Part shown: one piece after another, positions 1 through 64,000 of the stretch
How positions within the stretch are numbered: the stretch's first letter is position 1
Layout of the letters: each line of letters starts with the position of its first letter
Assembly: GCA_028534125.1 (NCBI GenBank)
Contig: CM052816.1
Coordinates: 88,972,001 to 89,036,000 of the forward strand
Direction: 5' to 3'
DNA length: 64,000 nt
DNA from: Lama glama
Lineage: Eukaryota
The notes under the pieces: generated by a model
The model's input: the letters and a program-made list of their open reading frames with translations, nothing else
Told to the model about the DNA's origin: nothing
Database searches by the model: none
Made by a program: the position numbers and the translations under genes

Positions 1-314
1 TTGTGTTGTGACCCTCTCTGTGATGTGATTGGTAATGCATAATTTTATTCACTATGCTCACCATTATTTTATTGTTATATCTGATTTTTTCTTTCTAAAA
101 AGCCCCCCAATGCAGATCTTATAGGCAGTGAGCCTCAGCTTTCTCATTTCTGAGATGGGGATTTGTTAAAAGTAAATGTAAGCACTTTTTAAAGTATTCT
201 TTCATAAGGTAAAGTAATATGTGAATGAAAACTGCTGTCAGTATCTTTCCTTGAGAGTCTGCCTTCATGTTTTTCCTACATGTTTTTTCAGTTCCTTGGT
301 TACATGCTTTAATT

Positions 315-1250
315 CTCATTTGTTTGCTGAACAAATATTTGCTGATATTCTACTATGTTTCAGAGGCTGTTTCAGGGGCTGGGAATATAGCAATGAACAA
401 CACAGATAGAATTCCTGTCCATGTTAGCTGCAAAACTCAGAAAAATAATTAAAGAAATAAATTGAAGCATGTCAATAGTAGATAATGATGAGAGAAATAA
501 AGAAATGTACAGTGGCTATGAGGCTTAGGGAGCAATGAGGCAGTGGAAGTTTTCAATTTTTAATATGAAGATTGGAAAACTCCTCACTGGGAAAATGGCC
601 TTAAAGAAAAAGTCTGAAATAAGGGTGATACCTATGTGAATACCTGGGGGCAAATTATACCTGGCAAATAAAACAGCAAATGCAAATGTCCTGAGACAGT
701 AGGGTACTTGTCATATCTGAAGAACAATAAAAGGCAGGGGTGTAATGTAGCTAGAGAGAAATAAGGAAAGGGTAGTGGGGAATAAAGCTGGAGGTATTAA
801 GCAGGGAGTGTCATGTAAGGGCTTTGTGGCATTTGTACTGTGACCCTCTCTGTCATGTGACAGGAAGCCATGGAGGGTCTGAGCAAGGTTCACTCTGCCT
901 ATTGTAAGATCATGAAACCAAAAGGGGAGCAGAGAGGAATCAAGAAGACCAGTTGGGATGCTGTCACCCATTGACCAATTGAGAAGGAATGATGGTGTTG
1001 ACCAAATGTCAGTTCGTGTGTCAGTGAAAAAAACAAATCCTTGATGTGTTTTTAAGTTAGAGATGACAGTATATACTGCCAGGTTTAATGCTGGTGAGAG
1101 AAAAAGAAAGGAGCCTCAAATATCTATCAGGCTTTAGGTCTGAAAAGATGGAAGAATGGAGTTACCTTTTATTGAGATGTAGGGAGCGCTGTTTGTGTGT
1201 GGACAGGTGTGATGATGGCAGTGCATGTGTGTATCAAGGAGAATTAGTAG
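315..1250 (-). mobile_element. L2 LINE, degraded 3' portion
   Basis: Reverse-complement L2 tail (aacaaatatttgctga...ctactatgt...ggggctgggaatatagcaatgaacaacacaga) followed by typical L2 body sequence (ggaagccatggagggtctgagcaagg). Confidence 0.75.
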
Positions 1251-1329
1251 GGTTTCTTTTATTGATAAGTTTAATATAATTATTAGATCAAGATCTATAA
1301 TCCAGACTTCCTTCACCCTGTTAAACACC

Positions 1330-1656
1330 TACTTGTACATTTCCTTTGAGTCTATGTGTGTCCCCTCTCTGGATCCCACGTCTCCTACCTATTCTCACTG
1401 ACTGGCATTAATCGTCAATCCTTCTTGCCTGAGTTATTAAAACAGCCTCTGAATCCTCTCTCTGCTACTCATCACTCCTCTATTTTGTGCCTCTCGGGCA
1501 CTGAAATCAGGTTAGTACTTTCAAAATGCAGTAGAGATTATGTCACTATCCATTCCAAAGATGGATAAAAGACTCCCCTTCCTTTCTTCCACTCATTTCC
1601 TTCCTGGTATCCAAGATATTCCAAAATCTGACTCCAAACTTTAATCTTTTAAATGC
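1330..1656 (+). mobile_element. L2 fragment, interrupted by a young L1
   Basis: L2-like motifs (aacagcctct..., ttcaaaatgcagtagagattatgtcact); highly diverged. Confidence 0.5.
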
Positions 1657-1663
1657 ATTTGAC

Positions 1664-2029
1664 TTTTTTTTTACATTTTTTATTGATTTATAATCATTCC
1701 ACAATGTTGTGTCAGATTCCAGTGCTCAGCACAATTCTTCAGCCATTCATGGACACATACACACTCATTGTCACATTCCCTTCTCTGTGAGTTATCATAA
1801 CATTTTGCGTACACTTCCCTGTGCTATACAGCGTAATCTTGCCCATCCACTCCACAATTTCGAAATCCCAGTCCATCCCTTCCCACCCTCCACCCCCCGG
1901 CAACCACAAGTCTGTATTCTCTGTCTGTGAGTCTATCCCTGTCCTGTATCCATGCTTTGTTTTTGTTTGTTTGTTTGCTTTTGTTTTTGTTTTTTAGATT
2001 CCACATATGAGTGATCTCATATGGTATTT
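1664..2029 (-). mobile_element. Young 5'-truncated L1, 3'UTR only, camelid-type
   Basis: Poly-T at 1664-1672, then L1 3'UTR hallmarks ttccctgtgctatacag, atcccttcccacc and tagattccacatatgagtgatctcatatggtattt. Candidate TSD ATTTGAC at 1657-1663 and 2026-2032. Confidence 0.9.
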
Positions 2030-5000
2030 GACATTGTTGCTCATCAATAATTAGAATTCTATCAATTGAATTGTTCCCTGTGACAGGAATAACCAACTTC
2101 CTCCTCAACCTTCAGCTCATACTCACTTGACCAAACCCCCTTTCATCAAGAACAATCCTAATTCTCTCTCCTTAAAGGCACACTCAGCTCCTACCACCAG
2201 TAGGGAGTAATCAATCTCTATTCAAACTCCGATTTTTAACTTTTTTATACTATTTATGTCCATGAGTTTTACATTCTAGATTTCCTTATAAAGTGATTCC
2301 TCTGGAAATGATCGTGCTTAGCTAGAAAAGATAATCCAGATAGACATGGACCTTTCTGTGGTCCAGGGGTATAAATTGCTGCACAACAGTCTAGCAGATG
2401 CCAGTTTTTAAGACCAATACAATCCTACCAGTGCAGTTGATGCTGGTTAAATTGTTAAAATGCATTTTTTTTTAAATCTCACTTGCTTCATTTGAATTGG
2501 ATAATGAAATTGTTTATAATATCAACAAGACAAAGGTTACCTTTAAAAATGGAAAAGACATAGTATTTTGGTCCCATACACTTATACGGGTACCCATACA
2601 ACAGTATTCTTATGATTGTGTGTCTTGAGCTAAATTCTGTACCCTTTATGTAGTGGTAGAGCCGATTTGGGTGGTGGCTTATTTTCTTAGATAATTGGCC
2701 CCATGGTCAAAGGGAAGCAAAGACTTAAGTTTTTGCCAGGAATGACCTTTCACTACAAGAGTTATTTTAAATATCTATTCTTATCACTAAAGACTTAGTC
2801 TAAAAAGAGCAAAAAATCAATAAACCCATTTAGAGACAGTGAAAAGACAAAGTAGATGATATAGTGGGAGCAGTGAAAGGCAGAGGAAGATGGAAAGAGA
2901 TTGTGTTAATTTGGAGAGTAAAAAAATATATATATATCAAAAGTCTTGCCATTTCCAGTGTTATTAGGACCAAATGTGGAGAAATAGATAACCTTTAAAG
3001 AAGAGTCCAAGTCAAATATTCTAACTTAAAAATAATAGTTTCTGGGAATAATTGAGGTCAAATTTATTGGATTGAAATCAAATAATCCAATTTAGAAATA
3101 AACTCAGATAATAAGGATGCCACTTAAACGGCTTATCTGAACAAAAGCAAACTTTATCCATGGCAAACTAGAACTTGTGAGCGAGCCGAAGGGCTTGCAG
3201 ACAACCGTGACTCCTACTCTTTAGACGCTGGTGGAGGTAAGTGTTTGATCTGCAGCATGACTGCAAACTTCCTAGGGCTGGACACTCTGCAAGCTTCTCT
3301 TCCTGCAGAGAGACCTGTCCCGTTTTTATTTTTGTAGGGCAAGTTTGAGTGTTCTTGAGAGAAGCAAGACGAAAACAATATGTCTTTGGGCACCAAAGAG
3401 CCTGTACCAGGATATCAAATCTTTAAACGTGTTACTGAGAAAATCTGATATGTAGGATCTTCAGACGAGGGGCAGTTGGACTCAGCCCCAGCTCCTCCAG
3501 CAGTCCTGCTTGTCTATCTGCTCAGCACCTCTGATGAAATGTCAGAGTCAGAGTCGGGGCTTTTCATAATCACCAGTCTGCACGGAGAAGGAGAAAACCA
3601 AAGGTGTTGTGGATTGTTGACTCTATGTTAGGCCTCTCAAAAAACAAAACAACAAAAAAATCAATTTTGCACCTTTATAGGCCCAAAGAGGTGAAAGGCT
3701 TGACAAAGGTCACTCGGCGACCATATCATTGTCAGAACCTTGACAAGAAGTGAAATCTCTTTCTGTTTTTTCTATACAATCTTGAATGAAATCTTGGAAT
3801 AAAAAGAGCGAGAGAGAATGAAAGAGGAAGGGAGGAAGAGAGGGAAGAGGAGGTAAAAAGAAAATAACACAAGGAACTCAGCGTAGATCCTATTTTAATC
3901 CACATAAGAAGGTAAACCGGAGGATTATTCAAATTCCAGAAATCCAGATCTTCATTCTGGCTGTGACCGAATCTCCCAGAGTTGACTAGTGTTAAAGAAA
4001 AACACTTTTTGTCCTTTATCTTTTCCATATCTCCACTCAATCTTAGCCGTAGCCCAAACGTTTGTAACATCGGGACAGAATTTCCTGACATGCACTTTTT
4101 AGAACATAAGCTTTGTGATATGCCAATATTAATAGTACTTTCTTGTGAAACAAACTGTGGAGAAACATGTAAAAAAATAATATTTCACTCATAAATTGAT
4201 TACCCAATTCTACTTCTAAAATATAGCAACAATTCTCGAAAATTTTCCCTTTTAGTTATTTAATTGTCCTTTCCAGGATAGTTACTTCAGCAACAGAGCT
4301 CCATTGGAAAAACCTGATATTTAATGTAAGCAACCATTTAAAACATAATAATTTTATTTTTATAGAGGTAATAAATTCTGATATAGTACAACAAAAAAAC
4401 ATACTTACTTTATGATAAAAGATCTATTTATATGTTGTTTTAAATTCTTATTTGAGAGTTGCTAAGATAAAGCTTTTTTTAATCATTATTATTTGTACCT
4501 GGATTTTAGTAGCAAGTTTTCTATTTATAGGAAATAATATTGCTCTTGGCAGGTATTACTGCACTGAAATATACAGAATCCACTCTGGCTTCAAAGGCAG
4601 ATGCTGTCTGAGATAGGTATGCATTAGCTTTATGAAATATCCTTGACTACTTGTCTGAATTCAAGGTTTATTCTCTATCGGCATCTTTTCCTACAGGTTA
4701 TTTTTCAGAATATTTAAGAGTATTTGTTTTATTCAGGACCACTTGTTCCATTTTATGTTCTCTCTATATTTTGGCCACATGTGTAGTTTGATCAAACAGA
4801 AACTTTCATAAGTTGAAAGATGCAGATATTGGAACTGCCGAAAATTCAATATGACTTCAAAAGAAATAGATCAATAGTGATCTGTAATTTGTGTGCCTTT
4901 GTTCGTCCAGTCTGTACCTGCCACAGAACCCTTTGCATTCAGTGTCTCACTGGCATGCATTAGTCAAGGCTCAGTGCATTTGCAAATCCTCACTGAAGCC

Positions 5001-5684
5001 CTCAGGAATGTTTTTGAGCTACTAGCTTCTTTCTTATGGGAGGAGTGGTTAGTATAGCTGTTATGTTTGTACGGATAAACGTGATTTTGAGGTTAGAGGA
5101 AATCGCTGATATTGTTAGTTCTTGATAGCTCAAAAATCTGTCTAATATGACCTATCTTTACCAAAAATATGAGCACATCATGCATATTCATAGCTCGCTG
5201 AATTCTAAGTTAAAAGGAACCTATAGCTACACATCTGCAGATATAATTCATATATATATAACTGACTGTCCAGTTCACAACCCACTTGATGTAGTGTTGT
5301 CAATATGGGTCAAATTACATTAGCTCATCCATTGTTCCAGATACTCATATACAGAGAGAAATAACTAATTTGTTGAAGCAGTTTTTAACAGTAACATACT
5401 TTTATGTTCAACTTCAAAACCCAAATAATGAAAACGTGTTTTTACTCTATGAAACTTATTTGTTTGCATCATAAAATGATTTGATTCATTCAGAATTTTT
5501 TTTTCTCTAATTATATAGCCCTCATTGCTACCACAGCTAAAGTTTAGTTTGGATTTGGAGAATTGAGTGTGATATACAAGAATAAATGTAAAATCACTGG
5601 GGTAATCTAATTGAGAAATGACATGTGGGATTCTTTAATATATAAATGATAACTCAAGCCTTCAGAATTAATGATCACCTACAA

Positions 5685-5851
5685 TAGGAATTCTCAAATC
5701 TGTTTGCATATTAGTATCATTTGGAGTCCTTTATACAAATATAGATGCCCTTAGAATATATACATGTACTTGGACTTAAAGGGACCCTATATAAGTATGC
5801 TATAAAGACATCCCAAATGATTTGAATGTGTTGCTAACATTGAGAACCTGT
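5685..5851. mobile_element. MER5-like hAT-Charlie MITE
   Basis: Ends ttctcaaatctgtttgcatattagtatcatttgga and ccaaatgatttgaatgtg...ttgagaacc match the MER5A/B pattern with degenerate TIRs. Confidence 0.6.
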
Positions 5852-5859
5852 GACTTAGA

Positions 5860-6800
5860 TGAGATGGCACATGGTAGTTGAAGCTATGACTCCGAGTGAG
5901 AACATCTAAGAAGAACATAATTTGGAGGTTAGTGACAAGGGCTTAGGAATGTGCCTGAGCATTTCATTTCAAAGATGGGTGGAGACTAATGCACAAGCAC
6001 TGAAGATTAAGAAGAGCTTCTTAGTGAAAGAGGAGGAAATCCCCGAGAATAGCATTCAGGAGCCAAGAGAGAATGGTGTCTCCCATTTTCAGCAGGGCTG
6101 GATGCTGCTGGCAACCCCACTAAAAGGAGGACCAATCTAGAATTTATAGGTGGCTTTGCAATAACTGTGTTGTTGGGAGCAGAAACTGGATTGCCAAAGG
6201 TGTAAAATGCAAGTGAATAGAAAATGTGGACAAGAGTAGAGAACATTGGTTGTTAAAAAAGGAGGAAGGAGCTGCATATTTCCTTGAGGAAGTGCAGTTG
6301 AATCCTAAGAAAGGTGATTTTTTTTTTTAGGATGGAAAAGACAAACATTTTTAAATGTTGAAGTAAGTGATCTAATGGAGCAGAGGTAAAAGAGAGGGAA
6401 GGTAAACGCGATAGTGTAAAGGTTCCTAAGAAAGCAGAGGGGCGTGTGGTTGTGATGGATAAAGGGAGAGGGGAAGACGTACTTGCTTTGCTCTGATTGT
6501 TATTTGCTGCTGTTTTATGATCCATTTATTGAACATCTAAGACATGACAGATTGTGAATCAACTATGAATCAAATAAAAATAAAAATGAGACATTGCCTT
6601 ATGCCTGTCCTAAAGTGGGATGTAATATCCTAGAGAAGACAGATACCTGAATAAGTTATTGTGATATAAGTTTATAATAGAAACCAAGGGAATGGAAGGA
6701 TTCAATTCTAGGAGGTGACCAGGATGGCCACCCAGGGGAAGACTCTTAAAGACTGAATTAACGGAGAAAGAAAACAGAAGAAGAGCGTTCATCAAAGAGA
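5860..6800 (-). mobile_element. L2 fragments
   Basis: Purine-rich L2 body (ggaggaaatccccgagaatagcattcaggagccaagagagaa) and a second L2 tail at about 6520 (catttattgaacatcta). Confidence 0.55.
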
Positions 6801-6879
6801 AGAAATACATTACTTACCATTTTTTTTTTTTAATATCTGGTGACAGCCAACAGGGAACTAGAAACTGTTGATGCCTTGT

Positions 6880-6960
6880 AAGCATTCAGTTCTCTGAACA
6901 CGATGAGGTAGGTGTTATTATTCCCAAATTAAAGATAGAGGAAGCTCGGGCTCAGTAGAT
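6880..6960 (-). mobile_element. MIR SINE fragment
   Basis: atgaggtaggtgttattattcccaaattaaagatagaggaagctcgggctcag is the MIR core, reversed. Confidence 0.7.
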
Positions 6961-9039
6961 GTGAAAAGATAGAGTTTTTAGAATGAGATGCTGATTCTCA
7001 TATACGTATAAAATAATTACAAGCTGAAGATTTATTTCACTTAAAATGTTATAACTGGTTCAAAGGGTATTCAAGGCTTTTTACGTACGCAGATAAAGAA
7101 AGCTGAAATAAATGTATTCAAAGATGCTAAGTTGTCTTTATCTGTTTGTTTGGCTTTGTGTCAGCTATACTGCCCTTTTTTGGTGGCAGATTGATCATCC
7201 ACCAGACAGACTTTATGTATATTTGGACTATGAACATCATAGAGTTATCACCCCCAACCATCACCAGTAGCATCAGATCATTGGAAGACTGTGCTACATA
7301 ATGACTAGTTTTCTGTTGGAAACCTTCGGTAATATTTTTGGTTCATTTAAAAGACTTTCACAATTTTTTTTCCCCCTATGAATGAGTTGCTCAGGCTTCA
7401 GAGAAGATTTGAATGTGCCTCCTGAATTTGTAAAATTCACAAATGCAACTCAGAGTTGAACGGATCCATTCTCTTCTACCTTGAGGGGTGACAGGCTTGA
7501 TTTCTTCTTTTAAATTGATATCATTTATTTGGGGAGTAGCTAGTTGACTTTAAACATGACTTTGTTAGTGGTGGAACGATGGCCCCCGCAAAACCCATAG
7601 GCCTGAACTAGGCTAGTGTTGCCACCTTATTAGCATATTGCTCTGATAGATTTAATGGACCTACTTTCCATAAGTTTAGCCATATAAGCATTTCCATAAA
7701 ACTTTCTATTATAAATGTTCAAGTGAGTCAAGATATTGAGCTCCAGGACTGTGGATATCCTGAAAAGAAACATGAATTTTTCATATCTGTGTTATATATT
7801 TCCTATATAGTTTCCAGTGTTTGCAAACAATTACAACAGAAAGTGTTTAGAACAGCAGTTACTTACTATAGGACTTAGACGAGAAAATATAGGAGACATT
7901 TTAAATACATAAATGCAAAAGAACTAAGTTTGTCTGTTGCTATGGTAGCTACTAGATTTTGGGAAAAAAAAAAAAGGATTTCTCTCTGGGTATCATGGAT
8001 ATCAAAAAGACAAAGGGTGAGAATGTGGTCAGTTAGGTGTGATGTTTTTTTTTCCTTTAAACTGAGTTGGAAGAATTATCTTACCATCTGTGTTCTGTAC
8101 TGAATTTCAAGCACATAAATAAGCAAAACACGACTTGGGATAAAAGCAGCTTGTGTACTGTTCAATGCCAAGTTCATTCTCGTGAAACAGAATGGAATCA
8201 CTTGATTTTAAAAATGTATAATATTGTCTCTTAAAGGCAAATGCTGTACCATTCACATGAATTATAAATGAAGGACCCAAGTTAAGGACTAAAAGGAGAA
8301 ATCAATCTTGAAATTGCGCTCACAAATAGCATCGTTTCACATAATCTTTATGTCTACAGACCGGGGGCCTGTCTAATATTAGTATATTCGTAACAGGCCC
8401 TACAGCTAAGCTCTATTCCAGTGAACAAATACAGGATTTAAGATATGTCATCTCAGTGATTGCAGCTAGTCTGAAAATATGTTAATTTCCCCCCATGATT
8501 GGCTTGTTTTCAAGTGCCTGATCCTTTCATTCACCACGTGAATTACCTTTAAGTACTTACTCACATCTGAGCTTGAACACAGCTTGTACGACCAAGATCA
8601 TCAGTGTCATATCACATCACTTCAACCAGCTTTTCTTTTTGACCCTATTCCATTAGTAACATACTCCTGTTGCACCAAAGCATATTCCATCTACATTTTG
8701 TATCATTTAAAAGAAGGGTTTATTTTTATGTTTTGACATGCAGTGTTACAAAAGGAATCAAAGTCACGAGGAAATGTCTTGCAAATTATTTTGATTATTC
8801 TATTTACTTTAGGTCGTTAGCATAACATACTTGTTCATGAAACTGTAATTTCAAAGTGTTGAAAACCAAAACAGAGCAGTTAGAATTTCTCTGTCAAGCT
8901 ATTTTTTGTCAATTCACTGTGTTCTTTGAAGAATTATTTTTTTTGCCTTGTTCTCTGTTCAGCATCTCTAATTAATAACTTGCAAAAACAAAATCTTGTA
9001 ATAATTTTACAAGGGAGTCTTGTTTAAAATAGTTGGAAT

Positions 9040-9115
9040 TGGTTGAGCGTTTTTGTGCCAGGCACAGCTTAACACTGTATATAGGCAATTCCATTTAATC
9101 CTGGTGATAACACAA
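9040..9115 (-). mobile_element. MIR fragment, interrupted by an LTR
   Basis: ttgagcgtttttgtgccaggcac...ccatttaatcct resembles the reversed MIR 3' end. Confidence 0.6.
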
Positions 9116-9549
9116 TGAGAGTGTAGGGGTGGTGTGGTGTTCAGATTAAAAGTAGGTACAGACTATAGACAGAGTGTGGGCCATCTCCAAAGAGGGAGGG
9201 AGAGAGGGCAGTGAGCCAGTCTTTACAGGCTTGGTGGCTTCAAATGCTGATAAGTGGAAGGACCAGTCTAACTATCCTGGGGAAGGGGCTGAGATTCCCA
9301 GGAAGTTGGCCGTTTCCCACTCTTTGACCTTTTGTGGCTAGCCTTGGGACTGTCATGGTGCCTGTGGGCATGTTGTTCACCATGTTAATATATTGCAATG
9401 GGCATATAGTGAAGCTCAAGATCTGCTAGAAGTCAAATCTCTCACCATCTTGAGCCTCAAGGCCGACTGGGGGTTGAATCTTCCACCATTTTGATGTTCA
9501 TTGCTGTATCATTCCTTGAATGGCTGTGCCCTGCCCCCTCCCCATCTCA
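9116..9549 (-). mobile_element. Solo LTR, ERV1 class (MER41-like)
   Basis: 434 bp bounded by the inverted repeat TGAGA...TCTCA. Internal blocks (gggactgtcatggtgcctgtggg, gctcaagatctgctagaagtcaaatctctcaccatcttg) resemble recalled artiodactyl MER41-like LTRs. No clear TSD. Confidence 0.7.
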
Positions 9550-10479
9550 TTCTGAGGTCATCAATCTGTGATTTTCTTTGTGGAAAACAGCTTCTGGATT
9601 AAAGAATGTATAGGGAAGGTTGGGGGCTATTTTAGCAAAGCAATTGAGCGAGTAAACAAAAAGAAAAACAAGATGTGTCAAAATCAATCAGCAAACAGCA
9701 GCAAACAGCCTTAGCATCAGGGAAGCCATTTTGTCAGTTATGTTAGATTTCTTCTCTTTCATCTTCCTGCATAAAGTGGCGTTCAGTCATGGGAACTTTT
9801 GTTCATGCTTCTTCCCAGCTAAAGCCCAGAACCACAGAGACTTCCTCATAAATCACCACATTTCTATGCCAAAGTAAAATAAATCTGGAATATATGTCAG
9901 GTAAATCTTGAAAATAGATATATGAAAAGAATAGGCTTTGGGTAAATTTATGGAAACAGGAATTTTGTTTTTAACCATGTTGAGGAGATGGGAAGAGGAC
10001 TGTGAACTGTTGTTGCTTAATTATAAGGAAATCATCTTTGGGTCTTCATTAAGCTATGATTAATGAGTTAGAGTGCAACCATCTTCTTTCTTTTCTTTAC
10101 TTCTTCTAGATTCACAGGAGACCATAGCCATGATTTTCTCAATAACACATCTAAAGAAAAAGATAGAAAGGAAAGAAAATAGGGAAAGAGAGAAAAAGGA
10201 AAGAGGAAGCAGTGAGTGGGAAGGGAAGATAGGAACAACAGTTTACAAGAGGAAGGAAATTTGGAAAGTCAGTTTTAATAATCACAGAAACACCACAGGA
10301 GACAGAATTGGACTTTTTTTCTATAACAATCAAGGCCATTTTTCTAAAGTGGGATGAAATTTCTATCTGAGGATCTGAGGGGAGGTTTCCTTTCTTCCTG
10401 AGTTTCTGCTTTTTTTTTTTTTTTTCTTTTCGTTTGCCCCAAGCTAAAAGGGAGTGTGTAGCTGGAGGCAACTTATTGC

Positions 10480-10760
10480 TGAGAACAAAGACATCGCATC
10501 CCAAATGTCACCCTGTCGCTAGTGTCAGACCAATTAATTCCATGCAGAATCTGAAAGGAAATAGACAATGGCAAGAGATCAAAGGGATTTTGAGCCTGCA
10601 GAAGAAGGAAGTTTCGGGAACTGTGTTCCGGGAGGCCGTTGATAAACCCAAGCACAGTTCCCTCCTCCCTGTCTCGGAGTTGGAGAAGGCTCCAGGGAAA
10701 ATCTTGCTTTAACATCAGAATGCGATTCTAAGCATAAAGGATTAACGCCCACTTGCGGAG
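10480..10760. promoter_or_regulatory. Putative enhancer-like element
   Basis: Non-repeat, locally CpG-retaining. Contains optimal TCF/LEF AGATCAAAGGG (10576-10586), Sox ACAATGG, ETS AGGAAGT and CAATTAATT motifs. Confidence 0.35.
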
Positions 10761-13700
10761 TATGTTGAGCTATAGAAGCTGGAGAATGTGCTTGACATTT
10801 CCAGGGCAAAAGAGGAGGCCAGGGAAAGAGGAAAGCAATGGAAAAAGAGAACCTATCAGTCTGGAATAAGAATCAGTGGTTCCACAGGTTGAGAGTAAGC
10901 CTCAGCTGGCTTCCTATGCATCACCCCAGACAGCTCCAAGATGCTTGTCAGGGGGCAGAGATCTCCTCCACGGCTGTGCAGAGCACCAGCCACCAGTGCC
11001 GCCTGCCTGCACTGCTGAAGGGAGGCGGGAAAAGAGCCAGCATCATAGGGTCAGAGATGAGAGGTGTCTGCAGCAGAGACACAGGACACACCCTCTGAAA
11101 GGCAGGGTTAGGCATCCTGCCCCTTTGCTCCCTAGCAAGCATGTTAGACCAGAAATGACTTCAGAGAAGCAGAGGAATCTCAGGGAGAAATCTGTGCATA
11201 GCAGGTGGGCTAAAGATGCTTGAAGTTGACTGAATATTTATCTGACTGAAACCATTTTGAAGTGAGAGTGACTAGAATATCATAAAATAGCAACATTAAG
11301 TTTTCCTCTATCAACCAGAAATGGGACTCTAGAAAGAAAATTAGATTCTGTTAAGGAAACAGAGTTTTAGGTTTTGTACTTCAGGTTTCTGACTGTGCAA
11401 TTTGTCTCTGTTACGTTTATGCACAGTCACTTTTTTTGGCTCACCCCAGAAACGTACGATATAGTACTTTCTATATGAGAGCACAGAAATGACCTTATTT
11501 TGTGACTTATACTTTGAGAAAACCAAGGTCTATCTAAGAAAAATGTCCATAGGTCAAAGAGGACAAAAAAATTTAAAGTCTGCTTGGCTGTTGATTTTAT
11601 TTTATGATTATTAAATGTACCTTTCTTCATCAACACTCACTACCAACAAGCACATTTAGATCTTGATGCAAGAGCAAAACCAACACAAAGATACTGTGGA
11701 ATACCACCACCAGCAAGGTGGGGACAACATTAATATGGCACAAGTCGCAATAACAAAGAGGTTCTGTCTCTGTAGAGTCCTGGTATATTTACTACAATTA
11801 ATTACTGGTAAGTGCCTTTGGAATTAGACTAGAACAATCATACAGACGTTTATCAGAAGTCCAGGTTTGTTATGTCTTTTTCAAGGTTAATTAAAATGTG
11901 TAAACAAAATGTAGAATAAGTGATGAGAGCATCAAACCAGCAGAGACATCCATATGTTGACAGTACTCCCAATCATTAGTCTTTAACTTTTTTCCCCATA
12001 TAACGTTTTTTTTTTCACAGCACCATATAAAGTTTCTATGTTACAAAAGTGGATATGCAATTTTGTAGGCCACTTTGAGAAAGTTATGTGTATAGACAAA
12101 TTTGGGTGGGCATCTGAGAGCTGCTGGGTAGTTACACAGACCTCAAATTGTACCCCTACCTACTCCTCTTTGGTGACCATGTAAGAGTTTATCATTAAGA
12201 TTATGGTATTTTATTTTTAGGCAATTCAAAGTCCCTAAAAATGCAAATACACCTGGGAAAAACAATATATTAGCTTTTATTTATTCACAGAGAAATACAA
12301 AAATAGATAAAAATAGAGCAAATGTAGGTAGGTTCTGGAAGCAAAGTGATAAGTACAGGGAAGCCTGGGTAGGAGCCAACATTTGCACTGAGTCCTGGGG
12401 TGTAGATAGTGTCTATGAAGCAAATGCGAAATTGAAATTGAATCAACAAAGATGCAAGGGAAAAACGCAAGTGTGTTGGGAAGAGTTGGACTTTGGTTTT
12501 AAATTGATCATCAATCCCCTAAATTCAAATAGTAAAACCTTGGTAAAGTATGGAGGCCTTCAAGTTTCAGGTTAAGATATAGGTACTTCTTCCAGGAAAA
12601 AAGAAATAATTAAAGCATCTCTAGCAGAGGAATGGCAAGATAAGTACTATGTACCTTATTAAAGAACAAAGTAAATAAGATAGCTAGAAATCAGAAAAAC
12701 ATAACAGGATTGTGAGGAAGTAATGCAACAGAGCAGGTGAGTTTTCATGAGATAAACAGGTAGAGCGAGGTCTAGAATGTGTGGTGGGTGATACTACAAG
12801 CGGAGAAGCTTAAAGACCTGCAGTTTCCCAAGGGGTCCTGGGCTGCGTGTGGATAGGCAGACTCGGAGGAAACAGGCAGAAAGCCTGAGGGTAGATAGGC
12901 ATTTTAGATACATTTTACTGCTTTACATTCTTGCTTGGGACCCTTGGGCAATGGTCGGCTTATTCAGACTTGGATGAAGAAGTGTCAGTGGTTGTGTGGG
13001 GAGATTTTAAATAAATTTTCATTTTAATAGAATAACAAAGGACAAAGACCAAAAAAAAAAAATACGAAAAATGAAGACCCTACAACTTCTCTTTCTGATA
13101 TTACACTCGTTTAGGCTTAGTAAGCTTGAATTTTCCATTTCCTCACGTAAAGCTAGATCAGTGTTTCCCAGAGGCCCATTTCTATTCCACCAGGTGCTAA
13201 TGGATGTTACCAAATAAAGGAAATCAAACAAAACAATAACTCCGACAATGATAGCACCTCCATGGTCGATAAACTTGTGAAAGTTGTGGGTTAAAAACGA
13301 AATAGTTTGCACGACTACGAGACTTTCAGAGTCTTTATTAAACTACTTTGCATTTTAAGGTCCAAGCAGAGAATACACCATGCAGCATTTGCCAAAATTA
13401 TTTTAACGCGAGTGTAATTTGGTTTTATTGTTAGGTAGAATGTTGAATAGGACTAGAAACTCTGAGAACATTTTCTGAACGACTACCCTGGAGACTTGCT
13501 GTGGTTCCCACCACCCTTACGGGAAGATGTGTACATTTGCGAGCAGCTGTATGATTATCAGCTACATAGCTCAGCTGATCAATCCAACTAGATATCTTAG
13601 TGTAAGTAAAATGTGTTTTCATCCAAGATACCATTTTGAATATGCATGATAGCATATATTGAACTTAATTTGTGAAGTTCATTGTTCATTTTGAATCCAT

Positions 13701-15069
13701 GGATAGTTGTAACAGCACAAGTATGTTTAACACACACCTGTGGAGTATATACTGTTAAATTGTCCCTTTTTAGAAGCCAAAACATAGAAGCATAAAATGT
13801 CTTTTTAAGATAGAGAAACAATCAAAATATTTATCCTCTAATGTAAAAATACTGATTTTGAGGGGTCTTTATTTTGGAATCTCAATTGTACTTTCAAGTC
13901 AAGGAGTAGGAAATCGCATTTAAATAAATGCTTCTTTCCACAGCTGTTAGCAAGGACTTGGGGCTTCATTTAGAATTTATTCTACTCTGACATTTGCTGA
14001 AATTTAAAGATGTTCCTGGACATTTATTGCATGATTTACATGCATCTCAGGAAAGGATGATGAAATTCTAAAAGTAAAAACAAAACAATTGAATTGATTT
14101 AGGACAGTACAGACCAGAAACAAAAGTAAGGTGGTTAACAATTTGTTGTATTATCTACTGTTAATAGAAAATTACTTTGGCTCTCTAAACATTGGTGTAA
14201 CTACTTTTTATTAAATAGGTGACTGCATCCTGATATCTCTGTAGGATATTCTCTTTTTTTTTAAATAAAAACTCTTTACCATTCGTAAAAGAAAAGGGTT
14301 CATCAAAATCTTTAATAGGAGGAAAAAAAAAAAAACTCAGTGTGCAAATTATCCAGCAGTGGAAATACAGAAAATCATAAAACTTGTTTAAATGTTCTCT
14401 TTAAAGCAAAGCACAAATATATAATAAAAATGAAATGCAAAAAAAAATTAAAAAACAAATGAAATGTGGTCAATGCCTCTCTCTTTCTCTCTCTGTCTGC
14501 TATCATACTTCTTTTCTATCATCTCCTTTCTCTTCTCTCCTCTCTTCTCCAAGGTCAAAATTTCCTGGTTAAATGGAAAGCTCTAATTAGTGCCTTATCT
14601 CATTACAAAGCCAAGGAATTTCCAATTAATTCAAATTTAATAAACTTGACAGCTTCTATTCAGAGGAGGAACTCCTTCAAATTATCACCACATTATTCAT
14701 TAGATTAAAGTAGTTACGTATTAAATAATATAAAATTTGTTTTTTAAGGAGATAACACTTGGCAGCATTGACAAAATCTGAATACTGTGATATTGCCATA
14801 TAGATTTACAACTACAGTGTCATAATCACTTAGCTGTAGTGTGATAAGAAAAATTAAATAGCTATTTAAAGTTGTTTCTTACCATCAATATTTTCTACCT
14901 TTTTTAGTCACTTCCTACCTCAGTGAGGTCATTTGCAGAAATTTTTAAGTTTCCAATCAGATAAAAATTGAATCCTAGAAGTAAAGAAAGAAGCAATTTT
15001 CAAAAGAAAAACAAAAGGGCCCTCAGTATATTAAAACTGTATTAATCTAGAAAATGTCTAACTCAACGA

Positions 15070-15200
15070 CTTAATTTCATTGAAAACAAAACTAAATCAC
15101 TAGAGAGTTTGTGTGTCTTGCCAGATTCACACCGCTAGTTAGAAGAAAAGTCAAGATTGACACTGTCCCCAGTTCTAAAGTCTATTTAAATTGTGCCATG
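15070..15200 (-). mobile_element. MIR fragment
   Basis: aaactaaatcactagagagttt...cttgccagattcacaccgctagttag matches reversed MIR. Confidence 0.55.
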
Positions 15201-15224
15201 TCTGCCATGCTTGTCTATGTGCTA

Positions 15225-16110
15225 TTTATTCATTCTGCAAATGTATATTGAGATCCTAATATATGGTGAGCAGCATTCTTAGCTCTGGGAATAGACTTGT
15301 ATCAAAAACAAACAATAAAACCAAACCCAACAAGTTCTGCACCTAAGGAGATTACGTTCTGGTCAGGAGCAGAGGCAAGCACTAAACAGACCAAAAACTA
15401 TGACATTGTTTAGAGTGGGAAGTCATGAGCAAGGACCCACATGAACAAACTAACAAGAGGGAGCTATGACATGGAGTTCCTGGTTATTGAAGTCATTTCT
15501 GTGAAGTACTGATAATTGCTTGAGATGGGAATTATGAAAAGATTAGATCTGGGGGATAAAGTTTGCAAGCACAGGCAAGAGCAAGTGTGCCATCTGCAGA
15601 ATAGGGAGGAGCTTGGCATGTCGTTTTGGAGAAACAGAAATTTGTCGAGTGTGATACAGTGAGTTAGTGTCTGACAAGAGGCAGATCATATGGGACTGGG
15701 TAGATAGATCCTCCATAAAGTTTGAGTTTTATGTTGTGACTCAGGATAGCATTTCAAGACTCGAAGGTATTAAGCAAAATACCAAGTAAAAAAGCAATGG
15801 AATAAAATATTGTGGGTTTTTTTGTTTGTTTGTTTTTTACTTTTAGAAAACTGTTGACTGATGCCTGGAGAATGGAATTGAGGTAGAATAATTAATTTTG
15901 GGTTTAGGAAGATAATTAAGAGGCTACTGCTAATGATGATAGAAGTTTGAACTGGCAGCAATGGCAAAGGATAACACTGCTTGGAGTTAAGATAGAGCTT
16001 GGGTATGAAGCCAGCAGACACCAGGAGAGGAACAGAAAAAGAGAAATGATGGCTCCTAGATTTTTAGCATGAAACACTGGGTACATGGAAGTGTATTTAG
16101 TAGAGCTGGG
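15225..16110 (-). mobile_element. L2 3' portion
   Basis: ttattcattctgcaaatgtatattgagatcctaatatatg...ttagctctggga tail, followed by L2 body. Confidence 0.7.
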
Positions 16111-18364
16111 GGTATTTAATACATTGTACTTAATAGAGTATGCAAGTAAAGTAAAAATAAATTAAAAAAATGTAGAGTAAAGCAGAACTCAAGACTTAAG
16201 TTTTGTTGTTTTTTGTTTGTTTGTTTTTGAACATATTAAAATAATTGTACATACGCATCCTGATTTTTTTTTTGTCAAATAAATAAACACTGCTTACATT
16301 AACAAACTGGCTATCATTGTAGGTAAAAAATTGTTCAGTGGTCCATGTTAGTTTGTGAATGGAACAGACCTTATTCATGAAGAATACCATTGTGAAATAC
16401 TGTTATTTTTTCAACAAATTTCTCAACATGTTTCTGTAGCCTCAACTAGGAATTATTAGATTTTAATAATAATCATGATTATCATGGTTACTGACTGCTA
16501 TGTGCTATTGTGTACTTGTATTTAAAATTCAACTTAAAATATTCACAAGGATTTGTGTTAATAAAAATATTAGTTCAGAGAAAGGTAATGATGTGGTTTT
16601 CTAATATTTTTATTTAGAAAGGCTAACATATTATTTCTTAATATTCCTATCTATCCTGAAAGGTTAAGCTTTGAGGAAATGAGCTTATATATACTCAGAA
16701 AATAATGGGGTTAATATTGGTAGTTCCTACAAAGAAAAATATCACAGAATATTTATCAATAACATAGATGCATGCTATAGACAGATATCTCAAAGAATAC
16801 AGTCTTTAATTCACTTTTATTTAAACTAATGTTAAGTTACCAAAATGTTTTGAAGTTTTCTTAATCAGTTGTTCCTCTTTTAAGTTGCATGCAGGAGGAA
16901 AAGAGATAAAGTGGATGAGACAAATGCATATAGAGAAACCAAAAATTAAAGATAAGAGAGAATTCACAGCTATAATTGGAACTTTGTTCTGAAATTTATA
17001 CAGTGTGTTCTGTAGTTTTTAGATAAAGAAACTAAGACACAGAGAAACCCAAGATCACTACATTCTTAGCAGCAAAGATAATACAGAAACCCAGGTTTCT
17101 TGAATTTCAAGTTGATGGAGCTGCACAAATTTAATCTTTAAGAGTTTTATATTCAAGACTTGTGGATGCACTTTATTGGCTCTATTTTTAATACATTTTA
17201 GGGATATCGGCTATGTGGTTGGGGAAAAACCTAAACTAAGATTTATTAATTTCAGAAAAGAAATGAATGTAAAATTTGCTTGAGGCCAATCAAAATTAAA
17301 TGAATCCAATGATAGAAAAGTAGGTTCCTGTATAGTTGTGGCATCCGTGTTTAAGGGGAAGTGGGATTAATAGAAGGAGAGATGGCAGAGGAGAAACAGC
17401 TGATGTAAAAATAAAGTTCTTTTGTTCAGTAAGGCAGTATGTCTGGGTTAAATGAGCTATATATGAGTCAATAAATTCAATAGAAAACATTTTCAAACCC
17501 AATTAAAACACTTTAGTATCTGATAAATGTATGCATTTTGTGATCTATACTCTACACACTTAAATTGCACTTTTATAGACAGGCAGGACATTAGTTTATC
17601 AATGCAAAATATTATTATTTGCTAAGGATGTACCTGCTGCATATATAAGAACCCCTTAAAGCATGGGATAGATTAATTCCTTTCCTCAGAGATTTTTAAG
17701 CACCGGCTGTGTATAAGGCGTTGCTCTAGCACCGCAGATTACAGTTACCTTGTCTCCAACTGGCGAGATCACAGTTGTACACTGAAGAGATGAAGAATTT
17801 ATTAAAATGAGGAAAGTTAAAAATGACGTGACATTAAATGACATGAATTACAGCTCAAATTTAGAAACATAAAAGAAAATGGTGAATCACCCTGATTTGG
17901 GGAAGAGAATGAGAACATTTGAAAAATGAGAATGTGTTTTTTTCCAATTCATCTAAGCCCTCTTTCAGATGATAACAGAAATTATAAATTTGTATCAGTT
18001 ATTAAAGGACTAACAGCTACGCAGAGGACTTTGGCTTTGACATGGCAGACTGTAGGAAGTCCTGGAAGTTTCTGAGCAATGGTAATCTGAGTTGTGACTG
18101 TGTGACCGCCTTAGGGAGATTACGGTTGAAGCATGTAAGTCAGCGGGTGCCGAGTGGCTACTTGAGTGAATAAGTGAACGAGTAGTTATTCTTCATTCAA
18201 ATGCCAAGAATCTAATAAGAGGTAAAAATGTAGAGTCGAACACCAACCTTTTATTTTATTTCTTTTATTTTTAGCTTAAGAATTAAAAAAAAATTTAACG
18301 TGGCATCTTGCCAACTTAATTATAGACGCTAACCATCACAAAGGAATGAAAGCCAAGTGAGAGT

Positions 18365-18680
18365 CAGGGTCATCAGCGAGGTGGCACTGCAGAATCAAAC
18401 AACCTCAGAATCAATGGTTTGTTACAGGAAATGTTCGTGTTGTGCTCACCACACGTTCCTTGTGTAGCTGAGAACGTTGATTCCTGTGTTCTGCTGTTGC
18501 CCAAGGCGTCACCTTGCAAGCTGATAGTTAATGTAACAGAGGGAAAGAGAATACTAACATCGAAGTCAAACATGTCACGTCCACTCAAAGGGACAAACTA
18601 GTTACATGGCTTCACCCACACACAAGGCATGGGAAAGTGCAGTCCTGCTGTTTGTTCAGAGAACAGAGAGCTGGAAATAC
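18365..18680 (-). mobile_element. Old MaLR LTR (MLT1J/K-like) within L2-derived sequence
   Basis: aacaacctcagaatcaatggttt...aactagttacatggcttcaccca...gggaaagtgcagtcct matches the reversed MLT1 pattern. Confidence 0.55.
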
Positions 18681-19189
18681 TTCCTAGGTTTTTGTGAGAT
18701 AGAGTAAGGCTCCTTGAAAGAAATGTGACAGGTGAAGGCATCTTCTAATTTTCAAGGAACAGGGAAATATGAAATATTGAGTTTCATGTCTGATAAATTT
18801 AGCAGCTCTTCTAAAGCAACCAAGGGGACCCGTCTTGATATTGTTATTAATACAGAAATTGGAGGGTTATAAAGTGACTGGGATGAAAATTTGGCTGTCA
18901 TTGAATATCACTTACAGTCGAAGCTATAGCGTGGGAATTTATGGGGCCATGAGAGTCCAGAGAGACCAACAGAAGGGCAAGGGCAGCTTGTCAGTAACTG
19001 GTGTTGAGGGGACGAGGAAGAGGAATACTCATAACCAGAAGAGAAGGAAGGACAGGCAGAAGAAAACGGGCAGCGCATTCAGGTGTGCTGTAAATTCAGA
19101 GCTTCACACAGAAGTACGTGGCGAACAGCGTCAAGTACTAAAAATGAAGTTGGACAAGAGACAGTGTCATTGCAATTGGCAGAGTTATG

Positions 19190-19408
19190 ATAATATTTAG
19201 CATGCAGTCTGTACTTTTAAGATATTCACGTGTATTATCTCATTAAAACATTTTTACGACGGATAAGGCATAATGGATAAGGTTAAACCAAAAACAAATA
19301 AACAAACAAACAAAAAATCTCATAACTAGTAAATATCAGAGACAGGATTTGAACCAGGCATTCTGTCTGCAGAATCCTGGTCTACTCTTAATCAGTGATT
19401 TATATTCT
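19190..19408 (-). mobile_element. MIR
   Basis: tattatctcatt... and ataactagtaaatatcagagacaggatttgaaccaggcattctgtctgcagaatcc. Confidence 0.7.
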
Positions 19409-20760
19409 AGTGTGGGTTGCTAGGCATTTTTTTCCCCAATAAAGCAGAGGAATTAAATCTGGATTACAAACTAGTAATAATGGTAAGTGGAGCGTGGAAA
19501 CAAATACAGTCCGTGCGCTTTAAGAGTTTACAGATGAAAGGACATAGATTTTGTATGTTTGAATGGAGTGTATAGTAAGAAAAGGCTGAGGTTTTCTGAC
19601 CTGATTTGGTTTTAGACAAGAAGACACCTAAACATGACACATAATTAGCAAAAAAGAAGGGAGAAACTGAGTTAAACTTTGTAGTACATCCGCTGTTTAT
19701 AATGTATCTCATTTGGCATTTAATACACTTCTTTATTCAATTCATTGACAAGTTGGATACCTTCCTCACTTTGCAGAGTAATTAAGAGATTGTATCAAAA
19801 TTCACATTCAGATACCTTTGGCTTCAGAGCACATTTATTTTTTTTACTGTATCATGTTAGAGGACAGAGGAAAAAAGAAAACTAGAGAGAATACATTTAT
19901 GTGTATAATAGATACAGAAGAAGCAGATAGAAATATTAGAATTCAATGCAATACAAAAATGTTTTCATTTTTTTGAAACTAAAAGGTACCAAGAATATGG
20001 GGTGTGTAATATGCTAAAAAGACAATGATTATATAAGGGGATGCAAGCTAACTTAACAGTAGTAATAAAACAAACACTGAACACATATAGCAACACTGTT
20101 ACAACCTACCTGTGGTTTCTCTATGTGAGGAAACCTCAATATGAGTTGAGTAAAATTCCTGTCAAGAAATAGAGGGACGCACTTCTCCTCGGCTTCTCCT
20201 CACAGGTCACCTATGTGGTGATAAGATTATTTATTATTTTTTTCCAACAGTTTGGGTAGCAGTATTACTTTCTTCAGTTATTGTCCAATAGGAAAAAACA
20301 CTTTCCAAAGGATCATATTCACAATTAAATTTGCATGCCAGGTGTGTGTTTCGCTTTTATGTATTTTCCCTTAAGGTTGAAAAAAGTCATATTATTTTTC
20401 GTTATTGTTGCTAGTATCATGACCACCACTTCATTTTTGGATGCTTTGCAGATTTTCTTTTGGTTGACAGCAAACCCTAGGATCTAGGGCATAGATGTTT
20501 CTTGCCTCTTTCGACAATTAATATCCTGACTCTAGGCTTGAAGAAGATGGAGAGGCAGAAATGAAGGGAAAGAGAAGCATCTGTTTCTCTAAAATGAGAT
20601 TTCGCATGCTCTCTTCGGTTTCTTCCCTGTTTCAACATGTGAGCAAGACAATCGATTCCCTTAACAGGTTACATGAGATAGAAAATCATCTTCAAACAAG
20701 TCAGCCTGTCACTTCAACCTGTCTCTTTAGCCTAAGAGGTTTTGCTCAGAGCAGTTATTT

Positions 20761-20801
20761 TGCATGTGTGTGTGTGTGTGCACGCACATGCATGCACGTG
20801 C
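20761..20801. repeat. (TG)n within an alternating purine-pyrimidine tract
   Basis: 41 bp of uninterrupted alternation, read directly. Confidence 0.9.
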
Positions 20802-21608
20802 TCACGTGTTTAATTTCCTGATGAGTATCTAACTTTCCATGGCATTTCACTTAGCACTTTGGATTAGACCCAACCTGCTATCTGATGTCAATAAATTAAA
20901 TAAATACCCAATTTTATTGCTCCTATGTCTGAAAACAATAATCCTGTGTGATTTAAGGAGTATGTATGATTGCTATGAACATCAAAAGTTCATATACAGC
21001 AGAATGCCAGACTCTAGAGAGTAAGGCATGGAATTGTCTGCATCTGGGTACAGCTATCTGTGGATTCCTGCGCCTGAGCTCCACCCGGTCTCTCGCTCTT
21101 CAGGGGAAAGTAATTTAGTACACACAATTCTTGGCCCTTTAAACTCGGATAAATTGGAAAAGCTGTAACTTTCTTGGCAACTTCTTTGCTGCTTTCTAAT
21201 GCTTTTTTATTGATGTACTTTCCTTCATCATGTGTTAGTTATTCTTGGTGTTTTTATTAAATCCGTGCACCACTTTCCCTTCCTGTTTTCATTTCCACAC
21301 ACAAAAAAACTTTAGAACTAGGACCAAAATTCTCACTTTGACTTTGCAACCACACAAATTTAACAGATTTAAACTCTGTAAACAGTTTTCTGTGAAATGT
21401 AGTTTGAAACTCAGTCCACAAAAACAGCCATCTTCAAAGAGGCAAATAAACAACTCTAGGCATTTATAATGTATATTGCTTTGGAAAAAAACAAGCCTTT
21501 TTATCCTAATGTGCAATTTTCATCTAAAAAACTCAATTTAGCTAAAGGCAATGAAAAATAAGTGTCCTTACTTCCAAATTAAGTAAGTCTGACTTTTCAT
21601 TGATGTCT

Positions 21609-21642
21609 TATATATATGTATATGTGTGTGTGTGTGTATGCA

Positions 21643-21682
<40 letters not shown>
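21609..21682. repeat. Compound (TA)n/(TG)n microsatellite
   Basis: Read directly. Confidence 0.95.
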
Positions 21683-21684
<2 letters not shown>

Positions 21685-22209
21685 TATTCAAGGTTAATGT
21701 AGAGCTGAAACTGATCATTGTGGAAGAAATATCAGACAACGTTAGACTATGTGGATTCTGCCACAGTGAAGAGTATTTTGTGAGTATTAGGGAAAGTTTT
21801 TGAATAATGATCATGCTATATCCTATCTCTTGGTTTGTTGCTTAACGTGAAAATAAATGAACATCAAGGGAAAGGAAATATGGTTTAGTTTCTTTTTGGC
21901 TTCCATTTCCCCATTCTTACCCTCCAATTGGTAGGCGATGCCTATAAATGAAATACAATGCAAGCAGCTCACTTGAATCTCTTGAGGCATTTCTGCTTTG
22001 TTACCATTAATACGTGTGAGTTAAGTAATCCCCTTTCCCGTGTTGTTCTAATTTTAATTTGTCTGGCTAGTTGGGGTTTTGTCTTCTTTGATGTAAGAGA
22101 CAATCTGCTGAAATCATAGATCTTGTTGGATCTGTCTCATTGATAAATTATCTGAGACGAAGCTGGTATCAGGCTACTAACAGATCTCCCACACCCACTG
22201 AGATGGATT

Positions 22210-22690
22210 TTCAACCCTAAAGCCCAAGGAAGCATCATTTTAAAACATAAATCCATTCATGTCACAGCCCTACCAAAATCTCAATGGATGTTCCATAACT
22301 CTTAGGCTAAAAGACTTCATGTTATACACACTCTCCTTGAAATTGCCCTCCAGCCACACTCGCTTTCTTTTCTTTGATTCTTCTAAGTTGCCATGCACTT
22401 CCTGTCTTAAGATTCATTATATTACATAATTTAATGTCATTTTTCAGGGAATTCATCCCTGTTCCCAAAGACTAGATTTGGGCTCCCTGTTACATGTGCT
22501 TAACACGTCCTGTATGTTTCTTATAACACGTCTGAGTTGTAAATATCTATTCAGCTGGATGATTATTTGAGTAACTCTTATGCTACAACTAGGCTGTGAG
22601 ATTAATAATGATAATGACCTTGTTTTTGGTTCATCATTTTATTCCCAGTGCCAAGCAAATTACAGACAAACAATAAGGAAACTTCCTTAA
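22210..22690 (+). mobile_element. L2 3' portion
   Basis: ttttaaaacataaatccattcatgtcac...actaggctgtgag...tttattcccagtgccaagca. Confidence 0.6.
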
Positions 22691-24321
22691 ATTAGTGAAT
22701 CTTGCCTATGTGCACATTATTAAACTTTATGTTCTATATTTCCATGAAGAATGTATCTCTGGGGCCTTGAACTGCTGTAACTTTTTTTTTCAAAGATATG
22801 TATTTTTTCTAAATTGTTGCTCTTACACATTCCTACTATTTTACATGGTCTTTTAAAAAAGCTAACTGACTCCCAAAGGAATGGAGAATGTCAGATCTGC
22901 TCAGTCTTTTAGGAAAGACCTATCAGATAATGTTATGTTAATGTGATGACATGTTAGGGAGAGGAATCACCAACTAGGTGTCAGCAGGTGGAGCAGGATG
23001 ACTATTAGGAGCATGAGTTATAAATATTAAGCAATGAAATGTAAACTAGATAATTCAGCCTATTCAGTCATAAGTCACATTCACAACGCAATTCAATGTG
23101 TCTTTAATAAAATCTATAAGAAATATATTTTAGACACATGGGAATATGACAACCCCAGAGTTCAGTACTGAAATGGAATTGCTACTGTCACATTGCATGT
23201 TCTTTCAAATGACCGTCTCCTCTGCCTTGGCTGGACTTGGACCCTGTACAGGAGGGAACATGGTTGATATCACTTTAGATGCCTGGTGCTCTCCTTGTGT
23301 GCCTTAGTACAGTTTATCCCCAGTTCACAGATGAAGCCTCTGAAAAGAGACCAGGGTCAAAACCAAGTGTTTCCTACTTCTGGAACAAATCATCTATGTG
23401 TTTGGTGCCTGAAGTCCTGCCTCATGCCCTAAAACCTTAAATCGACTCGAAACAGCAGTGGAACTGGAAAGTCACTGTGTCATGAAAAATATTTTTCTTA
23501 AACTGTCCACTGAGTGCTGACATAGCACCTCCTAGACTAACAGAGTGTAAATGAAGTGAGCGAATAGTTCCCGATGCCTCCAGACATGGGGGCTGCTTAG
23601 AACTTGGAAGACGGGTGGGCTCTGTGCTCTTCTGTGAACAACAAAGGGAGAGTCCAGGGATCCTCTGTCACTCCTGAACTTGATCTTGCTTATCAGCTTT
23701 GCACTCTTTGGATAGAAAATCGAAAGTAAAGAAGTCTGAGTTGTGAATCGTGCTGATCCTCGAACAATTCTCCTGTTGGAGTCTTCAACCATTGTGATTA
23801 TACCCTATCTAGTTAGGTGCTTTGAAATCTAGACAGTAACACATTAAACGCTGAGCTCTGTGGTCTACATCCACGGGAAATACCCACATTAAGCAGAGGA
23901 GGTTTAAGTCATTCTTTATCCCTACCGTCAAAAAGAAACCTCTGGGGTCCCCCACTCTGTCCTTGTAGGTGTGGCTCTACAAAACCTTCCATACGAGAAC
24001 ATTCGACGGGCCTGTGGCTTAATTGCCTTCCCAATTAGATATTTCTCAGCACAGACATCATATTTGATTTACTGAAATGATGCTGCTTCCTGACATTTCA
24101 AATCGTTCAAGTCACAAACTAATTTAGTGTTGAGTTAAAGTGCATGGTCTCCAACATCTATAGCAATTAGATGAGGCAAATCATATCCGCCGAGTATCAG
24201 AAGCCAAGCATGTGGCAAAGGATGGTAGACTAGGAAAACAGAACTGAAAAGATGCCCATATGTCAAAAGCTCCTTGCCTTTGGGATTTTACAAGACAACT
24301 AATTTCTAAGGAACATTCTTC

Positions 24322-24832
24322 TTTTCTTTTTTTTTTTTTGGTTCATGTGTCAATCTAATTTTTTTGATTGAAGTATAGTCAGTTATAAAGTGTCAGTCTC
24401 TGGTGTGCAGCCTAATGTCCTAGCCATATATATACATATATATATTCATTTTCATTAAAGGTTATTACAAGATACTGAATATAGTTCCCTGTGCTATACA
24501 GAAGAAATTTGTTTGTTATCTATTCTTATAAAAGCAGTTAATATTTGCAAATCTTGAATTTCCAAATTTATCCCTTCCCATTGCCTTTCCTCCCAGTAAC
24601 CATAAGATTGTTTGCAAAGTCTGCAAGTCTGTTTCTGTTTTGAAGAGGCATTCATTAGTGTCTGCTTTTGAATTGTTTTAGATTCCACATATGAATGATA
24701 TTATATGGTATTTTTCTTTCTCTTTCTGGCTTACTTCACTTAAAGTGATGACTTCTAGGTCCAAACATGTTGCTGCAAATGGCATTATTTTATTCTCTTT
24801 TATGGCTGAGCAGTATTTCTTTGTATAAATAT
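24322..24832 (-). mobile_element. 5'-truncated L1 3'UTR, older artiodactyl/camelid subfamily
   Basis: T-rich tail, attgaagtatagtcagtt, gttccctgtgctatacag, tagattccacatatga, ctggcttacttcactta and gttgctgcaaatggcatta. Confidence 0.9.
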
Positions 24833-26031
24833 AGTTGACATTGACTGTGATCATCATCTCATAATTCTGAACCCAAGAGCCACAGAATCACAATTACAGA
24901 TTAGAAGAGAGTTCTTGACATTGAAGCATATTCTATATATTTTCCTTTACTCCTTGATTCCTATGGACCAGAGAAAACTTAACTAATATTAGCATTTGTC
25001 TGGACAGACTTTCAGGAACCACAGCTCCAAGAAGCTGTCTCTAAAACTTCTTGATTGCACTCAGCCTCATGTAATCAGCAAGAGATTTAACCCATTTCCA
25101 AGTACATGTGTGTTTTGTAATAATAAATTATACATATATACTACTATACTCACATATTATGCAATCTATATAGCATAGACCAAAATAGAATAGAATGTTA
25201 AAAGGATGAATTGAAATGACTGTGAGTTGAAGTCCAAATGTATTTTCCTATACACCAGTGGAAAATGTGAACATCCCTTGTGCTCAACCCAGTTCAGAAA
25301 CCTGTCTGTACAATGACTCTGCTTTTACTTTTGTATAGAAATAAGCTTTGTACTCCTCAAAAGATGCTCATAGAAGGTGACACAGTAAAACAGGAAGTCC
25401 TTTATCAGACTTTTAAAGCCACATCAACCTATCTCTAATAACCTATTTCTGTGTTTTCAACCTCTGTTCTGGTCAGACCCCTAAAAAAATTCTTCCAGTG
25501 TACCTCTTCCAGTTGTCTTTATTAAGGTGAATGATGTGTGCTCGGATTAATCTTGTAGATACTTTAACTCATTTGTTCCACTTACGCCATGGGAGCACTA
25601 ATTCTTTCTGTGGATATATGTCTGAGATGGGAAAAAAAAGACATGTTATTAAAAAAATTCGCTCGTTTAAATTAACTTATTTTAATGAAGAGGAGAGTTG
25701 TTGAATGGTAGTACATAAATTTAGGACAGTGACGTCAATTTAAGACTAGTCAGATGTTAGGACCCGATGCAGATTTGGCAAACACCAGTTCAAAAGCACA
25801 GCAATCTTGCAGACTGTATGCTCTATGTGTGAGTCCTGGATGCTAGGCTGTTGTGAAAATTCAGATAGTCTGAGGCAGTTTTTATATTCTGCCTGACTGA
25901 CCCATTTGTCCTTGAGGATGTATACAGCATCTAAGGACTACATTATGATGCTCTTTCTCTCACTTCTTAAAAGCAGTGGTAGCTTGAAATCAGTCCTTGT
26001 CCCTTATTCCCTACAAAGTGTGTTAAAAAAA

Positions 26032-26531
26032 NNNNNNNNNNNNNNNNNNNNNNNNNNNNNNNNNNNNNNNNNNNNNNNNNNNNNNNNNNNNNNNNNNNNN
26101 NNNNNNNNNNNNNNNNNNNNNNNNNNNNNNNNNNNNNNNNNNNNNNNNNNNNNNNNNNNNNNNNNNNNNNNNNNNNNNNNNNNNNNNNNNNNNNNNNNNN
26201 NNNNNNNNNNNNNNNNNNNNNNNNNNNNNNNNNNNNNNNNNNNNNNNNNNNNNNNNNNNNNNNNNNNNNNNNNNNNNNNNNNNNNNNNNNNNNNNNNNNN
26301 NNNNNNNNNNNNNNNNNNNNNNNNNNNNNNNNNNNNNNNNNNNNNNNNNNNNNNNNNNNNNNNNNNNNNNNNNNNNNNNNNNNNNNNNNNNNNNNNNNNN
26401 NNNNNNNNNNNNNNNNNNNNNNNNNNNNNNNNNNNNNNNNNNNNNNNNNNNNNNNNNNNNNNNNNNNNNNNNNNNNNNNNNNNNNNNNNNNNNNNNNNNN
26501 NNNNNNNNNNNNNNNNNNNNNNNNNNNNNNN
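26032..26531. other. Assembly gap (500 N)
   Basis: Exactly 500 N. Confidence 1.
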
Positions 26532-26619
26532 TTTTTTTTAGCTCTATTTTTTTATCCTGGCTGTCAATGCCATCTATCTTGATGTTTCTCCTTGGATCTT
26601 GGATGAATGTCAATAATTC

Positions 26620-26846
26620 TTAACCTCCTTCTGTCTATTTTTTATAGCACTTACAATTATCTGAAATACAATACATATTTACTTACTTGGCTATGTATTT
26701 GTGTCTCTTCAACCCCTCACCCTCACAAAATGTAAGCACCATGTGGCAGGGTGTTCTTGTCTCTTTTGTTTATTGCTGTATCTGCAGTATGAACAAGAGT
26801 GTTTGGCACATAATAGGTATGCAGTAAATAATTGTTGAATGAATGA
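26620..26846 (+). mobile_element. L2a 3' end
   Basis: aatgtaagcaccatgtggcaggg...tggcacataataggtatgcagtaaataattgttgaatgaatga is the canonical L2 terminus. Confidence 0.85.
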
Positions 26847-29800
26847 TCTATCCTTATTATTTCCAAAGTATTTGAGGCATCTATTTAATGTTTATAAATG
26901 TAATTTTATCAATTTTAGGGAAAAGGTCATATCAAATTGCATCACGACCTAATGACTTGTTAAGCTGATTTTAACTAAGAATAAGAATAATTCTTATGCT
27001 GTTTACTTTTAGGTTCTGAAAGACCTTATTACCCTCTGAGAGCACAATTCACCTGTTATTTTTCTTCTCTTAATATTGTCTTTTCAATGTTAATGCTGAA
27101 ATACAACTGAAATTATGTTGTGCACATTATAAAATATGAAACAATTTTATTAGTTTACTCAAATATCTATTTGTCAAAATTTTAGTACAATATGCCTCGT
27201 ATTGATTTATAAAACTCCCTTGTTTTATATACTATAGTTAAACTTCATTCTGTTTCTTGCATTTCTATTCTGGTATGTTTTTCAGATTCTACTGATTTCA
27301 AAGTCCATTAACTATTGAATTTATAATGCATATTATCAATAATTACTATTATCATAAATATTATTTTACTATTTAAAATCACTACTAATATTTTATATTT
27401 TAATATTGACTATGCATTAGTCACAATGTTACAGGCTTCAAATGGATTATAACACTTAAGTTAATACTCATGTCTCTACAAAGAGGATATTGCATCCATC
27501 TTAATCAATTCACGTAATGATGGTTCAGAGAATGTATTTAAATTGTCCAAAGTCACAAAGCTAACAACTGAGAGAGTTGATACTCTAATAGGAGTCTTCG
27601 TTTCACAGGTTATGCTCTAAAAAATAAAAATCTGGCAATTCAAAACCCTCAATATTTTGCTTCTTTAAGAATTATATTTGCTATCCATCCCCTGTTATGT
27701 TTTCATGAGTTGGATCCTTGAGTGGTATGGAGAAATTTGTAATAAACTATTACCATTTATTGCTATGCATAGGTTTTTATGACATAAATTTTGAAAACAT
27801 TTTCATGCATTTTTTTTCTTTTTTTCCTCTTCAGGACCCAATCACAGCAATATATGAGAAAATATATCACCAAACATTCATAAAGTGAATTGCAAGGTAA
27901 AATTTTCTATATTAAACATGTTATAGAAATATAGAAATTCTTGTCATATACTTTCTCTTAAAGATCTTTATAGTTCTACGGAGATATTTAGAGGTTTGGC
28001 AAAGCAGTTTTCTTCTGTGTTTTAAAGTCACTCTTTAAAAAATATAACCTATTCCATTATTTTCTCTAATAAATTTTGAAACTCTTTCTCATGGGCACAC
28101 TTTTCAAGTGCCACAAAACCAGCAAATAAGCACTGACATTAGACTGTCTTTTTTAAGTGTTTCTAATTTTTTTAAATGAAAGCTTGAGACTGACACATGA
28201 AGTAGATTACTCTCAGTGAATGTTATATTACCATATTTCAATATTTTAAAAACTATTTCTAAAATGTAGTTTTGTTTGTGTGTGCTTGAATATATATAGA
28301 AATCAGATTATATGTGTTTTATTAACCATTTGAACTTATTACTAGATGTAGTTCTCTTTACCAATGACCACTCAATTTGTTTTATAACATCTTTAAACAT
28401 CAGAGTCTAGAGATGTAGTTGGCTATTAATCATCATTCATCTGTGTCAATCTGTTTGATATATGACAATGATACTTATAATTGAATAATAAGTAGAATAG
28501 GTATAAACATTGAACATTTAATAAATAGTGGATAAAAATAACTACACCCTCTACCATTTTGGTGAGTGACTAATAAGATCTGATACAAAATTACCTTATG
28601 TCTTCTTGAATACTTGAATTTCTTGTGAAAAGATGAAATATAAAGATATAAGCCATGAAATCAAAAGTACTATTTTTATATATTTTGTTTAAAGTATATT
28701 TCACCACACAGTCTGTATAATTGCCTGATTTTTTAAGGTAAGTATGCAAATATCTTATTAAATCCTGCTAATTGTTATCAACAGAAAGGATTGAAAATGC
28801 TGAAATTTCAAAACAGTCAATATTTTCAAAGTCAAATTCCATTGTTTTATGTAATGTGCCTATTATTATCTTAGAAAAACATCTATAAATGTGGATCTGT
28901 TTTGTGATCATATATTAAATCTAAAAACAAACAAACAAAATCTCAACCATTGTGTTCCATCCAATTCAAACAAAGATACAAGGTAATACAGTTTTCAAGT
29001 GTATTTCAAGGTCTCAACCCCCCAGCTGCATTTATCCTGAGTCCCCCACTCAGGACACTCCAACCTTGACCATGTTGGAAACCCTTAGCAAGGGTGAGTT
29101 TTCTTTTTGTTTGCAGACAAATTTTGCTTGAAAGTGCCTTTTTTGGAAGCAGGAACATATGGAACTAAATAAAAATAATAAGAAATTGTATCATGAAAGG
29201 TTTTGTGGCATACATCGCTCAATTATCTTAATAAGTAAATTCCTTTATTATTAATAAGACTTTATCATCATGAGTATACTTGATCATTGCAGGAAAAATA
29301 CAACAGGTTTGTGTGTGTGCATGTGTGTGTGTGTTTGTGAAAAAAACTTACATCCATTTTCATGCCCCAGGACGTGAATTAAACATAAATAACTTTGAAA
29401 ATTGAAATGTTAATATATATTTTATTATTACATTATTTATTATGTTTATATTTTACAGTATCATCCTTAAGATTGTAGGTAATTGTAAACAGAATTATAT
29501 TTACACTGAATCATTTGCTCTGCGTGTGAGACTAAGACGCCTAGCACACCTTCAGAAAGGGTTATATTAGAGTGGACAGAACATCACACATTTCATTGTT
29601 TTACAAAGTAAAGCTTGATTAGACTTTTAATGTTAGTCCAAGTTTCCGTGGCTTTAAGTCAAATGTAAACAGAAGTCTATGCAATATAAAGAGGGAGAAT
29701 ATGACACTGTTTACCAAGTGAATTTAAGTGTACTTGTCAGATTCAAAATTAATGCAAATTACTAAAAAAAGAAGAAAAGCTGGAAGAAGAGATTTTACAC

Positions 29801-32800
29801 TGACTGTCAGTTGAAACCTAACCATATATTTATATCAATTTTAAGTTAAATCTCACTTAAATTTTGACTCTTTAAAGTCATTCTTTAACTATAATACATA
29901 ACATTTGAGGATGTAAATATCAAGACAATAGCAGTATTTAATGAATTAAGGCAGACTTAAGATCAATATCCTTGAAAAAGGAAATTTTTGCCACTGCATG
30001 GTTAGTATGTTTGTAATTTTCCTCTCAATCTACATCTTTTTTTTTTTAATTTCCAATTTACAGTTAGCAGTGTCCTCCATTAAGGGCTTACATTTCAGAA
30101 GAATGTTCATACTCTTGCTCTCTTTTATAATAAGGCAGGAAACATTAAATCCAAATTTTCACAGAAAGACAATTTTCAGAAAGGTACGTGTCCACTGTAA
30201 ACACATGATTAAATTATCTTCAGTAGACAAATTAAATTCAATAACAACAGAATTCAAAATGTACCTGTTGAATGTTGAGCAGAGTAGAACCCCAGACTCC
30301 ATTCTACGTTGTAAAATAATTAATAGTTGTTCCATAATTTAAAAAAAAATTATCTCAACCTTGGTAGACAATCAAGTATACAATTTTATATACTTAATTG
30401 AAATTAATGTGAGCACAAAATTTATAGATTTTCACACTCAAATTTTACCTCATACCATTTTCAATGGATTATTATTTTCTTTTGCAATTATGGGGAAATT
30501 GCATATTACATAGTTACTTAAGTTATTTAATATTTTCCCATCTCAAAAATGTGAATATTAATATATTTCTATTCTATAAATGTCTATACATACTATTTTA
30601 TACAGTTAGAAAAAATAAAAAATATCTATTGTACTTACCCAGTAGTAGTTTTAGGAGTTTTGTTTGTTTGTTTCTATATACCTTTCCTAGTCCACTAAGT
30701 ATTCCTTATATGATTACATAAAGAAACAAGGTAAATTACATGACTTTCTGACTGACCATATATAATAGACTATATAGTTCTATTTGCCATCAATATGACT
30801 ACATCTTGCAAATGACTAATAGTGCAGTTACCCAGCAAGGGACTGGTGTTTATAAACTCATTTACCCCTCAAAGGTATGCTATGATATAGATATAATTAT
30901 CAATTTAGAGAAGCACTATGGATAAAATAGAAATTGGCAATATTTTTATGGGACTATAGACAGTTTTTTTTTAAATATCAGCTAAAACAAAAATAAAATG
31001 TGATTCTATTAAGTTCAACATTTGCTCACTGTTTATTCTAAAACAAAGAAGAGTGATACTTACAGGCAAATGATGCCAAGCAATCAGCATGGGTCCTCTA
31101 CCTGCAAAAGGTCACCTGGGACTGATGCTTGTCTGTGTTGGATTTGAACTGGTAAAAACTCTTGTTTCTAGTTACAGTGTTGAGATGTATGTGTTCTATC
31201 AAAAGAAGTAATCCTGAGAAGGAACATCAGGGACTACCTTGCTAAAGAGAAAAGGGGTCCTCAACATTTTCATTGTTCTTGCTGCCACTTGTTTGGGTGT
31301 TGGAGTCCAGGACAAGGAGAGTGTGTGCTTATTCCTCATGTTGACTGTTTTTCTGTTGTCATGTAGCCATCACAGATTTATGAGCATCTTCTATCCTTTG
31401 GAGGGCAGAATCCAGCTGACAGTTCATAAGGAAGGATATGATTATATGCTTTCAAGTTCCTTTCACATTTGTTGATGAACAGCAACACCCATTTTGCTTA
31501 AAGTCAAACATTTATCCTTTTTCACTTACTCAACAGTGTCATCTGTTTGACACGTCTCACTGAAGAAATAACTTTCAACCAGTCTGCATTAAATCCATCT
31601 CTTCAGTATTTCAAATCTCATAAAAATCTTCAACTTCTTAAAAAAATACTTATAAGAAACATTGCTTAATTCAGTGATCACACACTTAAAGTTTATATAA
31701 ATCAAAGAATAAATATTTAGAGTGTGTTGATTAGTAATTATATATTTTTGGATGAGCACAAAGTAAACAAATTAATTAGCTATTTGGAAAAAGGATGACC
31801 TTCTTGAAGTATAATGTCTTCTTTGAGTTAATTGCAATTATTCTCAAACATTATCTTGTTTCTAAATATTCTATCAATTTTCCTTTCAATTAAACTTTCC
31901 CTTTTGTTATTATTTATCAGACTTTACCTATTATTAAGTCATAGTGTCTAAATGCTGAGTCTTAAACTACTAGAATTTTGTTTTCCAAAAAACTGTGTCT
32001 TTGTCTCACTTTTTACAGAATGACAACTCTTTCTTACCGAGTCTATCCTCATAACAATAGTTAACTAACTGAATTGAGGACAGTGTCTTTAATTTACTTG
32101 CATTTGTATTCTACCTTTCTGCATCCTTGACTGAAACTCCCTGCCCTCTGGGTAAAGCACATTCCTTAGCATAAAATAGATTAGTAAATATTAATTGAAT
32201 TGAACTGAGGAACAAGAGTGGTGAAGAGCTAGTTTAATAGGGGATGGCTCTTAAAATACACAAAGAAATATCAAAGCACAGATGTTTGGTAAGAGGTGAG
32301 GGAGGAAGAACTTGACTCTACTTATTAGCATGAACTATCTTGTTAGATTAGCAAATTGTTAGGCTGGATGGTTTTGAAGGCATTCATTGTGAAGAAATGA
32401 ACTGTGACTGACATGGCTCACTGGATGAGAGGATGGGGAGAAAACCAAAAGGATGTCATGGAGCTAAGCTGAGCTCGAGAAAAAGAGCTGAGCTCCCAGG
32501 TGTGGAGTAGCTGGTTAACCTACCATGTGATGTTTCCTTAATGAAAGAAAAAAATTCCCAAATGCTGGATATTTTTACTTTATGAATATGAATTATTGAA
32601 TGCCCAGTCTAAGCCAGTTACCAAGTGATTGGGATATACAATTTCATTTATTATTTAGAATAACACAAGTGTACTGTCTCCATTTTATTGATGAGGAAGC
32701 TGAACCTGGATCAACCGCAGGTCCTTCTGGCACCAATCCTTTGCTCTTACCCATCAGGAGTGTGTATAGGTATATTCAATAAGATAAGTGCCATGGTTGA

Positions 32801-32889
32801 GGCACTGTGGTATTTAGAATTATTGGTTTCTTTCTAATGGTGGATTCACATTTCATTTCCTGCTTTTTTTTAAGTAAAACACTTGAACT

Positions 32890-33015
32890 CCTGTTTCAGA
32901 TCCCTTTAAAACATGTGCAAATCTTCGTTTCTTTATGTATTTTTTTTCTTGCCTAGAGTTTGCATACCTTTAATCAAATTCTCAATAGATCTGTGACTAT
33001 GAAAGGTTTAAGTAA
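32890..33015. mobile_element. MER103-like hAT fragment
   Basis: catacctttaatcaaattctcaatagatctgtgactatgaaaggtttaag resembles the MER103C end. Confidence 0.45.
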
Positions 33016-35334
33016 ATGAAAAGAACAACAAAGGGATAGAAAAAAAATCATACTGAAATATGGATCATTTGGAAAACACAGCTGCATTTTTAAGTGGCTT
33101 CCTAATTACAGTATGCAATAATTGATACACAAATGTTCACCTGAATAAAGTTTGCAAAATTCGGGAGGGGATTCTTATGAGGCAGATTTGTAAAAGCATA
33201 ATATGTCCTCTGCACACATCTTCTGACTTAATTGCTATGTGTTTAATTGGGTATTTTAAGGAATTAACTCAAGGCCAAACTATGTAGTAAGCAACTATCA
33301 TTTGGCTTTACAGCCTCCTGTATTTAGCACCACTTTTACGAATCTATGGATATTTTCCATAATTCCATATACTGCTGCTCTGCCTTCCTCAAATGTTGAG
33401 GGTCACTCTCTGGCTCACCCTCAGCCACCCCTCTATTCCTTAAAACAACAATTACAACATGTGGATATTACTATGTCCTTTTGTCCTTAACGTCTTGTCA
33501 TCTGTGACTCAGAGTGATGGTATTAGCCGTTGATATATTAGTGGTCTCTTACTACTTTCTGAAATCTGATTCTGTATTGCGATTAAGACTCAGTGCCAAG
33601 GAAGGACTCAAACAAATACTGAGGATTTCTGTTCTACAGCAGCCCATGCAGGTTTTTTCACTGTGCTCTGTATGTGAGGTGTTTTTAATGTGTAGTGTTC
33701 AAATAGGGGCCCATGACCGCTCTCGAATCAAGTTATTCAACTTGGTGAGCTTTTATGCATAATTACAAGTCAGACGCTGTGCCAGGGGCTGCAATATTGG
33801 TTATTTTCTCATTGAGAGTTCATAATAATCTGATAAGGTAGGTATCAACATCCCCATTTCTTCACAGTAAAACCTATTAAACAACTCCATCTTGATTAAG
33901 CTGGCATTCACACATAGATTTCCTGATTATACTTGTAGAACTTCCTTTATATCACAGCTGGTCTGTTGGCATCCGTTCTTTTTACTTCCCCATTGTTGTG
34001 ATTTCAATTTTACCTTGGAAAAAATAAATCGTTTTTTGGTCACATTTGTTTTGAGATTCAAATCCAGGCATATTTATGGGGATATAAAAGTGTTTTAGAA
34101 CCCGTTTTGGTATAACTTCATTTGTTTTAAACTAGAATATACTACAACATAATACCATCTATTTCAACATTATTGTGAAAACGGTGTATCCAGATTGCTT
34201 TGTAAGAAGGTAAAATGAAGTTTGGGACCAATTTTAGTGTAGGTGCAGGCTTTATTTATTAGCCTGGGCTACAAGGACAAGAAAAGCTGTTGTGGAGAAC
34301 TTTAGCCGTATCTGCTGACAAATGGCCATTTAGTTCTGATTTAGTGCAACTCCTGGGCACTAGGAAATCACCCGCTGAGATACCAAGCCAAAACATAAGA
34401 TTTTTAAGTTTTGAGGCTTCCTGTCAAACTGATGCTTTGCATAGCTAGACATTTCTGTTGCTTAAAGCCTGAATAAGTTCAAGGAAAAAAATGTTTAGAT
34501 TTTTTTTTTTTTGCCTTGATTGGGGAGATTAACAAGATTCTTTCTTTATCCCATTGGTTAATGATTTTAAAAGTTGGGTGCAAAGAAAAGGACCTTATAC
34601 ATAACAATATTGTATATGATAATAACATACAAAAAAAATCATGACCATTCAAAGAAATTCAATGAATTTTACTAATTTCAGAAGTTTTGAAAATCATAAA
34701 GTGCCAAGAAGTATAATATTTGCATCTATTTATCATAAATAAACCATATTATTTTCATTTTCACCCAATTCAAACTATGAAATTTTGTCACTCCCTCATG
34801 CTTAAATCAATTTCTTGAATCCTTTTAAACATATCCAAAATTGAGGTTTTCCAATCATTGTGGAAGTAGGCAATTTATTTGAATGTTTTTTATTGTTTTT
34901 TTCCACTGTTGAAATGATAAAGCTAGTCTAGTATGGACATATGGGTCCAGGGACACTGAGTGCAAATGACAAGTCTGGTGGTCTCCTAGCAGAACTCATG
35001 ACCATATCAAAGATACTTTTTTGAACAGAAAAATATCGGTGCATGTCTATGTGTAATTGCTTTGACTGACAGTCTGATTCTGAAAACTTCTCTATTACAT
35101 TTGGTTAGATTATGCAAAATGAAATTTCAAACACAAGATTCAGCACCCTTCAAAGAGGCTATTATTCAGTAGTATGTTGCTTGTAAGTTACGGTAAATTG
35201 TATTTACTTGCTTTTCTCAGTCCGTGTTGAAATTGTCTCTTTTTTTTTGAATATTTATATTCTGAGCAAAATACCTAAATACTATTTAATTTTCAATATT
35301 CCAATCACTGGTCATTCATTTTCAGTTGAGTAAT

Positions 35335-35470
35335 ATCAACTGAGAGTCCAGAGTTCCAAGCTTTATTGGTAGCTCTTCTTTTTTGACCCTTGTTAGCTGT
35401 GTGATCGTTTGTAATTAATGTACCCTTTCTGGGCCTTAGGCTCATTATTTGATAATTGGGAGTATGAATA
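35335..35470 (+). mobile_element. MIR fragment
   Basis: ttagctgtgtgatc...cttttctgggccttaggctcattattttgataattggga. Confidence 0.55.
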
Positions 35471-35759
35471 AATTTGTGGTTCCCAAGAGCCAGTCCTTGA
35501 ACTGGGGCCTTTCTGATTATTAAGTTTCACTGGTTCAGGTTACAGTTATAAACATAATTAATGAGTTTATTATAGTGATATATTTATTTCAGAACTCTGA
35601 TTTATTCAGTTAATTGTTTAATGTTAAATTTTACTTTCTAAAATTAGAAGAATATTTCGCTGAAATTCTATTTTTGGACTCAGAATTCTGCTTAGAACAA
35701 GAAAAATGTAAAAATATATTTGGAGACAGAGTTATTTCTACTTAAATAGGATGTTAGAT

Positions 35760-36010
35760 AATACAGAATGACTGATTATTTTATTAACTAAAATAATGGT
35801 GCTGTACTTGTCATTATGTAAGAAAATATCTTTATTTTTCAAAGCTACATGCTAAACTATTTAGAAGAAATTTTTCACAGGTAGGATTTGTGATAAAAAA
35901 AAGTGTATCAAAATATGTAGATAAAGCATATATGCCAAAATGTTTATAATTATGAAGTCAGGATTGTGAATCCAATGTGATAGTCCACCAATATTCCTTG
36001 GTATAGTTTT
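35760..36010 (+). mobile_element. Ancient L1 (L1MC/ME-like) 3'UTR fragment
   Basis: ataatggt...attatgtaagaaaatatctttattttt...acatgctaaactatttag and gataaagcatatatgccaaaatgtt. Confidence 0.5.
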
Positions 36011-37789
36011 AATGCTAAGAAGTGGCCCAAACAGAAACAAGTTTTATTAGATAACTTTGCACTTAGGGATTGCATTGAGACAAAGTTCTAGCATTTGGAG
36101 TGTATCCTATGTATATGCTTAACTAAACTTGTCACTTTCATTCCGCAACTTCTTCCTGACTAATCATTCAGATACCAGATTTAGATAACAGGTATTTATT
36201 GAGAATTTAAACAATGCATCAAAATAAGCATGAGTTATATATTTTTTAAAAACATGTAAGTCTGTCTCTGAGGAATTAGTAATTATTATTTTTGTGGAAG
36301 TAGGACTTCATTTTTGCCATCAAGGCACCACCAAGGCTTCATCCCTAAAATCTCTCAGCCAGTAGGATAAGCACAGATCACACGCGCACACCATGGCCAG
36401 GCACTCCACTTCAAAGACAGAAATAACGCAATGAGTAATGCTTATACGTAGACTCTGGTGTCAGAGAAATCTGAGATGTGGGGTCAAAGCTCAGTTCTGG
36501 CACTTGTTAGATATTAAGATTAAGAAAATTATGCCTAAACATTATTATCTTTTGTACTACAAAACAATGACAACAACAACAACAAAGTTTGTTTGAGTAG
36601 TTAGTAATGCAACACCTGGCACATATTATTATCTCATATTTACACTTCTGTTTACATCTCTATTTACATTTTTGGTCATCATCTACTACTCAAAGGTAGA
36701 GTGCAAGTGCAACTTTTTTTTTTTCAAATTGTCCAAAAAAATATAAATAACATATTCCAAAAATGTTCTAATTTGATTGGTAATTTATTTACATAAAGGG
36801 GAAAAAGATGAAAACCTAGTGAATCCCAATCTCACTGTTTGTTTAACTTTGTAAATCATTCTGTAATTCCTCTCTATCAACTTTGTGTTTTTTTCTCAGT
36901 CACTAAACTTCTACAGAATAGTTTTCTATTCTTAAGGTAGAATGCAATAGGTCTTTCTTTTGCAAATAAGCAGCACAAAATAGAAGTCAACATTTGAGAA
37001 TAAAACATTGGCTTACTGAGCCTTTAATAAACTACACTTCCTCAGCCTTCACTGGGTAGAGCCTCTAGGATTGGAAGACAGCATGGATTTAACGTAGCTG
37101 GACAGATGTTAAGATGGATCCAAGTGGAAACAAGTACGATTCGATACTATTGTTAGTCTTTGCTTTAGAACTTATCACATTTTAAATTGCATCTGAACCT
37201 GTAAAATAAATTCAAAGATTGCTACCTACTTAGAAAATCTTTAGGCAATCCAATTAAAATGGAAGAAAGTCATCAAATTTTTCAGATTCACATACAGAGT
37301 TAGTAATGTATCAAAGTCAAGTCAATAACCATTTTTAAACACCTATGTGTGAAGAATTTTTCAAAGTAATACAGAAAATAAATTCTTCCATGCATACTAT
37401 TTTCAACACTAAAGAACTTCCATATACATTGGCTTAATTGATTCTTACCCCAAATTTGAGTCTAAAGCTATGTTAGGATATACTCCTCTCACTGCCAACT
37501 AAATCCTTTTACATTTTTAGTTAACTGCTCCTTTTTCTTTAACTTTTATGGTAAAATAAAAGCACAGAGCATTGTCTTAAAAATCTAACAAGTCAAATCC
37601 ATGCTTGGATGCATATACTATTATTTTGATTTATCTTTAGTATTAGCAACCATGGTATTGTCATTTTTTCCTTTTTTGTATGCAATTTTATACTTAAAAT
37701 ACTTAAATGATGTTGCTCTTCTAGTACATATATTTTGCCACTTTAATTAAAGCTAATTCACATCATAAATTCTCCTTCCAGAAAGTCCA

Positions 37790-40700
37790 TATTCTCTGTA
37801 TTTTTCTTTAATACTTGTTTAACTAATAACATGTTTGCATTATTGTAAAATTTGATATGATTTCAAATAAATGCATATTGTGAAATCATCAGCACAATCA
37901 AGGCAGTTGATATTGTCTGGAAAAATTTCCTCTTTCCATTTAGTACTCCCTTTTTTATAGACCTATCTGCCTTTCCATCTCTTTATCTGGTATCTGGTAT
38001 TGTAGATTACATTCTATGTTCTAGAAATTTTGTAAATAGAATGATATTATATGTATTTTTTTTGTCTAGCTGTTTTCATTAAGCAGAATTATCTTAGATT
38101 TATCCATACTGGATCATGTGCCAACAGTTGAATCCTTTTCATTTCCAAGTAGTATTCCACAAATGAATATACCATGGATTTTTACTTTTGTAACCACTCA
38201 TCTGTTGAGAGACATTTCGGTTGTCTCCAGATTTTGTCCATGGCAAATGCGGTGGATATGAACACTCATACAGAGTCTTTGTGTGGAACTATACTTTATT
38301 TTCTCTTGGGTGAATGCCAAGGGGTTGAACGGCTGTATCATATGATGAATGTACATTAAACTCTTTTGTAAAGTGATTGTATGCTTTTATATTCCCACCA
38401 GCAGTGTATGAGAGTTCAAGTTTCTCCACATTCCTGTCTACCCTTGATATGATTTATCTTTTTCGTTTTAGCAATTTTAATATGGGTGAAGAAGTATCTC
38501 ATGTGGTTTTATTTTGAATTTCCCTAATGACTAATGTTGTTGAGCATATTTTTAGCTGCTTATTTACTTTCATATATCTTCTTGGTGAAATGTCTGTTTA
38601 AATGTTTTCCCAATTAGCCTGTTCCCTTATCACAGTCTGAGAGTTCTATATATATATTCCAAATACAAATTATTTGTGAGAAAAATGCTTTGCAAATAAT
38701 TCATTTCTTTACTTGTCTTTTTATTCTCTTATATTTCATGCTGATAGATAAGTAGGTAAATAGGTAGACAAAGACAGATATCTTACACATCTTTGTGTTA
38801 TCCAAAGTCACATTTTTACCTTATGGTTTATTCTGGAAGATTTAATGTAGTTCTTCTGTTTAGGTCTATGATCCACTTTAAGTTGAATTTGGTATATGGT
38901 GCAATTAATTTTTCTAGCATCATTTGTTGCAAGGACTAGCCTTTTTCTAGTAATTGTCTTGGCCCCTTTTTCAAAAATCAATTGCCCATTTATGATTGAG
39001 CTTGTTTCTAGGATCTCTATGATGTGCCATTGATTTATTTGATTGTTTTTATGCCAATACTACATTATCTTATTTCCTGTAGATTTATAATGTCTTAAAA
39101 TCAGACAATTAGTTTCTTACTTTGTTCTTCTTTATGACTGACTTGGTTACTCTAGGTTTTTTTCATTTCCATGTGAATTTAAATCTAAGTTTGTCAGTTT
39201 CAATGAAAAAGTTTACTGGGATTTCATTTGGAATTATGGTGCATCTATGGATGAATTTGTGGAGGATAGACCTTTTGAAAGTACTGCATTTTCTGACTCG
39301 AACAGAATATTTCTCTTATTTTATTTAAATGTAGTTGAATTTTCCTCATCTTTGTTTTACAATTTTTTGTTGTGCAGATATTTCATATATTTTGTCAGAT
39401 TTACCTTAAATGCTTCATGTTTTTGTTTTGTCATAAATGACAATAAGTTTGAAATTAATTTTCTGATTCTTTGTTGATAGTTTACAGATTGATTTTCTTT
39501 GATTTGATTTTATAACCTGCAATCTTACCAAACTAAGTATATTAACTTTTTATAGTTTCAATCAGATTTCCTACATGGATGATCATTTCATCTGTGAAGA
39601 ATACCTTATACTTCTTTCTTTCCATTTTGCTTGCCCTTTATTCTTTATTATTCCTTCCTTTCACTGTCAAGAACCTCCTGTACAATATTGAATTAATTGA
39701 TGAGAATAGATATCCTTGTGTATTTCCTTTTCTTGGGGAGAAGGAAAACACGTGTCTTTCAGCATTAAACATGATGTTGGTTGTTCATATTTTGTAGATG
39801 TCCTTTGTCAGTTTCATGAAGGTTCCTTCTATTCCTAATTTCCAGAGATTTATCGTTGGGAATTAATGAGCATTAGATTTTGCCAAAGCCTTTTAAAAAA
39901 TTGAGATAGATTTTTATGTTATATAAAGTGTGTCATTTCAATTGATTTTCCATGTCAAACTTGAATTCCCAGATTAAACTCCCTTGGCCACAATGTATTA
40001 TTCTTTTGTTTGTTTGATTTGCTAATTTTTTTGGATCTTTTGTACCAATGATGTAATGTCTGTGCCTGTTTTTTTGTTTCAAGGTAATTCTGGACTCACA
40101 GAATGAAAGGGATTTCAGTCTTTCTTTTTCAATATCATGGAAGAGTTTGTGTGAAATTTCTTTGACTTCATTTTCAAATACTTGGAAGAATTTACTAGAG
40201 AAACTATCTGGGTCTAGACTTCCTTTTAGCACTTTAAAATACTAATTAAATACCTTTAATAGATGTTAGGCTATTAATTTTCCAATTTTGTTTTCTTGAG
40301 TGAGTTTTGGTAGTTTGTGTCTTTCATGCAATTTGTCCATTTAATCCAGGTTGTCAAATTCACTGGCATAAAATTATTTGTAATATAACTTAATTATCCT
40401 TTTAAAAAATTAATGATGGCAACTCTCTTATTCATGGTTTTGGTCAAGTATGACTTGTCTCTCTTTCTCCTTATCAGTATAATTGTATATTTGAAGAAAA
40501 TGTTTCTTTTGCCTTAACTTTGAAAAAAAAAAAACTTGCAAGGTATAGAAATCTCAGTTGAGTTTTTTTTTAACCTTCATTAATTTAAAGAAATTGTTCT
40601 TCTGTCTTATAATTGAAAAAGTTTCTGACAAGAAATCTGTTGTCATGCTTGTCTTTGTCCCTCTGTACCTAATATGTCTACATTATTTAACTGTTTCTAA

Positions 40701-42060
40701 TATGTTCTCTTGGTCATATGTATCCTGCAGTTTGATCATATAGGTCTACCAGGCTTATCCTGTATATCTCCTCCCTGAAGTGCAATGCAGACTGGAAACT
40801 CTCCCAAGTTGTACTTTTCTTCATGTTTCTCATACTTGATATATGTTAATAGTCTTCGTCTGTGGTTTCCTGATGTTCACCAAATTTGAAACATTCTACC
40901 TTTTCTTTTTTTTTTTTTCTTTTCAATTTTTTAAATCTCTGCTCCGTCTCTTATTCCTTGGGAACAACCATTGCATGTAATACTGTTTAGTTTTACAATG
41001 CCTCTTTTTATAAAAGAAAATTATTTTCTTTCTGTGTTTCATTTAGGTTAGTTCTTATTCCTGTATTCTAAAGTTTACAAATCTTTTCTTCTGTAAGATC
41101 TGTTCTGCCCATAATTCCATCCAATATATTTTAACCTCCCATGTTGAAGTTCTCATCTCTGGACAGGCAATGTGGGTCTTTTTCTAATTTCCATGATTCT
41201 ACTTTATTTTTCTAACATATGGAACTTTGGTTATACTTTATTTCATTTGTTTTAACATCTTTTCTGACAATTATAATACTTGTAAGAGTTATGAGTCAGT
41301 TTATGTATGTTGTATTTTCCTGACTATGACATTCCTGGTTTAATCTTTGATTAAATTCCAGGGGTTAGAAATTTTACTTTTTGGGGTGTTTGATATATTT
41401 GTTTTCCTATAAAAGTTCTTGAGCTTTTTGTGTAATGCAGTTAAATTACATGGAAACTGCTTATTTTTGTCTTACTTTCAAGATTTTTTATGGGCCAATA
41501 GCAGCATTTAGTTATTTTTCTACACTCCTGAAACATCTTCTAAGTTCAGGTCTCAGGGCCCTTGAATCATGAAGATATCCACTCTGGCTGGAAAGGAGAG
41601 GCACTATGCGTGGCCCTGTGTGAATATTGTTAACCTTCACTTCTAAACCTGACTGCTGCTTCTGCCCCTGTGCACTGATAGTTTCCTTACCTGCATGTGC
41701 TCATGAATACTCAACTAATTTCCCCAGGAGTATCTGCTGCAGATTTCTGGGATTCTGTTTTTTGTGTAGCTCTCTCCTTGCCAGGACTCTGGTTCATAAT
41801 CTCTAGCCATTTTATTCTCTCTGATTCTTTAATTCTGTCTTTTCTCATTCAGGAGATCTGCTGGGCTTCTCTTGTATTTCCTCTCCTTGAACAATTTCTT
41901 GGAAATTCTTTCCAGAAAATTTTTTGTACTTACCTTATTTATTTCCAGTATTTTAGGGATTGCTGTTGTTCATTGGTGATGTCTAGTGTTTTGAAACTAT
42001 TGTTTCATAAGTTATCTCAAGGTGGTAAGAAAATTTAGTCCCTATTTCTCCATTTTTTCC
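37790..42060 (-). mobile_element. Old L1M (L1MC/MD-like), heavily deleted: 3'UTR, ORF2 remnants, ORF1 and 5' remnants
   Basis: ORF 39933-40232 (DPDSFSSKFFQVFENEVKEISHKLFHDIEKE...ESRITLK...KLANQ...KRIIH) aligns by eye to L1 ORF2 GPDGFTAEFYQTFKEEL...ILANRIQQHIKKIIH. Also contains cccaccagcagtgtatgagagtt and tccctaatgactaatg. Confidence 0.85.
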
Positions 42061-42719
42061 TGGATTCCAGTTTAAGAAAATAAATATTCAAAAATTGATG
42101 TTTTTGGAAATTTCAAAATGGTTTTCAATTTATTAGAGGTATAGAGAAAATAATGTCAAAATTTAATAAATATTATAAAATATAGATGTTGGAAGACAGA
42201 GTTAATTTCTATTCTGGTTGCTAGTTTAACTCAAAGCCCATTTTATATTGAGTTTATAATGTAACTAGAGATTTATATATAGAGAACATGATTTCACTCA
42301 AGAATTTGATGATTCAGTCATGATCTTGCATCCTGAATTCTTTGATTTTACCCTATGGCTTAGATTTTGCCAGTCTTGGGTTCACTATTTTCTCTTACTT
42401 TTTTTGTTTATTTTTTTCTTCTTCTTTTTTTTCTTTTTTGTTCTTTAATAATCTTGAGTTCAAAGAATCATTTAAGGAAAATTTGTTATTAAACGTAGCT
42501 GACATGGGAACTCATGATTAAGAACACGAAGGAAATTACTCAGAATTTATCATTTAGAGACAAAATGATGGGTAGTGTGAAAAAAATGGTTAAGAAAAAT
42601 GGAGAATCAGGTGAATAGGTATAGACTGGAATTAATAGGAGTGCTGGAGGAGATATTAGAGAGAATGTGACAGAAGAACTATTCAAAGAGAAAATGGATG
42701 AGGATTTAGCATGGATATC

Positions 42720-43160
42720 AATGCGTGCTTGGATGGTCCTGCTTACCTGAGCCTGCATCACCTCATTTAAGCTAGGTTCATTCATGCATCTGTGGTCAGC
42801 CAATGGGTTAGCTGGGGGCTGGCTGGTATAGAATTGCCTCAGCTAAGACTCATTTCTTCTAGATATTTTCTCTTATTCCCTTGAAGGATGACAGGCTTGT
42901 TCTCATGGTGGATGCATTTGAGACAGACAGACAGAGATGGACAGGTAGACAGACACTGAAGTGTTCAAAGACTTTTGAAGCCTAGGTCATACCTGGAATG
43001 ACATCACTTCCACCACATTCCCTGAACCAGAGACTCTATGAGAGATTTAAGAGGTAGAGAAATCGACTCCACGTTTTGATAAACACTGCAAAATTTCACT
43101 GTGAGTTTAAGGATTCAAATGGGAGTGAGAAATATATTAACTTTTCCAATCTATCTACCA
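42720..43160 (-). mobile_element. MaLR LTR (MLT1G/H-like)
   Basis: attcatgcatctgtggtcagc...gggctggctggt...ggcttgttctcatggtgg...catcacttccaccacattc...atctacca. Confidence 0.75.
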
Positions 43161-43774
43161 CTAGTCATTTTCCGAATAGAAAAAAAAGAAATTAAAAACT
43201 TGATGATACCAAGATTATATAAGAAAAATCAAGCTTGAAAAGAAAAAAAATGAAAACAAATATTCATAAATATATTTTGTAAAACTATACCAAAAACCAA
43301 ACAAAAAATAAATTCTTAAAAGCAATCAGAAAATAAAGGTCTTATGTATGATGAATGACAAATTTCTCACCAGAAAAAAGAGAAAACAAGATAATAGATT
43401 GTTTACAGTGTGAATGGGCAATATATGTCAGCATAGCATTTTCACCTAGCTAACCTAGATTTAAAGAGAAATAAATAAAATTTCAAACAAAGACAGAATT
43501 TTGCTGTGATATACTTACTAAAAAAAATTGAAAGCTTAAAATAGAACAAAATTAGTGCAAGATAAATGATCCATTTAGCAAATTTGTGAATGAGGATGGA
43601 TTGTAAAATTTGAATACATAAAAATATATTTCACTAATATATAGTAAATTTATATATATATATATAAGTATATATATACGCACACACACAGTCTAACAGA
43701 ATACAAATACGTACACACAATTGAGGAAACTAGACAGAACTAAAATATTATATAATAATGATATGAAGGACTAG

Positions 43775-44149
43775 TGTCTGTCAGTTTGGGTTCTCATAAC
43801 AAAACACCATGGATTTATTGGCTTGAAACAACAGAAACTTATTTTCTTGCAGTTCTGGAGGCTAGAAATCCAAGTTCAAGGTGTTAGTGTGGTTGGTTTC
43901 TGGTAGAGACTGTCTTCCTGGTTTTTAGATGGTTGCCTCCTTTCTGATTCCTCCCAAAGTAGGAAGAAATAGAGAGAGCATGCTCTTGTGTCCCTTCCTG
44001 TAAGGCACTAATCTCACTATGAAGGCTCTCCCTTCATGACCTAATCTCACCCTAACCACCTCCCAAGGACTCTGTCTTCAAATAGTATCACTTTGGGGGT
44101 CAGGGCTTCTCCACATGAATTTTCGGTGAACACAGTTCAGTACACAGCC
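43775..44149 (-). mobile_element. MaLR LTR (MLT1A-like)
   Basis: aaacaacagaaacttattttcttgcagttctggaggctagaaatccaag...ttcatgacctaatc...cctcccaagg. Approximate TSD actag/attag. Confidence 0.9.
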
Positions 44150-44623
44150 ATTAGTAAGGATGATTCAGGGTAAATGTGCTAAGTTTCTTAGAGATGATAG
44201 AGATGTTGATTAGCTTCAGGATTTTTAAAGTCAAGTTGATTATTCTGATTTTAATTTGTTTTATTTGTGCTTGTCATTTACAAAATATATATTTATTTCT
44301 GTTGAATAATTAGGTTGTTTATTTGATTACCTGTAAAAATAAGCCTTTCTTAAATGAAAATACAGCACTTTTTATCAAAGTCAAAATTATAAATATAAAA
44401 ATCTGATATTCCCTAAAGTCTATTTTCCTCAGAGTAAATCCTTTAACTATGTAGCTGAAGACCCCTTTTCAACTATTTCATAAATAAAGTAAAACATTTC
44501 AAAATATAGACTTTAATTTTGCTCTTTTTCTCTTAAAAATATTCTTTATGTTTCTGAAAAATGTATCATGTGGCTTTTGTATTTGTCTCAATATAGCTTA
44601 TATAATCAGATTAAAGCAAGTTA

Positions 44624-44848
44624 CAGTTGACACTTGAACACCACAGGTTTGAACTCCAGGGGCCCATGTATATGCAGATTTTTTTTCCATGATAACTACA
44701 GTGTTACAGTACTAAATGATCCACAGTTAGTTGAATCTGTGGATGTGAAACCATGCATTCAGAGGGCGGGAATATAGAGTTATAAGCAGATTTTCCACTG
44801 TTTGGAGGGTCAGTGCCCCTAACCCCTGCATTGTTCAAGAGTCAACTG
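44624..44848. mobile_element. Tigger2/MER8-like MITE (TcMar)
   Basis: TIRs CAGTTGACACTTGAACA and TGTTCAAGAGTCAACTG. TA on the left flank, TG on the right. Confidence 0.9.
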
Positions 44849-47800
44849 TGCATTCTATTTGGCATGGTGAATGTTATAAAGGGAAAAAATAGACTCTTGA
44901 TGGTAAAACAGCAATGGGTCCAGAATTGTTGAAATTACTCAAAGCATAGGCAACATCAAAATAATTTTTGTGCTCATTTTATTCTAACAAAAAATAACTT
45001 TAATGACATTTTGACTAAACCAAATGACTGTAATTTAAAGTTAATTAGACACTGATTTGTTGCCTTTTTTTAATGTACCATAGATACTTTTGTAACATAG
45101 TTACGTTTATTTCAAATATGTAGGTTTAACTTAAACTTTATTCAAGAACCCATTGCCTGAGGATTGAAGTTAATAAAGTAATGAACTATATAGATCATTT
45201 ATGACAGTAAGAAAAGTCATCAAATTTAATCCTCAAATTGCCTTCTTCTCCTAGTCCTGGTCTGTGTGCAAAGGGCACCAAAAGTGCCTTCTTTTTTAAA
45301 AAGAAAAAAAAAAAAAAGAAATGAGAGATGAAGACCCTTCCGTATATTCTAATTTAGTCATTGTAGACTTGCTTTGTTTGTTTTGCTGTTAAGTCTTAGG
45401 GACAGCAAACTTCTTCTGTTTTTGTTTGGCAAAATAAACTTTTAGAAAGGCTTAAATATTTATTGTTATAAATATAACATTATTATTTTACCCTTTACAT
45501 TCTAGCACTCCTTCATTTTTAAAAACAGAAATCTATTGATATGGCTTAAAAAATTACTGATATGACTATAATTTTAATTTTATAACAGTCATAAATAAAT
45601 TATGATACTGAAAAATGTTTATTGATTTAATTTGAAATAAATAAACAAGAATATTTTTATTTATTCTCAATAAGCATTATCTGGAATCAAAGCAACTCTT
45701 TCTGCTATCATGCAGCATTTTAATCTTTGCAGATTATATAATGTCTCTAGGCCTTATTTCAAAATTCGTAATTTGATGGGATTATCAAGTGATTTCTAAG
45801 GTGACGTGAACCTACTATTTTGCCCCTAATGAATTTCAATCATTCAGTTACTACCAGGGGAGATTAATACCCCTTAAGTTCAATTTTGATTTTTTTTCAT
45901 TATTTAGTTGTAAAGTTCATCATTTGTTATACACTTTTGATTTTAAGTTTTGCGTATAGGTGAGATTTTGTACATAAAAGAGCTTTCAGCAAGTGACTGC
46001 AGTAGCCATGGAGGAATACAACTCACTACAAGTCTACCAATGTCAAGAACCCACCTTGACCACAAACCCAGGTCCTTTGTTGGGTCCTGTGCTGTGGATC
46101 TCTTGCTTAGTGCATTGATCAATCATTTCACATGACTGACAGTGTTTTAACATACTTTTTCCACTTCCTTTTTCCTTTTCTGGGTACATCTTTATCACAT
46201 TTGTAACATCAAGATAACTTCTCAACAAAGCTCTCAGCTGCTAAGACTAATTATTTTTCTCTATTTAATAAGAGAAACAAGATGAATTTGGAAAACCTTT
46301 GCTTTGCTAGATTCCAGGTCAATGTGTATAATTGAAAATAAGGTAAACAATTCCCAGAATACTTGGAATGATCAGGAACAAGTAGAACATGGTTAACACA
46401 TGATCTCACAAATGGAACAATAATAATAGTCCATATATATATATATATATACGGTGAAGGCATAAATACAACATAGGGGCATACCAAGGGAGATCTAGTA
46501 ATAACTAAGTGGATTACTGGACTTAGTATAATAGTCATGAGCCACCAAAGGAAAATAGAGCTTATTTTTGTTTGTAATCAATTAGATGGTTTAGACAATC
46601 ATAAATTACTATATTAGGAATTCCAGCATCTCTAGTCACTGAAGTAGAGATATCAAATCATTTTGGAGTTGGGTGTTAAAAGAATAGGGAGCATTCGATT
46701 TTGAGAATATAGTTTAAATTACCAGTATTTGATAGGTACAGAGTCATCAATTCTATTTCTCTTCTTCAACACCTTAGTGGATGGTGCAGATCCTCATTTC
46801 AGATGCCCTGATTCCTAGAGTAGCTGATCTGTCAATGTCCCACATTGATCCACAAAGAACTTTCTATGATACACATACTTTTATTAGAAGAGAAGTGAAC
46901 AGAAAGTATTATTTCTAATGAATGGAACATCATACCACCTGGATCATAAAGAAATTTAGTGCCTAATAAATTTAGAAAAACTCACCAGTTCTATCCCATA
47001 TTCCTAAAATATACTAGAGGTATGACTGATATACTAAAGAAAAAAAAAATGCTAGTAACTGCAGCGTCTGGAAACTAACCAAACTGTGTCCTTATTTGGG
47101 GCTAAGTACTGCAAATAATATACGTTAATGTGCTAGATTCTACAGAAAACAAATAATGGAAGTAACACTATAATCATATTATTAATTTACAATATTTTTC
47201 TCAAAACAGAATCTGGGACACTATGTGAGAAAAAAACAAAATTTATACCAACTGGGCCACTTGTCCAGAAACACAGCCACATGAAAATATACAAAACTAT
47301 GAGAGAAAAGTAAATATTGCCCAAAGTAAAAATGGTTGGAGAGAAAATAAGTAAAGGCAAAATTTTTTACTGAATTAAGTATGAAAATGCTGTAATTGTA
47401 ACTGTTGGTAAATAAGTTTTGTGTATTATTGATAGGAAATGAGATATTGTTACTGAAAAGAAAAATAACTATTTTAATGATAAAGAATAATTCCAAAAAA
47501 ATTAGTGACCAAAAATTAAGTGGCCAACACACAGGTTTTTTTAATGGTACTGAAAAGTATCAAAATGGAGCAAACTTCCTGCTCTTGCCTTCCTGCTCTT
47601 GCCTTCTAGCTGAAATAACCCCTGGTCTTAAATGGAAGAGCCTGAGAAGCAGATCTTTTCAATGTTCTAGTCATAATCAGCACATGTCTTTAGTTAGGGC
47701 TTTGGGGCTTAGTGATGATTGAGAATATTCAATGAGACAGAACAATAAATTGACTGCATGAAGTTTTCGTGAAGTTCACGATGCAATCATAAGAACCTGT

Positions 47801-48299
47801 TTGTCTTACTATTCTGCAAATAATGGGTGATTCTATATATTCTCATCTTTTTAATCAATACTGTGATTTTATATGATTATACATAAAATTGGAGCTTCAA
47901 GGTCTTGACAGCATTTTTAATATGTCCTAGGTTTATTCTCAACCATTTTCCCATTGACATTCTCATAAGGCAGGAAGAAAGGAAGAAAGCAAGCAAGCAA
48001 GCAGGCTGGCAGGCAGGCTAGCCTCTGTATTTGGGAAAAGAAAGATGCTAATCAACTAATAGATAATTTATCAGTCTAGGCTTGGAACCCTGCGTAAATA
48101 TGAATTGACTTTATTTAAGCTACCATAAGTACCTGTCTTACATGGGAGATTGTAATGATATAGCTAATGAGACAGACTGGTGTCCATTGCACTACTGTGA
48201 AAAGAGGATTTTGAAAGCAGCCAGAGCCATTAAGCTCACATTGGCTACACAGTACTTCTATTTTGAAAACAAAAATTTCTAGCCAAAAGAAATATTCTG

Positions 48300-49050
48300 A
48301 GAGAAGGAGATAGGTGGTGTGACATGTGACATGGTGAAAGCAGGAGACAGGGTTAGCTAAAAGATGAATTCAAGAAATCAACAAGAAATGACCAAAAGGT
48401 AGAAGGAAAACCAAGCAAAACACATATTTTGATAGTGAAGCCAAAGACATTATTTCCAATAAGAAAATTAGGTCACTAGGAGGATTAGAGAGAGTGAGAC
48501 CATGATGATTGCTTATGTCTAGCCAGTGATTTGAAAATAATTGTTTAAAGCTCTTAGAGGAGATTAATGAAGAGAGTGTGTTTACATGTGTATATGAAAA
48601 GTGTGGTGATCAGGAGATTGGCTAAGAGTTGATGCATCAGAGAATATTAAAGAGGAGTGGCTCAGGGTGGGAGAAGATATAGAGACATCAAGTTTTAAAG
48701 TGCCAGGTTGATAAAGTAGGTAGTAAATTTATATAGATCAGTTTCATTGGGTTCTGAGGGCAGGAGCCAGAGCAGTAAAACAGTAAATGTGGAGTTAGAG
48801 TTACATATATAAAAGTGAAATACTCTGAGAATGTAAGATGAGATAGTTGGTGGTGGCTAGAGGGTGCAGAGAAAAAAAAAAGATTTCTTCTATGTGTTTA
48901 TTATTATTTTTTTAAAATGAAGAGTCTCGGGCTCCAGAGGAACCATCAAACTGTTGGTGATGAGGAAATTTGAATATTCAGAAGAGAGAGAATGTAAATG
49001 ATTCTAGAAGATAGTAAATAATGGGCACCAGAGCATCTCAGGAGGAAATG
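48300..49050 (-). mobile_element. L2 fragments
   Basis: aggtagaaggaaaaccaag...gaagccaaag and gcaggagccagagcag are L2 body motifs. Confidence 0.45.
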
Positions 49051-50514
49051 GTGGCATTTACATCTTCTAAGGAGGTTTCAGGGGAAAAATAAAATCAACA
49101 TGATTGTACTATATTGGAAATATTTGTACTACCTCTTCATACTGTGTATTCACAAAAAAAAAATCACAAACTAAGTTTTGAGACATCATATATTTTCATA
49201 TGGCATTATTTATACTGTGTTTTCTTAATTTGGTACATGAATAACTTATCTCTCTGCTAATATTGTATGTTTATGGGGGAATCATTCCAGAATGAATTAA
49301 TAATTCTGTATTCTCCAAAGCATAACAGTACATTTACATATTAGATGTTTTGTAGGTATTTTCTAGATTAATTTAGTATCAATAATAAACATGCATATTT
49401 GCTTGGAAAATTTAACTTTCTTTGCATTGAGTATGGAAATTAAATGATTGATTTAAAAAATAAAAATACAGAGATTCACTATATTGGTTTCTTATTGAAA
49501 TAACTGCCTTAGGACTAACACCTAACTTAGTCTAAATTATGTAATGTTTCTAGCTTTTCATTTCCATCTGTGGAAGTAAAATCTACTAACAAATTTTATA
49601 ACTGATGAAAAATTTAAAATATAGGTAGGGATACATATTCACAGCAATCATTTTCTAATAATTAAACTTGCTAGATATAATTCAGCATGTACTCACTATA
49701 TTCTGAAAGGAAAAATTGTTTAACCAACTCCATTACTATTGTTTTGTAAAACTCATATCTAAAATCTGCTTTCTCTACTGAAATTACCATAGTAATTTAG
49801 ATATATTCAGTAGCTTGAGCATATTTTAGATTATGGTAGTAAATAATTTTCCCACTTTATAACAACTTATGATTTGTTATAGTTATGAAGCTATAAATAA
49901 TTATATGTCTGCTATTTATTTCTTCATTTACTAGAGAATCTAATTTAAGCAATAAGGAAAGATCTGATATTTTTAAGTAGTTATTTTAGAGCTTTATTTT
50001 TTTTGTTTTTAAACTGAGAATTTTCTTTAAAATGGTTATTTTGCTGTTGAAAAGTCTTTCACCAACTCTATCAAGGACTAAATGTTCTGATCGCAGTGTA
50101 TCGTTGACATAAGTCATATCAATATAGAAGTGATTCATGTGAACAATCACTGTATTAGTGAAGTTAACATATTGTTTTTTTGCTTTTAATTATAGTAATC
50201 ACTCAAGGTAACTATGCAGCTGAAACTTTGATTGTCAAATATAATTTGGTTCTTATTCATGACTGACAGCTAATTCCAATTGCTGTTTTATACACTTTCA
50301 CTTAAAATAGTTCATTTAATTGTGTGAATGTATCTAAAAATATTCTTTTAAGGATCAGATCTTTGCTTTCCAAAGGCCAGTGTGTTTGCGTGTATGTATA
50401 AGTGGATCTCACTTTTTCTTTATTTTTACTTGCCTTTTTAAAGAGAAATTTCAGAAACAAATATTATTTTGCTATTATTTAAATGCGATAAAATAGCATT
50501 TGCATAATACTGTT

Positions 50515-51043
50515 TTGTTGTTAGTGTACAGAAATGCAACTGACTTCTGTATATTAATTTTGTGTCCTGCAACTTTACCAAATTCACTGATGAGCTTTAG
50601 TAGTTTTCTGGTTACATCTTTAAGATCTTCTGTTTATAGTATCATGTCGTCTGCAAATAGTGACAGTTTTACTTCTTTTCCACTTTGGATTTGTTTTATT
50701 TCTTTTTCTTCCCTGATTGCTGTGGCTAGGACTTCCAAAATTATGTTGAATAAAAGTGGTAAGAGAGGGCGTCCTTGTCTTGTTTATGACCTCAGCAGAA
50801 ATGCTTTCAGCTTTTCACCTTTAGTGTGATGTGAGTTGTGGTTTTGTCATATATGGCCTTTATTATGTTGAGGTATGTTCTCTCCATGCCCACTTTCTGG
50901 AGAGTTTTTATCTTAAATGGATGGTAAATTTTATCAAAAGCTTTTTCTTCATCTATTGAGATGATCATATGTTTTTTATTCTTCATTTTGTTAATGTGGT
51001 GTATGATGTTGATTCATTTGCAGATGTTAAAAAATCCTTGCAT
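50515..51043 (-). mobile_element. L1 ORF2 reverse-transcriptase core fragment (pseudogenic)
   Basis: Minus-strand translation gives [15 protein letters not shown]...[19 protein letters not shown]...LSLFADD(MI)...[15 protein letters not shown]. The FADD motif is at about 50646-50657. Confidence 0.95.
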
Positions 51044-51749
51044 ACAATGCCTTTATTTTTCTCCCATCACTTCCTGCAAACGTATTCTGTCCTTTTATTG
51101 ACTCTCCCTCAAATAGGACCATGGATAGATCTCTTTAGACTTGCATTCATTTTCAATTAGATTATTTCTCTATGGGAATAAAACTTACTTTTAGGTCTGT
51201 CCAAGTCCACTCCACTCCACTCCAGTGTAAAACTTTTCATTTTACATCTAATTTCCATTTCACAGACACTCTTGCCCTGTTGAGCAAATTTCTTTCAAGG
51301 TGGTTTAGGCCATGCCATCTTCTGTAGGCATCCATTTTGCTCATAGGAATGTCACTCATTCTTTGCACGCCAGATGCATGCTCTCCTATACCACTGATTC
51401 TTTGCCTTTGACATCACAGGTAATTCCAATGAACCCCTATTTCCTTCATAGTTCTCCTAGAGAAGCAAGCACTCAACTCCAAGTTTCTATCTGCTCATCA
51501 TTCTTTATGGAAAAAAGCATGCCAAACCCTCTCCAACGTCTTATGCTCTCAACTATGAGCTTCTGTAGTGAACCTATGAATTTCTCCGGCTCAGCAAGTA
51601 TTCAGTGTGTGTGTGTTTGAGGTAGAGTGTTGTGGTGGGGTTGGCTGTAGTGGGGATATTGACAGGCTATTGCTGATATTATGTAATCTTATCTCTTTCA
51701 TCTACTGTTTTCCTGACACAAAAAGGACTTTGGTCACCTATGTATCTAC

Positions 51750-52170
51750 TGACTTAACAAATATTTATTAAGTCTACTGTATTCCAGACATTTTCCCTAG
51801 GCAGGGGAATACAGCAATGAACAAAACAAAGTCAATATTGCTCTCCATCAGTGGAGACTGTCCTCTAGATGTGAATAACAATGTATCAGAGGGGTGATAA
51901 AAGTTGTGAAGGAAAAATAGGGTAAAAAGGCAGACAGTGAATTATTGGGCATATTGTTATAGTACTTTCAGGGATTATTTCACTGAGGGTGGCCTTTGAA
52001 CAATGACCTGAAGAAAGTGATGGAAGGAGCTATTCCAATAGAAAAGTATTTCTTCTGAGCATAGAGAGGATTTCTTTTTACAAAGGCTGTACTTTTCATG
52101 TTTAAGTAGCTAGAAGGACATTATGAGGCTGAAGACAGGGAGCAAGGAGGAAAATAAGAGGGAATACAAT
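51750..52170 (-). mobile_element. L2 3' portion
   Basis: aacaaatatttattaagtctactgtattccagac...ggggaatacagcaatgaacaaaacaaagtc. Confidence 0.8.
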
Positions 52171-52178
52171 CAAAAGGA

Positions 52179-52179
<1 letters not shown>

Positions 52180-52212
<33 letters not shown>
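52180..52212. repeat. (TA)n microsatellite
   Basis: Read directly. Confidence 0.95.
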
Positions 52213-52215
<3 letters not shown>

Positions 52216-53779
52216 TATATATTAGAGTGAATGTTTGTGACGCAACAGAATATTCAAAAACATTGCCATTTTCTCAGTAAATGCTGTGTAATCATTTCAA
52301 AACAAACTCTTGCAAATTAGAAAAAAATAATCTGACAATGGAAAAATTTTGGCAAGCTTTTACATCATGATTTGAAGCATTCATCAAGTCTGTAAAAAGA
52401 GAAACACTACATGTTCTTTAATTAAAAATAATGGATTTCATTATGTCAGCAAAGTTTTAACCAAAAGGCATGTGAGTAGAATATATGTAGCAGAAAAACA
52501 GTAAATCAATATTAATGATGGCTTATCAGTGCAAGTTGATTTTATAATAAATAAAAGCTTGAGATAAAAAATGGAAAAATAAATCCAGAATTCTGCTTAG
52601 CTAAAATCCAAGCATAGAGGTGGACATTCATAAACTATTAACATATTCATGTTATGAGTTTAGTTTAGAAAGTTCAGAATCCAAAAATATAAAAACAACG
52701 TGGGCATTCAGACATAAGGGTCTCCTCCCCAGCAAGAAAACAAACATTCTGAATATGATAGCAAATCACAGTTACTTGAACTAGGAATATTATAACCTAC
52801 TCTACTACAAAATAGCCCTAGGGTTTTCTATTACCATGAAAAATGTGAGCCCATTAAATATCTGTGGTTGTTTGATGATTAAATACTTGACCTATATGTC
52901 TAGAAACAAGAGTGAGGCAAGCATCTGCCAGAGTAACGTTATACGTCCGAGATCAGAACTAGATTTTAGAATCTGAGAGTCAGAAGGGCCTGGTTAAAAG
53001 ACACCTCAATTTATCTCCTGTGACAGTGGAGCTTCTGCAATTTCAAAACAGAAGCAGATACAGAAAATGTGCATGGCTTTATAAAGACTTAATAGAAAAG
53101 GAGGAAATCAAATCCTTCTCTGGAATGATGATTTTTATCATTCAAACAAAATTTGGTTAATTCTATAACTTTCTTATCCAGAAATCACAGTAGATTTGTA
53201 ATATTATGTAATATATAGCTTTGATTCAATGGCCATCAAAGGAGTTTGATTAAAAGTTTGGTTTTTTTCCAGATGAATTACTTAGAATAAATCTAGGGGA
53301 AATATTAGTATTAGGATTAGGATTAGGATTTATTAGTATTATTTTGGCAAACATGGAAAGCTTCTATGTGATATTTCAGTTACTTTTGTATAGCATATTT
53401 TAGTTGTGAGATTAAAAAAAGCAAACACAGGGATAAATGACTATAAGGAAATCAAGCTGCTGAAAGAAGTCAGCAAAGTGCATAATTCTAGTTACTCTGG
53501 AATCCCTCCATTAAATGAATAAGCATGAAAGTTAAATCATTTGTTTCTCAAATCATGCTCCTGATTAAGCAGCTGGTGAACACACCATTGAAAAAAAGAC
53601 TGCCACGATTCTTGGAAACCAACATAGGTAAATTAAATCTCAGTTCTAGAAAATGTAGTATTTTGTGCTCTTTCCCTGTCTGTGATCTTGTTTCTTTTCT
53701 TTACGTTTGTCCTGCTACTTTATGCTCCAGCTAAATGAGGAAACAGTGATCTACATTACTAGTGTGTTAAGTCTTATTT

Positions 53780-53990
53780 CTAGTGACCACATTACTTAGG
53801 AGATTTTGCTAGGAAGCTGCACTTCCTGGATGAAAATTCATGTATAGCTTAGGCAAGTTTGTATGAACCTTTGTGTGTCTGTTTTCTTCTATACAATGAA
53901 GATAATTATCATAGCTATAGCACAGAGATGTGAAGATTAAATGAGCTTATATAGACATTGTAATAATATTTGTTATCCAGTAATTTTCTT
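53780..53990 (+). mobile_element. MIR fragment
   Basis: cttaggcaagtt...tctgttttcttctatacaatgaagataat...tgtgaagattaaatgag. Confidence 0.6.
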
Positions 53991-54997
53991 TCATAAAGTG
54001 TAATTACCATTTTTGTTTAAACAAAGAGGTCAGTGATCCTCTCTAGCAAATTCAGTTGTCCTTGAATATATCTTTATCCTTTCTATTGTCCTGTTAGCAT
54101 CTATATGATCTAGATGTATAATTTGGATTGCTATTGAATGTATCTCCTTACCTTCATGGACCCGTCAGTCTATGATGAGAAGTACTGCCCTGGCTTAGGT
54201 CAGAGCTGGTCCCTCTAAAGTCATGTGACCCAGGGCAGGGCTACCTTGCCGAGGCATAAAGGTGGTGATAGTGAAGAGAGCTTCAGCTGAGCATTGAGGG
54301 GCATTTCAAAAACAAGAACATTGTAAATGAAGTACAACAGAGCAACTGATGTTGCCATGCTTTGTGAAGGATAAATATGTCAACTTGATTTTAGTCTGAG
54401 GTCCAAATATGGTAGAAATTGTGGAAAAAATGCTACTAGGTATATTGGGGCAAGACTATTGATGTTTGTTGTTGTTTTGGCTTTTTTTTAAATGAACTGT
54501 TATTATTCTGCTATTATTGTTCTCTCTGATGGCAGGAGGGGAAGGTGTCTTTAGGCAAACCCTGGGAATATTTGTCTGGGAGAGACAGCTCGAAAAGGAA
54601 ACTATTTTAAAACGTTATGGACAATCATTTTAAGAACCTACATTTGGATAGTTACATTACTAATGGAAAGAAAGGAAATAATAGAAATACATTTCTATAT
54701 ATTATCATGAACAAGGAATCATTTTTTGAAATCTATCCTGAGTTCTGAGATTGTGATTATCTACCCTCAGTTCTCTGCTTTTATTTATGTAGCTGATTTA
54801 GGGAGTCTCCCATTGGTCTTGGAATCAATAGCAATTTTAAAAAGATTTTATATTTATTTAATGTACAAAATATGTTGTAAAATGCAATTCTAGATCATAA
54901 ATACACCCCTGTTTAGCATATGTGTTTTCATTATTAACATAGATATATATGTTAGAATTGACCCAGGAATCAGATGGTCAGATAGCAATATGTAATA

Positions 54998-55341
54998 CAG
55001 TTGGCCCTATATATCTGTGGGTTCTGCATCTGCAGATTTAACCAACCATGGATAAAAATATTTTTTTTTAAATTCCAGAAAGTTTCAAAAGCAAAACTTG
55101 AATTTGTGTCATGTTAGCAAATATTTACATGGCAATTACCTTGTATTTACAACTATTTGTATACTATTTACATTGTATTAAGTATTTTAAGTAACCTAGA
55201 GATGATTTAAAGTATACAAAGGATATGTGTAGGTTATATGCAAATACTATGCCATTTTATATACTGGACTAGTACATCCTCAAACTTTGATGTCTGTGGG
55301 AATCCTGGAACCACTCAGACAAGGATACTGAGGGGTGACTG
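54998..55341. mobile_element. MER2-family Tigger MITE
   Basis: 344 bp with TIRs CAGTTGGCCCT... and ...AGGGGTGACTG, flanked by TA on both sides. Internal ctagagatgatttaaagtatac and taggttatatgcaaatactatgccattttatat. Confidence 0.92.
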
Positions 55342-56657
55342 TATGTATATTAAACTAGAAAGTGAGAGCTAATGGGAAATGTTAAAATATAACAGTAACA
55401 ACAGTAATATTGGAACTACTTCTAGCAAATCCTCAAAGGACCTGAATATAGGAGAGTAAAATTTTTTAAAGGAAAAGTAGAGATCACTACATTTGGACAA
55501 AATGTCTTTTCCTTAGTCTTCACCATCAAAAACATCAGAGGGAAAAAAAAAAAGTTTGACTAGTTTCATGCCAGAGCAACATAGAAAAATGTGGGATTAT
55601 AATCAAGAATAATCTAAATGAGGAAGATGCAAAAGATATTTAGGAGTGCAGAAAATTATACAGAGCTGCAGATCAAGTGAAAGAGCATTCATTAATTTAA
55701 TTAATGAGCTAGAGATTTCTAAGCTGTTTGGGTTCATGACTATATTAATGTTTCAGTAATTTTTTTATAGCAGCCCTAGGCCCAAGCCCTAATAGTTCTG
55801 TTCAATAAAGAAGTATGTCTAACTATCCTGAGAGTAAGTACATTGTTGGATTTCTTATAGATGTCCCTATGTCTCTCTTGAAATTTAAAACATCCTAGGG
55901 TGCTCCCCTCTGTGAAGTTACTCAGGAGAGGATGCACCCCCTTCTCTGTGAATTTACTGCAATATTCCAGAAAACGTCGGCACAGAGTTTGCAGGCATAA
56001 GCAATCCCTAGAAGCCTGCAGAACTGAATTAATGCAGTAGCCTTCTTGTTGCACTTTCTGTCCCCGAGGTCTTTTTTTGCATCCTGCTACTGTCCTCTAG
56101 TAGTATTTATCAGGGCTTCCCAAACGCTTCTGGAATCAAGTTCAAATTTTTTCCCATTTTTGTTGAATTGCCTCTAACTTACCTGAATGTATCCCCAGTG
56201 CTTATCTTTAAATATCTTCCTGTGAGTCAGGCCATCACCTTTATTCCCTGAAACACTTTGATTATTTTATTCTCAAAACTTTTTCTCTTTCACTATGTGC
56301 TTCTCTGTCTGTCCTTCCTAGTCACATTATAGCAAATCCAATGTCAAGGTCAAGTTCTACCTGATTTGGGTATCTTACTTGCTTAACCCATTCTATTATT
56401 TACTCTATAACAGAAAAAAAGCAATTTATTAATGTACTATATTTTATATAGTACATGCATTAATGTACTATATTTTAATATTTTATCCTAAAATACTTGT
56501 TTAAAATTATGGTTATACATAGCTATTTTGCATTTTGTGAACCAAAGGATATGTGTAGGCTTTTGCACATACAGAGTATTAAATAAACACTGAAAAAAAA
56601 ACCCTCTAAGTATGTATTACTTCATCTGCATATGCATATCTGTCCTGAATTCACTAC

Positions 56658-57089
56658 TGTTAAATATTAAATTGTGTTTGCACACATAAAAATGATGGCA
56701 TATTGAAGCCTTAACCTCTGAAAATGTGACCTTATTTAAAAATAGGATCCTTGTGGATGTGATCAAAATAAGATGAGGTCATTAGAGAGGTCTTAATCCC
56801 AATCCAAGAAGAGAAAAAAGCCATGTAAAGACAGAGGCACACAGGAGAAGATATCCATGTGACAGGGGAACGGGAGTCTGGGTGATGTATCTACAAACCA
56901 AGGAAAAGCAAGGATTGCTGGCAAATGTCAGAAACTAGAAGAGGCAAGGAAGGAGTCTTCAGAGGGAGTATGGCTCTACTGACACCTTAACCTCAGACTT
57001 CTAGCCACAGAGCCGTGAGACAATGCATGTCTGTTTTAAACCCCCCAGTTTGTGGTATTTTGTTACATCAGCCTTGAGAAGCTAATACA
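56658..57089 (+). mobile_element. MaLR LTR (MLT1B/C-like)
   Basis: TGT...AATACA ends, with aatgtgaccttattt, agatgaggtcat, gacttctagcc and cagtttgtggtattttgttac. Confidence 0.9.
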
Positions 57090-57224
57090 ATTAGGATAGA
57101 GGTAAACAATGATAATAAATACACTTCATTTTAAATCACGGAAAAAAAGAGTGCTTTTATAGTTTAGTAAGGCCCTTGTAAATATGCATGCTTTCCTTTT
57201 TGATATAAAATACCACAGATGAGT

Positions 57225-57505
57225 AATAATAATCAGCTACATCTGTAAAGCACTTGCTCATTTACAAAGAACTTTCAATTACAGTATTTCCTGAGATATT
57301 GAATATTACATGACATGTCACATAGAGCAAGTATTATCACATCTTTTTGGCATGTGGGCAGAGTCCTGGGGAAATTTTAAAATCCATTCACTGATACTTA
57401 TATTCAAGCCACATGTTCTTTCTGAAACTCATAGTTAGTAAGCAAAAGAGCCAGCAATTACACCTGATTGCTGATCTGAAGCTTGATGTTCAATCCACTA
57501 TGCCT
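57225..57505 (-). mobile_element. MIR, degraded
   Basis: aataataatcagctacatctgtaaagcactt... and ctcatagttagtaagcaaaagagccag. Confidence 0.45.
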
Positions 57506-58644
57506 CAAAATCTGATGTTTTCAAAGAATAGATTCCCTCTCCTTGATTCTTATCGTTCACTGAAAATAGGACTGAAGGTGATATGTTTACCTACTTACAT
57601 TCAAGAAAGGCTGCATGTCTGAGGAAATTCTCTGATTTAATGAAATGTTCTGTGTCATGTTTATAAAAAGAATTTGTTCCTTTAGAATTTAGCAAATAAG
57701 TTACCTGGTTCTAGAATTACAGCACTGCTTTTCTAATCTTGCATTTAAATATTCCCTGTTTACATTTATACTACATGTAATACATTTTGCTCTCTAAACC
57801 ATCATACAGTTGTCTGGATTTAATCATTGCCAGAATTAAACGTCATGCCAAATTTTCAGGACTTAGCAATAGCAAATAGCAAGATTGGCTAGATGATGCC
57901 CCAGGACAAAATCATGATCATTGCCACTGTGAATGGCATTTGTGTAAAGGAATTCTCTGCTTCCTCCAACTATAACTTCATGAGTCCATTAATTTTCATG
58001 TCAACGGTGTTTGGGAAGATTGCGTATTTGTATAACCCTTAAAATTAAACCAATGGAAACTTTTTTATCAGTTTCTATTGAGACAGAATTATTTTCCTTG
58101 ATATATTTTGATTTATTATCTAGAAAGTTTTATTCATTTACTGCATCTTGCTATTAAAAAGCTGTACAATGCAAGAGAAGGGAAGACGAGGGGAGTGAAC
58201 CTTGTGCTTTGCCATTTTCACTTCCGGAGGTTAAGCTCTCCTTTCCCCAGGCCAACACTAAAATGCGCAAAACTTGGTGCTACAGAACCCTTCTATGGCT
58301 TTATAAAGTTTATGTGGCAAAATTTCAGGCGACTATAAAAGTACTGCATTTCAGAGGAATTTGTGGAAGAGGTAGCTAAAGCTGTGAATTGAGTCAACAC
58401 GTAACCAAGCTTCATGAAAGAGTGTGGGCTTCAAAGTACCTACATTTACTCTTTGATCAAGTGCTCAATACGTAATCCAATTGACAATGTTCTCATAGAA
58501 ATATTATCTTCTAAAATTCCTATTTATTGGCATATCGCTGTTAGGCAAAACTCTGATTTCATTTGAAGCTATTTTTCTCCACGCAGAAACAATTGACTTA
58601 ATTTTACCAGGACTACAGTGATCTTCACTGAGAGATAGAGATGG

Positions 58645-58892
58645 GTAATGTCTGAGGACAGAGATCCCAGAGTCAGATTACCTGTATTTAATTTCTGGAT
58701 TCCCCCACACATTAGCTGTGTGACCTTGGGCAATACCTTTACCTCTCTGTACTTCCGTCTCTCATTTGTTAAACAGGAATCAGAAGAGTTTCTGTCTAAT
58801 AGTTATCTATGATTATTAAAGAAGCTAATAGAGGTACAGAATTTCAGCTATTGTCTGGAAAATTAGTGAGAAGTGTAACTATGAGCTATCAT
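58645..58892 (+). mobile_element. MIR, near full length
   Basis: agagtcagattacctg...attagctgtgtgaccttgggcaa...acctctctgtacttccgtctctcatttgt...attaaagaagctaat. Confidence 0.85.
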
Positions 58893-59301
58893 GGGAATAT
58901 ATTCTGGAATCCATCAAAATAATGTTGTTGAGCTGATTGTCACAAAGGAAAATTATAGTGAAAAATAACCGACCAAAACAAATCCTAAAAACAACACCCT
59001 GCCTCTCAAGTCTCTCACTTTGTATGCAAACAGATGTACAGTCATCTGTTACTCATTGACTTCGAAGATGAACAGATGTCTATATCTTTTAAGAAGGAAA
59101 ATAAATTGTCATGCTATCCCATAATGGTCAACACATTCCTAATCATCTGATTTCAACCTGCTTTTGATTTTGTTAAATTATTGGAAGTTTGCAATTTCCT
59201 AAATTTTTCAGTTTCAAGAATCTGCAAACCTCCCTTTAAGTGCGTAACAGTGATTCAGTATTTACAAAGGCTCCCTGATAAATTATAAACTAACTTTCAA
59301 A

Positions 59302-59801
59302 NNNNNNNNNNNNNNNNNNNNNNNNNNNNNNNNNNNNNNNNNNNNNNNNNNNNNNNNNNNNNNNNNNNNNNNNNNNNNNNNNNNNNNNNNNNNNNNNNNN
59401 NNNNNNNNNNNNNNNNNNNNNNNNNNNNNNNNNNNNNNNNNNNNNNNNNNNNNNNNNNNNNNNNNNNNNNNNNNNNNNNNNNNNNNNNNNNNNNNNNNNN
59501 NNNNNNNNNNNNNNNNNNNNNNNNNNNNNNNNNNNNNNNNNNNNNNNNNNNNNNNNNNNNNNNNNNNNNNNNNNNNNNNNNNNNNNNNNNNNNNNNNNNN
59601 NNNNNNNNNNNNNNNNNNNNNNNNNNNNNNNNNNNNNNNNNNNNNNNNNNNNNNNNNNNNNNNNNNNNNNNNNNNNNNNNNNNNNNNNNNNNNNNNNNNN
59701 NNNNNNNNNNNNNNNNNNNNNNNNNNNNNNNNNNNNNNNNNNNNNNNNNNNNNNNNNNNNNNNNNNNNNNNNNNNNNNNNNNNNNNNNNNNNNNNNNNNN
59801 N
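59302..59801. other. Assembly gap (500 N)
   Basis: Exactly 500 N. Confidence 1.
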
Positions 59802-60574
59802 TAGATAATACTATTTACTCAGAGGCATTGTTACATAGATTTGAAAATGTTATATCACTTTCAATAATAATAGTTATTTTTGCCATTTCACACTAATTTA
59901 CAGGTATATATTGATTTCCTTACTGATTTATTTTAAGACTTTATTATTGTAATTAGCTATATATTAAAATGTGCTATACTTTGACAGATTGGACCAAATA
60001 TTGACAGACCCAGCAAAAACAAATTACTGTAATTTTTATATGTGTGCAAAATCATAACTGACTTTTAATTTTGGAATTCACACTGTTTATTGATCAGCAT
60101 CTTTAAAAATATTATCATTAATTACCACTGCTGTTATAAATTTCCTTGCTTTGTGAGTCAATTCAGTATTATTATCTTTAAACAGCATGTGAACCCTACC
60201 AGTTAGTCAAAGAAAACAGAAAAATAATGTATGAAATATCCTAGAGACTGTTAAAAATATATGTATGTATGTACATATATATACTAAATTTATTTTCTAA
60301 ATAAACCATAAATTTTAAACATTTGATCTAAAAAATTAACTCTCAATTTTAACCCTAAAATTTATTTATAATTCTAATAATTTGAATGACAAAGATTTGT
60401 CACAGTAATTTCCTCTACAGAAATAAAATACCTAACACACTTACTTGCTTTGAGAAATGAATGACTAGTTGTTTCACAATATTTGGTAACATTTCCCCTA
60501 CAGCAAATGAGGACTTGTTCATTAGTCATCATTCATTCATCCATTCAAAATATACTTAAATACTCTGGGCTAAG

Positions 60575-60990
60575 TATTTGCTGTTGGCCCCTCCAGATCC
60601 ACACTCCATATTTTTAAACTCAGCTTCCTGGCTTATAAAGTTGACCTTTATGGGTTACACTCTTCCTCTGCTTTTGTTTGTGTTAAGTGAGTTGATGCCC
60701 TGGCAGGAGGTACCAGGGAGAGAGTAGAGTGAGGTCGAAGTATTTCTACCCAGGGCCCCATGATGTTGTCTCTTGTAGATGCATCCCTTAACTGATGTAT
60801 CCAACTCCACTCAAAAGTGACTTTGTTATATGGCTTTCTCAACTGTTCCCTTGGGTCTAAGAGTTCTGGCAACTCCTTTATTGCATGGCCACATGACTCT
60901 TTGTAAAAATGCCTTTGTAAATACACTCTGCCTAAATGATACCAACATTGATTATCTCATCTGTGGCCTACTGTGCCCAGATTAACACCA
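60575..60990 (+). mobile_element. ERVL LTR (LTR33-like)
   Basis: ccagatccacactcc...gcaggag...gagagtagagtgaggtcgaagtattt...tttgtaaata resembles recalled LTR33. Confidence 0.6.
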
Positions 60991-61444
60991 TTGTCTATTT
61001 ACCTGATATGGTTCTTGGTAATGTCAAGATAATTCTCTTTATTTATTTACTCATTGTGTATTTATTATTTATTTATTAATCATTTACTCATTTATTTGTT
61101 TTTAATCATAGATGCAACAGAGAATTCTCAATTTTTTTCTTGCATATTTAGGTAAAATTAGCTCTAAAGGTCTCAACTTCTACCCTCTCCCCACATCAGT
61201 CATACCAAGCATTCAAAACCCCAGTCCATAAAAGCAAAACCAAAAGAAGTTCCTTGTGAATTTAAAATGTGAGAAAATATGTTGTGGCATCATTCTCCTT
61301 TTCGTGTGAGGACACAGCATGTCTTTTGTGTACGCACTCAATAGAGAAAAGCATCATGTCTTCCCTCGTTAAACACTGTTCAGATATTTTTAACTGGAAA
61401 TGTGTGTCCTTGAAATGTATTCATTATAACAATTTTCTAATCAT

Positions 61445-61661
61445 TGTCAGGAAGGAAGACATTTTCCTTGACTGTTCTAGGTTCTTCTGGCTGCTCTAAA
61501 AATTAAATTGACGTGAGATAATAACAAGAGAAAAATTAAACAAAAGTTTAATAACATGCACACATAATAGAGTCCCAGGATAACTGAGTAACTCGCCAAA
61601 AAGGCCAGAGCCCTCACCTTAAATATTATCATTAGCTGAAGACAAAAAGGATGTTGGAGCT
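61445..61661 (-). mobile_element. Older ERV1-type LTR, 3' part only, interrupted by the provirus
   Basis: Starts TGTCAGG and contains ctaggttc...aattaaattgac...aacaagagaaaa, a pattern seen in MER4-group (MER101/LTR39-like) elements. Confidence 0.55.
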
Positions 61662-62138
61662 TGTCAAACAAAACAAAGAAACAAAGAAACAAACAAATAA
61701 AACAAAACAAAACAAAAACCCACAAAAGTACAGAAGGCTACAAATAAGAAAAAGAGTTCATTGAGGGTCTTACAAATTACAATTTGGGAGGCACTGATTT
61801 CAGTAACAACTCTAATGTGTTCTGGGGAAAGTAGAAAATGGAGGAGTTTTATAAAAACAATAGACAAAGACATTCCAGGAAGTCACATAAATTGTTTTAC
61901 AAAACTACAATCAGCTCCAGCAGGCATTCAGTTGCTTGTCAGCGGTGGACTAGTTGCTAGACTGCAGTTTCTAGGGAGCGGAGAAAATGAGTTCCAGATG
62001 GCCTGTGGATGCCTGGGTCAAAAGTTTATATAGCATCCAGGTGTAGACATGTGTAAGTTCTATTTCCCTAGTGGCCTCCTGGCTTTATTTTAGATCTTTT
62101 AGACATAAGAGACTCTATTTTGTTGTTCATAGTTTACA
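61662..62138 (-). mobile_element. 3' LTR of an ERV1 provirus
   Basis: On the minus strand it starts TGTAAAC directly after the PPT and ends GTTTGACA (imperfect inverted termini). Contains an expanded (TTTG)n-like tract. Confidence 0.75.
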
Positions 62139-62150
62139 TTTTCCCCTTTT
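62139..62150 (-). other. Retroviral polypurine tract
   Basis: Minus strand AAAAGGGGAAAA abutting the TGT of the LTR, downstream of env. Confidence 0.85.
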
Positions 62151-62388
62151 GATTAATATCTTTCCTTGGTGATCAATTATCTTATGATATTAGCAATCAT
62201 AAGTCAATATTCTTTTTAAAAAGTTCCTGGCACCAGGAAGACTTATTCCTGGTATGTCATGTCCCATAGAGGAGGAAAAGAGAATAAGAGTCATGGTCAT
62301 AAGGGAATTGTCATATTTGAGCATCAAATAGGTTTTCAGAAAGCAGGACTTAAGCATCTTTCCTACCTAAAATAATGACAAATTCAGT

Positions 62389-63804
62389 CTATCTTTTATT
62401 TGTGATATGAATTGTAGGCTGCATCTGGTTGAGTAATACAAGTCTCTGAGCAACCATAAACTTAATATCCTGAGTAGCAAGAAATAAAGAGCATATCAAC
62501 TTAGAGAATACACAGAAAGTCATTAATACCACAAGAATCAATACCAATGTCATAAGCAAAGATTTTAACCACTTTCACCTGAAAAAAAGCAACCTTTTAG
62601 TATTTCTCCAAGACTGGGTATTGTGTCATTCATAACATTTATTTTCTTTTTTATATGACTTAATAAATGGGTGACGTTAGATGATTCATCCTGTTTTAAA
62701 AAAAAAAAACAATCCGTTTGTATTATAGCTCAGGTACTCCCTTTAGAGGCTGTAACAGTGTCAAGAGCCATGCGATTTGTAAGATTGCCATTCTCTTTAA
62801 AAATATTTTAGAATTTAAAAGATTTGTAGACAGTTGATAATCATTTAGAGCTTATTGTGTAAAGTTGGTTAAAGTTTCTTTGTGAATAACAACATCTTTA
62901 TGTCCCAGTGAGAGAACAAAAATGATCATGGAAGACTAACCTGACCTGTCTTGCTCCTAATAAGGGGTAATTTGCAGGAGCAATGTTGAGAGTTGTGCAA
63001 ATATGTCCTTAAGTTCAAGAAGCTCTTAAGTTACAATGCCCTATCCACCCTGGAAGGTATCCAAGACAAGAGGTTAGTTCCACACAGCTATTAGATTCCA
63101 TTTGGGGCTACAAAATAAATACTAGGTTGACTATCTTAATCAATACCAAATCAATCACTAGTTTTTAAAGTGATACTTACAGTACAGAACCACATGACAT
63201 CCATCCAAAATACTGGATATTATTAGATTAATTCATCCTTGCATGGTCAATCTGTTCCTAACATATAAGGGGCTTTGGTACTAACACATAAGTTGGTGTT
63301 AACCATATAAATCCATTCCATAATTGGGCAATGTTACCCACTAAAGAATGAGAGGTGACTTTTCTTTTTTTTAAATTTTAGTCTAGTTCTTTTCTGAGAT
63401 TGGGTCTTGGTAACATTAAGAGAAAACAAATACCAACATAAAGAGTCATTTAAGGTTTGGTTGATGAACCATTCATGTTGTTTTCAATTAGTAAAATCTG
63501 TGGTTTCTAGAGTTCTGTTAGTATATCTTCCCTCTAAAACTAAATGTCCCAAAGCTAACCAGTTGAATTCTTGTAATGGAGATATTCTCCAAAGTAACGC
63601 AGAAGTTGTGGACAAGGACAGTTGTCCACAAATCCAAAAAACTGGATTTATTTTTAAAATTAGCATATGATTGTGCCCATGGAAGAAAAAAAACATTTAA
63701 GTCAAAAGCATTTATATGTAGAAAAAGGCAAATAAAAGGAGTATTACATAAGCCTGGTCTCAAATCTTAGAAAAGCTATCCACAACAGATTTGGTTTGCT
63801 TCAT
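62389..63804 (-). pseudogene. env: ERV1 (gamma-type) envelope remnant with stops and frameshifts
   Basis: Hand translation of the minus strand: WAQSYA...WICGQLSLSTTSALLWRISPLQ (SU), APNGI**LCGTNL...GWIGHC, cleavage-like RQVR, ETLTNFTQ*ALND, ISD RMAILQ/RMALDTVTASKGST*AIIQTDC, TM helix WLKSLLMTLVLILVVLMTFCVF. Confidence 0.92.
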
Positions 63805-64000
63805 TATCCTGGCTTTTGTCTGGTTAATTTTAGTTTCAGGTCTCTAGACAGTTATGGAGTTCAGATAGGAGATGGTACCTTCTTTAAATGAGGAACTCAA
63901 ATCCATGACTCAATTAGCTTAATATTAATGGTGCAAGGGTTAGTTAATGATACCTGATAAGGTCCCTTCTGACAAGGCTGAAAGGCATCTTTGTGCAAGT
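63804..64000 (-). pseudogene. pol: ERV pol integrase C-terminus (GPY/F region), continuing beyond the window
   Basis: Minus strand LHKDAFQPCQKGPYQVSLTNPCTINIKLIESWI*VPHLKKVP...DLKLKLTR matches the pattern LQPRWKGPYQVLLT...WIHxSHLKK. Confidence 0.9.

What the first reader, a model, noticed from the sequence alone, without database searches (positions are those of the whole stretch)
1664..2029. Young L1 insertion with an apparent fossil A-to-I (ADAR) hyper-editing footprint
Seen: where L1 3'UTRs are T-rich on this strand, this copy has clustered C. Against the related L1 at 24.5 kb, gcccatccactcc pairs with gttatctattct, tccatcccttccc with tttatcccttccc, gtctatccctgtcctg with gtctgtttctgttttg, and ggcaacc with agtaacc. 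It also keeps four CpGs (near 1807, 1832, 1861, 1898) that look like TG>CG products. Against my recalled young camelid L1 consensus (unverified), roughly two dozen differences are T>C and very few are anything else. Because the element is on the minus strand, these are A>G in the L1 RNA. Established: ADAR converts A to I in dsRNA, often in clusters, and reverse transcriptase reads I as G. Inference: a hyper-edited L1 transcript was retrotransposed and fixed, with a candidate TSD ATTTGAC.
Basis: partly seen in the sequence, partly recalled or inferred. Interest (0 to 1): 0.8.

Follow-up and report, generated by a model that had tools for sequence, protein, structure and literature searches.

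The report
L1 insertion carrying RNA-editing scars
A short, young LINE-1 insertion differs from thousands of sister copies almost only by about 26 A-to-G changes on its RNA-sense strand, the mark expected if its RNA was heavily edited by ADAR before being copied into germline DNA.

Summary

**What it is.** Window 1664-2029 is a 366-bp, 5'-truncated L1 3' end on the minus strand. It has a 9-nt tail and a 7-bp target-site duplication, and it sits in single-copy DNA.

**The spectrum.** Against the column majority of its 29 closest genomic paralogs it has 30 differences: 27 T>C on the + strand (A>G in L1 sense), 1 A>G, 1 CpG C>T and 1 deletion. There are no transversions. One site, 1901, is polymorphic in the family, which leaves 26 T>C.

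**Not a subfamily.**
- The unedited 40-mer occurs at 7,427 places at 3 or fewer mismatches. The edited 42-mer occurs only here.
- No copy is more than 91% identical overall.

**Not strand-symmetric.** 27 of 160 T changed against 1 of 75 A (p=3e-4).

**Distribution and context.**
- All changes lie in an internal 280-nt tract: 0 of 42 end Ts against 27 of 118 interior Ts (p=2e-4).
- The sense 5' neighbour ranks U>A>C>G, as for ADAR.

**Independent support.** Twenty runs from 8 studies hold 64-74% of the locus's 31-mers.

**Not shown.** No dsRNA partner was identified, and there is no 3' G enrichment. A second copy, L014, carries a lighter private cluster.

The parts
1657..1663 (+). Left copy of the 7-bp target-site duplication (ATTTGAC), next to the tail
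   Evidence: Direct reading. An identical heptamer lies at 2023-2029.
1664..1672 (-). Poly-A tail of the L1 copy (9 T on the + strand). An AATAAA signal lies just upstream in the sense orientation.
   Evidence: sense strand ends ...AAUAAAAAAUGU-A9. Paralogs begin their homology here.
1673..2029 (-). 5'-truncated 3' end (3' UTR region) of a young, high-copy L1 family
   Evidence: 3,425 candidates, 40 scored, non-self hits 89-91% identical over 1-366; 7,427 genomic matches to the family's unedited 40-mer. Homology to paralogs ends at about 2029 while they continue.
1699..1978 (-). Hyper-edited tract: 26-27 sense-strand A>G changes (T>C on +) at 22-23% of the tract's 118 sense adenosines. Positions: 1699, 1700, 1725, 1737, 1743, 1756, 1778-1780, 1808, 1812, 1814, 1832, 1842-1844, 1848, 1850, 1853, 1861, 1874, (1901 polymorphic), 1937, 1938, 1950, 1951, 1978.
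   Evidence: site list with column counts. (0 of 42 T columns edited in the two ends against 27 of 118 inside, Fisher p=1.7e-4). (neighbour context).
2023..2029 (+). Right copy of the target-site duplication. Its first four bases (ATTT) also match the L1 sequence, so the junction has 4 nt of microhomology and the duplication could be as short as GAC.
   Evidence: Paralog majority continues GGTATTTTTC where this copy reads GGTATTTGAC.

Best explanation
An L1 transcript of a young, abundant family had about 280 nt of its 3' UTR held in double-stranded RNA. An adenosine deaminase acting on RNA converted roughly a fifth of the adenosines there to inosine. ADAR1 is the likelier enzyme, because the editing is promiscuous and shows no 3' G preference.

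The L1 reverse transcriptase read inosine as guanosine during target-primed reverse transcription. The 5'-truncated cDNA was fixed in the germline at a single-copy site. The locus is therefore a DNA record of an RNA hyper-editing event. No function is implied for it.

Shown:
- the strand-pure A>G spectrum;
- its privacy to this one copy;
- its confinement to the interior of the element;
- the U>A>C>G 5' context;
- the insertion hallmarks.

Inferred:
- that the changes arose before integration;
- the enzyme;
- the duplex partner. The most plausible partner is an inverted L1 3' end in the same read-through transcript, or an antisense transcript.
For: **Spectrum.**
- 27 T>C of 30 differences against 29 nearest paralogs.
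- 23 of 25 against 56 paralogs over 1673-1946. There, 53 ordinary copies have 0-4 T>C, mean 1.4.
- 16 of 18 substitutions against 52 copies chosen independently of the query. In that sample, no copy with more than 8 substitutions exceeds 10/24.

**Hyper-editing thresholds.** The cluster passes the operational thresholds of Porath et al. 2014 (PMC4365171, methods passage read). A>G must be at least 5% of length, and here it is 27/366 = 7.4%. It must exceed 60% of mismatches, and here it is 90%.

**Strand asymmetry.** 27/160 T against 1/75 A, p=3e-4.

**Privacy.** Searches show that no other copy shares the C cluster.

**Polarity.** T is the state in thousands of copies and in the older L1 at 24.3 kb.

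**Context.**
- Edited fraction U 36% > A 18% > C 9% > G 6.5%.
- A/U against C/G 5' neighbour, Fisher p=0.017.
- Porath et al. report G depleted upstream of hyper-editing sites.
- Ordinary copies' T>C changes have a different context: 30 of 73 lie at TG>CG, against 3 of 23 here.

**Tract boundaries.** The tract ends inside the element on both sides.

**Youth.** Background divergence is only 3 non-T>C differences in about 350 nt, and three edit-created CpGs are still intact.

**Reality of the copy.** The flanks are single copy, and 20 runs from 8 studies hold words that only this copy can supply.

**A second case.** L014 has a private cluster of the same kind: 12 T>C of 16 differences, 8 of them within 49 bp, and the 58-mer is unique at 3 or fewer mismatches.
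Against: - **No duplex partner identified.** The sense 3' UTR of an unedited copy does not fold better than shuffles (z=-1.2, 10 of 100 shuffles as good).
- **No 3' G enrichment** (3/21 edited with 3' G; chi-square p=0.59).
- **5' G depletion alone is not significant** (2/31 against 25/129, p=0.11).
- **The flanks cannot be polarised,** because no orthologue or paralogue is available. That the cluster predates integration therefore rests on its internal boundaries, not on a direct test.
- **Cell-culture work argues the other way.** It found no editing of L1 RNA by ADAR1 or ADAR2, and restriction was editing-independent (PMC5224506 section 16; PMC8677026 discussion).
- **Ascertainment.** L014 and the milder copies L021 and L010 were retrieved by similarity to this copy, so their site overlap is biased. 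The unbiased sample of 52 copies contained no second clear case.
Confidence: 0.75

Rival explanations
1. Error-prone DNA synthesis during or just after integration. For example, second-strand synthesis or gap filling by a low-fidelity polymerase such as Pol eta, or by the L1 reverse transcriptase under a skewed dNTP pool, would put G opposite T on the sense strand and give strand-specific A>G.
For: The changes are strand-specific and favour a 5' A or U (22 of 27 sites). From my recollection, not from a call, this also resembles the WA motif of Pol eta. The element-internal location fits a process tied to insertion.
Against: All 27 changes at sense A are transitions, and no transversion occurs anywhere in the element. 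From recall, Pol eta-type mutagenesis gives many A>T and A>C as well; even if 80% were A>G, 27 of 27 has P=0.002. A next-nucleotide effect of pool imbalance would predict 3' G or 5' G enrichment, and neither is seen. A changed fraction of 22-23% of adenosines is high for polymerase error.
Confidence: 0.1
2. The mutation happened at the DNA level after insertion. Possibilities are a localised, strand-biased cluster (transcription- or R-loop-associated adenine deamination of the minus strand, or an unknown kataegis-like A>G process), or biased gene conversion.
For: The flanks could not be polarised, so extension beyond the element is untested.
Against: Biased gene conversion is strand-symmetric, and the data are 27:1 with 160 T and 75 A available (p=3e-4). 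No donor carrying the C bases exists in the genome. Other substitution classes are at about 1%. The tract stops 35 nt and 51 nt inside the two junctions despite 42 available T. A second, unlinked L1 copy shows the same polarity relative to L1 sense.
Confidence: 0.07
3. Assembly or sequencing artefact: the C bases are not in the animal's genome.
For: The best run may be the assembly's own source (note).
Against: Twenty runs from 8 studies and 5 organism labels hold 0.64-0.74 of the sampled 31-mers of 1400-2300. Flank-only and non-diagnostic words make up 0.555, so at least 19-42% of the words that contain a private base or a junction must be present. I know of no sequencing chemistry that yields T>C only, on one strand, only inside one repeat copy.
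Confidence: 0.05
4. The C bases are diagnostic of a small L1 subfamily or of an older lineage.
For: Five of the sites carry C in 3-8 of 56 similarity-selected paralogs, and 1901 is polymorphic.
Against: Those shared C bases occur singly in different copies, not nested. No copy shares more than 5 (L014). The edited 42-mer is unique against 7,427 unedited matches. The best overall identity is 91%. An older L1 has T at most sites.
Confidence: 0.02

Closest known systems
ADAR-type A>G hypermutation recorded in integrated retroviral proviruses (BLV; HTLV-2 and STLV-3 cited there)
   Same: RNA editing followed by reverse transcription leaves clustered A>G changes in integrated DNA. The PCIP-seq preprint (10.1101/558130, passages read) reports three BLV proviruses with 7 or more A>G in about 70 bp and ascribes them to ADAR1.
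   Different: Those are somatic proviruses of exogenous retroviruses with short clusters. This is a germline-fixed non-LTR (L1) insertion with 26-27 changes over 280 nt.
APOBEC3 'DNA editing' fossils in endogenous retroelements
   Same: Both are a hypermutated retroelement copy that integrated and was inherited, detected as a one-type mismatch cluster against its paralogs (Zaranek et al. 2010, PMC2873906, passages read; Carmi et al. 2011 is recalled only and is not held).
   Different: APOBEC3 deaminates C on the cDNA and gives sense G>A. Here there are 0 G>A and 27 A>G. Zaranek et al. used A>G clusters only as the comparison class.
Hyper-edited repeat-containing transcripts seen in RNA-seq
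   Same: Cluster density, purity and upstream-G depletion match the operational definition (Porath et al. 2014, PMC4365171).
   Different: Those are RNA-only events beside unchanged DNA. Here the changes are in the genome itself. No 3' G enrichment is seen here.
ADAR1 and ADAR2 restriction of L1 retrotransposition in cultured cells
   Same: Both involve ADARs meeting L1 RNA (PMC5224506; PMC8677026).
   Different: Those studies detected no A>I change in L1 RNA by Sanger sequencing and concluded that restriction is editing-independent. This locus implies that edited L1 RNA can exist and complete integration in vivo.

Membership tests
L1 (LINE-1) retrotransposon insertion | Homology to a multi-copy L1 3' end, ending in a poly-A tail after a polyadenylation signal | tested here: met
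   (3,425 candidates; 7,427 pattern matches). Tail of 9 A with AAUAAA upstream.
L1 (LINE-1) retrotransposon insertion | Target-site duplication flanking the insert, within otherwise unique DNA | tested here: met
   ATTTGAC at 1657-1663 and 2023-2029. Flanks are single copy. Caveats: it is only 7 bp, 4 of them are shared with L1 sequence, and the implied nick site (GAC/AT) does not resemble the TTTT/AA preference, which I recall rather than tested.
ADAR hyper-editing cluster | One-type A>G cluster on one strand: at least 5% of length and more than 60% of all mismatches (criteria of Porath et al. 2014) | tested here: met
   27/366 = 7.4% and 27/30 = 90%. Criteria read.
ADAR hyper-editing cluster | G depleted at the 5' neighbour (U>A>C>G) | tested here: inconclusive
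   The ranking is as expected: U 9/25, A 13/71, C 3/33, G 2/31 (chi-square p=0.015; A/U against C/G p=0.017). G against non-G alone gives p=0.11.
ADAR hyper-editing cluster | G enriched at the 3' neighbour | tested here: not met
   3/21 edited with 3' G against 13/71 with A and 7/31 with C (p=0.59). This preference is the weaker one and, from recall, is mainly a trait of ADAR2.
ADAR hyper-editing cluster | Long double-stranded RNA substrate | not testable with these tools
   The source locus is unknown among more than 7,000 copies. The 3' UTR alone does not fold significantly (z=-1.2). Inverted pairs of this 3' end do exist in the genome (L023; C1:17299684 + and 17300441 -).
ADAR hyper-editing cluster | Inosine or A>G seen at the RNA level, dependent on ADAR | not testable with these tools
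APOBEC3-edited retroelement | Sense-strand G>A cluster | tested here: not met
   0 G>A on either reading of the strand. The single C>T is at a CpG.
GC-biased gene conversion tract | Strand-symmetric AT>GC changes | tested here: not met
   27 T>C against 1 A>G with 160 T and 75 A (p=3e-4).

The most novel reading that the evidence does not exclude
ADAR hyper-editing is a recurrent, heritable source of mutation for this L1 family. Edited L1 RNAs are not excluded from retrotransposition in the germline. At least two unlinked insertions, this one and the copy at G000:C6:23453086, carry private sense-strand A>G clusters that overlap at five sites. That hints at a reproducible duplex, for example an active progenitor lying beside an inverted 3' end. 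A genome-wide strand-resolved scan would then reveal a whole class of such fossils. It would also give a direct in vivo measure of ADAR-L1 encounters, which cell-culture assays failed to detect.
Probability: 0.4. Interest if true: 0.8.

Novelty: new variant of a known kind. Interest (0 to 1): 0.66.

Why it matters
APOBEC3 footprints in inherited retroelements are well documented. The matching footprint of the other deaminase family, ADAR, has been expected but not established.

- Goodier's 2016 review says a role for ADAR editing in retroelement evolution 'has not yet been determined' (PMC4982230).
- Reporter assays saw no editing of L1 RNA.
- Ten full-text searches turned up no report of a germline L1 insertion with an ADAR-type cluster. 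Subscription journals are not covered, and Carmi et al. 2011 could not be read.

A clean natural example shows three things. Hyper-edited L1 RNA can be reverse transcribed and integrated. RNA editing can be written into the genome in one step, here adding 26 GC pairs and three CpGs. The question can be tested genome-wide by simple strand-resolved counting.

The locus itself is most likely neutral.

Tried and rejected
- **The search of earlier findings by place and by words.** Nothing was returned.
- **Extending the comparison into the L1 body.** The paralogs are truncated at different points and the alignment degraded beyond about 600 columns. L014 runs into an assembly gap, so I could not ask whether editing continues upstream in any copy.
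- **Self-folding of the 3' UTR as the ADAR substrate.** It is no better than shuffles, so I dropped it as the explanation for the duplex.
- **Other young copies of this L1 family in the window as a regional mutation control.** Only the older, 85%-identical L1 near 24.7 kb matched, so no such control exists.
- **The pattern search as a genome-wide scan for other edited copies.** Only the first 100 of 7,427 matches are listed, all exact, so it gave a copy number but no spectrum.
- **The random sample of 100 copies.** 48 were too short in the aligned region and were dropped. The remaining 52 span several subfamilies (1-12% from the majority), so their raw T>C counts (up to 10) reflect subfamily differences. 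I used the share of T>C instead.
- **L021 (6 T>C of 6) and L010 (5 of 8).** I considered them as further cases and set them aside. P(6 or more) is 0.003 per copy, which is not significant across 56 copies.
- **Site overlap between this copy and L014 as evidence for editing hot spots.** I set it aside, because L014 was found by similarity to this copy.

Full report
**What is at the coordinates.** On the + strand, window 1664-2029 reads as a run of nine T followed by the reverse complement of an L1 3' end. The element is therefore on the minus strand. Its sense RNA ends in AAUAAA, a few bases and a nine-A tail. The heptamer ATTTGAC lies directly left of the tail (1657-1663) and again at the other end (2023-2029). 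Its first four bases also match the L1 sequence, which in sister copies continues past this point. So the copy is 5'-truncated at about 366 nt and joined with microhomology. Both flanks (1200-1663 and 2030-2500) are single copy in the 2.35-Gb assembly that holds the window.

**The family.**
- A search of the window's own genome with the element gave 3,425 first-look candidates. The 40 that were scored covered the whole query, but the non-self hits were only 89-91% identical.
- A 40-nt stretch taken unchanged from a typical copy (L002) matches 7,427 places at 3 or fewer mismatches (3,452 forward and 3,975 reverse; 0 for the reversed control).
- The nearest paralogs differ from their own column majority by only 3-17 positions, so the family is young and abundant.

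**The substitution spectrum.**
- I aligned the element with the 29 fetched paralogs (L002-L030) and compared it with the column majority.
- Inside the element there are 30 differences: 27 T>C on the + strand, 1 A>G (1715), 1 C>T at a CpG (2012) and 1 one-base deletion (1898). There are no G>A changes and no transversions.
- One more A/T difference lies at the tail boundary (1672).
- With a larger set over the columns equivalent to 1673-1946, the copy has 23 T>C of 25 differences. That set held 61 retrieved sequences, of which 57 were distinct, giving 56 paralogs.
- Fifty-three ordinary copies have 0-4 T>C (mean 1.38). The Poisson probability of 23 or more is about 2e-20.

**Control for retrieval bias.** Those paralogs were retrieved by similarity to T>C-rich queries. 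I therefore also fetched the first 100 places that carry the exact unedited 40-mer on contig C1.
- 48 did not cover the region and were dropped.
- In the other 52, counting outside the 40-mer, this copy has 16 T>C of 18 substitutions.
- The highest T>C shares in the sample come from copies with few substitutions: 3/5, 4/7 and 4/8. The highest count is 10 of 24, in a divergent copy.

**Is T the ancestral state, and are the C bases private?**
- At the 24 sites scored in the random sample, C occurs in 0-4 of 52 copies. The exception is 1901, which is polymorphic (25 C, 26 T, 1 A) and should not be counted as an edit. That leaves 26.
- The 42-nt stretch 1838-1879, which holds nine of the changes, is unique in the genome at 3 or fewer mismatches.
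- Searches with 1690-1765 and 1766-1837 found no other place above 93% and 92%.
- Where similarity-selected paralogs share a C, they share it singly and in different copies, not as a nested set. Only L014 shares five.
- The subfamily explanation is therefore excluded.

**Strand asymmetry and distribution.**
- The majority sequence offers 160 T and 75 A on the + strand. 27 T and 1 A changed to the GC partner (binomial p=3.0e-4, Fisher p=3.3e-4; p=4e-4 without 1901). That is not what biased gene conversion or any strand-symmetric process gives.
- All changes lie between 1699 and 1978.
- The 15 T columns of 1673-1698 and the 27 of 1979-2029 are untouched, against 27 of 118 in the interior (Fisher p=1.7e-4).
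- The tract therefore ends inside the element on both sides, and about 22-23% of its sense adenosines are changed.

**Sequence context.**
- Read on the L1 sense strand, the edited fraction by 5' neighbour is U 9/25, A 13/71, C 3/33 and G 2/31 (chi-square p=0.015). For A/U against C/G, p=0.017, and for U against the rest, p=0.016.
- That is the order reported for ADARs. Porath et al. 2014 describe G depleted upstream and enriched downstream of hyper-editing sites (PMC4365171, passages read).
- Two points go against a perfect match. G against non-G alone gives p=0.11, and the 3' neighbour shows no preference (p=0.59).
- The T>C changes of ordinary copies have another context: 30 of 73 are TG>CG, against 3 of 23 here.
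- The cluster passes the operational thresholds of Porath et al., which require A>G to be at least 5% of length and more than 60% of mismatches (methods read). Here the values are 7.4% and 90%.

**Is the copy real?**
- I could not lay reads.
- Indirectly, 20 runs from 8 studies and 5 coded organism labels hold 0.64-0.74 of 94 sampled 31-mers from 1400-2300.
- Words that lie wholly in the flanks, plus the 8 element words without a private base, make up 0.555 of all words. So even if every one of those is held, 19-42% of the words that contain a private base or a junction must be held too.
- This supports the existence of the edited copy in independent samples, but it is not a base-by-base confirmation.

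**Mechanism.** The simplest account uses established steps:
1. ADAR deaminates A to I in double-stranded RNA, often in clusters.
2. Reverse transcriptases read I as G.
3. L1 integrates a cDNA of its own RNA.

A hyper-edited L1 3' UTR that went through target-primed reverse transcription would give exactly this result: sense A>G only, limited to a tract within the insert, in a copy whose other divergence is about 1% (3 of about 350). Three CpGs made by the edits (1808, 1832, 1861) are still intact.

**What is not shown is the duplex.**
- The unedited 3' UTR alone folds no better than shuffles (z=-1.2). The edited copy's sense RNA also folds no better than shuffles (z=+0.7).
- The partner was probably outside the inserted part: an inverted L1 3' end in the same transcript, or an antisense transcript.
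- Inverted pairs of this 3' end do occur in the genome. L023 has a second, inverted 140-nt copy about 0.5 kb away, and C1:17299684 (+) lies about 0.75 kb from C1:17300441 (-).
- Which ADAR acted cannot be told. Promiscuous editing without 3' G preference fits ADAR1 better; that statement is from my own knowledge and from the discussion in PMC8677026.

**Rivals.**
- *Error-prone synthesis of the sense strand at integration* would also be strand-specific and, from recall, Pol eta favours WA. But all 27 changes at sense A are transitions, no transversion occurs anywhere (P=0.002 even if 80% of such errors were A>G), and the neighbour effects expected from dNTP imbalance are absent.
- *A DNA-level process after insertion* cannot be excluded directly, because the flanks cannot be polarised. 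It is disfavoured by the purity, the density, the internal boundaries, and a second unlinked copy with the same polarity relative to L1 sense.
- *Artefact and subfamily* explanations are dealt with above.

**A second copy.**
- L014 (G000:C6:23453086-23453452) has 12 T>C of 16 differences over 1673-1946 and no A>G. Eight of them lie within 49 bp.
- The 58-nt stretch that holds them is unique at 3 or fewer mismatches, and its nearest relative is 96% identical.
- The Poisson P for 12 or more is 3e-8.
- It shares five sites with the window's copy. It was found by similarity to that copy, so the overlap is biased.
- It runs into an assembly gap after about 385 nt.

**Comparison with what is known.**
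- A>G clusters in integrated proviruses have been ascribed to ADAR1 (BLV, with HTLV-2 and STLV-3 cited; preprint 10.1101/558130, passages read).
- Inherited APOBEC3-type G>A clusters in retroelements are established. Zaranek et al. 2010 (PMC2873906, passages read) used A>G clusters only as the comparison class.
- For L1, reporter studies found no editing of the RNA and concluded that restriction by ADAR1 and ADAR2 is editing-independent (PMC5224506 section 16; PMC8677026 discussion).
- A 2016 review states that a role for ADAR editing in retroelement evolution had not been determined (PMC4982230).
- My ten full-text searches found no report of a germline L1 insertion with such a footprint. This cannot rule one out in journals that the library does not hold, and Carmi et al. 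2011 could not be read.

**Verdict.**
- It is a new variant of a known kind of event: deaminase hypermutation written into the genome through reverse transcription, here by the ADAR route in a non-LTR element.
- The locus is probably neutral. Its value is as proof of principle and as the seed for a genome-wide, strand-resolved scan.

Noticed in passing
L014:1501-1885 (G000:C6:23453086-23453452): A second L1 3' end of the same family with a private, lighter sense A>G cluster. It has 12 T>C of 16 differences, 8 of them within 49 bp. The 58-mer is unique at 3 or fewer mismatches. The copy is followed by an assembly gap.
   Followed up: partly
L021 (G000:C1:86818641-86819002) and L010 (G000:C84110:98-464): Two further copies whose few differences are mostly T>C (6 of 6 and 5 of 8 over 1673-1946). 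This is not significant after allowing for 56 copies, and they were retrieved by similarity to the query.
   Followed up: partly
window 24326-24833: An older, diverged L1 3' end, also on the minus strand (poly-T at about 24326-24340). It is about 83-86% identical to the young family over its conserved part and served as an outgroup for polarity.
   Followed up: partly
window 1901 and family-wide: The young family is split about evenly (25 C, 26 T) at the position equivalent to 1901. A second polymorphic column is equivalent to 1926 (19 of 56 C). These are probably markers of two subfamilies.
   Followed up: no
G000:C1:17299684-17300480; G000:C1:9343863-9344601; L023:1501-2540: Closely spaced pairs of this L1 3' end. 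Two are inverted (about 0.5-0.75 kb apart) and one is tandem (about 0.7 kb). Inverted pairs would give dsRNA if transcribed together.
   Followed up: no
53 ordinary paralogs, columns equivalent to window 1673-1946: Even ordinary copies show more T>C (73) than A>G (25) per available base, about 1.6-fold. Much of this is TG>CG (30 of 73). It may reflect ancestral CpG variants, retrieval bias or low-level editing.
   Followed up: no
window 26032-26531 and 59302-59801: Two runs of exactly 500 N each (assembly gaps or withheld stretches).
   Followed up: no
window 3150-3600: A stretch with somewhat higher CpG content (observed/expected about 0.4) and a sequence ending in GGTAAGT, which could be an exon with a splice donor. 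I did not establish whether the L1 insertion lies in a transcribed gene.
   Followed up: no
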